NCBI RefSeq assembly: GCF_963506605.1
Contig: NC_083276.1
Location: 61,876,001-61,940,000 of the forward strand
Reading direction: 5' to 3'
Source of the DNA: Zootoca vivipara
Taxonomy: Eukaryota
Length of the DNA stretch: 64,000 bases
Part shown: positions 1 through 64,000 of the stretch, one piece after another
How the letters are laid out: each line of letters opens with the position of its first letter
How positions within the stretch are numbered: position 1 is the stretch's first letter
Position numbers and translations under genes: made by a program
The notes under the pieces: model-generated
Databases searched by the model: none
What the model saw: the letters and a program-made list of their open reading frames with translations, nothing else
Told to the model about the DNA's origin: nothing

Positions 1-497
1 CTCTCTTCAGTCTCCTCCAGCAATCCTTGTCCCTGTTTGCAAGGCCTGTTCACGAGTTCCCAGGATCTGCACTGAGCTGTGTTGCTGTTGTTGTTTTTAA
101 AAAATACTTCCACTCTCCAATATTTCAAAAAGATCTTGTTAAAAAACAAAACAAACAAAATAGCACAAAATTGCCAAATCAGGTTAATGTAATTTTTGTG
201 TGTATTTGGACAGCCTAAACATGAAGAATCATTCATTAAAACTGGGTTAGTTAATAATTCCAACAAAGCAAGAAAGAAATCATGGTTGCAATCCTGTACC
301 AATTTAAGCTCAATGGGACTTACTTCTACACGGACATGTATAGAGGAATGTGTGCTGAAAGCATCAGAAGGGGAAGGTAGCAAGGGGGATCTGAACCTTT
401 TTCTCACATCTCCTGAAACAACTTCTCTTTTTCCCCAGTAGAAGCAGAAACCTAACGAGATGTGGTGTCATTAATGCAATTAGTATTTTCATGATTA

Positions 498-837
498 GGT
501 GGCGCTGTGGTTAAACCACTGAGCCTAGGGCTTGCTGATTAGAAGGTCGGCGGTTCGAATCCCTGTGACGGGGTGAGCTCCCGTTGCTTGGTCCCAGCTC
601 CTGCCAACCTAGCAGTTCGAAAGCACGTCAAAATGCAAGTAGATAAATAGGAACCGCTACAGCGGGAAGGTAAACGGCGTTTCCATGTGCTGCTCTGGTT
701 TGCCAGAAGCGGCTTTGTCATGCTGGCCACATGACCTGGAAGCTATACTCCGGCTCCCTCAGCCAATAATGCGAGATGAGCGCGCAACCCCAGAGTCGGT
801 CACGACTGGACCTAATGGTCAGGGGTCCCTTTACCTT
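498..837 (+). mobile_element. Sauria SINE (tRNA-derived, BovB-like tail)
   Basis: B-box GGTTCGAATCC, ccctttacct tail, 14-bp TSD tattttcatgatta (484-497 / 838-851). Confidence 0.9.
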
Positions 838-2028
838 TATTTTCATGATTATTATTTTTTTAAGTAGTTAGGTCCATGGGTCTCAAACCAAGTTTGCAAG
901 CGGGGGGAAAGTGTTAAAACCCTGACCAAGTTCCTAATTTTGGCCCTGCTTTCTGTGCCTTGTTGGCATCCGTCTGTCTCATTTAATATCACATCTCATT
1001 TGACACTAAAGTTACTACAGAGCATGTAGCTGTAATTGCAAGGAGGGGGTGAAACCAAAGGAAGAAATTTGCATATGTCACAAAATTTGATTCCTAATTA
1101 AATCATCTTATTTAATCTGGATATGTACCATGCCCCACCTCAACAACTCCCACTAGATTACCATGTATTTCAGTCATAACATTCAAAATCTGCATCCCAC
1201 AAACCCACGGAGACATTTTGGTTTGTGAAAATGCCATAATCCGTATCCTGCAATCATCCCAACTGCTGCAACAGGAAAGCACTGCAGGAAAACTGAAAGA
1301 GGCACTCCTGTCTGCACCATAATTCATCTAACACCATCTAAGAAACAGCCTCCGTGGCTTCAAAGTTTGTTCTATGCAAAGGGAGAAGTAATCTGCACTC
1401 TGACTGAACGCACATCAAAATCCCCAGGAACCTCTAGTATGTATGAAGATTTGGGGTGCTTCAAAGGAACTTGTTGCACTTTTGAGGATTTGTGATTTCT
1501 TACTACTAGGCATTGAGCATGGATGACCTAAGGGTTGAAATGTCTTTCGTATTTCAAGGGACCCCCCCCCCCCCGGTTTATGCTGAAGCAATTAGCAATG
1601 TGAATATTATATTAACATTTGGTTGAACACAGGCATATGTATATATACACCGTAAATGGTGCTGGGCTGTTTGTGCTGTAAGGATTTTTATGGTTTTAAT
1701 ATATTTTATAAATGTATACAGTTTTACTTCTAACAAATTTTAATTGTTCTTAATGATGGCTTTTTCTATGTTTTTAGCAGTTTTTATTTTTATAAGTAAG
1801 CCACCTTGAATCCCATCAGGGAAAAAGGCGGGTTATAAATAAATATATTGTTATAAATAAAGATATTACAATAATAGCAATAATAATAATATATTTACAC
1901 AGTAGTTTTCTGGTTGTCTGCCTACATTTTACACCATGAGCAGCCCATGAACCATCAGCCTAGCTCATATAACTGACTAGCATTTCCCTTTTTTAAAACA
2001 GACATATGAAACATCAATATGTTTAAAG

Positions 2029-3674
2029 TTACCAACTGAGACATCTTATGAGTTGGTTGGAGGGAGAACAGAGGGAAGATTTGGGGGGTACAGAGTGGGA
2101 GAACTTGGAAGTAGTAGTAGGGAAAATAAGATTATTCGATAGGAGGAAAAGGAAAAAGGAAGTAGACAAAATATCAACAATTACAGGGTCCATTCGGGTA
2201 TGGGAGAAGTGGAGAAGTAAGCTTTTTCCTGACCTTTCTCCCCTTACCAAAATGTGGTACTATAATAAAATGTCCCCCGTTACAGAAGCTCATACCGAAA
2301 GAGGTAGGGGATAAATTGAAGGAGATTTCAATTCAGGATATGGAGAAAAGTTGGGAAACAGAGGGTATTATGGAAGAAGAAAGTGGAATTTGGAATAAAA
2401 TTAATTGATTACAGAGAAAACAAATTTCCTCCCTGTTGAAGGAAGAAGTAGTTAAAAAATGTAGTAAGAGAATCATTACACCCTTTGAAGAATTAGTGAA
2501 AGGATATAGGATAGATAAGGCCAAAATAGTTTCAAAATTGTATAAGGTATTATTAAATATGGGGAAAACACCAAAAGAAAGTTTGAAAGAATACTGGAAG
2601 TTAGATATACAGGAACAGATTTCGGATGAAGATTGGGAAAGAATCTTTCAGCAACCACCCTTTGTTGCGACCTCTAGAATAATCCAGGGGGCTTCAACAG
2701 GGGTTGAAGCTGGTACAAAAATGGTATTACACACCAGTAAGGTTGTATCACATTACAAAAGCCGGAAGTAAGAATTGCTGGAGGAAATGTGGAGTGATGG
2801 GAACGTACAGTCATATGTGGTGGGACAGTCTGTTAGCTAATAAGTTTTGGGAACAGATTGGTATAGAAATATTGAAAATTGTGGGTAGAAGGGTGGATAT
2901 ATCTAAATTAATGGTTCTTATTAGCCTTGGTAGCACTGGGTTAAAAACAAAAGAGGAACGTAAATGGGTAAAATTGATGGTAATTGCAGCTAGACAGGCT
3001 ATAGCGAGTACAGTGGTGCCTCGACTTATTAATTTAATCCGTTCCGAATGCACCTTCGTAAGTCGAAAAATTCGTAAGTTGAAAAACGCCATTGGAAACA
3101 CAATATCCCTTAGGAATGCATTGAAAACAGAAAAAATCGTAAGTCAAAGCAACCCTATCTAAAAATTCGTAAGTAAAAAAATCCCTATCTAAAACCACCG
3201 CGGGTTTTTCCCGGATGTCGAGACATTCATTAAGTGCGCGGCTTTTACCCCCATTCGTAAGTTGAAAAATTCGGTTGTCGAGTCGTTCGTAAGTCGAGGT
3301 ACCACTAACTGGAAAAATGCAGAAGAGCTAGAGGTGAACAAATGGGAGGGGAAAATTGAATAATATTAGAACATTAGAATACCTAACTGTGAAGATGTGT
3401 AAAATGAAAGGGCGGAAGGTCAATGAGAAAGAGGAGGATTGGTTTGAAAATATATTGAATTATTTGGGGAGGTTTGAACAATTTGCAGTAATTAAAATGT
3501 TAAAAGTGAAATAAACCTTGTGGAGTGTGGCGCTTAATATATATATAGAATTGTACACGTGTTGATTTAAATATGTTTTATTGTTTATGTACATCCAATG
3601 TATTGGATGCCTGGGGGGTTTCACTGTCTGTGTTTGGTGTTGGTGATTTAAATAAAAAATTTTTTTAAAAAAAA
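2029..3674 (+). mobile_element. 5'-truncated, decayed L1/Tx1-clade LINE interrupted by a Tc1/mariner MITE
   Basis: ORF2 C-terminal motifs WYYTPVRL..CWRKCG..GTYSHMWW (zinc knuckle) and AARQAIAS|NWKN across the insertion; AATAAA and A-rich tail near 3651-3674. Confidence 0.85.
3011..3305. mobile_element. Tc1/mariner (Tigger-like) MITE
   Basis: TIRs cagtggtgcctcgactta / taagtcgaggtaccac, TA target duplication, internal ttcgtaagt repeats. Confidence 0.88.
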
Positions 3675-4514
3675 CCCCAATACTGTATGTTTAAAGAAAT
3701 CTCTGGAGTAACAACTGTCTTCAACTCACTCTTGTTGGGAAAGTATATTGTTAGAATCCTTGCCAATTTCACAGTTAGATTTAAATGGGCACTGAGAATC
3801 ACAAGTTCTACTGATGGGAACATGCAGCACACTTAAATGGAAGGAGGGGTTTTTATGTCCCAATTGCAACTGTATTAATAATTAAACAGTGTGTATTCAT
3901 GCACTTGTTTCTTTTACACTAATGTCTACTTGCCAACAGGTCTAAAATATTGGCTGGGATATCAGCTCCTTAGGACAAGTGCTGAAAAACAGAACACTCC
4001 TCAAGCCAAGTTTGGAGTGTCAAGCAAACAGGTGTGCTAGGTTATCTGTAACATTTGTATGAAGACTTGAGATCATTTGGAGAGAGAGAGAAAAAAAAGG
4101 TGCCAAAACAAAGTGGAAAATCTCTCTTTCCATTGATTATGCATGGAAAAACCTTGAAATTAAGCCAGATCATTAGGGAAGGGAAACAACACGGGCATTA
4201 TACATTCAAGGTTTGGGGCTGATGCCAATGTTCCTGAGAAAATTCAGTGGCATATGCAGCTTTTCTTCCCATACTAAGTTTGAAACTTGGGGCCCAGTTC
4301 TTGAATATACACACACAGTCCTATGAAGACTTGGGCCACGACCTTCAAGTGAAACAAAAAGGGGGGGCAGGCCATGGGCCAATGACTATTCAGTGCCCAC
4401 AGTTATGCAAGCCCAAATGAAAGTTAGCCATGCACAAGAAGGTTTGCAGAAGTACAAAAAAAAACTTTAGGGCAGAATCCTAAACAGGATAAAATACCCA
4501 CCCATCCACTAGCT

Positions 4515-5157
4515 CAGTGGTTCCCAACAGGTGGTCCGGGGACCCCCAGGGGTCTGCGAGCTATGCCAGAGGGGTCCGTAAGATGCTATTAGAATAAAAA
4601 ATATATTAAATATATTTCGTATGATAACAGATATTTTGTTTTGGCCGCTTCCTGCATGAGCAGAGTCTAGCACAAAACTAGAATTAGATAGAGGCAGTAG
4701 TTCTGCTGTATGCCGTTAGGTGGCACTTTACAAACACTACTGTTTTGCAAAGAGGCAGCGCGCATTCTACTAACACTCACCTCCCCAAGATGCTTTGCGC
4801 GCGTCAGCTTCATTTGTGCGCTACTGCGCAGGTACCCTGTCTTCTCCATTCCCCTCCCTCCTCCCTGGTGCGCGCTGCCTCTTTGCAAAACAGTAGTGTT
4901 TGTAAACAAAGCGTTGTTTTTCGCGGAAGCTACAGTTCGCGTAGTTAAAAATGGACCGTTGGTTAAAAAATGGTTCGTTAAAACGACAAAGGCCTACAGA
5001 TGAAGAGGAAGAACTGTAAAAAGCGTATAAATATAAAATATAAAAAGACTCTTAATTTGGCTCTCACTTTAATTTTAGGATTAGGAATTAATGGGGGTCC
5101 TTGTCACAATAGTGGCTCGATGAGGGGTCCTCGAGAAAATTTTGTTGGGAACCCCTG
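4515..5157 (+). mobile_element. Internally deleted hAT (Charlie/Buster-like) transposon
   Basis: TIRs cagtggttcccaac / gttgggaacccctg, TSD cactagct / cactacct; putative transposase N-terminal stub MDRWLKNGSLKRQRPTDEEEEL* at 4951-5019. Confidence 0.85.
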
Positions 5158-5715
5158 CACTACCTCAATAAGTTCTGAGTGTCCTCAGTGGACAGAGAAC
5201 ATCCATGGGGATGGCAGAAAACCATGTCATAGGTGGAATGGAAAGAAGGGAACAAAAAGTGGGGTGGAAGAAGACACACATAGCTATAAAGAGGGTAGAG
5301 AAAAACATAAAATAGCCAGGACAGGTCACTTCTTGGTTCATATCGAAGAACTATTTTCAACCGTCCCCAGCGACAGAAATGAGAGATGTTCAATGAATTA
5401 ATTAATGGAAATATAGTATCCACAATTTAAAAAATAAAACAATATGCATAAAACACTGAACAGGAGCATCCCACAGTGCCCCTTTTTGTTGCAGGTTCCA
5501 CTTGCTTAGTAATAGTAGAAAAATATATACTACTAGGCAGTTTTACATTTTAAAACTAGCATTCTTTCCAAACACCAAAGTTTGAACCTAAGAAATGTGC
5601 AATACAGTAAGTGGGGGACTGTCCTGGTATTATATTTCTGTGCAAATATTTCAGTGCTTCCTAGAACATCTGAGCCTAGAAACCTGGTTTACTGATCCCT
5701 CAAAAGCCAGTAACA

Positions 5716-6246
5716 CTGTATTCTGCTCTGGTCAGACCTCACCTGGAGTACTGTGTCCAGTTCTGGGCACCACAGTTCAAGAAGGATACTGACAAGCTGG
5801 AACGTGTCCAGAAGAGGGCAACCAAAATGGTCAAAGGCCTGGAAACGATGCCTTATGAGGAACAGCTTAGGGAGCTGGGTATGTTTAGCCTGGAGAAGAG
5901 AAGGTTAAGGGGTGATATGATAGCCATGTTCAAATATATGAAAGGATGTCATATGGAGGAGGGAGAAAGGTTGTTTCCTGCTGCTCCAGAGAAGCGGACA
6001 CGGAACAAGGGATTCAAACTACAAAAAAGAAGATTCCACCTAAACATTAGGAAGAACTTCCTGACAGTAAGAGCTGCTCAACAGTGGAATTTGCTGCCAA
6101 GGAGTGTGGTGGAGTCTCCTTCTTTAGAGGTCTTTAAGCAGAGGCTTGACAGCCATATGTCAAGCCATATTTGATGGTGTTTCCTGCTTGGCAGGGGGTT
6201 GGACTGGATGGCCCTTGTGGTCTCTTCCAACTCTATGATTCTATGA
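5716..6246 (+). mobile_element. CR1 LINE 3' end
   Basis: ORF2 C-terminus ([28 protein letters not shown]...) and ATTCTATG terminal repeat. Confidence 0.93.
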
Positions 6247-6813
6247 AAACCATGGTTTACGGCTGGCTAATGAGACCAGCTTGTTATGAAGCACAAAGCC
6301 AGGATTCCTGAATTCAGATGACACAAGCAGCCAAGCTTAACTGTGGTGTCATGGTTTATCCCAGAGGAAAATGAAGCAGGAACAATTGGGCAGCATGCAG
6401 TAGCATAATGGTAAGCCAGCAACACACAAGAAATGTGAGCATGTTCAGTGTATTGCATTGTATCACCCTATGACAGGAAGTCATCTATTGTCTGAATAAG
6501 TCTTAAATAAACAGTAACTATGGTATCTATCAATGAATATGTGTATGCTAGATGGGCTGTTAACAGGCATGGGCATACTATCACCACACCCTTGAATGCT
6601 TTTTGGAGCTCCACTAGTGTATGGTTGGATCAAAGACCGAGTCCTTTAGAGAGTCGTCAAGTACAAAAAAGTGAAGAAAGGCAAAAGCAACTCATCTTTT
6701 GTACCCTAGAACTGGTATTGTATCAATAGAATCCTATAGGGACTTGTAACCTAGGAGCCAACCCATACTGGAGGTGGAGCAATGAAATAACTCTCAGTTA
6801 TGAAGATGAACAT

Positions 6814-7163
6814 GGGACGTGGGTGGCGCTATGGTCTAAACCACAGAGACTAGGGCTTGCTGATCAGAAGGTCGGCGGTGCGAATCCACGTGATGGGGCG
6901 AGCTCCCGTTGCTCGGTCCCAGCTCCTGCCAACCTAGCAGTTCGAAAGCACATCAAAGAGCAAGTAGATAAATAGGTACTGCTCCAGTGGGAAGGTAAAC
7001 GGCTTTCCGTACGCTGCTCTGGTTCGCCAGAAGTGGCTCTGTCATGCTGGCCACATGACCTGGAAGCTGTATGCCGGCTCCCTCAGCCAGTAAAGTGAGA
7101 TGAGCGCCGCAACCCCAGAGTCGTCCGTGACTAGACCTAACAGTCAGGGGTCCCTTTACCTTC
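6814..7163 (+). mobile_element. Sauria SINE
   Basis: Same consensus; 13-bp TSD atgaagatgaaca. Confidence 0.9.
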
Positions 7164-7533
7164 ATGAAGATGAACACAATTCTCTGAGTTATGTGTTGCT
7201 AACCTAGGACCCTCCAGCTGTTGCTGAACTACAATTCTCATTATCCCCAGCCATAAAGTCATGACGGCTCAGGGCTGACTAGAGTTGGAGAGCTGTAGCT
7301 TCTCCACCCGTCATAAGTAAATAACCTTCTTCACAGAGAGAAACTCTGAAGCCACTGAGAATGTGTTCATTCCCTAAAGAAAAACTATATATTACCATGC
7401 CTAACAGTATATTCCCTATGCATGTCTACTCATAAGCAAGCCCCACTAAATTTAATGGAGTTTACTCCTCAGTAAGTATGACTAGGAATGCAACTTAAAC
7501 TCACAGCATTTTCTAACACACACAAACACACTA

Positions 7534-7685
7534 AAATAAATAAAATAAACCTTCTGAAGAAGTGTGCATGCACATGAAAGCTCATAGCAATGACAAACTT
7601 AGTTGGTCTCTAAGGTGCTGCTGGAAGGAATTTTTTTATTTTATTTCGACTACGTCAGACCAACACGGCTACCTACCTGTAACTA
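7534..7685 (+). mobile_element. Penelope-like element terminal fragment with hammerhead core
   Basis: ctgaagaagtgtgcatgcacatgaaagctca...ttagttggtctctaaggtgc; matches the reverse complement of 38979-39122. Confidence 0.75.
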
Positions 7686-8489
7686 AAATAAATAAAGTCA
7701 CCATCTTCACTCTGTTAAGTAACTCCTCCACAGGGGGTTTTCAACAGCTACACTCCATTTTCAAATGCCTAGTTTAGAAACACTAAGTATTTTAGATTTC
7801 CTTCAGTTTTCATCCAGTTTATTTTGGACCTCTTGTTGGCCACACCCAATATTTAGAAAGCAATATGAGCCTTAAAAGTTGAAGTAAGCCTAACATTTCG
7901 AAAGCTAATATTTAAAAAGTGCAATAAAACCAAAGCAAAATTGGACTATAAATATAGCCTTAGCTGTAACTAAGCCAACAAGAATAGCATGTTCAAAACT
8001 GTCTAATTCTACATAAAAATAGTTTCAAGTATTACTGCACATTTTATACCAAAGTATTTTTTAAAACTTACTTAACAGTTTCTAACAAGGACAAAATGTT
8101 GTTCTTGCAGCAACAATTGAAAAATAATTACATAGTTGGGTGCAAGCTTGAAAACATGCAACCACATGCCAAGAAGTAAATAGATCCCATTGAAGCACTT
8201 GATAGGCCTCAAGAGACTAGAATATAATCTTAATGTACCTCAAATTAACAATTTTACAGATGGTTTTGAGGTGGAAAACAAGAATAAATACAAAAACTGC
8301 CTAGTATTTCTTAAAGCTGGAGAATAATTATGGTTGATTTAAGTTGCTCCTAAACTGGAGGAATATGATCTTATATCAATGAAGATAGGACTTTATTCTT
8401 TGAGGGATTCAAACTGTTAAGTAAAGCTATCCAATTTGGCTTCAGTTGACCTTCCTTTCTTCCTAGGACACTACCTAGAATGGTGTGGT

Positions 8490-8615
8490 GACATTCTGTA
8501 CCCTTTGAAGCTTCTGGACCATTTTCAAGGCAGTACATATCCAATGCATTCCAGTAATTCAATCTGGAGGTTATCAGGACATGAATGACAATACCATGGA
8601 TAACTTCCACTAGTC
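8490..8615 (-). mobile_element. L2 LINE fragment (continues about 9798-9990 beyond the hAT insert)
   Basis: VIHVLITSRLNYWNAL resembles the L2 LVHALVTSRLDYCNAL motif. Confidence 0.6.
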
Positions 8616-9789
8616 CACGGGTGTCAAACACAAGGCCCGGGGGCCAAATCCGGCCCGCCAGACCTCGTCATGTGGCCCGCCGAGCGCCCCAGCCAGCGGG
8701 ACCCAGCAGTGGGACCTTGCTGCTGAAGCGCCCTGCCAACAAAGCGCCGACAAACAGCTGGGGCCGGGGAAATGCTTTTTGCCCCTGGGTCCCTTCGTGC
8801 TCTTTTCTGGCGCTGAATCAAGGCGGCGACCCCCCCTTCCCTTTCTTTCTTTCTTTCTTTCTTTCTTCCTCTCTCTCGTTCTTATTCTTTCTTTCCCTCT
8901 CCTTCCTTCCTTCTTTATCTCTGTCTTCTCTCCCTCTTTCTTTTTCTTTCCTTCTTTATTCTTTCTTTCCTCCTCTTCTTTCTCTCACCTCTTTCCTTCC
9001 TCTCTCCCTCCTGCTCCCTCTTTTCTTTCTTTCTTTCTTCCTTACTTCCTTCCTTTCTTCCTTCCGCCCTTCTCAACTTTCTTCCTCTCCCTCATTCTTA
9101 TTCTTTCTTTCCCTCTACTTCCTTCCTTCTTTCTCCCTTTCAGTCTTCTCTCCCTCTTTCTTTTTCTTTCCTTCTTTATTCTCTTCCTTATTTCCTACTC
9201 TTCTTTCTCTCCCCTCTTTCCTTCCTTCCTTCCTCTCTCCCTCCCACTCCCTCTTTTCTTCCTTCCTTCCTTCCTTCCTCCCCTCCCCTCCCCTCCCCTC
9301 CCTCTCCCTCTCCTCAGAAACATAGGATGCTGCTTTATACTTCTGGCCCTTAAACCCTGGAACCAGGAGAGCAGCTCCACTGAGTCAACCTCAGCCAGTC
9401 CCTTTGGTGAAGGGTGGTGGCTCACTGGCAGAACATCTGTCCTGCATGCAGAAGGACCCCAGCATCTCCAAGTACTAGTAGCTCTGCAAAGGTCCTGCAT
9501 GAAACCCTAGCGAGCCTCCACCACCCAGTGCAGTTACCAAAAATCATTTTTCAATAAATTGTACAATAATTGTACATTTGAATATCTACTTGCCATTATT
9601 CTGACTATGTTTCTGCTTTCAGAGCTAGTTATTACTTACATTATTACAAAAAAACAGTAATAATTGAATGCAGTGACAATAATTTATGATAATAAAGAGT
9701 GGACACATAGTCCTATAGATACAACCGGCCCTTTGAGGGTGACCAAACTGCTGATGCGGCCCCCGATGAATTTGAGTTTGACACCCCTG
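8616..9789. mobile_element. Non-autonomous hAT transposon containing a CT-rich tract and a SINE fragment
   Basis: TIRs cacgggtgtcaaac / gtttgacacccctg; perfect 8-bp TSD cactagtc. Confidence 0.88.
8830..9313. repeat. Polypyrimidine (CT-rich) low-complexity tract
   Basis: About 480 bp almost purely C/T, with a duplicated segment of about 85 bp (near 8879-8962 and 9096-9182). Confidence 0.95.
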
Positions 9790-10840
9790 CACTAGTCGGT
9801 GCTGCTGGTGATGCAGCAGAGCCGATAGAAGACACTCCAGGTTGCAGCTGTGGGGCCAAGAGGACCCAGAGACTACAAATCTACTATAGTGGGCAGGGAA
9901 ATATATGAGATCCCAGCCAACACGGCATTTCAGCAACTAGCTGATCCACAAAGTCCCCCATTAGCATTAACTCAACAGGGTCTAAAGGTAGCATCTTCAT
10001 GAGCACATGATCACTTCCCCAAACCATGACCCTCAAAATGGCATTGACATTCCTGCTGATAAAAGTCAGTTAGTCTCTTGTGACTAGCTGTTACGAGCCA
10101 GGAGGGGCAAAGATTGAGTGGAATGTATCATGTGAATCCTATGATAAAAACAAATGTGTTCACCCAAGCACCTGCAGCAAGTAGAAAACAAGCAGTTTCT
10201 TTTGTACAAAAAGTGGTACCTGAAATACTGAAACAGTTTTATCCAGCTATAGCTGCATGTAAGTTGAGGGAAAGCTCCCATTTCATCCAGTGCCAAAGAA
10301 AGACAAACAGCCTGGTTTGTGGAAAAGTGCATACTTGCCTTTGGTTAAATCAGTCTGCAGCTTCCCTGTGGAAAAGACTGCCAATAATTGGCTTCTTTCA
10401 CCTCTGTTAACCATGAACAAAAGTGCCATTCGGTTTCAAAATGGACAAAATGCACCAATGGGTAGTCAGCTAGCTGAGCCAATGGGGTGGAATAACAATA
10501 ACCTGCAGCATTTTCTTTTTCCCTTTGTTGGAACTTTCAAAGCCCTTAATTAAGACCTACACAAAGCACCCCCCACTGGCATCTTTCAATGAGGCATTAC
10601 ATGCCTGTTTTCTTGTATTTAAAAGGGGGAAAGAAGCCTACATTTTTGAAACTGGCACACACTATTTTTGTGTACGTATTTGCAACTGGAATACTGTTAC
10701 ATTTTAGCTCTTGAAAAATCATCATCAGAGTGAGTGTAGAGCTATTCCAAGTACACTGCATCTTATATTAAGTGCAGTGCTGAGAAGAAAAATGGCACAC
10801 GGTCACAGGAAGCGGAAAATAATAAGAATGCCTGCACACA

Positions 10841-10843
<3 letters not shown>

Positions 10844-10920
<77 letters not shown>
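10844..10920. repeat. (GA)n microsatellite
   Basis: Read directly from the sequence. Confidence 0.98.
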
Positions 10921-10923
<3 letters not shown>

Positions 10924-12168
10924 CTTGTTATGGTCTCCTGAGGAGAAACCTTATTTGGCACACAAACACACACATTAGTGGTGCAGACACTAAGGAATGT
11001 TTATAACATAAAATATGACAAACTCTAGCTGAAAAGTGCAAAATGCCAGGTCTTAAAAGATTGCTAACAGTAATATGTCTGGAGTTTTAGTGCATGAATA
11101 GATAGCCTTTTACTAAGAGGAGGGTAAGGTTTCAAAATTTGTTTTAAGCATATTGCTGGGATTCCACGTGCTGCTTTAAAGGGGGACTTCTGCCATCTCA
11201 ACATTTTTGTTTTCTTTGAATTCCGATGACATATCACAAACTGGCTCTTGAAACCCCCTGTTTCAATATTGGTTTGCCATGACAATGGGGGAGCGAGTAG
11301 TTGAACACAAACCAAGTTAATGCAATTTCAGGCTCATGGAATTAGGTTCCCTGTCCTTCCAATTCCTAACCTATGCTTATACAGTTTGTTGTTTCAATGG
11401 CAGGTAAACTGTATGTTCAGTGGTTACAAAGGCAACACTGAATATCACAAATAAATGCATGTGCAACATTAAAAGAAGAGGACCGTTATCATGACGCACA
11501 AGAGAAAAATAACCCAAACATGCAGATAACAGAAGCACTGAAATGATGTATCCCTATCAAATGTTCAATTAACCACAAAGACCATTCTATGTTTTTACAG
11601 TGAGAGTGCATGAATATTTGCCTATTTCCTTACTGCCACCACATCTGAACAAACTCCATCAGATTCCTATGCTTCATGCCTAGAAAGGGCATCTCATACA
11701 ACCCACAGGGACATGACGGTTGCTGTATAGGAGTTAAGATTTCCTTCAATTATACTTATTTTCACAAGATGGAGGACCATATTCCTTGGACTTTACACTA
11801 TCACTGTGATATGATGATGCAACACTTCAACATTTTAAATGTGGTCCTAAGGCCAAGAAACACTGTTACAGCCAAAGCAAGCTCATGACAAACTTAAGAA
11901 CCTTAACCCAAGTCTCTTAGATTAGAACATAGTCCATAACTCTTCTCCAATAAAGGACATGGAATCTGATCAGAAGAGTATTATTACACTCACATTAATA
12001 TTTATTTATTCATCTGATTGAGAATATAAGGGTCCAGCAGCTTATTTCCAACAGTGCCCCAACAATATGCCTCTCCACAAGCTGGGCATGAGTGCCACCA
12101 ACCATCTTCCACTATTTTCTACTCCCCACTGCTGGAAACTGAAAATCTGAAGTTCACTGCCTCTTAAT

Positions 12169-12492
12169 CAGGGCCGTCTCTAGGCCCGGGTCCGGTGGCG
12201 TGGGCCAGGCCACCAGGGACGCCGCTGTGCCCACTGAGAGGCACGGCAGAGGCCGCCCCAAGCACACCTCTCAGCTGTTCAGCAGCTTCAGGCCGCTCTC
12301 CGGAGGCGCGCGGGCCTGGGGCCGCCTCCGCTGCGCGCAGGGGCGTCGCAACGGGGGGCGGGCAGCACCCCCTGGCCCAGGGCCGGCCCTACGGCCAGGC
12401 TAGGTTGCGCAGGGCTCCGGCCTGGGAAACAGGGCGGGGGCACCGGAGGGATCCGTCGCACCACGGTGCCAGGTATGCTTAAGACGGCCCTG
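12169..12492. mobile_element. GC-rich non-autonomous hAT element
   Basis: TIRs cagggccgtct / agacggccctg; perfect 8-bp TSD ctcttaat. Confidence 0.9.
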
Positions 12493-15400
12493 CTCTTAAT
12501 AGGGAGGCTCTCTCTATTTACTCTCACATTTATTAGAGCTATCCTCCATGAATTTGTCTTAATGTTCTTTAAAATCACCTAATGTGAGCAGCTATCTCAT
12601 CTTGCAACATCTAATTTAATACTTGAGTTATGTGTTGTGTGAAGTGCTTTGTTGGCCCTCAGTCTACTGCCAATCAGTTTCACTGAGTGACCTCAAGTTA
12701 CAGCTCACTGAGAAAGGCAGCTCACTCCACACTAATTTTCTAAACCTCTAGGCCTAGACCCTTTAGCTTTTTTGTTTATAAGGAAGGAGCAACAGCACCT
12801 TTGCCATTTTAATCTGCCTTTCCCAGCCCTAACACATCCTTTTTGAGATAGGTTGATGGTATCCAGAGCAGCTCCTCCATAGGATTGTCCAAAGGCACTG
12901 TGAGGCTGGCTGTTTTATTTTCAGTTCACTCCCTTGCCTTCTCCACCACTGTCAAACACAGAGATGACAATTCCTACTTCGTCACTGCTAGTTCAGATCC
13001 TCCTCTACCACCAGATCAATTTCAGGGGCAGTAATTCATATTTTATAGTTGAACTTGTAAAATATTAGGTCTATAACAAGGTCTTCTGCTAGTAACATAC
13101 AGTTAATAATTTAACCGCTGCACCCATTTTATTCTTTCACTTTTTAGTATTCACTGTTTTTAGTTGATGGAACTTAATTTATCATTAAAGTCAAAGGATT
13201 CTAAAAGCTAGAATTTTAAAAGGTATCTTGAGCAAGGTTCATGCATTAGCTCTGTGTCCAGATACCATTCAAAAAGAATCTTGAGATGGCCCAAGTTTAT
13301 CTTCTGGTTTCTGCTCAAAAAACAGGTCTATGCACTGTAAAAAGTAAAACAATATTTCAAAACATCTTCTCTCTCACACACACACACACACACATATACA
13401 CTCACACAATGTTCAACACTGTTACATCAGCAGATTAGTACAAACATAACTCTCTCATAATGCTCGTTCTGTAAAATATTAACAGTTTAGTCAACATTAC
13501 CACAAGCTTAATAAAATAAATAAATCAAACTTGTTAACACCAACAGGAGTGAGACCAAATAAAAGGAGATAGGAAACACATCCCAGTTCCAAGTTGCCAG
13601 CTGCTGCATTCTTCACTTAGAATAGTGTCTTCACTTCACGTCATAATACCCAAGCATGAGATTATGATCTTAACAGGCAAGATTCTCCACAAAGGTCACT
13701 GGAATTTGAAATTAATTCAAAGAACACAAATCTTAAATGGCCAGAACTGAAGTGCGCCATACCAATTCCCACTGAGTACTTTCAGGTTATAATGAAGAAC
13801 ATATTAACTCTATGATCAGGCATTTTCACAGCATTTTCTGAAAGGAACCACATGCTAATACATTGCAGGTTTCTATTGCCTGCTGTATTTGCTGTGGTTG
13901 CTGTATTTATTTTTATTCAATTTCATTTTGTGTGTGTGTGTGTGTGCTTATGCTTATATTTTGAAAGGCAAAAGGCAAAAGCTGCTCTGCCTTGAACAAA
14001 AGTCGTATTTATTACATTGTCATGTACTCTTCTACCAAGGAGCTTAGTAAGTTGTCTTAGTCCCTCACACACATGGATGAACTGGAAGACTTTCCATCCA
14101 CCATACAATGATTTTCACAGCTGAATGAGGGGAGATTTGAATCTGCCATCTCACAAAGAAACCTAACATAGGAGTCAATGCACCACACTGGCTCTTTATA
14201 CATTTTCCTCTACATAAGTCCACCTTATTCATTAAATCATGTGAAGGGAACCCATGCACATGGTCCACCTCCATGATCGCATGGCTCTCAGTTACCTTTT
14301 TACATGCATGCATTGAGTGTGGATGTTTAAGCCAGGGAAGCATATACTGTACACAGAAGTTGGGGTCCCAATTGTGCATGGTTCCAGTTCCCATACAGGG
14401 CTGTTGTAGGCTTCCCCAGCTCAAAACATCCACACCTTAACATGTAGACATCCTGGGGGGCACAGGGAGGAGCTGTCTTTCAACATGTGGACCGGTTTTC
14501 TGCAGTTAATGCAGGATGTGAACTACAGAAATCTCGCTCTGGTACCTAACATCTGGCCTGCAGAGATGCACTTAAATATATATCCGTAAGGTACATGCAT
14601 ACATTTCAGATACTATACCATGTGTTTACGTTGCTATACTTTAATAAGTATACCATTTATACCTGTTAAAATTCTGCCTCTATGATGCTCACGTTTTGGC
14701 CTGCTTCATGAATTTGTTAAACAACAAAACAAAACCTATGCAAGAAACAATGATCTTGACAGCTCAAGTATTTTGTTAAGGGTTTATGGTAGCAATGGCA
14801 TTTTGTTGAGTGGGCAAGAAGGAAGGAAACTTTCCAGTTTCTTTTGTAGAATCTTGACTACTTAGCCCCTTTGTGTGTGTTAATGGAAAGGCAATATAAA
14901 TTAATTCCCCAATAACCATATTGCTTGGTTTCCTTTCTGTAGCCTCCGTGGAGACACAAGACACAAGAAATCTTTCTCCAGACATAGAATGAAAAAAAAA
15001 CCCAACAACAACCCTAAGTCAATTGAAGTCCTTTAAACAAACCATTTCAGAAGTATAAAAAAAACTTCAGCTCACCCATTGTCTTTAAATCCAAACTGCA
15101 GATCAGCATTACTGATAAAATCTACAGAGCATTAGATACTGAGCTCCTCAAAACAGTTGAAGAAATTGCATGATTCAAATAATAATATGTTACAGTAAGA
15201 GTAGAGGCCTATGGCCATCGTTTTGGCTAGTTATCTCACACCAATGCCAACTCTTATCCTCTTACGGAGCTCCTGAATAATGTACAGTATATATCACCAC
15301 TCCACCCAACCACTTCTCAAGTCCTTTGCCCATTCTCAAGACTCCTTTTTAATTCATTCCCCTCATTCCTTGGTGCGTATCCATCTTGGGAGCCTTTGTC

Positions 15401-17825
15401 CAAGTATGATCATTCCTTCCAAAAACCATTCATTCCCAATACTGAATCATATTTTAAAAGATGCCATGTTGATGTATTAGACTGAGGAAAGATATGGAAG
15501 ATCTTTTATACAAGCTCAGCCAATGGCCTTTCTGCTTGCCCTGTCCCTCTGTGAAATCAGAGAAGTTCAGCCAAATACTTCTTTTAGCACATTTCAAAAT
15601 AGTTTCCAGATTTATAATTATACATACAAGGATATTTGGGTTCCCATGCAACCAGTTTGCATTATTTCACTGAGTTCAGTGAAATCAATTTGCCATTAAT
15701 GTCAAGACCGCAACCTCAAAAATCAATTTTTAAAAGGTCATACCGGTATATAATCCCTTGCACAAATCTACACACATTCAACATAAAAAATACATACTCT
15801 GATGTGCTTAACAATCTTAAAGCGTTTTAGCTTCCAAATGCAACCATGTCTGTAAATCACAAAATGCCCACATTTTAAGTGTCATGTTTAACAGTTCAGC
15901 TAGAATTTCAGCTGCTGAAATGTATTAAACAATATTGCTCCGCGGTAGCCCATTACTGTTCATGAATAACTTGAGTTTGCTTAAGTACCAGAATGCAGAA
16001 TAACCAAAGACATGCCAACTGTGACACAACTAAAAAAAACTGGTATTGATCTATAATCCACAGCAGACAAACACAGACACCAAATGGAGATTTCCAAAAA
16101 GGGATCGACTTTTTAAAAAAATTAAAATAAAAACACAAGTTCATCTTTCATAGACGCCTTGCCCAGATCAATGGGAGAAATATGCTGACACTATCACCTG
16201 TTCAAAAACAGATCCTTTCTTTTTGTTTCCTTAAACATATGTCAAAGCAAAGTTATGTGCCTCACAGATATGCATCTGTAGTCTGTACTATATATTGCAA
16301 TGTTACCATGACACCATAACAATTTAAAGCTATGTTCTTTTTTAAATATGGGGTTTTGTTGTTGTTCTAAATAAGAAGTGGTTTTGAATTCTGGAATACC
16401 ATGCATCTTTCCTATTATTTTCCTCAGGTTTTTTTATTATCATTATTTCAAAGGCAACTAAAAGTAGAGGGAAAGCTTATCATCAAAAGGATCTGTCTAA
16501 GTGTGCATGCATCAACCCAACTAAAACTGAATGTGAGCCAATTGTCAGATGAGATCGCATAACTGTCTAAATATTATAACCAAACTGTGCATACCATCAC
16601 AGAAGGCCTGATGTTCAAAAGTGTTGAGTTATATGTAACTTCCACATAAATTAATATTTGTTTTAGGATCCAAGCACATACGAAACCTCACATCAGCTGA
16701 TTTACCATTTACACCACAGGCCATCTCAGCATGTTTTAATTATTCCAGTCAGATGTTAATATACTTAATGAACCGTAACTTAAGCCACATAAGGATGATT
16801 CAGAAGTGTGGTCAATGACCCAACAAGAGCTGCAGCAGGCTCTTCTAACAGGCAGTTTCACACATTTTCATAACGAGAACAACATTAGAAAACAAGCCAT
16901 GTCATGGGTCATTAACCTCTGACCTCTATTCATTACTAGAATCACATAGCTGCTTAATGAAACATCCCTAGTGCCTGCATAGTTCACAAGATAGCACCTA
17001 CTTTTAATCAGCCTGGACTTCATGGACTTTTGCCACCTACTTTCACATTAACTTTTGTCAAGTCACAGTGTACATGTCACTGAATTAATGCAAACTAGTG
17101 TGCAATTCAAGAATTACCGTACTACCTCCAGCAACATGACAAACCAAACTATGTTCAAATGCAAAATGCCAAGGCAATCCATCGAAAACACTTCCTTGAT
17201 CAGTAACCAGTTTCATCTGCATGCATGAATGAAAGGAACTGAAATGTTTTAGCTGAACTATATAATATAACCTAAAGGCACATTCATTTAAAAGAATCCT
17301 GTGGACTGGGATTCGGTCATTGGAAATAGCTGAAATAGAAAGAAAGAAAAACAACCACCATCTCTGAAGTACAGACCAATGTGCTCTCCTAACTTTGTCA
17401 GCGCACACTTTTATTCTTCTGAAAGGATCCCTATTCTATTGTACAAAATAGTCATGAAGCTCCAAGTTACATATGCTAAACCTGACTATTTTACAACAGG
17501 TACTTCCTAGAAGACTGATGAGTGCTAGATGCAATGATTTACTTTCATGCACAACCACTCCACAATGCAAACCAGTCTCGGTACTCCCTCCGCATAGCAA
17601 ACAAAGAAAACTTTCCTGCAAAAATGAGCTCCAGAAAAGATGCAAAACTAAGTGTCAAATCCATTCTAAATTAAGGGTTCTGTTTGTTTGTTTGTTTGTT
17701 TGTTTGTTCATTTAATTTGTTCACTGATCTGCAATCCTCAAACCAAACCCACAGGTTTTGTTCAACTGCAAATTACTTTAAAATTCTTACCGTTTTGTTA
17801 AAAAAGATCTGAGATCCATATGAAC

Positions 17826-17964
17826 TAAAGTAGTTGGTTAAAGCATGCTGCTGATAACACCATGGTCACAGGTTCGATCCCCATATGGGACAGCTGCATA
17901 TTCTTACATTGCAGGGGGTTGGACTAGATGATCCTCATGACCCCTCCAACTAAGTGATTCAATG
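17826..17964 (+). mobile_element. Short SINE: tRNA-Ile head plus CR1 3' tail
   Basis: The head aligns to vertebrate tRNA-Ile (AGTTGGTTAGAGCGTGGTGCTAATAACGCCAAGGTCGCGGGTTCGATCCCC). The tail cattgcagggggttggactagatga...gattcaatg is a CR1 end. Confidence 0.8.
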
Positions 17965-19410
17965 TTGGAAATATACTGAATATTTATTGAAGATAGAGTG
18001 CCTTGCATGTTACTGACAAACACCTTTCAAACATAAACAAACCTCAGAATCAATATAAACATTTATGGTCATATTAAAAAGTGCAGCTAATAAGGTTTTT
18101 TTTAAGCTTAACTACTGAAAATAAAGGCTGTAATGTCACCCTTTTCACAAACCAAGACTAGAGCAAGGCAGTTTTAGTCTCCAGTCTTCCCTTATTGAAA
18201 AAAAATATTGCACTGTACTGTACCTAGAAGGCTTTTAAATTCTGTTCTCATGCAACATCATGAAACAGATGCCATTCTCTTTTGCACACTCCTTTTCATT
18301 TAAGTGGGCATCTACAAAAATGCTTGATGAAAGACATTCCACAAAGAAGATACTCCACTAAGATTCCCTCTAGAACCAGTACACACAAAACTTGTACAAA
18401 CAGGTCTCATTGGAGGAAGAATTCTTCCACTCTATTCCAGATAATGTTTAAATTGAAGCCTACTGTAATTAATTTCAGGTGAACTTTTGCCCAAAGTTAG
18501 TGTCTCTTCTATTATTAGAAACCAAGCATGAAGGCTTCACTTATTTTATATTAAGCAGTAGCCAACATTTCTAATTGTCATTTAACCTATTTTAACTGAG
18601 CATAGCACTTTGGATTTCCATGTTCTGAAAGATAAACCTCTTGTACAATTTTCGGAAAGAAAATTATGGAGGCTAGAGTGAGGGAAGCTAAATGAAGACA
18701 ACTGGTATGAAAGAAGCAAACCAAATGGAACACAGCAATTGTGGTTTTACTATACATAGGATGAGGAGAGAGAAAATATAAACCAATGTAAATAAACATG
18801 GCCAGGCCCTGTACAGCTGCACTAGAAGTACCACACAGGACAACTTGTTTGACAGGAATCCTAAAAACTAAAGAAAGCAAGAACAATGTTAAAGAACTGC
18901 AGCCTACTATAACGCTTATCAAGGAAAAATGTCTACTAGAACTGGATTATTTTATTCCTTGCTTCCAGATGAGGCTACTGACTCCTGTTGTTTTTTTTGA
19001 TTATTCAAAAGGTAAGTAATGTATCTAGATGCTAGGTCAGTCAATCATCCTGAATTGGATCAATTCCATTAAGGCGCTAAAACTCTTGTTGGGTGATGCT
19101 CTCTCGCTATGGTGTCTCCCATGTATTTGACTCTCTTTAGGTGCACTTCAAGCAATGGCATGGTGAATACACGCCAATAAACACTGAGTGCCTGCAGTGA
19201 AGCACATAAGATTGTTGGCAACCTCCTTTTTATATCAACCGAGCATCAAAGAACTGTGATATTTTAAGCCATCACTCTAGCCTTTCACCTGAATAAAAAG
19301 GAAAACATGGTCAAGGCAAAACATGGAGAAAATAAACAAATAGTGTAAGAAAAGCTTTCCTTGCCTTAGGTAATAGTTATGATCATGGTGATCAATTCAA
19401 CTGAGTTATG

Positions 19411-19690
19411 ATCATAGAATCTAAGAGTTGGAAGGGACCCAAGGCTCATCTAGTCCAACCCCTTGCAATGCAGAAATCTCAGCTACAGCATCCATGACAG
19501 ATGGCTATCCAACCATGTGCTTAAAAACCTCCAAAGAAGGAGAGTACACCACCTCTCATGGGAGTCTGTTCGACTGCTGAACAGCTCTGACTGTCAGAAA
19601 GTTTTTTTCAAATGTTTAGCTGGAATCTCATTTCTTGTAACTTGAAGCCTTTGCCTTGAGTCCTACCCTCAAGAGCAAGAGAAAACAAGC
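19411..19690 (-). mobile_element. CR1 LINE 3' end (different, older subfamily)
   Basis: tcatagaatc..gagttggaagggacc..catctagtccaacccc is the reverse-complement CR1 tail. Confidence 0.85.
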
Positions 19691-21449
19691 ATGCTCATTA
19701 GTATAAGCTAGCGGAATTGTGGCAAAAGACACAATTGACTGTGTTAGCATAGTCAATGTGCTGGACATCACCTATCTTGCAACAATGCAATGTCATAATC
19801 TCAACAAACTCTGGGTAATGAAATCACATCTCCTGAAACCAAGCAATCCAAGAGATTCTTGAGTACATACAGTATTTTTAGTAATTGCTATAACTGCCAG
19901 TCATGCATCTTCATGTCCCATTAAACTGTCCTCTTTCCTACCACACCAGTGCCAGCCAGCCTGTAAGGCTTGTATCTATCTTAACTATTATGCTTCCCTT
20001 CTTTATACTGATTTTCAAATATTAATCTATATTATCACAAAAAAACTTCATTTACAATAAGATACTTTGGTTTATAAACAGCCATTTGCCTGGTTATTTG
20101 TGGCCAGTAAAGCTCACCTCAAGGCAGGGAGCCTTTTGCAAATTGGGAGATAAGCAATTGCAGTATCAGAGTTGTTATTCTAGGTCACTGATATGCTACA
20201 AATGATTAACGTATGTGTGTGGGCAGATGGGCTGGTAAAATTGTTGCTGGTAGCAATTTTGTGACCTTATTTTCAAGGCTGATTTAAATATGTAATGGTT
20301 TTCAATCCCTCAACTTGCTCAGAATAACCTTAACATGCAATTCACTTTCTCTCATTTCCCCTTGCAGCCATTTGAGTTATTCCTGTGACTAGAGAGAAAA
20401 AGAAAACAGTGCGTGTCCATATTTGTTAGAAGTCTAGCATACATTCTGAACACAACATAAATGTTTGGCCCAGTTCAAATGTCATAAATGCAAAGCAACC
20501 TTCCCCTCAAACCCATATTTTAAAGGCTCTGGCATGTTCTGCAGGATCTCACACTCTCTCCTAAAATCGCCTTCTCCACTTCTTGGTTTTCCATAGCTAT
20601 AGTTAGTACTACCTATACCGTAGTTAGCGTGGCAAACATTATGCTGGTGGGGGAAAGGGGATTAAATAGGAGGATTTCAAGGAGGGACTGGATTTCACAA
20701 AAGAAAGTGGAAGGAGAGTAAACAACACAAACTTGTGACACACTCATGAATCTCCAAATCATGCTTCGGATATAGTCTGTTGCATCACACCTGGCCTAGT
20801 GAATCTACTAAAAGTGAATGTCAAAGTTCTAAAACTGCAAAAGGGTTATAATAGTAATAATCTGTGGCAGTGGGCTAGAACAGAAATTAATCCAGAAACT
20901 GCTAAGGATATACTAAGGAAATCAGTATTTTAAAATTCCCATGGGGCAGCGACGTTTATGCTGCCCGCTTGGTGTGGACAAGATCTAAATGTACTGGTAT
21001 GTATACCACAATATTCTTAGGGGGGAAAGCAGTGAAATTTTAGTAATAAGAGACCTGACTGCAGCTCAAAACAAGCATTCATTATAGCTTTTCACTGTTA
21101 ACCCCTCATGGAAAGGTGAGGCACACCCAACATGCCCTATTATGAGATTTGTGGGAAGCCTTGCTTAGCATTGCAACTTTCTAAGCCAGACATTTCAAGA
21201 TACTATCACTCAGAGACCATCAAACTGTGAGACCCTTGCATGCTGCAAGTACTCCAGTGTCAAACTGTACAAGTAGTACCTACAACAAAATTCAACAGTG
21301 TGGAGTTCTCCTCTGCAGCATGCCACCCACCCAGTCATGTCCTTTATCGGGACATTCCACTTTGTCCTCCTGTTCAAGTTTACTGTTTTTATTCCATAGT
21401 AACTAGTGAAATATTCCATAGTAACTGAGAACGCTCAGTCCCCACTGAG

Positions 21450-21729
21450 CATAGCTGCCAAGTCTCCCGCTGAAAAATGCGGGATCAGCAGCAGCGCGAC
21501 ACCGGAAGTCGCTTCTACGCATGTCCGGACATGTGTAGAAGCAACTTCCGGTGCCGCTCTGCCTGATTTCCGGTGCCCAGGCATGGGCAGAGTGGCACCC
21601 AAAATGGAGCCTCCCTGGCAGGTAGGAAATCCAGGGGATTTCCGGGATTTTTTTCTATTCGGGATAACAGCGGGAAACGGATTAAAATCCGGGGGTTTCC
21701 TGCGAAAAACAGGAGACTTGGTAGCTATG
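21450..21729. mobile_element. hAT MITE (CATAGCTGCCAAG TIR family)
   Basis: TIRs catagctgccaagtctcc / ggagacttggtagctatg; perfect TSD ccactgag. Confidence 0.9.
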
Positions 21730-22562
21730 CCACTGAGCTGCTCTGCCATCCCAACACCCTTTTAGGGTTTTCCCCTCCCCCAACTTTTTGTGTACAGTTT
21801 TGCATACCCTATGGCTGTTGGGTCTGCATAACCCAAATCAATTGGCACTCCCAGAATGAGTTTGGTTTTAGTATATAGGATTGCAGATCCCAAGCTCTCT
21901 CATAACATCTCAAGTGTGCAAGCCAAACTAAGCAAGCATAAACTTATCCTTTAATATTTTGCCAATATCCAGCTGAAAAAGCATTTATGCTTGAAGCATC
22001 CCTGCCTAGATTTCCTATCTGAAGAACAATCAGTTTTATTTTGTGGAAATAACAGTCAGTGACTAAGTGAAAAACTGTAATAATTATAAATAAAACGGAG
22101 AGTATCTGCACAAGTATCTGTTTCCTCTCTCCATTTTTAAAGTATACAGTACTCCTGATATTTTAAAAATGGCACGGCCCTGCGCTAGCTACCTCATTTT
22201 ACTCCAAACCTGTTCTCATATTCATAATCCTTATTTTATGTACTCCTACCTAATCCTCTTTGGTTTCATATACACAGCTATTTTTAATGTTAATCCCTAC
22301 CACCTTCTCTTGGCCTTTAAGCAATACAACTCTGCTACATAATCCATTTCAAAATTAATTATTTATTCTTCTTGTCTGCCTCAAATCTTCTCAGCTGACA
22401 AATTCAGCTTACAGCCTCCAACTATCTTTGAAACCAAGCAGCACTTTGCTTCAGTGCTCCCTGAATATCTTAGAATTTCCATTAAAGCACTGGATATTTG
22501 AATGCTCAACAAGCTTTAGGACTGAAAGCGTAACAATTTTAGGAAATTCCTCAGAGCTTTTA

Positions 22563-22791
22563 AGACTACAAGAAGGAAGATTCCACCTAAACATTAGGAA
22601 GAACTTCCTAACAGTAAGAGCTGTTTGACAGTGGAATTTGCTGCCAAGGAGTGTGGTGGAGTCTCCTTCTTTGGCGGTCTTTAAGCAGAGGCTTGACAGC
22701 CATATGTCACGCCATATATGATGGTGTTTCCTGCTTGGCAGGGGGTTGGACTGGATGGCCCCTTGTGGTCTCTTCCAACTCTATGATTCTA
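22563..22791 (+). mobile_element. CR1 LINE 3' end, same subfamily as 5716-6246
   Basis: Near-identical to about 6017-6243; flanked by taagac duplication. Confidence 0.9.
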
Positions 22792-23207
22792 AGACAGTCG
22801 GCATACACAGCACCAGGTGTGATTAACCACACACACACACCTTAGAACACCACACCCTTGAAATCCTAGATCCCAGTACACACCTAGCATTGTTTTCTGA
22901 GGTACGTATTTAGTTTTTCTTATAATGGCATTGTTAGATAGAAAGGCTGGGATTATTTGTATTGGAATCTCAGTTTTACTGCATCTGTTTTCAAATCCAA
23001 GCACCAGTAACATTGTCAGGATCAACTGATTTATACAGAAAGGCAGGTGTCATTAGTCAACATGCCTGAATATTGCAGCACCAAAATATTTGCATGTTGG
23101 CTCTGCCTTAACCAAACCAGGTCTGCTTGAGAGCATACCTGTAAATTTAGCAGACTGCTTTTGTTCATGCAACACAGACACTAGCAGGTGCTTAAGCTCT
23201 ACTTTTA

Positions 23208-23551
23208 AGGTAAAGGTACCATTAGGTCCAGCCGCGGATGACTCTGGGATTGTGCAGTCATCTCGCTCAATAGGCCGAGGGAACCGGCGCAGACAGTTTT
23301 TTCAGGTCATGTGGCCAGCATGACTAAGCCGCTTCTGGCGAACCAGAGCAGTGCACGGAAACGCCGTTTACCTTCCCGCCAGAGCAGTACCTATTTATCT
23401 ACTTGCACTTGACGTGCTTTCAAACGGCTAGGTGGGCAGGAGCTGGGACTGAACAACAGGAGCTCACCCCGTCGCAAGGATTCAAACTGCCGACCTTCAG
23501 ATCGGCAAGCCCTAGGTTCTGTGGTTTGGACCACAGCGCCACCCGCATCCC
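23208..23551 (-). mobile_element. Sauria SINE
   Basis: Reverse-complement copy; 14-bp TSD aagctctactttta. Confidence 0.9.
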
Positions 23552-23726
23552 AAGCTCTACTTTTACCGCTCCATAAATCTCTTGGTATTTCCTTTCTCCA
23601 AGAGATATGTGGGTGAGAAAGTTAGCAGCTGAGAGCTATTGTCCTCCCCACCCTTTTATTCAGCACATAGATCTTAACCAGAAGATCAACAAGGACTGCT
23701 GCAAGGGTCATTCTTCTTTTCCACAA

Positions 23727-23912
23727 GAGCCACAGCACAGTGGTAGAGCATCTGCTTTGCATTAAGGCCCCAGGTCAGATCCCTGGTGTATCCAGGTAAG
23801 GCTGAGAGAACTCTGTCTGCAATCCCAGAGAGCTGCTGCCTGTCAGTGTAGAGAATACTAAGCTTGATGGACCAGTGGTCGGAGTCACTACATGGCTACT
23901 TCCTATGTTCTA
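23727..23912 (+). mobile_element. Older tRNA-Ala-like-headed SINE (related copies near 9411-9535, 35755-36057, 38711-38885, 57290-57437)
   Basis: cagtggtagagcatctgctttgca head; shared body gatggacca..ggtc and tail ttcctatgttc. Confidence 0.65.
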
Positions 23913-23953
23913 CTAGAAAAGCTAAAAGGCTGATTATTGGAGAATCAGGCTAA

Positions 23954-24164
23954 GGCTGTGTTTACACTCCCGCTCATTCTGCATCCACAGTGTGCTCCCA
24001 CCTGACACGTTCTCCATGATCCGTATCTATCCAGTATCAGTCTTATGATTCCTTATGAAATACTGTGTTTTGATGCGTCCCCGTCCCCCCAAGCCACAGA
24101 TTCCATTTGAATTGAGAGAAAGAACAACCCACCTGCGCTTTAAGCCAGTATTGTGTACACAGCC
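23954..24164. mobile_element. PIF/Harbinger-like MITE (related copy near 29419-29605)
   Basis: TIRs ggctgtgtttacac / gtgtacacagcc flanked by taa / tca; shared body tccgtatctatcc...ccttatgaaatactg..ttttgatgc. Confidence 0.55.
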
Positions 24165-24713
24165 TCAAAAAAAAGAGGAGGGGGGACATGGCAAATCAGT
24201 AGCTAGGCTCAATTCAATTAAAACTTCCCTGCTGGTTTGTAAAACAGGGCTTGGAATTTACAGCCCAATCATATCTACCGGGTATGTTTACTTGGAAGTT
24301 CAATAAGAGAGGATGCCTAGGATTGACACCACACATATACACACACACTTAAGTTATGTGTGTTTGTTATGACATCCTTGTAGCCTATGCTCATGAATGC
24401 AAAATTAGTGAATTACCAACCGTTTCCCTCTAGCACTCAGAAACGTTCACCTGACGTTCCCACCTGAAAAACCAGGGATGTGATAGGAAAAGTTCGACCT
24501 TTTTTTAAATAGCCCTTTAGCCATCCTGAAAACACAACGACACCCTGATTCTAAGTCTCGAGGTGTTCAGTAAGGTTGCCTGACGCCAAGTTTAGTGGAC
24601 ACCGGAATCCGGATTACAATTTAAGCACTGGAATCCTACGTACACTTACTTGCGAGGAAGCCCCACTGAATTTACTTTGAAGGAGCACCCACAGGAAAAA
24701 GGGCTATGTTTAA

Positions 24714-24790
<77 letters not shown>
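24714..24790. repeat. (GAAA)n microsatellite
   Basis: Read directly from the sequence. Confidence 0.98.
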
Positions 24791-24793
<3 letters not shown>

Positions 24794-24819
24794 GAAAAAA
24801 GAAAGAACCCCGTATCAAA

Positions 24820-26450
24820 TCTGCACGACCCCACGCGCGCTTCCGCTAAAGCAAGTCCCATTGAATTCAATGGGACTCGCTTCTCAGGTAAGCGAAGGGT
24901 ACGCGCAGCAGCTCTCGATTCGCCGCAGCGGGGCCGATCTTCACGCAGGTGAAGCTTCGCAGTCAGGCCTGGGGCAAACGAAAGGAAAGAAAGAGGCTCC
25001 TTCCCGCCTCCCCCCCCCCTCCATCAGGCCAGGCTGCGAAAGCGCACACAACCTGTTTGGCAAGGTGAAGGCAAGCGCAACCACCAACTCCCGACCCCCC
25101 CCCCCGCGTCGCCTTCCCCGCCCGACTTACAAGGTGTGGGTGAAGGCGCTGAGTCTCTCGGGCACGGCAGTGAGCCCTTTCCCGGAGCAGTCCACCCCGC
25201 CGTCCCCATCGCAGCTGCAGGAAAGCGGGCAGGGAGGAGGGGAAGCTTCTCGGCTGGGCCCAGGCAAGCTCGCGAAGCCCCAGGCGAAGAAGCCGAGCAG
25301 CGGCAGGCAGCGCATCGCGAGAGCCGCCCTCGGCGCCAAGACCTGCCCGCGGGGTCGCTCGGGCAACCCGGGGAGCCGCCGAGATGGGGGTCTCCCCGTC
25401 GAGGGGGAAAGGGCCAAATCCAGTCAGTAGCTCTCTCGCTCGCTCGCTTCCTTCTCCGCGGGCCCTTCTTCGCCTGAGCGGAGTCTTTGCTATAGCGGCC
25501 GGCAGGCTGCCTGGCTGCCCACCTCAGCGCTCCGCGTCAGCAGCAGCCGAGTCCTCTTTCCTTTCCCCTTCCTCCTCCCCTCAGCAAAATCCCCCCGACG
25601 CTTCAGCGGCTCCCCTTCCTTCCCGCTCCATGGAGAGGCGGCAGCTCGTCGTCAATCATCTCTCAAGCGAGCAGGTAAGGACGCGCCCCGCTGGGCTCTG
25701 CCATGGCAGCCTCGCCGAGCTCCCCTCCTGACGCCGCCGACGCCGCGTGTAGCGCAGCCTCCCCGCTAGGAAGTGGACCCTGCAGCCATTCCAGTGCTCG
25801 CTCGCTCGCCCGCTGCGCTTCGCCTGGCCAGCAGCCTGCCTGCCTTCTTTCGCCTTCTAGGGTTGCACAAAATGCGGACGGCTACTGCGTGCGCTCCTCG
25901 CCAACCCCGGCGCCGGCGCCGGCGCCTGCCGCTGCTTGCTGCTGCGCTATGCAGAACGACGAGGTGTGTATGCTAATGAGGAGGACGCTGCCGCCCGCCC
26001 GCATTGGTGCAGAGAGAACCTCGGCCTGATAAATATGCAAATATTTCCACGCACGTTTCCAAAAAAAAAAATCTCGGCAACGTCCTACGGGAGGGGGGAA
26101 AGCGGGCCTTCATTGGCAAGCGGAGCAGTGAGTGGGCGGGGAAAGAGGTGCTGAGTGACATGGAGGGCGGGGCGGAGGGCGGCTTCGGGAAAAGAGAGGG
26201 GCTGCCCCGGCTTGGGGGGGGGGGGGGAGACTAGGTTTCTTCGATCCACGGTAGAGCCGCGCGTTGCGTGCGCATTGCGTGACGCACGGCTGCTAGCGGA
26301 AGCTACCGGCTCGTCCGGGATTCCGCCGGGAGAGGCGCGAGGAGGAGAGGCTCGCTCGTGCGCCCGGGCCTGGGCTGCAGGCTCCGGGTGAGCAGAGCGG
26401 CGGCTCCACTTCCAGCAAGGAAGAGCGCGCCAGTGGCCGATTGATTGCAA
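24820..26450 (-). promoter_or_regulatory. LGR4: LGR4 CpG island / promoter / 5'UTR
   Basis: Very GC- and CpG-rich. CCAAT boxes (attgg at 26003-26007 and 26112-26116), octamer ATGCAAAT at 26035-26042, GC boxes near 26133 and 26166. Confidence 0.85.
25131..25315 (-). CDS. LGR4: LGR4 (leucine-rich repeat GPCR 4, R-spondin receptor) coding exon 1: signal peptide plus LRRNT; the gene continues left of the window
   Basis: ATG at 25315 gives [62 protein letters not shown], matching the LGR4 N-terminus ([30 protein letters not shown] in human). 185 nt, phase-2 end, GTAAGT donor at 25130-25125, CpG island, next to LIN7C as in other vertebrates. Confidence 0.95.
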
Positions 26451-27569
26451 GCTGGAGGGCCTGGAAGCTGCAGTCATCGGAATGGCCCCAATCCCGATAA
26501 AGACAGCCATTGCCCATTGCCAAGGCAAGCACCCCCTGAGAAGGAGTGGGGTGCCCAAGTTAGCTGCAGCTGCTGTCCGGTTAATTGGAAAGGGCCTTGT
26601 GCTGCATGGCCTGTTTTCTCCGGACTATTGCGTATCTGATTAAAAGTACAAGGCGGGATAAAGCACTGCTTGCAGACACTTCTGGATGGGAGCTTATTGT
26701 GGAATAGGTGTTTTCCCGCCCACGTTTTGTTTTCTTTCTGCAGCACCAACACTGCCTTTTTATTTTTTATGTTGACTCCATCTTTTCCGTATTGTGAAAA
26801 AGCAGCAGTTGAACACCTGCAGTGGCTGCTGTTGTGGAAGGTCATTACGGCGGGGGCAGGGTTGTGGTGTGTGGAGATGTTTTAGTGGGCTCACCCTTAC
26901 TTTCATATGCTCTGGCCCTTTTGTTTCCAGCAGCTCCCATTATTAAAGGAAAGAACCCTATTTCCACTTATTGCCACACGCCCAGCAAAAAAACAACTGT
27001 TCTTTCAAAATCTTCACATGATATATGTGGGAAATTTCCAGGGAGATAAAAATCACAGTACATACACCAGGCTTTTAAAATAAGGTAGTGGTGGTGCTAA
27101 TAATGAAGGTCTTGCACGAAACCTCTTACAAAACAAAGTGGAGACGGATATTGCCCACCTGCTCCCCCTCAAAATACAGAAGCCTCCATTTTGCAACAGG
27201 TTAACTGGGTGGATAAAGCTGGTCACCTTTGCTCTTGCATACTTCCTGGAAGTGTGTGTGCACAGGTACAAAATGTGTGCAGAACTGGCAAAGTTTAATG
27301 GAGAACTTGGGAGGAGTGATCGAGGTGAGGACAGAAAAGCACAGTCCTGATGCTTTCTGTCCAGTTCCACCCACTGATGTGGATAGCAAAGGAACAAATG
27401 GCAATGAATAATCTGACTGAAAAAGAGAGCATGTGCAGAAGGTAACTTGCGACACACCGTAAATGGATCTTCAAGACCTATTTGAGATATAAGGTCCCCC
27501 ATCTGGAATAACCCTGAAACCCTACTTAAACAAAAAGGTTGTGAGGAAACTTCTAGAAACAATGTGGGC

Positions 27570-28105
27570 CTCTGGGAGGACTCTAGTGTAGGAGTCCCAC
27601 GCTAGGTACATCATAACACTAACATAGTGGCTATTGGTACTTCAGGCAGTCCTCAGTTGAACCTGCCATGACTTCTCTCTTGGCCTCATTTCCCCATCTG
27701 CAACAGAGAGGATAATAATACAGACAACTTACAGCAGGGGTGGGGAACCTCTGACCCATGGGCCTCATTTGGTCTGCCACAGATCCCAATTTGCCCTGCA
27801 AGCTCATTTCCCACAAACCAAGAACCAAGCAAGGCCGTTTGCAAGATTCTTGCTCCTTGCAAAAAGCCCTGCTCAGTGCTTTGAAGTGCCAATGACCAAG
27901 TGATCAGCAATGTCTCCAAGCAGCATGCAGGGTGGCTGAGCCCACCTGTCAAATTTGGCCTGGTGTAAGGGATAAAAGGAGCTTGCCTGCTAGCCAGATC
28001 CAGTTCCCCACTCCTGCCTTACACAGTTGTTGTAAGGATTACCTCTAGTAATGCATGTGACATGCTTTGAACACTTGAAAGGGCTATACAAATGTTAAAT
28101 ATTTG
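27570..28105 (+). mobile_element. MIR/CORE-like SINE interrupted by a hAT MITE (27735-28016)
   Basis: CORE-like ggcctcatttccccatctgcaa...ggataataa and L2-type tail gttgtaaggatta...atgcatgtga. The insert has TIRs caggggtggggaac / gttccccactcctg and a 6/8 TSD. Confidence 0.6.
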
Positions 28106-30571
28106 TTTTATCAAGGCTGTGTGCTGCTCCAGCTAACCGTTTGCATTGGAACTTGGATGTGGCTTCAACCTGGGTAGTTATTAAAGAGTTAACTCATTCC
28201 TTACTATAGTCCTGTTTACTATTGTAAAAATTATATGGGAGTTGGGGGAAGCAGAATGATTCAGGAAAGTATTTTACTCAGAGACTAGATCCATATTTTT
28301 GCCTTGGCTATTGGATGTTCACAAAATGCATCACCCCCAAGAATATTATTTTTCTACCTTGGTGACCTTCAGACCTTTGAACTTTATTTCAAGAAAGGCA
28401 GTGGCTCTCCAAATGGAAGGAGCTGAACCCTACTACTTTGGGTAGTAACATCACTTTGTGAAGGTATCGCTGGAGCATTCTGGGCAGATTCAAGACATGC
28501 CAAACCAGCCAGCTACCAAATAGCAACAAAGGTGAGTTCTGAAACCTGTCTGGGATCATTGTGGTGGGACATCCAAACATTTTCAAATCCCTCAGAAGCA
28601 TGTTCTGTCCTGTGGATCTTTCCCACGAAGTGTGTTGTACAGAGGTTTTTTTATAAGGTTCACCACCAAGTGGTTTGTGGCAATCATCCCAAAGGTTTTT
28701 TTTTTTGTTTGGCTTCTAGAGCTCCCTTTCATGCAAAGCATAGATGATCTCTAGCCATTTAACAAACAAAAAAGAGTGAGTATAATGTCATCACGTGATT
28801 GACTCCTCACCTCCCAAAGTCAACAGTCTGCCAAAAAATACCTAAGTGGCTAGTCCTTTTGCCCTGTGAACATTTAATTGATACACATCTAATTTTGTTT
28901 ATCCCTTAGTGTTATATAATGTAGATAGGCTTTGGGCCTATAGATTAAATCTCAGGGAAAGGAATTCCATACCTGGAAACTACAACAGAGCAAAACATTT
29001 TATATTTAATTGTTCTTTTAGAATCACATATTGTCAGGTATGAAAAACTTTCACAGCTGAATAAGCCTTCCCTTACTATCCTGAGTTAAGCAGAATGTTT
29101 TAAATAATACAGGCTAATAGCACTTGCAATTTTACAATTGTGCTCACATGGTACTATTTCCTGCTTTGTCTTATATTATGCATATTGCAGAAAGTATAAT
29201 TTTAAAAGATAATTAAAAAGAAAATGATGCTAATGAGGAATGCAGTTGACATGGCTGTGCAGATAGTAATGGGTGTGGTTGTGAGTTGGTTGCATTGTAA
29301 CGAAACGAAAAGGTTTTTGCGAGTGATAAAAACGTCGAAACTGATCTAAGCACATGCTTATTCTGCTGAAATCAAATCGGACTTTAAAGTGCCTATGTTT
29401 AGCTGGATTTTGCACTTCAGCTGTGTACACACTCTCACCACTGGTTCGGGAAGTGGTGTAACCACAATCCGTATCTATCCTGTATCCATCCTGTTTTTCC
29501 TTATGAAATACTGCATTTTGATGCATCCCCCCAAAACTAGCTTCAATCTTATTTGAGAAAAGGAATGGCCTAGCTGTGTTTCAAGTTAGTAATGTGTTGT
29601 GGCCGTAGGTTGTGACTACCTCTAAATAGTTTTGTTTTCATAGCTTTCCATTCTGGATACCCTCATTTTATTACTTCTGAGGAAATACAAATGAGGATCA
29701 GATTGCACTTTATTAAATTTAAGATCACATATTGCAAAAACTTATGTTAAAGTAGTTCCCTAAAGGAGTGGGAGTGTTTCTCTTAAGTGAGTGGCTTAGA
29801 ATAAGCAGTAGCTGCTTATTATAAATTATAAGAAGAAAAATCCACAAGTATTTTATTTTTCAACACATATGAGCCATTCACTATTAAATTAGCACTATAT
29901 TTCCTGCACATGTTTACTCAGAAGTAGGACTGGAAGGAACTGCCAATTTTGGTTCTCCCGGTGTCTCGTTTTTCCAGTTTTAAGATCCTCATGGAGAGTC
30001 ATCATTTTAGTATTCATCATTTTTACATGCAGCTCTGGCTAATGCAAACATTTTTTGCAAGCAGTTTTCCTTAACATAATGCATCTTTGTATGCTACTTT
30101 CACTAATACCTTCATTCTTATATACACTCTCCCTTAATATAGATATTTTTGTAAGCATTGTTTGAATTTAAGATAATTGCAAATTTTGAAAGGTTTTGGA
30201 TTGCATATTGTTTCAGAAGTGGGAATTTGACAGATTTGGCTTTAAATGCACCCTGAATTGAACACCTTCTCCAACACTACTCAGAAATAACGCCTACTGT
30301 GTTCAGTGGGTCTTATTCCTTAACAAGTATGGTTAAGATCACAGCCTAAAACACTGGAACTAAAGCAACTTCATAAAATACACCTAACAGTTTCTCTTTC
30401 ACCAAATCTGATGCCGGAAGGAAATCGTAACACCTGTAAGACCTCAATTGCAAGTCCTTGAAGAAGCCTAAAATCCAGCATCAATTCTATGAATTAATTA
30501 GATGAGCAAATTTTAATGTTCGAATAAAAGCTTTAAATTGATATGGTACATCTGTTAATTGCAGCCTTACC

Positions 30572-30572
<1 letters not shown>

Positions 30573-30613
<41 letters not shown>
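30573..30613. repeat. (CA)n microsatellite
   Basis: Read directly from the sequence. Confidence 0.97.
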
Positions 30614-30616
<3 letters not shown>

Positions 30617-33600
30617 CGCACATAGGATGTGATCTAGCCATTCACATCAAGGAAAGGGTTAAACACATGCTTAACTTTCTCCCACTGAAATAAAGCTGCT
30701 TAATTTTGGCTGGATTGTGCCTACAAAGTAGTAATAGAAGTAAGTCACCTGCTTTTGGCTTATAGCATAGCAGGCTCAGATGTTATTTTCTCTGTCGCTT
30801 CCTCCTAGAAGAAGAACCTTGACTAAATCTGTTAAAATTGCACACATACATAAATTCTGTAACAAGTGTCCACAGTGCAGTTCTGGCCACCTATACTCAA
30901 GTTCCATTGTGTTGAATGAAACTTATCCCAGGTAGGATTGCAGTCTTCATTACCTTAATGGTTGGGCTGAGCTAGATAATTGGCACTGAAAGAAACATTA
31001 TTGTATGCAGTGCACCCTAAAAGATTGCTGCATCAAACAAGGAAACCAAAGTGATAAGCTAGGAGGAGAAAAAAGCCTGCTATGGTATTTCTATATGTAA
31101 GCGGCAAAGTGTCTGGGCAAGTTTCAACATTACTTTTCTGACATCCCCTAATAACATTCTCAAAGACTGGAAAATAACTTTTGCAGAGAGCGACAGTGCT
31201 ATATCTTATATTTGGAAAACAGCATGTAAAGTATTTCAAAGGGACTTTTTGTATGTGTGGAAGAGAAGGCCAAAAAGCACCGCTGAGTTTGGAAGCCATG
31301 GGAAGGGAAAATACCAAGGAAAAAATTACAAAAATCTGCAAATGAGGAGTTGTCTTCCCCTACCCACAAGCTCTGGAGCAACAAACCACTTCCTAGACCA
31401 AGTCAAAGCTTAACTTGAAATGTTCGTTCATTTGGAGCTGGGGGCAGCGTAAATGTCACCCTGTAAACAGTTTATAGGCCTGCAAGGTAAGGAGCAAAAA
31501 TAAAAAAATGCAGTCAAATTTCCAAGAGTTTGTTGATAGAAGTAGAAGAGATTAATTCTTATGATGATTTCCAGAAGGATAAAAATAATATCTGTGCAAT
31601 TCAAAGAATTAACTTCAAAACTAAAATAAAAAATAGGTTTATATAGCATGCTTTACTAGCCAGATGTTTTGAACTACAACTCCCATCAGCCCCCGCCAGC
31701 ACAGTACTTAGAAGGCGCCCAGATTGTGAATCATGCTTTAAGGGTATTAAATTATCCCACTAATAGTAACAAATGCTAACAGATGATCATATGAAAACTG
31801 AAGCTTTTTAAGAGGCCCACAAGGTTGTAAGAGGCCTTCATCATCTTTAATCCTTGGATTGCACTGATGTGATCAACACATTTTCAAGTATGTTTTGCGT
31901 TATGGCCGTTGAGGTTTTGAGAAAGGGTCAGGAAATGTAGAATTCCGAGGTCTCTCAGGACATTCAGCAAGCCAAGGGTAACCTAGACGGGGGAAACTGG
32001 ATAGTGTACAAGGCTCGGCTCCAGAGACATAGACATAGACAATAGGTGGCACATGGAAGTTTTAATTTATCTATTTTTTTTAACTTGCTATATTTGTATT
32101 GTCACTGTTATCCCTAATTGCAAATTCAAATGTATCCCTATTGTGTTTTATGACTTCCTTGATATTGTATGTGGGCTGGAACTGGTCTGTGACCGAAATA
32201 ATAAATTCATCATCACATGGAAGGAAGCAGAGGGTTGATATGCATATTGCAGCTGAGCCACTGCTTGAGAGTTTATGGAAATACTTCTTTTTGTAATCAA
32301 GTAGGAAGCTCAGTTCTCTGAGAGTTTTGCCTCATGTAGCCAAAATGGTGCCATCCACATACAAGAGGGAGTTCTTAGCAGGCTTGGGGGAACCCCAAAG
32401 TTTGCAGTAGTATGTAACATCCCCACACTTTTTTGGGGGGGGGAATCCTAAGAGGATAGGGTAAACCAAAATTATTTAATAAGGACTGAGCATATTCAGT
32501 GGCTGGTTAACAAATGTGTGAGGATGGAAAATCATAACTGAGTAGCTTGGGAGGCTATGGCTGGCTGGCTGGTATCTTTGCACAGGAGTAGTGATGTTAA
32601 AATTCTCGAGAATAATCTTTTGGAGAATATTCTTGAGAATATTCTCCATTAATGAGGCATGTACATTTAAAGCAGCTGTGTAGACACAGAATTTACAGTT
32701 TGTGGATAATATTATCCGGAGAATTTTCTCACCTCACCTCACTACACAGGAGCATTTCAGATTGCAGCCTCTTGCTGCAGACCCGTCACATTTGGAAATT
32801 ATTTCCCCTGGTGCAGCCATTCCTCTTTTGCTAAATATCTCCCACAGCAGTGGCTGGCACAGAAGCTCTCAAAAGGGGTTCTCCATGTGGTAAAGTATTT
32901 TTTGCACCTTCTGGCCACTACCAGCGCCACAAAAAGCATTTCTATTGGTTTCCATATACCTACTTTAATGTGAAAATCTTCCTGAGGCATTCTTCCTTGC
33001 AAAATATAAATGTGTCATCTGAGATCAGCTATTCAGCGTTTTGTTTAACTATCAACTTTTGACAACCCAGAAGAGGGAGATGGTGAGGCTACCCTCCCTC
33101 TCACCTTGGAAAACCCCACAACCTGTCCCAATTCCTTGGCTCAAAAGTACTATCAAAAAGCCCTAGGAGTCATGTTCAGCATAGGTCTTTCAGCAAGCTT
33201 AGTTTTAATACTGGCCAGGGCAAGTGCCCAACATCTATTAAAAGAGCACTTCATTCTGAGAGCGCAGAAAGACACATTTGCAGTTTTAGATATCCAAAAG
33301 AAACCTACGGTATTAACTTTAGACACTGGCAATGCTAATACTGAATCCAGACAATACGTAGAGGGAGAAATGTTTTTTTCTTTGCAGAGAATGATGAAAA
33401 AGCAACTTTATTGGAAGCATAAACATCACCAAAGAGGTAAGTGCAAAGAGACTTCGGCTAAAAGCATATTATGTTACAGAGGTTTAAAAATAAGGAAGGG
33501 CTTCAACTGGGTCTGCAGCCAAAGTTGGGGTGAAGCCAATGAAGTAAACAGGAGATCAGGCTCAGCACAGGAGCAAAGGGCAGACTTGTAGTCAGTGTCC

Positions 33601-34543
33601 AAGAGCCACAGCACACTGAAAGTTAGGAAAGCATCATGAATTGAAAGTGGAGCGGAGCCAGTAATTAGGTCAGGAAGTCATGTCAACAGCCAGAAGGCCT
33701 GAGCCAGACAGAAAGGTAATGTCTGCAGCATGAACAAGGCAGGAAGAGAGGAGGTAAGCTAGAACACCCTTCACCATGGACTGGAAACGTATTCTTCCCA
33801 GGGCACTATTAAACTAACCAGGCACGTCCTGCTTCCTGCCAGAACTTCATCTAGATGACAGGAGGGGATGCTGGGAACCAGCAAACAAATGAACCAGAAA
33901 GTTCACTGGTCAGAGAGCTGGCAGTCCCGTGGGCTACGATAGTTTGTGACCGTTACTCCAGTGAGCTCCTCAACAGCAGCATAGAAAAATTCTCTCCAGG
34001 CTGTGGAAATACTGAACTCACCCATATGTTTTATGGCATGTTTTTACAAGTGGGCCCATACATTGCTGTTTCTGTGAGTGAAATGAAAGATCAGTTTGAC
34101 TAAAGAAGGGGTGGGGGTGGGGACATCACCTGGAGGAAATGATGCAGTGCAGATACAGAGGCTCCACTCTGGGAAGCAGAAGGGAAACAGAAACCAGCAT
34201 CATGGTAGCCAACAAAAGAAGAAGCGGGATTTTACTTCATTGCCAACATTTTATTACATTTCTGGAAATTAACAGTTGCTCTTCTAATAAGCTAAACAAT
34301 GCTGAAAATGCACAGGGTTGGTACTGCTTAATTTATTTTAAATTTGGTATCACTTTAGGCGCCTCTCCTCATAAGCATAGAGAGGTCTCTTTGGGAAAAA
34401 AAACATTTAAAAGAGCTTTTGCTCTTTCTCTCCCTACTCCTGTTGTCTTTCCATTTCTCCCTCCACCCCCATCCACCCCAAATCTGTCTCTTCTGTTAGT
34501 TTTTAAGGTGCCACAAAAGATTTCTGGGTTTTCTAACAGAATA

Positions 34544-34786
34544 CAGTGGTACCTCTACTAACGAATTTAATGCGTTCTGAATGCACATTCGTAAGTTGAA
34601 AAAAATTGTAAGTCGACTCCCATAGGAATGCATTGGGAGAAAAAATTCGTAAGTTGAAGCAACCCTATCTAAAAATTCGTAAGTAGAAAAAATCCTATCT
34701 AAACCGCATCCAAGATGGCGGACGGAGCTCCGTTCATAAGTAGAAACATTCGTAAGTAGAGTTATTCGTAAGCAGAGGTACCACTG
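34544..34786. mobile_element. Tc1/mariner (Tigger-like) MITE, same family as 3011-3305
   Basis: TA-cagtggtacctct...agaggtaccactg-TA. Confidence 0.9.
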
Positions 34787-34801
34787 TAATATGGCTTCCC
34801 C

Positions 34802-34950
34802 CAGTGCTATTTTTCTAGAAAAAGAGGTGCTGGAACTTATCATGAATGCCTCTGGAATTTATCATGAATGTCTCTTAGAATGGCAATGGCGCCCACCTGA
34901 GAGGTGTCAGAACTGAGTTCTGCCAAGTTCTGGCTAAAAAAAAAGCCCTG
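34802..34950. mobile_element. Probable hAT MITE
   Basis: Ends cagtgctattttt / aaaaaaagccctg; TSD not preserved. Confidence 0.5.
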
Positions 34951-35786
34951 GTTATCCCTCTGTTCTTTACCCTTAAGAATATTCCCTCCCTAACAGCCTC
35001 CTCCTATCTGAACAAGCCCCCTGTGGGCTCTCCCTCACCTGGCATTACCCCACAGGAATTCTCTTGCCCAGCTACAAAACCTTTCCCAGGCATTCCATCC
35101 ATCAAGGAAGCTCTGCCTCCCCAGCATTCCAGGACAACTCCCTCCATCCCATCATTAAGCCTGGCAGACAGGGCAGGGGAGAGAGGGAGTTGGTTTCAAT
35201 GGAGACAGTGAAACAAACCCTAATTATTGGAATGATGGGAAATTTCAACCATGCAAATTATTGTGTACAGAGGCACCCTGGGCTCCAAGCTCTATGCCAA
35301 ACTGCAGATGACGATGATTAAACCACACTTCACCCTAAGATCATCACTTCTCTTTTTAGTTTGTACCTGATGTGTTCTATCTGGTTGTGCATCTGTTCAA
35401 TAACTTCAAGCCAGGAGATGGCTCTTAAATCTGTAAAATAAACCGACAAGTTCTCAAAACTATAATGTGCAATTATTGTATGTATTTCCATTTGTGTGGT
35501 TACTCATGTATCTGGGTCTTCATTGTTTTATATCCAGCTGTTGCTATGAGCTACCTTGGGTGATTTGCTTGGGAAAAGTGGAGCATACATTCTTAAACGA
35601 CTATTTGTCTATTTCACTACATGTCACATCATGGAAATTTCACACAGAACTTCCCCCCATTGTGGAAGTCACATCTGAACTATCTGGCATGGAAAGGACC
35701 TTTACTTAGCTGCACACATTTTCAAAATGAAAGGCTCTTACTTCAGAACACCTGGAGGGCTGTAGCTCAGGTGGAAAGAGCTATGT

Positions 35787-35922
35787 CAGGCATCCCCAAA
35801 CTTCGGCCCTCCAGATGTTTTGGACTACAATTCCCAGCATCCCTGAGTACTGGTCCTGTTAGCTAGGGATCATGGGAGTTGTAGGCCAAAACATCTGGAG
35901 GGCCGCAGTTTGGGGATGCCTG
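35787..35922. mobile_element. 136-bp palindromic hAT MITE inserted in a SINE head
   Basis: caggcatccccaaact...agtttggggatgcctg; perfect TSD agctatgt. Confidence 0.92.
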
Positions 35923-36997
35923 AGCTATGTCTACAAAATGTCCCAGGTTCAGTCGCCAGCATTTCAGGTTGGGCTGGAAAGAATCCTATATGAAATCCTG
36001 CCAGTCAGTAGCTACAGTACAGAACTAGACAATCAATCATCGGATGATATGTTCCTAGAAGCAGTCCTCAGAGGTGGAGGAAGGAAACCCAATGCAGCCA
36101 GGCTAGGCAAAGGGCAGGATTTGGTGCTGCTTAGTGCATTTCAATGGAGGCAACTGATCCACATGGGAATGAATGAATGAATGGGGTAGCCTTTGTGTAC
36201 ATTAGATCTGTTGCAGCTCTTTAAAGAAGCACTTTAACACCACCTAGTGGTATATGATACGGATGTGTACCAGCAGCTCGATCTGTTTTGGAGCTGCTCT
36301 GTCTCTTCCCCCCCCCCCAAACATGAAGAATTCACTGTAATAGGAGAGCCTTAAAATGTTTATAAATTCCCCTCCTCTTTCCACAGAAGTAGATGAAATT
36401 TGCAGGCATAGCAGCTCCTCCTGCCAAATTGTAGGCAGATACATCCAGGCGTTGTCCTGCAATTCACCTTTTAAGTTGGGTGGTTGGTTTGTATACTATT
36501 TTCTGCAAGACTTTGATGTAATTCCCAGGCATGGTCACTCCTTCTGAATAGACAAAACCTGTCATATTTCTGAATGATAGTTGGCAGTGGTTCACAGAGT
36601 TTTACTGCTTTGTGGTGGGTGCAATAGGAATCATAAGTTGGGGGGGGTGGGGTGGAAAGAAGACAATGGATCCCCAGGAAAGGCTGATGTGGGAAAATTG
36701 TCGTCATCCCAGCAAGGACTCTGTTGCACTTGACTAACTTTACTTGCTAGGGGGTGGTCTTTTGAATAATAATGCCCTGTTCCTCCTAGAACAACTTCAA
36801 GCAGACACAGAAGCCCTAGGATTAGCATAGGTACAAATATAGCAATTACATCACTTATTGAAGGATCCTGCCATTAAAATGTATGCATGTATGCCTTTCA
36901 CATGGTATGAAGAAATGGTACGATCAACTGGCCCCAGTTGCAAAATAATGATTTAACAAAGTAATGGACAACCATCTCCCTAATTTTCCTATTAATG

Positions 36998-37469
36998 CAT
37001 AGCTGTCAACCCTCCTATTTTCCGCAGAAAACCCTCTTATTTCAATCCATTTCCCGCTGCTATCCCGGAAAGTAGATGTCCCATAAATTTCCCGGGTTTC
37101 AAAGCAACTCCTCTCCCTCCCTGCTGGCCAGGGATGCTCCACTTGGTGCCCCCCCCCCCCCGTGAGCGAGCAACCAGCTGCCGCCCGGTAAAACGCCTCG
37201 CTCGGTGGCTGGCTGCTCGCTCACTTGCAAATTGCTGCCTGAAATCTCCTCTGTGCATGCCCAGGCATGTGCAGAACCAATTTCTGGTGCCACTCTGTCC
37301 AGACATGCGCAGAAGCGATTTCCAGTGTCCAGACATGCAGACACGGGCAGCCCAGCACCAGAAGTCGCTTCTGCGCATGTCTGGACATGCACAGAACCGG
37401 TTTCTGGTGCTGCGCTGCTGGGTGAGGTTGCTGATCCCTTATTTTCCAATCCGTAAGTTGACAGCTATG
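36998..37469. mobile_element. hAT MITE (CATAGCTGTCAAC TIR variant)
   Basis: TIRs catagctgtcaac / gttgacagctatg; perfect TSD tattaatg; internal palindromes shared with 21450-21729. Confidence 0.9.
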
Positions 37470-37968
37470 TATTAATGGCAACAAGATTCTCCAATGTGCA
37501 AATGTGGAGGAAATTGCATAGTTTAAAACTTAGATTTATGTTTCAAAAATATCTTGAGACTAGCTGTAGCGGAAAAAAACATTACACATGATATTAAGGT
37601 ATTGAAAGGCAATGAAGAAAGCACATTTTATGTAGTATGGTGGCAAATTAAATATTAACAAAATTGGGCTTAAGAACAAGCTGCCCACGGCATCACTAAA
37701 AATCTGGATGTTATGATTTGCAGACATAGTAGGCTGCATTCTCTATGAGGCAGAAGCCATTATCTGGATTAAAACGCAATTATCAGCCAGTTTATCAGGT
37801 TTAAAATCCTCTTAGGAAAAGGATTTAAATATTTGTATAGAGGAGGACACAGACTGAAAAGCACTTTGGACTTCTAAGCTGTGCAAATCAGTATCTGCAC
37901 ATGTGAGGGAATGTTCCTTAAAAATTCAACACTGATAGCATTGTATACCCATTTAGCTATCTCATATT

Positions 37969-38205
37969 ACTCATATACTTTGGCCACCTCATGAGAAGAG
38001 AAGACTCCCTGGAAAAGACCCTGATGTTGGGAAAGATTGAGGGCACTAGGAGAAGGGGACGACAGAGGACGATATGGTTGGACAGTGTTCTCAAAGCTAC
38101 TAACATGAGTCTGACCAAACTGTGGGAGGCAGTGGAAGACAGGAGTGCCTGGCGTGCTTGGGTCCATGGGGTCACGAAGAGTCGGACACGACTAAACAAC
38201 AAAAA
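37969..38205 (+). mobile_element. BovB/RTE LINE 3' end
   Basis: MRREDSLEKTLMLGKIEGTRRRGRQRTIWLD and tail ggggtcacgaagagtcggacacgactaaacaac. Confidence 0.92.
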
Positions 38206-38978
38206 CATATTCCTTCCGATGCAGTCCAGAACTGTTGGAGAGGTTGTGGGAATAAAGGGGCTTTTTTCCAATTCATAGTGTGAATGTTCACAGGTTGCTT
38301 TATTCTGGAAATATGGTTGCCAAATTTAGAACATTAGAACAGATGTTATTTCATATGTTTAGGTTTTGTATGCCCTGCTTTTAGCTGGATATGTGGTTGA
38401 ATTTTTGCTATTATTTATCTCGGTGGTTCCACAATGATTTGAAAATAAAGGTAAATCTTTAAGAAAAATATCAGCCAGATGATGTGTTGGGTGTTCCTGT
38501 GAGGAACAAGGAACAGTTATGGATACTATATCCCACCACTGGCAGGGTCATGGGGACTTTTGTATCATTGTTACTCTCTGTATTTCTCTTTTATAGCCAA
38601 TTAAAAACCTTTTTAAAAAGTAGTCACTTGGTTCTTCCTTCCTAGAAGTACTTTCCTGTACCTGCCCTGCTTAGCCAGCAGCAATCAGTCAGAAGTTAGC
38701 TTCAGAAGAGAAGGGTCTTTACTCAGTGGCAGAGTGAGTTGCCTGCAGAAGATCAACAGTTCAACTCCAGGCAGAATCAAGCCTCTTGTCCAAAACCTTG
38801 GAAAGCTGCCTCCAGTCAACACAGGTACCAGTCAACTACCGTAGATGGACCAATGGTCCAAATCTATAAAAGGTAGCCTCCTAGAAAACAGGGGGGACCA
38901 GTTGTTGTCCCATCATTTCTTACCGCTGGTCATGCCAGCTGGGAATGATGGGAGTTGGAGTCAAACACCATTTGGAGG

Positions 38979-39251
38979 TAGGTAGCTGTGTTGCTCTGAC
39001 GTAGTCGAAACAAAATAAAAGAAATTCCTTCCAGCAGCACCTTAGAGACCAACTAAGTTTGTCATTGCTATGAGCTTTCGTGTGCATGCACTCTTCTTCA
39101 GGTGGTTTATTTTATTTATTTTCCTTCCAGTAGCACCTTAGAGGTACAGGTATCTGAAGAAGTGTGCATGCACACGAAAGCTCACACCTATGACAAACTT
39201 AGTTGGTCTCTAAGGTGCTACTGGAAGGAATTTCTTTTATTTTTTGTTTCG
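38979..39251. mobile_element. Penelope-like element insertion: inverted pair of terminal repeats inside an old hAT MITE
   Basis: Inverted repeat of about 100 bp (39003-39101 vs 39154-39253); 12-bp flanking duplication accatttggagg (38967-38978 / 39252-39263). Confidence 0.8.
39148..39189 (+). ncRNA. Candidate minimal type-I hammerhead ribozyme (Penelope-associated)
   Basis: AGGTAT-CTGAAGA-A-GTGTGC(AT)GCACAC-GAAA-GC-TC-ACACCT: conserved core, perfect helix II, palindromic AGCT helix III, helix I 5/6 paired. Confidence 0.6.
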
Positions 39252-39939
39252 ACCATTTGGAGGGTCACAGGTTAGCCACCCTTGCTATGAAAAACCGTAC
39301 CGGAGACATATAAAATCTCTGTAAAAGATGTAGGTTGGCTTGTCCCTTTCCCCCTTCCTGGTCACATTCAATGAGTTGAATGTCTCTACAGATTTCTTTC
39401 TTTCACACTTTACTTGCCTCCACTGTGCAAAGAAAGGCCACGCTAGGCACATCTACACACAGTATTATTGATGCCATTTTAATTGTTGGGCTGTTATTTG
39501 TTTTTATGTGGAGGAGACCTCGAGTACTGCATGTATTCCCAGGTACACTTCAATCGAAACAGAAAAGCTTGCGTAGGACAAACATACCCCATTTCTCACA
39601 TAACGGTATCTGGTTCTTTCACTCTTCAGCATAATAAATCTGAAATAATGGCTTTTATTACCACAGGAGCATTGATGTTCTCAGTAGAAAACCATTGTAA
39701 TTTGAAGCCCTAATACTTTCTTAGGTATTACCGTAGTAGTACAGTACCATACTAATTCTGAACTTGCAAGGATAAACCCTGAAGTGTATTATGTGGAAGC
39801 CAGGAGAAGTATTGAGAGAAAAGTCTCCCAAATAAATATACTATAATGTGCTGGCCACCTTACAAGGATAGTATGAACTTTTAGCTTCATTTGTATCAGT
39901 AACACAATAAGGAAATAGAGAGAGTACTCACACAGCAAG

Positions 39940-42900
39940 AAATATGAAATTTCAATTCTTTATTTTCATGTTCCTAAAAAATGTACAGGGCCCTCAAGCA
40001 GCAATTAAGTACATAAAGACTACATTACACACACAGTATTGTCTGTTTTAATTTTTGCTGGCTATTAAATTATTGCATATGTGCACACACCAATACAATG
40101 TAGTCATTGCACCTGTTCAGTAGTATCTTATATGTTCATTTCTTGATTCTCCAACGAATCTAACTTTACTTTAAAAACTGGCTTTCAACCTGGGCTCAGG
40201 ATCCCATTTGTATTGCAGTGACTAAGAAAAAGAGAGACCAGTTTTAAGTAGACACACACACATCTATCAGGCTTTGTGCCTCTTTCACAGTTTCTACTGA
40301 TCCAAATTTTGGATATGAGATGGGTTTAGCAGCACATCTTTTACACACTGCTTTTGATTCTGAGAAAGACAGAGGCAAAATATATTTTGCCACTATCTGG
40401 CCATTTGCTACACACCAGACTTTAATCCAAAAGGCCTGGAGCCTACTGAATCCATATGCCAGGCTTGATAATAAAACCCCCTAGCAGTGCAACCATATAC
40501 ATGTCTACTTAGAAGCAAGTCCCATCAAATTCAATGGTGATCAACCCCAGGCAAGCGGCAAAAGGATTATAGCCATAAGCACTTTTCAACAACGGCCCAG
40601 GCTACCTTCAAGCTAACCCTTTTTAGAGTAACAAAACACATGTCTATATTCAGTAAAAGTAGATTAAACTATTTTTATTATAGTATTTGTTTGACCCTAT
40701 TCTTTTTACTATAGAAACCTCCAACACAAATCTAGTATTATATATAATTAAAATAAAATACTTCCTGATTGGCCCAACTACTTCTTTTGGTCTCATTATT
40801 TTAAATATTAATTGCTCCATAAAAAATATACAGTCCATCAACATGGTACAGCTGGTTGCCTTCTGCAGCTGGCTACATATTTAAACCGTGCAATTCAGTG
40901 CTCACTTATCTAAAGGCTCACCCACACTTACCTTTTGCCCTGCAGTTTCCAGGCACAGATCCTGCTTATAAAAGCTCTGTGTCCAAATGTTTGTTTGTTT
41001 TACCCCAGAACTTTCCCCACAAAAATGGACTCTTTAGTGCTCAGTTGGAACAAACGCCAGTTTGGGTTTCCTGCAGATTGCTATTTGTGCCAACTGAGCT
41101 TTAAAGAGCCGGCTTTCACAGGGAAAGCTCTGGGGCAAAAAGGAAAAAAGGTGCTCATACATGGAGCTTTAAAGTGCAGGCCGTGCCTGCAGAGAGCAGA
41201 GTAAAGGTACGTATGGATAAGCCCAAAGTGACAAAAAAAGACAAAATAATAATACATGCTTCATGGCTTCAGTCACTAAATCTTCAATTTACTGTAGGCT
41301 TATGCTGTCTAAATGCTCAAATGATTTAAGGTTACTTGAATCAACTTTCCTAGATACGCCCCCCGTCATCCAAACAAATGTAAGATTTACGCTGTCGTTA
41401 GAATAAAAAATCTACTCTCCTGATCATTTATATTGGCACTCTAGTTATATTTGACTGCATGTAGTTCATGCAGAGGAGACATGTTGCAGAACACTTACTC
41501 CTATCCACTTGGATGCATTTACAGCTGAACACTGACATCCAGTGGATAACCAGGCTAATGCTAGATATACCAAGCCAGGAATGTTCAAGTTTCATCAAGG
41601 TAGCCCTTTTTTAGTTCTTTACTAAGGGAGGAAATTGAACCACTGGCTATTTTCATCTCAGGCAGAGCAGGGAATAGTGGCAGCAGATTAGTGAGGAAAG
41701 GGTGGAAGCAGGGCTCCATGCAGCGCTTGTACAACTGAAGCTTTCAAGACAGGGGTTCTAAGAAAAGCAGAATAACTCTCTTTTACATACACCCCTCACA
41801 AAAATGATTTTCCTGCAATGTTGCTAGGCTGAAGATGTCAACATAATGGCTTGAAGCTCAATCAAAGCGATTGAGGGAAGGCAACATACTGAAATTCGGC
41901 AAGAAAAGGTTTGCCATCCTGGGCAAGCTTACTCAGAAATAAATCCCAATAAAATCCATATTCCTGAAGCAACATGGTTCAGTGTAGTTTCCACTGTCCA
42001 TCGATCAAACTACTGTCTCTCTCTGGATAAGCACTGGCAAGATAGTTTCTTGGCTCAAAAAAATTAACTTGAGAATTAGAGACTGGTCCTTTGTGTCATC
42101 TTTCTGAACAGCTGAAAGTGGCGCAAATGCTTCCAGGATTAAACTTTACAGTCTATAAGCAAGTTTAAGTAGTGCTCTGTTTAAATAAAGTTGGAAGATT
42201 TAACCCGGTACAGTAACATGAGCAGCAATGAAAGCATCTATAATGCAGGTCAGTAATGTCTGCAGGAACTCATTCTCCACTGCCACTACAGTTATCACAC
42301 AGGTCTAGCAAGCTGACTGACAATTTTAGTGACCACATCACTACCAACGACAAGATTTTTTTTTAAAAAAACCACATTTGCAAAAGCGAAGAGTCTCTTT
42401 GCTAACTGATCTTCTAAACCCCCAAAAGATGAACTTGTACAGTTGTGGGGCTCAGCTGAAAATTACATGTCTCCAGCTGCTGCAAGTTCTTTGTTTTGGC
42501 TTGGCAGCTTATGCTAAAAGAGGGAGGCAACTTTAAACTTAAACAGAGCTTCAAGGGTTTGCAGTTTTGAGGTAGAGCATCTGGAAGCCATGGCATGAAG
42601 GAACTATATGTTGGTCAGGCATTTTCATCCACAGTAGTCTGAAGGGATAAACAGGAATCTAGTTGCAAAGCACAGCCCACCACAGTATAACTTTGGCAGA
42701 TCACCAGCCAAATGAATCTCTTTATAGAGATTCCCAGACTCTAGAAAAGGATATATTTGCACTCCAGGTGGATATTTTCTAAGCACCCTAAACATACTAG
42801 CTCTTTCTTAGCACAAGCCATCTGCTGAAACTTCAGTTGTGGATTTGCACTTACTTTATAGACAGTTTGGGGAGGGGGAGGGGGAATCCATATGTGATGT

Positions 42901-43915
42901 ACCAAAATGCTATCCACTTTGGGTTAAAAGCATGCCCAGTGGATTTACACAAGCAAGGAATGCCTTTTCTGATAGAGAGTAGTGTCTGCTGCCTGAGTGT
43001 TTTTACAAAAGAATTTGCGGTATCTGTTAGCTTTTCTGTGTCACTATGACAACTGCAAACAGCATACTGAAAGAACTCTGATGCTCTAGTAAGGAAGAGC
43101 ACACCACCCACTAAGGTACCTGATGTGGGTCACATCCATCACTGTTAAGAGAACAAGTAGATGCAGTTGCAGAAGTAACTTACAATAGAAGAAAGTCTGG
43201 AGTACATATACAATCTTTTCTGCACTGCATGCAATTTTACCTTACTGAATATAAATACACAACTACAGTCAGGTATGCTTTCCACTTTCTCCAAGTATTC
43301 AGAAATTAGTACAAAAGTATCTAAATTATAGGAATGATTGCTGGTAGTGATGTCAATCACTGAAACGTTAAAAATAAGAGACTGCCTGTTACCAATTATT
43401 CACAAAAGAGGTAAGAAAGTGTCCAAGATGTCATTAACCATATAAAGTTATGATTGAGAACATGCATAGAAACTTGTTCATCAAAAGCACTAATTGTACT
43501 TGACCACATAATTATGACTACCTGTATGTAGAAGACTAAATTTAGTGTCAAAAAGAGTAAAACTTGTTTTATATCTGTATCCAAAATAAATATTTCCAGT
43601 TTTAAGTAATGCCAAATGGGAAAAAAGTACTAGAAAACAGATGTTACAAATGCTGAAAAAAGCTTATTAAAATGTATATTAAAAACACTTTACAAATTTG
43701 TTCTGATGGTTACAGGTTTGAATGGTAAATAAAGGATCTGTAAAACCACATAGCTACAAATGCCCATGTAAACTTTTCTTCTCAGAAGCATTAAGATGTT
43801 CAAGAGTTATTTGTAAAAGACAAAGCGTTAACAAAATTAACATCCTTTTCTAATTATAAGATGACGTTTCCAGACAAGCGAAGTTCATGCTTTTCCTTAA
43901 GCTATATGTAAAACA
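39940..43915 (-). other. LIN7C: Probable long LIN7C 3'UTR (~4 kb)
   Basis: AT-rich, relatively repeat-poor stretch after the stop, ending at an AATAAA followed by GU/U-rich sequence. Mammalian LIN7C also has a multi-kb 3'UTR. The end point is inferred. Confidence 0.55.
39959..39964 (-). terminator. Candidate distal poly(A) signal AATAAA of LIN7C
   Basis: tttatt on the plus strand. The minus strand downstream reads CTTGCTGTGTGAG...TTATTGTGTT (GU-rich element). A second AATAAA lies at 40674-40679. Confidence 0.55.
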
Positions 43916-44071
43916 TTAATTCTGTTGCCTGCGTTTTGCCGATCTCATTTTCTCAAATCGTGACTCCATCTCTTCAAGGACTTTGGGTGTGTATCGTACA
44001 ACCAGCTTAACTTTTCCTTGAGCCGCTTTTAGCAGTTCCACGGCTTTCTCGTGGTGCTCCCCTTCAACACT
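43916..44071 (-). CDS. LIN7C: LIN7C exon 5 coding part ([51 protein letters not shown])
   Basis: GTTTCAG acceptor, TAA at 43918-43916. The exons sum to 594 nt = 197 aa plus stop, the known LIN7C length. Confidence 0.96.
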
Positions 44072-45005
44072 CTGAAACAAACATTTTAAAAATTAACCAT
44101 TCCGTTAGTAAATATATAAAAAAGCACTCTAATATTCCAACATTGTTATGTATAAGGCTAGCTGAATGACCTCACATAGAAGAGCTAGATTTTATGTTGG
44201 CTGTATCAGAACGTTATCTGTTCCAGATAATTCGTGGCTTTCACAATTAAGTACAGTACATATTTAGGCATTTGGGGGGGGGGAGGAAAAGGGCAGTTGC
44301 TCTAGGTTTCACTTACAACAGTGCTTCTCAAAATGTCGGTCATGATGTGTAAATGGGTCTTGATGTGTTCCTAGGTAGATTGCCAGATTCCCAAGATTTC
44401 CCCACCTTATCAGGGCATAGCCAGATTGCCTGGCAAAGTTAGTTCCCCCAACTGAAGTTACCAGGACAAATGAATGAGTCTATAGAAAGGGAAGGATTTT
44501 TTCAGTGCCATCCACCAGCTGGAAGGCTGTGTGGGGACTGGTCAGCTGAGTGTCAATGACTCCTTTAGTCAGCCACCAAAACAGTTCATTGTGGGAGGAC
44601 GTGAGTTGCTGTGAGCTATTCCAGTGGCTACCTATTAGGAAAATGGAACAAGGAGCTGCTGGCTGTTGCTACATTTTAATCGCAATTAGGAAAAAAGTAA
44701 ATGTGCATGCAAAGTAGTGTTGTACGGGGAGAACTGCTTTACCTCAGGTGTTCTGGGGTAACTTGACAGAGAAAAATCAAGGAATCACAACTAGAGAGGG
44801 ATGAATCAGTCTCTTTCCAGCCTGTGTCGTTTTTACATGGGTTCACTCAATCCAGGCTTATCATGCTGTTCCCTCCAAAAACAGATTATTTTAAAATGCA
44901 TTTTGATACATTTTTTGGCACCTTTGGGAAGTGTGAAAACTGGGAGGTGAAGTCCACTCAGCACAGTGGATTAGGTCCTTTCCTATCCAAATTCACACAC
45001 AAACG

Positions 45006-45007
<2 letters not shown>

Positions 45008-45048
<41 letters not shown>
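45008..45048. repeat. (CA)n microsatellite in LIN7C intron 4
   Basis: Read directly from the sequence. Confidence 0.97.
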
Positions 45049-45053
<5 letters not shown>

Positions 45054-45270
45054 CAAATTTCTGAAGCACAGCCTCATCATTTCAGGATTTTGCCCCTATA
45101 CCTTCGGCCTTCATTATTTATTTTGTATCTTGCCAAGACTGCAAGGAGCTCAAAGTGGTATGCTATCAAATTTTATCCTCACAAATCCTGTGAGGTAGGT
45201 TAAGTCAAAAGATAGCTGACAGGTCTCAAGAGTAGAAAACATTTTTTTTTCATTTAAAGTTGCATAGTAT

Positions 45271-45330
45271 GTAAAATAGTCATTGATGAGAAACTGCATA
45301 TGGGCAGTTTCTCATCAATGACTATTTTAC
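45271..45330. repeat. Perfect inverted repeat: 27-bp arms, 6-nt loop
   Basis: gtaaaatagtcattgatgagaaactgc-atatgg-gcagtttctcatcaatgactattttac. Confidence 0.95.
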
Positions 45331-45667
45331 TAACAGACTATTAGTAATAAACTATTTTACTAACATCTTGCTAATGTCATTTCAACAAACTTGGGATCCA
45401 ATTCTAAAATGTGTATCCACCTGCTTTATTAATTAAAAATGTTTCTTTGTGTAACAGCAGGCTTCTATCAGTGCTAGTGAAGTTAGAATTGCAAATCTAA
45501 AACACACTCCATAATATTTTACTCTCCATTATGATTTGTAAAAGGAAAACATAAACCTGTTTTTTCATACTGCATAATACACACAAGACCAAGCAATCAA
45601 CATCCCCTCAATGCCCTCAAGCGGTCACAGGTAGCTACTACAAGTGGAAGTTAAATTCCATCCCTAC

Positions 45668-45877
45668 CACTCCGTTTACAGAAAGAAGCTGGTCTCCACG
45701 CTTCAATCCCCCGTGTCTATCAGCAATACCACCTGGGATAATTCGGGATATATAGATTGGAGAATTTTGCTCTTTGCCGCCCATGATGTTGAATCCGAGC
45801 CCTTCTTCTGTTTTTGGTAGTTCAACGACTCTGGGATGGGAATGACCCTCACTGGCAGCAAAGGCAGCAACAGTGGC
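45668..45877 (-). CDS. LIN7C: LIN7C exon 4 (PDZ domain; [34 protein letters not shown]...LLSVNGV)
   Basis: TTTTGCAG acceptor, 210 nt, GTAGGG donor; GLGF PDZ motif. Confidence 0.97.
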
Positions 45878-46789
45878 CTGCAAAACATGGAAATCTCATT
45901 TTCTTCCCCATAGGTCACAAGGTTTGGAATCTTACTGATTGTCTTATCTCAAAGGCAAATATTTCAAAGCATCTTGCTAAATACTGCCAATACAAGTGTA
46001 TTGCAAATGTACTTCAGAGTATTTTCAATCTCTGGGCTGCTGTTCCGAAGATGGTTTATACTCCAAACCATGGGAAAACAAAAGGCAAATAAACTAAACA
46101 TATGCACTGTTTTACGTATAACTGCATTTTCCTTGATGATACATGGACAAAGACGAACAACCCGTTCCCCCTTGCGTGTGTTTTGAAAATACACATGAGT
46201 TCCTCATAACAGATGCACTACTATCCATTTTTAACTTGGGCACTGGAATCAAGTAAACAAATGAGAGTCATATTACACAACAAAATGCTTTCTAAGCAGA
46301 GGCAGTATTCCTCACCCTGTCCTGAACCCCCTTCAACATCCTCATAGTAACATGCGCTGACAATCCCAACCCTCCACATTCTTGTAATGTGGGAACACCA
46401 GGCATTTATCCAATGCACTGACTGTGTTCAGCAAGAATGCTATTTTAGCATCCCATGCATTGGGGTAGGAAGGCAGTCAATAAACACGTAAAAAGCTTCC
46501 GCATGAGAGTGCATTAGTGAACATTAACTGCTTCAGTGCATTGACAGAAAAACAACAACTTTAAAATAGGGAACTGCTATAGGAGAACTTTGTCTTTGGT
46601 AAGGAGCCCTTTCATTCTTCCCAGTTAATCTTAAGCCAATTGTTTAAAGTGTTTGTTTCGCGGATATACTCATGGAGCTCAAAAGCACAGCTCACTGCAA
46701 TATTTTCATAGCTTAATGCTTCAGCTTTTATAGATTGGAGCTGCCAGATTAGCTTTAACATATTAACCCTTCCTAAATAGGGCTCTTAC

Positions 46790-46861
46790 CTTGGCTGTGG
46801 CATTAGCTCTCACTTCTGGGCTACTGCTGATGTCCACAGTCTCATACACGTGCTCATATAC
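46790..46861 (-). CDS. LIN7C: LIN7C exon 3 ([24 protein letters not shown])
   Basis: TTTCTAAAG acceptor, 72 nt, GTAAGA donor. Confidence 0.96.
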
Positions 46862-47115
46862 CTTTAGAAAGAAAGAAAAATCAGGTATGTGATTTATTGG
46901 ATAGGGGATGACTAAATCAAACCACATTAATATTATTTCCAAACGAACTGTGTGGATTGACTATGCATGCATTGAGTTGTGAACTAGGAAACTTGGTTTG
47001 TCATTCACTATTACCTTTTTTCTTGTAATCTCACTTCAACAGAAGGCAATTCCCAGTGTAGCTCCCAAATATTAACAAGAAGACACTGGTCTTCACACAC
47101 TCCTCAAAAACATAC

Positions 47116-47234
47116 CTCCCGCACAGCATTGCAGAATTCACTTTGAAGGACCCTTTGCAAAGCCTGTAGTTTTTGTGGGGGCACTTCTCCACTCCTTTGC
47201 AACTTTTCCAGCAACTCAATAGCCCGACAGATGT
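47116..47234 (-). CDS. LIN7C: LIN7C exon 2 (L27 domain; [40 protein letters not shown])
   Basis: TTTTACAG acceptor, 119 nt, GTATGT donor; frame continuous with exon 1. Confidence 0.96.
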
Positions 47235-48678
47235 CTGTAAAAAGAAAGGCAAGGAAAGATAATGAACTACTAAAATCTACTCAGAGGGTAATGATACTGG
47301 GCTAGTGAATCAGAACCATGTGTGATCAGTCTATATACCTCAACTGTGTGGGAGCCACTCATAGAAATGTGGTTCCCACACAGCTAGAGTGACATTCAAA
47401 AGCACTCCTTCCCATTCATCTGGAGCAGGAAAAACCCAGTACAGATCTTGTACCAACTTGCTCTTCAATGTTTGTTCTGTGACTAATGAGCATCAGACCA
47501 ATATACTTGTCAACAAAATCCAAAGGATAGAATCCTGATGATCATCAGCTCTCCTGTTTCAGGCAAAGCTTTTTCCTTGCAATGCACACCTATTAGGGAT
47601 TCTTTATTACAAATATTTCAGTGGCAGACAAACAATCTGGACTCCCTCTACCATTCTTCCTTTGTAATATGTAGATGCAGAATTAAACGCCATCCCAAAG
47701 CAGCAGCGTAAATATTGCTCTAGGTTGTGTTCAATATTCACATGCTTAGCTGACAAAGTCTGATCCATGAACCGTCTATGCTCCAGATTAGAACATACTC
47801 CTGGAGTCACTAACAAACAATGCACATGGTTCCCAAAGCAGACAGCTCTGTGCAAAATGTTCCCTCGGGGAAGAAAATGTGAATATAGTTGCTGTAACAA
47901 GCTTAGGGCCCATCTTCCCTTCTTGAAACTGCTTGAATAGAGGGAAAGACCACAGAGAACATTTTATGCAAACGATTAAGTTAAAAGGTGGCTCAAGGGG
48001 CAGAGGACACTGATAATACCTTTGCAGTTGACTAGAGACCAGAGCCTTTGCAAGAGTACATTTCCATAGGATGATCATTGGAACACTGAGAGTCAGACAT
48101 GGACCATTATGCAATGGGCTGTTGACAGGAAGCTAAGTACAGATGTTATTGCTGCCGGATACACCTGCCATCCCAACACCAAGACTTCATGGAAACACAC
48201 AGCAGTTTAACCTTCTCTCCACTATCAGTTCTAATATCTTCCTTAAATATTTGCTTCCACAACCAAGCACTCAGACAGATAGTATACATTAAGCATTCCA
48301 GCCCTTTCTTAGGTCACTCACAGTTGTAGTTCATGTTACAAAATAACACGATACTTCTCCTAAGTTGCCAATATTACAGAGTACTAACTTCTATCTGTTC
48401 AGTTTAAGTGAATACCTTCATTCAAAAGAGCTACGATGGATTTACATCTTCCAGAACTAGGGATGGGATGGGTGCATGAACAGAAAATTGCTTGAGAAAA
48501 AGTTTTTATACTTCTGTGTAGGGCTGTGCAATAAATAGCCATATTGTTAAATACCGGTACTGAAATAATATTGTGGTAAGTGTTTCAACAAGGCAATACA
48601 CCACCGGTGAACAAAACGTGGAATTTGCAGGCACTGTGTATCCTGCTTTGTTTGCTCTCTCCCTCCTACCTCCTAAAC

Positions 48679-48814
48679 CAGGCATCTCCAAACTGCGGCC
48701 CTCCAGATGTTTTGGCCTACAACTCCCATGATCCCTAGCTAAGAGGACCAGTGGTCAAGGATGATGAGAATTGTGGTCCAAAACATCTGGAGGGCCGAAG
48801 TTTGGGGATGCCTG
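48679..48814. mobile_element. 136-bp palindromic hAT MITE
   Basis: TSD tcctaaac / ccctaaac. Confidence 0.9.
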
Positions 48815-48902
48815 CCCTAAACGATAAGAAATAAAGATAAGCCCCCAACACAAACCAGCTCTGAAGGTATCTTTCCAATTAGAGCTCAGCTAATTATGCA
48901 GA

Positions 48903-49011
48903 AGCTGCGAACATGAGATTGACCAAACTGCGGGAGGCAGTGGAAGACAGGCGTGCCTGGCGTGCTATGGTCCATGGGGTCACGAAGAGTCGGACACGAC
49001 TAAACTACAAA
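48903..49011 (+). mobile_element. BovB/RTE LINE 3' tip (LIN7C intron 1)
   Basis: Same tail; 11-bp TSD aattatgcaga. Confidence 0.9.
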
Positions 49012-50763
49012 AATTATGCAGAGCCTGCTAACAATTCAGGAGGAAACCCCCTTGGCTAGACAATCAAAGATCCAGGGCAAAGGAAAGAATGAACTGGAAA
49101 GCACTTCTTTCTTCCCTCACCAGTGAAAGCATTTTCTGGTGGTTCCCCCTAAATAGCTTCCCTCCATATTAAAAAGGAAGGGTGTTGGGTGTTGTTTTAT
49201 TTATCTTTTTGATTGATTGCCCTCCCTTCCTTTGATAAAAAGGGAGAGGCTGATGGGATGTGGGCTTTTGGGGGGGGGTAGAATGGAGAGGAGAAGATTT
49301 AGCTGGTTGCCTCATGCTGAAATGGGAGGTTGCGTACTGTGTGAGAATGATAGGGAAGGTGTTTTTTTAGTAAGCAGTGAAAGCAAATGTCTGTCGACTC
49401 AGAAGCAAGCCCTACTGAATTCAATGGTGGGGCTTTTGCATACATAGAGTCCACTTAGACCTCTGAGTGGGGAAGCAGATGCGGCTTGATTAGTAAATCA
49501 CTTAAACTACTCATAAATTAGTTGAAAATATATTAAATATTATATATGGAAGTTTATTTAGTATTTTTTATTAAATCTACTACTTCCTGACATTTTAAGG
49601 CCCTCCACCACTTCAGGGAGCCTCGTCAAGACCCTCAGCTGCTGCAGGGAAGTGTACACCTTCTGCCACGGCGGGGAGGTACACTGCGACATTCTGCTGC
49701 TGCGGGGAGGCCTGGAAAGGCTCTCTGCTGCTGCGGGAAAATGCAGCACACCCTCCACTGCTGCAGGGGGGGTATGGCGGTACCCTCTGTCCCTTTGGGG
49801 AGGGCCAGCAGGCCCCTCCGCCACTGCAGATATATAGCGTGATATATCGGGATATTGTGAAATTTAGCTGGTGATATATTGTGATGTTGAAAACCAGGTA
49901 TCGCCCAGCCCTACCTCCGTGTTTTCTTCTTCCACATTCTGGTTAAAGGACATGAAATAAAATGATTACTTGCAAGCAATTGCCAAAATCTTCACTATGG
50001 AGCATGGAAATAATTAAGTCATCTGTTGTTGTCTCCGTTACCCATCAAAACAACAACTTAGCAAAAAAAATGTATTTCCCAAAGCTTTGTCTTTGAAGAT
50101 TAGAAATAAAAACACAGCCTTTGCATGACAAAGAGCAGAGCCAGCAGCTGAGTCCAAGCATCCTATTTTTATTTGCAAATATTACTTAATTTTCCTTGAA
50201 TGACTGAGGAGCAAAGGATAAAATGTTGTTCCAAACAAATATGAGGTTACAATAAGCCACTACTGTATAATGAATGTTAGAAGTTTCAAAAACAAACAAA
50301 CCCAGCCATATTTGGAAAACTAAAACATGACAACTGATTTTTCAATTATATGGGTTACACAACATCCATTCATGGGAGAATATCATCATGGCTTAAACTG
50401 GCTCAGTTACACCCTCCCTTCTATTTCTGAGAATTCCTGGGTTGTTAAGACCCAAAAGGTCAACTGTTACTTAAGAGTTCCTATTGAATTTTGCCTAGCA
50501 TGGACGTTTTGAAAGCAGTACTCTCCAAGATAGTAAAAGAATTTCAATAAGGCAAGAAGAATTTCCCAGAGATGTTGGCATATCCCCCATCCTTTCTTCA
50601 GTGCGAGCTGCTGACCCAGTTCTGTTTGGAATCATACATGTACAAAGGGGGGGGGTGTTTCTGGGAGTGGCAAGAGATTTAAAGGCTGAACATCAGATAA
50701 CGAACAGTACTTCTGGGGGGGGGGTTGAGCAGCAAAGTCATGCAGGGTGCAGTGCTTAAAGTT

Positions 50764-50853
50764 CATAGCTGCCAAGTTTTCCCTTTTCTCGCGAGGAAGC
50801 CTATTCAGCATAAGGGAAAATCCCTTTAAAAAAGGGATAACTTGGCAGCTATG
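50764..50853. mobile_element. 90-bp hAT MITE (CATAGCTGCCAAG family)
   Basis: TIR catagctgccaagtt; 6/8 TSD; near-identical to 60217-60306. Confidence 0.85.
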
Positions 50854-51210
50854 TTAAAGCAAGCTGCATGGGTGATGCTGTTTGACTTCATTCCATAACT
50901 AATGAAGAGGTCAGTCATCAGGGCTACTAAATCTTGTCCTCTGTCATAGCTATACACAGACACTACATTTTAACCTGCTATTTCCTTTTTCTTTATCTGA
51001 ACTGTTCCCTCATAAAACACAGGATTCCCCACCACCCACCCCACCCTGGGAGCTTAAGACATCAATACTTTGACAACTGACTAAAAAATAGCCTACTTGG
51101 TCCTAATTTTCCAAGTTTAGTTTCTATTGAAATACTGTTAAGATATAATGTACATTTCTTTAACAGCACTGCAAAGTAACAATTATTCTGTATTCTTAAA
51201 AAAGTCATCA

Positions 51211-51283
51211 TTTGTATCAGCAGTTCTGTGAAAACTTTGTATCAGCAATTCTATGAAAACTTTGTATCAGCAATTCTATGAAC
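51211..51283. repeat. 25-bp tandem repeat, about 3 copies
   Basis: tttgtatcagca(g/a)ttct(g/a)tgaaaac units. Confidence 0.9.
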
Positions 51284-51482
51284 CTGCCCAAACCCTGTGA
51301 TCAACTGAGGCCCTTCTTCATGAGCAGTGCTAGAAATTCGCCAGGCGCCAGGCATGTTTTGCTACTGATGCAACTCCAATTGTGACCGCGTGGAGATCTC
51401 TGAAGGCCAGGTTGGCGACTGACATCTCCATCTGGCTGCCCCCTCTAGCTTTCTTAAGCAGGTAAGCAGAAAAACTTAATTG

Positions 51483-51655
51483 CATTTATATCCCACCTTT
51501 CTCTCCAAGGAGTACATGGTTCACCCCCTCAGTTAATCCCCACACCAACCCTTGAAGGTATGTTAAGAGCCCAAGGTCACCCACTGAGAGGGGATTTGAA
51601 CCCTGATCTCCCAAGTCCTATTCTGATTCTCTAACCACAACACCACACTGGCTCC
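51483..51655 (-). mobile_element. Older tRNA/L2-tail SINE (Squam3/MIR-like)
   Basis: Reverse complement reads gagccagtgtggtgttgtggttagag...ggttcaaatccc...gtgggtgaccttgggc. Confidence 0.6.
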
Positions 51656-52919
51656 CTGCAGTACTTCTGCCATGGGGCAGCTATACAAATTAAGTAGGTA
51701 AATAAATATAGGGAAAGCAAAATGTCATTTGGGGAAGGATTTGAAATATTTTCCTTGAAGCTTGAATTTGCTTTATTCTGGATTGTTTTAATCTGATGTT
51801 TTAATGTGTTGTAATCTGCTTTAAGATATTTTCTTTAAAATAAAAAATGATACAGAAATGAATGTTGATGATGACAATAATTAAATTCATTGTAAACAAG
51901 ACACCTAGATATTCTGTTTTGATGGCCGTAACTAGGTTTAAGGTGTCATTTAGTGATTAGCTATATATCTGAGTTTCTAAGGTAACAAGGCTAACAGTGA
52001 TTTAATGCCTAATGAGATATTTTAACCCTCATCTACCAGGTGCAAGCTAAAGAACCACACAAGCTCTGAGGAATTTATATATATACACACAAATATGTTA
52101 TAAATAACATATGCATTACAGTTCAGGAAAACTCAGAGCTAAAAGCCTGAATCCTGTTTAATCACACCAGTTCACCTAAAAGTTTGGGGACCTGCAGCAG
52201 TTCTTAAGATTCAGTACATAGCCTTTTCTGTAAAACTCAGCTCAATGAGGACTGAGCATATTCAGTGACCACAGGATGTTGACCCAAAGGGGGCAGAGGG
52301 TGGTGGTGGATAGAAAGGAGCACCCTGGAAAAAGAGTACAGCTGGCTGGCTGCTAGACCTCCTTGATATGAGCACTCAATGCGACAACATTTTGCTGCAG
52401 CGCTGTAAAAAACTTAACCCACTAAATTTGATTCTGGGGCCTAGGAATCTGTTATTTCAGTCTGCATTAGCATTATGCAGTCACAGAGAACCCTCTTCCC
52501 CTCACAGAGCAACAGTTCTCCAAGTTCCCTGGGAAGACATACTGACGGTTAAACCACTCTGAGAAGTGCACATCCCTCAAAGGAATAGGAGGTATCCTAA
52601 AAGCACTCAGCCCTCTTAGCCCACGACACTTCCCAGTCCCAGGATTCTTCGGGGGGAAACCATGATCGTTTAAAGCAGCATGATGCTCTTTAAATGTACA
52701 GTGCAGATGGGGGCCTAGATGCTTCTAGGCTCATAAATTAGACCCTCCCAACTAACTATAGGTAGTAGCAGCTCACAGTGCATTTTCCACCGAGGCCTAT
52801 GAACTCCGATCTAAAACTTCCGTAACTTTACACCCAATGTTGGCACCCAGAGAACCGGCTGGCTCCTTCCGAGAGCAGCAGCCCAACCTGAACTTCCACA
52901 GGGCCCTGTGTTGTCCATT

Positions 52920-54060
52920 AACCTCCTCGCGCACCCCGACCCACAGGGGAACGCGCAAGCCACAGTCCTAGCTCAGCACCAGCTGACTCGGACCAGGCAG
53001 AGAAAGAAGAAGCCGAGGCTGCTTTGACAGACGGGCGGAGGGAGGGAGCCAAGAACAGAAGAAGATCCCCGCCGGGCCGGACGCCACGCCCCCCATCTAG
53101 TTCTCTCTCGGCGGCCAAGCAGCCGCGCGCTCCCCACTTGCGACGGCCATCCCAAGCTAGTAAGCCTAGCAGTTCTCTAATCCTCTTCTAAAGCCACCTA
53201 AGCTGGAGTACTGCTGCGCATTATCTCTGGATGCGGGAGCGAGGGGGTGGGGGAAAGAGAGGCAAGGGGATCCCCTCTCCCCCCTCTTGGCGGAGGCTTG
53301 CGGGGCTGCTGCTGCTGTGGACAAGTGGTTGCCCCTACCCTGAGCAGCCTCAGGACCTAATAACGCTTTGGGGGCTTAGCCTGCCCGCTCCCCAAGGCGA
53401 ATACTATAGGCATACACACGTCGCCCCTGCAGGGCATCGCTCAGCAGATCTGCCTCTCCCGTTCCTGCAGCCGAGGCCAGCCGTTCCCCGCCCGCTCGCC
53501 AGCCTGCCTTTGCTCTCACCTCTCTCCAGCCGCACCGGCTCCCCCAGCGCCGCCATCTTCTCCTTCTCCAGCTGCTCTCGGGGAAGTGACGCCGGGCAAG
53601 AGGCGGCGCTGCTTCCAGGACGCACCGAGGCGAAGGAGGGGCGAAGGCCGCGGCTTTTTCCCGGCTCTCGCCGGAACTAGCAAGGCGCGCGAGGGGATGG
53701 CGCGTCGGGCGCTCTCATTCTGCCTCTTTCGCGCCCTTAGAAAGGCGGGCGGGATTCCGGAGCCCGTTTGCCCAGGTGGGCGGAGTGGGAGAGAGAGGGA
53801 GAGAGAGAGAGAGAAGTAAATGGGGCGCGTGTGTTACTGGTTTTCAAGTGGGGTCCAAAGGCCGAGAAAGTGCGAGCAAGAGGTTTGCCCAGCACGGATG
53901 AAAACGGAGGTGCCCTCCGAAGAGCAGAGAGCTCCTCCCAGGGTGGGTGCGACGCGCTTGCCAGGTGAGATAGGCAGGCAACGCAAAGAGAATTCGGCTC
54001 CCGCAATTTCGAGCCAGATGCCTTTGGGGAAACGCAAAACAGGGCACGAGTGCAAGACTG
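52920..54060 (-). promoter_or_regulatory. LIN7C: LIN7C CpG island / promoter
   Basis: CpG-rich around exon 1. YY1 motif overlapping the start codon (cgccatctt, 53551-53559) and an ETS/CRE-like GGAAGTGACG at 53582-53591. Confidence 0.85.
53520..53556 (-). CDS. LIN7C: LIN7C exon 1 (MAALGEPVRLER)
   Basis: ATG at 53556 in AAGATGGCG context, 37 nt, GTGAGA donor; matches the LIN7C N-terminus. Confidence 0.96.
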
Positions 54061-54100
54061 GTATGCTGAGGGGGACGCTTTGCATGTCGAGTCCCAAGAC

Positions 54101-54822
54101 CATAGGAGCCAACGCCTAGGGGTTTAGGTCCCTTTGCCCCCCCCCAGTAAAATATTTGAGGGCCCCCAAAGTTGATGGACAGGGATGCGGGTGGCGCTGT
54201 GGTCTAAACCACTGAGCCTCTTGGGCTTGCCGATCGGAAGTTCGGCGGTTCGAATTCCTGCGACGGAGTGAGCTCCCGTTGCTCGGTCCCAGCTCCTGCC
54301 AACCTAGCAGTTGGAAAGCACGCCAAAGTGCAAGTAGATAAATAGGTACCACTCTGGCGGGAAGGTAAACGGCGTTTCCGTGTGCTGCTCTGGTTCGCCA
54401 GAAGCAGCTTAGTCATGCTGGCCACGTGACCCGGAAAAACTGTCTGCGGACAAACGCCGGCTCCCTCGGCCAGTAAAGCAAGATGAGAGCCGCAACCCCA
54501 GAGTCATTCGCGACTGGACTTAACTGTCAGGCGTCCATTACCTTACCTTAAAGTTGATGGACATTGCCATTCAAATATTGTGTGATCGATTATGCAGGGC
54601 GGACCTTACCAGGGCCCATGGGCATAGCAAGTATTTATGTTAGAGGGAGCAGAACAGAACTATCAACAAAGCAGTTAGTGGGCTGGTTAAGTATTTTTAT
54701 TTATTTACTTGATTTAGGGGGCAGTTGTCCACCTGTCCCCCCAGCTGCCCCCCATATTTTATTTGAGTTGGTAAAAGGTAAAGGGACCCCTGACCAGCTT
54801 ATGGGTCATGTTGGTACCCCTG
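54101..54822. mobile_element. Older hAT element hosting two Sauria SINE insertions
   Basis: Imperfect TIRs cataggagccaac / gttggtacccctg; 6/8 TSD cccaagac / cccaaaat. Confidence 0.55.
54182..54549 (+). mobile_element. Sauria SINE nested in a hAT element
   Basis: Full copy; 14-bp TSD aaagttgatggaca. Confidence 0.9.
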
Positions 54823-54938
54823 CCCAAAATGATGGTTTGGAACTTGTCCGTGAAGTCCAACCCAGCAACTCTATTCCACAACCTCGCTTTGAAATCTTTG
54901 GTAACTTTGACCTCTTTGTTTCTTGGGAAACTGAAATA

Positions 54939-55258
54939 CAGTCATGCCTCGGTTTAAGTACACCCCGGTTTGAGTATTTTCAGTTTAAGTACTCCGTGGA
55001 CCCGTCTGGAACAGATTAATCCACTTTCCATTACTTTCAATGGGAAAGTTCGCTTCAGGTTAAGTACGGACTTCCAGAACCAATTACACTCATACCTCGG
55101 GTTAAGTACGCTTCAGGTTGAGTACTCCATGGACCATCTGGAACGGATTAATCCACTTTCCATTACTTTCAGTGGGAAAGTTCGCTTCAGGTTAAGTACG
55201 CTTCAGGTTAAGTACAGACTTCCAGAACCAATTGTGTTTGTAAACCGAGGTACCACTG
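54939..55258. mobile_element. Tc1/mariner (Tigger-like) MITE with internal tandem duplication
   Basis: TA-cagtcatgcctcggttt...aaaccgaggtaccactg-TA; an internal unit of about 140 bp occurs twice. Confidence 0.85.
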
Positions 55259-55342
55259 TACTGGTTTCAAAAGGTCTTTGGACCAACTAGTTGTGTGCCC
55301 CTTCAGCATAGATGTCTGTCTCAATGCGGAGGAAAGCAAAGT

Positions 55343-55450
55343 AAAAGGTAAAGGACCCCTGGACAGTTAAGTCCAGTCAAAGGCGACTGGGGTGCAGCGC
55401 TCATCTCACTTCAGGCCGAGGGAGCCAGTGTTTGTCCACAGACAGCTTTC
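55343..55450 (-). mobile_element. Sauria SINE 3' fragment
   Basis: aaggtaaaggacccctggacagttaagtccagtc... is the reverse-complement tail. Confidence 0.75.
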
Positions 55451-56708
55451 CATACCCTAATATAATGGTGGCACAGGTAAACTTCAGTACAGATTATTGT
55501 GCCAAGCCCTAACACACAATGCAAGGATGTTGTGAGGGCAGCCCAGATAAAATTTGCAAAGTGCAGCCTATCCTAAAACTGCCATCAGTCTTGTGGGTGG
55601 ATAATTAGTTAAACCTTCAGTAATCTGAGTTCATATTCCACAATACGCCCCGTGCTTTTCAACTATTTTTCTTCAGGAGTAAAATCACCATACTATTGAA
55701 AAATACTGAATGTTTAAAGTGGCAATCCTATGTATACTTCTTGAAGCTGGGTAGCCAATTTGGTGCCTGGCTTCATTGCCTGCTGTTGTTGGACTCAGGC
55801 TCACATCAGCCTCAGCCAGCGTGGCCAATGGTTGGGCATGGTGGGAAGTAGAGTCCAACAACATCTGGAGGTCACCATATTAGCCTTCCAAGTCCTTGGA
55901 AATGAGTTCTATTGGACTAAGTTCTGAGTAAATGTGCATAAGATTGGCTACACATCTGCTGCCTGTACAAGGGGTGCTTTTTGCTAATACTGAATCAATC
56001 TCTTCTTGATGCACATGGCTATGTCCTCAGTACCATGCCTGCTGGCTGTATGTGTGATGCACTTTTTCCTGAGAGCTTCATCTGTCATCAATTTAATCTT
56101 AGTGTGTGGGGTGAGTTTCTTCTGTGTTGTTAAAGTGATCAAAGCATCGGGTGCAAGAAGGACAAACCCATTGCATGTCAATGCTGCTCTCTTTTTTTTT
56201 TTGCAGAAATGGGTGTGGACTAGGGTCTGTCTGAAGGGCATGTGCTTATGTGTTGTTAATTTCATCCCAAAGTATTTGAACTCTTGTTTGAAAGCACATG
56301 CTTTGGCTTAATAAATGACGCGACCAAGATGCCCGCTACTAGCCCTTATACACCCAGAGGGATTCCCAGCTTCTGGGATTCATTTTAAGGTTGTCATTCC
56401 TTCAGTTGTGTGATGGAGCATTCTGCTATGTGCCTTTCAATGAGACATTCAAATGTGAAGGAATTTATGTCAATGAACAAAGTCAAATCACAAACACGTT
56501 TTCGGCCAGGGACATGCTGGGGCTGAAAACACTATAAAATGTTTCTGTAATATAATCCAGATGTTTGCACTTTATGGTGTTCCATGAGCTAACTTCCAGT
56601 TTGCTTTGGCAGTGGTGTCCTTTTTAGGAACCTGCAGCTGATGAGTGGACATACAAAATTAGCTGGTAGTATAAAGTTCAGATATGTACGTCCTCCACAC
56701 CATACATT

Positions 56709-56856
56709 TCATAAAATCATAGAATTGTAGAATTGGAAGGGACCAGGAGGGTCATTTAGTCCATCCACCTGCAGTGCAGGAATCTTTTCCCAATCTGGGG
56801 CTCGGACCCACGCCCCTGAGATTAAGAGGCTCATGCTCTACCAACTGAGCCATCTC
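56709..56856 (-). mobile_element. Short SINE: tRNA-Lys(CTT) head plus CR1 3' tail
   Basis: Reverse complement gctcagttggtagagcatgagcctcttaatctcaggggcgtgggtccgagcccc is tRNA-Lys-CTT-like; the tail ends ccttccaattctacaattctatga. Confidence 0.8.
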
Positions 56857-57450
56857 ATTTAAAGCACTTCCAATGTCTATTTAAAGCACATGGTCCCCGC
56901 CCCCCCAAATCCTAGGAACTGTAGTTTGGCATTAAGGATTGTAGCTCTGCGAGGGGCAAACTACAGTCCCCAGGATTCTGTGCAGGAACCATGTGATTTT
57001 AATGTCCCCTTGATGTGCTTAAAATGTAGTATGGTGTGGATTGTGATCCACAAACCACCAAAGCCAGAGTAGTTTCCCACAGATCACAGTACAAGCTACA
57101 ACAGGACCAATTTATGACCAAGGAATTTATTCTCATGAACACTTTAGTATTCTCCCTACCTCTGCATCACATAGTAGCAAGGCAGGTGTGCTCTTCTGCC
57201 ATCCTGGGCTGAATTCAGCACAGGTTCTCTTTTAACAAGCTACTGCAAGCACTTCAGCAGCTACATTTGTGTTGTGATGTCCAAAGGTGAGGAAGCGCTT
57301 GTTAGGTTCAGTCTCTCTGACATCTTCAGGTAGGAATAAGGACTTCTGCCTGCATCTCTGGAAAGCCGATATGAGTTAGTGTTAATAACTCCCAGGTAGA
57401 TGGTCTGACTCAGTAGAAGGCAGCTTCCTGTGTTCTAAGGTGATCTACAT

Positions 57451-57586
57451 CAGGCATAGGCAAACTAGGCCCTCCAGATGTTTTGGGACTACAACTCCCA
57501 TCATCCCTGACCACTGGTCCTGTTAGCTAGGGATGATGGGAGTTGTGGTCCCAAAACATCTGGAGGGCTGAGTTGGCCTGTGCCTG
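57451..57586. mobile_element. 136-bp palindromic hAT MITE
   Basis: Perfect TSD atctacat. Confidence 0.92.
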
Positions 57587-57740
57587 ATCTACATGATCTC
57601 TCTGTGCTGACATGGCTGAGATTAATCAGGTGCTTGATTCTCTATCTCTTTCCTGTGGCCCCCATGACCTATACTGGTATGATGAAAATATACGTTGAGT
57701 TGACTCATGTAGAACTAACTGTATACAGTAATACAGCCAT

Positions 57741-58091
57741 GTGAGTGGCACTGTGGTCTCTAAACCACTGAGCCTAGGGCTTGCCAATCAGAAGGTCGGT
57801 GGTTCGAATCCCCGCGACGGGGTGAGCTCCCGTTGTTTGGTCCCAGCTCCTGCCAACCTAGCAGTTGCACGTCAAAGTGCAAGTAGATAAATAGGTACCG
57901 CTCTGGCGGGAAGGTAAATGATGTTTACGTGCACTGCTCTGGTTTCGCCAGAAGCGGCTTAGTCATGCTGGCCATGACCCAGAAAAAACTGTCTGTGGAC
58001 AAACACCGGCTCCCTTAGCCAGTAAAGAGAGATGAGTGCCACAATCCCAGAGTCGTTCACGACTGGACTTAACTGTAAGAGATCCTTTACT
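57741..58091 (+). mobile_element. Sauria SINE
   Basis: Matches the other copies along its length. Confidence 0.88.
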
Positions 58092-59703
58092 GTTATTGTG
58101 TCTTCATTCAGTCATCTTGCAACTGAACCCATACTCAACATTGCAATAAATATTGAATGTTCGGTATGTTTACTCAAAAGTAAATCCCACTGAGTTCAAA
58201 GGGACTCCTTAGTAAGTGTGTTTAGGATTGTAGCCTTAATGTGCTGTCTCTTGAGCAACTTGGGGCAACTCTGAGACAACAGAAGCAATGCAGGTTTGAG
58301 CTGAAAACAAAACATATTGTTCGTTAAGAGGCACATGGGCACATGCTTGGCTGCAGCTAAATCTGTTAAGAGCTCTTCCAAAGTTACAACTCGCTTGCGT
58401 CATGCCAAGGAGAAATTTTGAGCCTCTTCTCACAAGATCGAAACACATTTAATTGATCTTGAAAGGTCATCCTGTGCCTCCAGAAATCTTAATCAAGGGT
58501 TTTGTGGGATTGCCCCCAGTACAGAGGGAGTCTTCCATATGCCCCAGCAGAACACACTGATCTGAGTAAAAGAATGTAGAAGAAATGTTGGCATTGTACT
58601 CAAGTGTGGCAGAATGCTCCTTCAAGCAGGTGAAAATGGTGGGGAACTGGATGGGATATCTTCAGGGTAGGTTTTTTTTAAAAAAAATATATATATAACC
58701 ATCTTGGGTATGCAGATATGAATGCTATTTTTAAAAAATAAAAAACCTGCCTACATTGCAAGTCACTTTTGTCCCGACTTAGCCCACTTTTTGATTATTT
58801 TTTAGCTATCTAACAATTACTACAGCATAATCAAACTCCTGCTTCTGAGAATTTGGCCCTGGTTTTTGTTTACAACCTTACTTATTGGCAGAACCCAGAA
58901 TAAGTTTCAGCACTCGCTTTGCTTGCACAGTCTCATAGATGAATTGATGACACCCCATAGTAGAGACCACCGTTTTGTGCATGCTTTGGGAAGTGCTTAA
59001 GGATTCGTCATGCATATGTTCATGTGGACACCTGGCCTCATATCACATAGCAGATTTCTGCACTAGTACACATCAGAGAAAATGCCTTATGATTAATCTG
59101 AAGTGCCGACTGATTTGCATGTAAAAAGAACCCAGCATTTTGTTATATGCCACAGAATGCTTCTCTTGATTAATTTTGCACAGAGATTGACTGGCACAAG
59201 CTCATTTAGAGAGTTTTCACATTCACTTCTGGCAAGTGTGGGAGTGCACAGCGGACATATGGAAGGACCTTTTTGTGCATCAGCTGTTGGAATTTATGTC
59301 ATTATGATGCCTTTCTCCCTTCTGTGCACATGAAAACTCTGATTGATATGATAAATGTGACTGGTATGATAATACTGACACAGAAGAACTTGCTGATTCC
59401 TTGGAGAAGGTTCTAAAAGACTTTGGATGGGAATGTTAATTAACTTTCACTTTCAACCATGTAGTTTGTTAACTCTTTATTTATAGGATCATAGAGTTGT
59501 AAGGCTGCCAGTGGATAATAGCCCTCCAGATTCACTCTGAAGCAGGGTACTGTATCTTAAACCTGAACTGTCACTTATAGGCCCTACCTTTCCTTGAAAT
59601 CTCCCTGAAAGGAAAAATCTGGTAACAAAATTTCACCATAAAACAGGAGCTTCAATAAAAGATAAACATGAACATAGCAATAGCATAAAACTAAGCATTT
59701 CTG

Positions 59704-60066
59704 GGGGCGCGGGGGGGGGGGCTGTGGTCTAAACCACTGAGCCTAGGGCTTGCCAATCAGAAGGTCGGTGGTTCGAATCCCCGCAACGGGGTGAGCTCCT
59801 GTTGTTTGGTCCTAGCTCCTGCCGACCTAGCAGTTCGAAAGCACATCAAAGTGCAAGTAGATAAATAGGTACTGCTCCGGTGGGAAGGTAAACGGCGTAT
59901 CCGTGCACTGCTCTGGTTTGCCAGAAGCGACTTAGTCATGCTGGCCACGTGACCCAAAAGCTGTCTGTGGACAAATTCCGGCTCCCTCGGCCTATAGAGC
60001 GAGATGAGCGCGCAACCCCAGAGTCATCCATGACGACCTAATGGTCAGAGGTACTTTTACCTTTTT
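59704..60066 (+). mobile_element. Sauria SINE
   Basis: Matches the other copies; flanked by a catttctg duplication. Confidence 0.88.
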
Positions 60067-60216
60067 AAACATTTCTGAATGCCTGTGCAAAGAAAGACCT
60101 TCCCCCCCAGCTGCCACCAGGAAGTGCAGGATGTGCCTCTAGGGCTAGATTATTCCAGAGATGGGTTGCCACTATGGATAATTTTCTCTCCCTTGTACCT
60201 CAACTGGGGCTGTGAC

Positions 60217-60306
60217 CATAGCTGCCAAGTTTTCCCTTTTCTCGCAAGGAAGTCTATTCAGCATAATGGAATTTCCCTTAAAAAAAGGGATAACTTGGCA
60301 GCTATG
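60217..60306. mobile_element. 90-bp hAT MITE (CATAGCTGCCAAG family)
   Basis: Perfect TSD gctgtgac. Confidence 0.9.
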
Positions 60307-60349
60307 GCTGTGACTAGTCAGAGAACCCTTCCTGAGCAGCATGATATGG

Positions 60350-60530
60350 GGTGATATCCAAGCAGCTGCATTCTGCACTAGTTGCAGTTTCTGAACTGCC
60401 TTCAAGGGTAGCCCTACACGAAGCATATTACAGTAATCTAATCTGAAGGATAGGTAACGGTTGGTCATAGTCTGGCCACTATGACCAACCAAGGCCCTTG
60501 TTGATGTTCACCTTGATGGGCCTTTCCCCC
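60350..60530 (-). mobile_element. L2 LINE fragment
   Basis: RLDYCNMLRVGLPLKAVQKLQLVQNAAA motif. Confidence 0.7.
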
Positions 60531-60542
60531 TCCCCTACCTTT

Positions 60543-60786
60543 CCAGTGTGGTGTAGTGGTTAAGAGCGGTAGTCTTGTAATCTGGTGAACAGGGTTCGCG
60601 TCCCCATTCCTCCACATGCAGTTGCTGGGTGACCTTGGGCTAGTCACACTTCTCTGAAGTCTCTCAGCCTCAATCACCTCACAGAGTATTTGTTGTGGAG
60701 GAGGAAGGGAAAGGAGAATGTTAGCAGCTTTGAGACTCCTTAGGGTAGTGAGAAAGCGGGATATCAAATCCAAACTCTTCTTCTTC
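60543..60786 (+). mobile_element. Squam3-type SINE (tRNA head, L2-like tail)
   Basis: cagtgtggtgtagtggttaagagc head, B-box ggttcgcgtcccc, (tct)n tail. Family name from recognition. Confidence 0.75.
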
Positions 60787-60829
60787 CTGATGTCATGCAA
60801 GTAGCTTACCCTGTACATCAGGACTTAAT

Positions 60830-61990
60830 TGGGGTGGGCGCAGGATATCGGACATGAAATTCAACTTGAACAATGGAAAAGATGATTAAAGATTGGTATC
60901 AGATTTACAGCATCCAATGCAATTAAAGAGAATATTATGAAAATGTTTTATAGATGCCATATAATGCCAGTAAAACTTGCCATATATAAATCAAACTCCA
61001 GTCGCTGTTGGAAATGTAAAGATGCTGAGGGCACACTAATTCATATGTGGTGGGGTTGTGGGAGAGTGAAAGTGTTTTGGAATAGTGTGCATGAGGAGTT
61101 GGGAAAAAACGTTAAAAATTCCTTTGGAAAAACCCCCAGAAATATATTCTCTAAGCCTGCTGGGCAAAGAGATCCCATGAGAAAAAGAAATTTATTGCTT
61201 TATACAACAGCAGCAGCAAGGTTACTGTTAGCGAAAAATTGGAAGAGTGCTCAAATCAGAAACTAAGATCTCAATGGAAATACTATGAGGAGTATTTCGA
61301 AAAACGTTCAAACAATAACATGCTGATATGCTTGAAATAGGGACGCAGGTGGTGCTGTGGGTTAAACCACAGAGCCTAGGGCTTGCCAATCAGAAGGTCG
61401 GCGGTTCGAATCCCTGCGACGGGGTGAGCTCCCGTTGCTCGGTCCCAGCTCCTGCCAACCTAGCAGTTTGAAAGTACCTCAAAGTGCAGGTAGATAAATA
61501 GGTACCGCTCCAAGCGGGAAGGTAAATGGTGTTTCCGTGTGCTGCTCTGGTTCACCAGAAGCGGCTTTGTCATGCTGGCCACATGACCTGAAAGCTGTAC
61601 GCCGGCTCCCTCGGCCAATAACATGAGATGAGCACCGCAACCCCAGAGTCGGTCACAACTGGACCTAATGGTCAGGGGTCCCTTTACCCCTTCACCTTTA
61701 TGCTTAGAATAAGCATAAGCACAGTATAATCAAACCCAAATGAGGAGAGGAGTAAAGATTGGATAACTAAGTTCATAGATTCGAATTGGAATATATGCAA
61801 TGTAGAACGTAGTTTATGGGATAAGGTACAGATGAGAACTGGTGGAGGGAAGACACATGGGGTGGGGAAGCTGGGTATAACTTTATTATAACTTGATGGT
61901 TGGTATTAGTAGTGTCATTTGTAGTGTCAGCTTGATTTTTTTCTTTTTCTTTTTGTATATGTATGTTGAATCTTTCTTTTTTTTAAAAAA
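60830..61990 (+). mobile_element. 5'-truncated L1/Tx1-clade LINE 3' end, interrupted by a Sauria SINE
   Basis: KMFYRCHIMPVKL..CWKCKDAEGTLIHMWWGC zinc knuckle and AAARLLLAKNWKS. Confidence 0.8.
61340..61698 (+). mobile_element. Sauria SINE inserted into an L1 3' end
   Basis: Full copy; near-TSD tatgcttgaaata / tatgcttagaata. Confidence 0.9.
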
Positions 61991-62104
61991 GTGCAGGGGG
62001 AAAAAGGACTTAATTGGGTTAGTGACGCTTCAGCTGATATTGGGAGTCATTACTACAACACTATCTAATTTGATATTGCTGTGCACTTCCTTGATTGGTG
62101 AGAT

Positions 62105-62240
62105 CAGGCTTCCTCAAACTCTGCCCTCCAGATGTTTTTGGCCTACAACTTCCATGATCCCTAGCTAGCAGGACCAGTTGTCAGGGATGATGGGAATTGT
62201 AGTCTCAAAACATCTGGAGGGCAGAGTTTGAGGAAGCCTG
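62105..62240. mobile_element. 136-bp palindromic hAT MITE
   Basis: Perfect TSD ggtgagat. Confidence 0.92.
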
Positions 62241-62406
62241 GGTGAGATGCTCTAGGGATCACACTTCTGAGTTTAGTTTCCTTTGAATGAAAACTCATTG
62301 AAGACATGGCTGCTTTGTCGTATTTTATTGACTGACAATTAGTAAAGCAGAGTGGAAGTAGAAGTAAATAGGCAATCCTATAATGCAGCTCCCCAGAGAT
62401 CTACTT

Positions 62407-62536
62407 NNNNNNNNNNNNNNNNNNNNNNNNNNNNNNNNNNNNNNNNNNNNNNNNNNNNNNNNNNNNNNNNNNNNNNNNNNNNNNNNNNNNNNNNNNNNNN
62501 NNNNNNNNNNNNNNNNNNNNNNNNNNNNNNNNNNNG
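62407..62536. other. Assembly gap (130 N)
   Basis: Run of N. Confidence 1.
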
Positions 62537-63861
62537 GAGGGTGTCACATTGTGTATATACTTTATACATTTATGACATTTGTAATCTAATCTTAAATTTG
62601 TCCTCTATTTTAAATTGCTTATTCTTACTGGCAGGTCTGTTAGTGCAAGAAAGCCTGTTGAGCAGACACACGCTCACTGACAGGTTACTTTTGCAGCAAT
62701 CAGTATTGCAATAGTAGCTCCAGTGAAAGCATATGAAACTTGGCCACTGGGGGAGTCTGTAATACCTCTAAAATAACAATCAGTTTGCAAAATACGTTTC
62801 TGTTGGATCTCTAGGGGTATTTGTGTATTTTCTCTCTGTTTGTGCCAGTCTTCTTTTTGCTAGTTTGTATAAGTTTTATTTTTCATTGAACATTGTTTTA
62901 CTGTTGGGACCTTTGCTAGTAAAATATTTTGTGTCTTTTTAGGAAGAGTGTTTTTGTATTGGACAGATTATTGAAACTGACTGTTTTGTGATTTCTTTGA
63001 TCATTTTTGTTTATTATTTATATTTTGCAATGGATTGCTATTGATAGAAGTGTTGTTGCTAACGTATCTATTAGTTGTAAACTATTTTGGATTACACTCA
63101 TGCAGAAATGGGTATATAAATGAATCTGACTTTACTTTGTTGTACCTTGATGATTGAAGTTTCCAGGCCTTTAAAGTGAACCAACAAGTACCAAAATTCC
63201 CCTGTTTGACTGTAGACTATCACGGCTGGGTAACTGTTTGTTGGAGACCCCAGAATAGCAGGACTGAGATCTAGTGAATAATCCATCTTCCAGTTAAGTT
63301 CTGGACACCACATGGGTGCTGATAGTAGATTCTGAAATTTTATCCTAATTATCTGGCTCTGGAATTTTGCATCAACATATAAGGAGTTAAAAGAATGGGT
63401 TGCCGTTCCTTGCAATGTGATGTAAGCAAAGCCACATCCACAGATTTTCCAGGCTATCTCTGGCACCCAGCTTAGTCCTGCAGACTATTATTTGATCTAA
63501 TACAGGGTACCTACCACCCACTAATGCATCTTTCTTGATGGTAAACTTTCCTTACCACCCACCAGTGCTCAATGGAAGGAGGATTCAACTTGTGCCGTAG
63601 AACCCTCTATCACCCACCTAGAATCCTAAAATGCCCATTAGTGGGCGGTTGGCATCCCCTGATCTAATGGGATAGGAATATTTTTAAATATATAGCAATT
63701 GCAGGTCAATAGTTCTATGATTCCTTCACTTAAAACAAACCTGTCTATTGTAACTATCATTTTACCATTCTGGGATAAAGTGGTCCAGTAATTATTTCAC
63801 TCATTTATAATCAGATCACTAGATTGGATTGTCAGATATCACTTTCCCAGCTGTCTAAAGC

Positions 63862-64000
63862 CATAGCTGCCAAGTCTCCCGTATTCCCCAGGAAATCCCT
63901 GTTTTTCCACCTGTTCCCTTTTTTTTGTTTTTCCCCGGTTTATTCTGGTGCGGCGGCCGTTTTGGAACTGGGCGGAGCATGCTCAGAAGCAACTTTTGAT
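63862..64000. mobile_element. hAT MITE (CATAGCTGCCAAG family), truncated by the window end
   Basis: Left TIR catagctgccaagtctcccg. Confidence 0.75.

What the first reader, a model, noticed from the sequence alone, without database searches (positions are those of the whole stretch)
39148..39189. Near-intact minimal hammerhead ribozyme in a Penelope-like insertion
Seen: AGGUAU-CUGAAGA-A-[GUGUGC-AU-GCACAC]-GAAA-GC-UC-ACACCU. It has the catalytic core CUGANGA...GAAA...UH, a perfect helix II, helix I paired at 5 of 6 positions, and a palindromic AGCU in place of helix III. Established: Penelope-like elements carry minimal type-I hammerheads whose palindromic helix III favours dimeric cleavage. 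Inference: this copy could self-cleave after C39183, probably as a dimer. Standard gene annotation would miss it.
Basis: partly seen in the sequence, partly recalled or inferred. Interest (0 to 1): 0.7.

Follow-up and report, generated by a model that had tools for sequence, protein, structure and literature searches.

The report
Decayed, hairpin-locked Penelope hammerhead copy
This self-cutting-RNA motif is one of about 18,000 copies of the same core spread by a Penelope-type jumping gene, and this copy likely does not cut, because it has a broken stem, was not seen transcribed and sits behind its own mirror image, which was likely patched in from a neighbouring copy 31 kb away.

Summary
The motif is real: a minimal type-I hammerhead at the end repeat (pLTR) of a young Penelope-like retrotransposon with a Neptune/Nematis-type linker; intact 925-codon copies exist and the 31-nt core occurs 17,895 times in the genome. 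The pairing is published, reptiles included. This copy is a poor ribozyme candidate. An inner helix I pair is broken (162 of 17,895 copies), its two outer pairs come from the insertion junction, the sixth helix II pair is impossible, and it is the right arm of a 273-bp head-to-head insertion predicted to fold into one hairpin (helix probability 0.00). It lies between genes, antisense to both neighbours; its unique flanks had almost no reads in three RNA runs. Copies' 5' ends pile up at the ribozyme's edge, not at the cut site. One local oddity: 98 bp of the left arm, including 19 bp of junction and host flank, match a solo copy 31.5 kb away (junction found twice in the genome), while the tail matches the right arm: a templated patch. 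This scan noted hairpin-locked copies and similar patches on other DNA before. Cleavage was not tested.

The parts
39148..39189 (+). The reported minimal type-I hammerhead motif; predicted cut after C39183; mismatch at C39185; bases 39148-39149 are junction filler
38979..39251 (.). Whole 273-bp head-to-head Penelope-like insertion, predicted to fold as one hairpin (-157.7 kcal/mol)
38967..38978 (.). Left copy of the 12-bp target-site duplication
39252..39263 (.). Right copy of the 12-bp target-site duplication
39150..39251 (+). Right arm: pLTR leader from the first base of helix I to the short (tail-less) 3' end
38979..39024 (-). Original outer part of the left arm with the long 'tail' end; shares the rare T-run C (39021) with the right arm (39234)
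39025..39122 (-). 98-bp patch matching the solo copy at 7533-7630: second hammerhead core without helix I plus 19 bp of that copy's 5' junction and host flank; switch point lies between 39022 and 39034
   Evidence: (I8)
39121..39143 (-). Remainder of the original short left arm (element positions 55-77), identical to the right arm; 2-nt overlap with the patch
39144..39149 (.). 6-bp filler at the head-to-head junction
7545..7681 (+). Solo 5'-truncated copy of the same family, likely donor of the patch; lacks helix I and has a changed base before GAAA; own 15-bp target-site duplication at 7530-7544 and 7682-7696
38894..38978 (.). Older short repeat (families D10/D14) into which the element inserted; continues after 39263

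Best explanation
The motif is a passenger copy of the hammerhead at the start of a Penelope-like retrotransposon's leader, left in a short head-to-head insertion, and this copy is likely inactive. Shown: the family has intact RT plus GIY-YIG frames with the hammerhead about 110 nt ahead of the start codon on the coding strand; insertions end at two fixed 3' positions, one on each arm. Inferred: the element's enzyme cut both strands 12 bp apart and primed two cDNAs at its two internal start sites on one leader RNA; the right cDNA ran to the RNA's 5' end at the first base of helix I (so the template was uncut), the left stopped at position 55, and the ends were joined with a 6-bp filler. During or after this, the left arm broke at position 77/78, invaded the homologous solo copy 31.5 kb away, copied 98 bp past its junction and rejoined by a 2-nt overlap. 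That patch put a full antisense copy upstream of the motif, which is predicted to lock it in a hairpin; a later or template-borne T-to-C change broke helix I.
For: 17,895 exact cores, control 0; 37,498 matches to a downstream anchor. Intact tandem pLTR-ORF-pLTR copies, RVT_1 and GIY-YIG above Pfam cut-offs. 130 of 133 sampled arms had a scoreable 3' end (3 ran on into a tandem ORF): 62 short, 68 long; 38 of 40 head-to-head pairs had one of each, p 7e-10. 21 of 94 5' ends within -53..+45 fell at -6..-3 (p 1.5e-10), 3 of 94 at the cut site (p 0.74); a TATA-like box and initiator-like word lie just upstream. Helix I variant in 162 of 17,895. Helix I and II probability 0.00 in 12 of 12 folded stretches that start at or before 39070. 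Unique flanking bins had depth 0 in 11 of 12 run-bins on both strands and 1.07 on one strand in the other. Patch: junction pattern occurs 2 times in the genome, at 7533 and 39122; shared variant in 31 copies, two-variant 45-mer in 7; the T-run C shared by both arms but not the solo copy occurs in 10 copies; the middle fragment ends at 77, inside the marker interval 68-80; 12 of the 19 shared junction bases are part of the solo copy's own target-site duplication.
Against: No cleavage assay. Folding is equilibrium prediction without tertiary contacts or protein; an RNA starting at 39102 or later keeps helix II at 0.43-0.97 (9 of 21 stretches). RNA evidence is three samples of one study, unknown tissue, about 6% of each run read. 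No compensatory covariation within the genome (2 of 200 listed variants). The arm sample is the first matches on one contig, not random; one duplicated block (L156) is counted twice and at least one 'pair' (L127) is probably two insertions. 5' end calls can be shifted a few bases by microhomology. The start of transcription is inferred from DNA only; RNA reads showed no pile of ends there. The patch is one event; its timing and enzyme cannot be read from the sequence.
Confidence: 0.85

Rival explanations
1. This copy is a working ribozyme that cuts as a dimer or with help from the element's protein.
For: All conserved core bases, the extra base after A9, the G10.1-C11.1 pair and the palindromic 15.2-16.2 are present (features from PMC4209133). 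In isolation four outer helix I pairs form at 0.71-0.98. A one-core dimer fold scored -13.6 kcal/mol, as for an intact copy (-13.8). The Anolis Poseidon hammerhead cut only when protein was added (PMC11167929).
Against: Broken second pair of helix I; hairpin sequestration; antisense to both neighbours and flanks not seen in RNA; the only nearby partner core lacks helix I and is on the other strand; the lowest-energy dimer pairs the two palindromic helix II segments with each other (-34.2) rather than forming the active fold; minimal hammerheads were inactive as monomers and weak as dimers in vitro (PMC4209133).
Confidence: 0.07
2. The left arm was not patched by DNA repair; the element's own reverse transcriptase switched, during integration, onto RNA or DNA of the neighbouring solo copy and then returned to the first template.
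For: The structure is the same under both routes; L1 makes chimeric templated insertions during integration (10.1101/2024.08.27.596794); divergence between patch and donor (4 of 98) is of the same order as between arms.
Against: The switch in is guided by about 45 bp of homology and the donor is on the same chromosome 31.5 kb away, as expected of strand invasion; L1 templates were reported as typically within 15 bp of the site; the solo copy is antisense in a host intron and no RNA data were laid on it.
Confidence: 0.25
3. The similarity of the left arm to the solo copy is chance or an assembly mix-up.
For: The shared junction is A-rich; the pair was noticed after the fact among window copies.
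Against: Junction pattern 2 in 1.44 Gb plus three shared variants; the two differ at 8 of 147 aligned bases, unlike a collapsed copy; contigs of run X15 cross both outer boundaries of the insertion with no other letters, though none spans its middle and X15 may be the assembly's own sample.
Confidence: 0.03

Closest known systems
Minimal hammerheads (min-HHR) in pLTRs of metazoan Penelope-like elements (Cervera and de la Pena 2014, PMC4209133; parts 1-2 of 4 of the text read)
   Same: Type I, helix I of 4-5 bp, extra base before helix II, G10.1-C11.1, palindromic 15.2-16.2 in place of helix III, thousands of solo copies, pairs on opposite strands 100-700 bp apart; reported for Neptune elements and for turtles and snakes.
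   Different: Helix II here is 5 bp and wholly palindromic; the family is very uniform (85 of 98 identical helix II) rather than variable; this copy is damaged.
Poseidon element PAc of Anolis carolinensis (Frangieh et al. 2024, PMC11167929; parts 1-2 of 4 read)
   Same: Lizard PLE with pLTR hammerhead, two internal RT start sites that define the optional tail, both strands cut and extended, uncut RNA used as template.
   Different: Here the protein has a CX4CxxC linker (Neptune/Nematis type, absent in Poseidon per PMC8557442) and the hammerhead lies about 110 nt before the start codon instead of overlapping it.
Canonical EN+ PLE insertion with inverted pLTR, tail at one end and TSD (Pen2a_Av, PMC3846280 passages; Craig et al. 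2021, PMC8557442 passages)
   Same: Head-to-head arms, tail on one arm only, short TSD, TATA plus initiator-like word in the pLTR.
   Different: No ORF between the arms; left arm is a chimera of two templates.
Templated insertions at DNA breaks and in L1 integration (PMC11724301 abstract; 10.1101/2024.08.27.596794 passages)
   Same: A short stretch (<250 bp) of other genomic DNA copied into the insertion, one end by synthesis and the other by end joining.
   Different: The donor is a homologous sister copy 31.5 kb away, entered through homology, and fixed in the germline.

Membership tests
Minimal type-I hammerhead of PLE pLTRs | Conserved core CUGANGA, GAAA and UH | tested here: met
Minimal type-I hammerhead of PLE pLTRs | Extra base after A9, G10.1-C11.1 pair, stable helix II | tested here: met
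   A39161; helix II 5 bp at probability 0.96-0.97 in isolation
Minimal type-I hammerhead of PLE pLTRs | Palindromic 15.2-16.2 replacing helix III | tested here: met
   39179-39182; 97 of 98 sampled cores keep it
Minimal type-I hammerhead of PLE pLTRs | Helix I of 4-5 contiguous pairs next to the core | tested here: not met
   Not met in this copy (second pair broken); met in the family (95 of 98 cores keep the pairing base; intact copy 0.77-0.89)
Minimal type-I hammerhead of PLE pLTRs | Located in the pLTR of a PLE | tested here: met
Minimal type-I hammerhead of PLE pLTRs | Covariation in helices | tested here: inconclusive
   2 of 200 listed variants compensated (200 of 342 matches listed); motif 37-38 of 38 identical across four subfamily copies against 25-36 of 40 upstream, and the only change is at the free position N7. 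No other vertebrate genomes were available.
Minimal type-I hammerhead of PLE pLTRs | Self-cleavage as dimer or with protein | not testable with these tools
   No pile of read ends at the cut site in 3 of 3 RNA runs, but such libraries are poor at showing it
Rfam hammerhead families | Covariance-model match | tested here: not met
   No hammerhead family at gathering score or at E up to 10 for this copy or an intact one
EN+ Penelope-like elements (parent family) | Single ORF with RT and C-terminal GIY-YIG | tested here: met
   RVT_1 46.6 bits, GIY-YIG 23.6 bits, both above cut-off
EN+ Penelope-like elements (parent family) | pLTRs, tandem and inverted arrangements, optional 30-40 bp tail | tested here: met
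Neptune/Nematis clades | CX2-5CxxC linker before the GIY-YIG domain and CCHH motif | tested here: met
   Seen in P0001; definition from PMC8557442
Neptune clade specifically | Placement in an RT phylogeny | not tested
   No named reference sequences were held; 'Neptune' over 'Nematis' is recalled from its occurrence in vertebrates
Non-LTR retrozymes | Tandem units each with an intact type-I hammerhead | tested here: not met
   Arms are head-to-head, not tandem; definition from 10.64898/2026.07.22.740005 part 1 of 5

The most novel reading that the evidence does not exclude
The Penelope enzyme itself jumped, in mid-integration, from its RNA onto a sister copy 31.5 kb away on the same chromosome, copied it past its junction into host DNA and returned to the exact base it had left, so these elements can recombine with neighbouring copies while they insert.
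Probability: 0.2. Interest if true: 0.5.

Novelty: new member of a known kind. Interest (0 to 1): 0.2.

Why it matters
As a ribozyme this copy matters little: it is one damaged member of a published class with about 18,000 exact core copies here. The family is useful as a natural record of the poorly understood Penelope insertion mechanism (two start sites used once each per insertion; templates uncut and ending at the ribozyme's edge), and the patched left arm is a cleanly marked single case of a sister copy tens of kilobases away serving as template. An intact young pLTR copy, not this one, is the right substrate for asking what the hammerhead does.

Tried and rejected
Rfam scans found no hammerhead family; the microRNA hits below threshold only reflect the inverted repeat. 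The idea that copies derive from cut RNA was rejected: 3 of 94 5' ends at the cut site. A 6-bp helix I as a family feature was rejected. A spliced leader as source of the junction bases was considered and dropped because the base context before helix I is not a conserved AG in the subfamilies. An inversion between 7.5 and 39 kb was rejected because both target-site duplications are intact. Covariation searches at two helix II pairs gave 2 of 100 and 0 of 100. No indexed run on record as RNA held the stretch (no RNA holder listed); raw runs were laid instead. Laying reads on an intact leader gave reads from passenger copies on both strands, ORF depth 3 or less, and no end pile at the cut site or the presumed start: uninformative. 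A metagenome scan gave three distant PLE proteins (29-32%), not used. Lunse et al. on dimer cleavage was not held; it is cited only through a review passage (PMC6765202). A genome-wide count of copies with an extra 5' G was not obtained; only the sample speaks to it. Paper searches for twin priming or templated insertion in Penelope-like elements listed no paper whose title or abstract start describes a patch from a sister copy; subscription papers and supplements were not searched or read.

Full report
Observation. A descriptor requiring the core, a helix II of at least 4 bp, a palindromic helix III stub and at least 4 of 6 helix I pairs hits once in the window and never in 300 shuffles. Three details weaken 'near-intact'. 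Helix II can form only 5 pairs because the sixth would close a 2-nt loop; the helix I mismatch is the second pair from the core, leaving the innermost pair at probability 0.056 against 0.77 in an intact copy; and the outer two bases of the 5' strand are junction filler.

What it belongs to. The motif is the right arm of a 273-bp head-to-head insertion (38979-39251) with a 12-bp target-site duplication, inside an older short repeat. The 31-nt core occurs 17,895 times exactly in the 1.44-Gb genome (control 0) and a downstream anchor 37,498 times. Following longer copies led to intact elements: pLTR, a 925-codon open frame, pLTR, in tandems of about 3,030 bp, with RVT_1 and GIY-YIG domains above Pfam cut-offs and a CX4CxxC linker plus CCHH motif, the mark of Neptune/Nematis elements (PMC8557442 passages). 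The hammerhead is on the coding strand about 110 nt before the start codon. Minimal hammerheads in such pLTRs are published, reptiles included, and were inactive as monomers and weak as dimers (PMC4209133); the Anolis Poseidon hammerhead cut only with protein and was not needed for insertion (PMC11167929).

Family behaviour. I sampled 133 arms around the first listed anchor matches on contig C1 (69 loci; not a random sample). Of 130 with a scoreable 3' end, 62 were short and 68 long, and 38 of 40 head-to-head pairs had one of each (p 7e-10; one duplicated block is counted twice, one pair is probably two insertions). This fits two internal RT start sites used once each. Of 94 5' ends between -53 and +45 (C3 = 1), 21 fell at -6..-3, the first bases of helix I and just behind a TATA-like and initiator-like pair of words, and 3 at the cut site. 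So templates were uncut and probably began at the ribozyme's edge; the start site is inferred, and RNA reads did not show it. The motif is 37-38 of 38 identical among four subfamily copies whose upstream 40 bases share 25-36, and the only change is at the free position N7, which suggests selection on the family motif. Against this, no covariation was found inside the genome (2 of 200 listed variants).

This copy. Its helix I variant occurs in 162 of 17,895 copies. In every one of 12 folded stretches that start at or before 39070, both helices have probability 0.00; in the 9 that start at 39102 or later helix II survives at 0.43-0.97 but the inner helix I pair stays at or below 0.06. The site lies between a LIN-7-family PDZ gene and LGR4, both on the minus strand ('LIN7C' is recalled from synteny, the best hit was LIN-7 homolog B), so the plus-strand motif is antisense to both. 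In three raw RNA runs of one study (about 6% of each read, tissue unknown) the unique flanks had essentially no depth, reads on the insertion mostly ran on into other loci, and a stranded transcript covered 39965-43000; I read that as the LIN7-family 3' UTR ending about 700 bp away, which is inference.

The left arm is a chimera. Typical pairs have matching arms (22 of 37 identical over 40 nt, mean 0.8 differences against 3.7 for random arms), but these two differ at 5 of 80 positions. At three of the five the left arm matches the solo copy at 7545-7681, and it also carries 19 bp of that copy's 5' junction, a pattern found exactly twice in the genome; 12 of those bases belong to the solo copy's own target-site duplication, which makes the solo copy the donor. 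One shared variant occurs in 31 copies genome-wide. Further out, at position 81, both arms share a base that the solo copy lacks and that only 10 copies have. The 23-bp middle fragment is identical to the right arm and ends at position 77, inside the marker interval 68-80. The simplest history: both arms were first made from one template, the left one short (55 to tail); 98 bp from the neighbour were then patched in at 77/78 by homology at one end and a 2-nt overlap at the other. DNA repair by one-ended strand invasion is my preferred route; a template switch by the element's enzyme during integration is not excluded. The patch is what created the second core and the full hairpin.

Comparison and verdict. 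The motif works like, and its family belongs to, the minimal PLE hammerheads; this copy fails the helix I criterion. Insertion layout matches published PLE structures (PMC3846280 and PMC8557442 passages). Templated patches are known for L1 and for DNA breaks. Earlier notes of this scan describe hairpin-locked copies, twin-primed arms, ends at the ribozyme edge and local patches on other DNA; I had measured these features before reading the notes, except the hairpin fold, which was run. Supplements of the cited papers were not read and may hold this family's motif. Verdict: real but ordinary; interest 0.2.

Noticed in passing
window 7530-7696: Solo truncated copy of the same family with a 15-bp target-site duplication, antisense in what is probably LGR4 intron 1; likely donor of the patch at 39025-39122.
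   Followed up: yes
window 25130-25378 (-) and 45641-53555 (-): LGR4 exon 1 and a LIN-7-family PDZ gene; a stranded transcript covers 39965-43000, with a poly(A)-signal-like hexamer on the minus strand at 39959-39964.
   Followed up: partly
L065:4581-7611, L066, L067, L068, L070: Many intact 925-929-codon Penelope-like frames in at least three subfamilies, often with identical ends: the family looks young and probably still active.
   Followed up: partly
L171:871-2665 (G000:C1:2777825-2779684): Four hammerhead-bearing units in direct tandem with a period of 598 bp, a possible retrozyme-like array where dimer cleavage could be tested.
   Followed up: no
L002:1600-1630, L003:1595-1612: Short repeated re-copies of the leader's first 10-12 bases at head-to-head junctions, as if the reverse transcriptase restarted several times at the template's 5' end.
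   Followed up: no
window 39162-39175: Helix II is a perfect 14-nt palindrome; two molecules are predicted to pair through it (-34 kcal/mol) rather than through the 4-nt helix III stub, which could confound dimer assays.
   Followed up: partly
L022:2235-4037: Long C2H2 zinc-finger open frame (601 codons) next to a family copy.
   Followed up: no
window 62407-62535: Stretch of 129 N.
   Followed up: no
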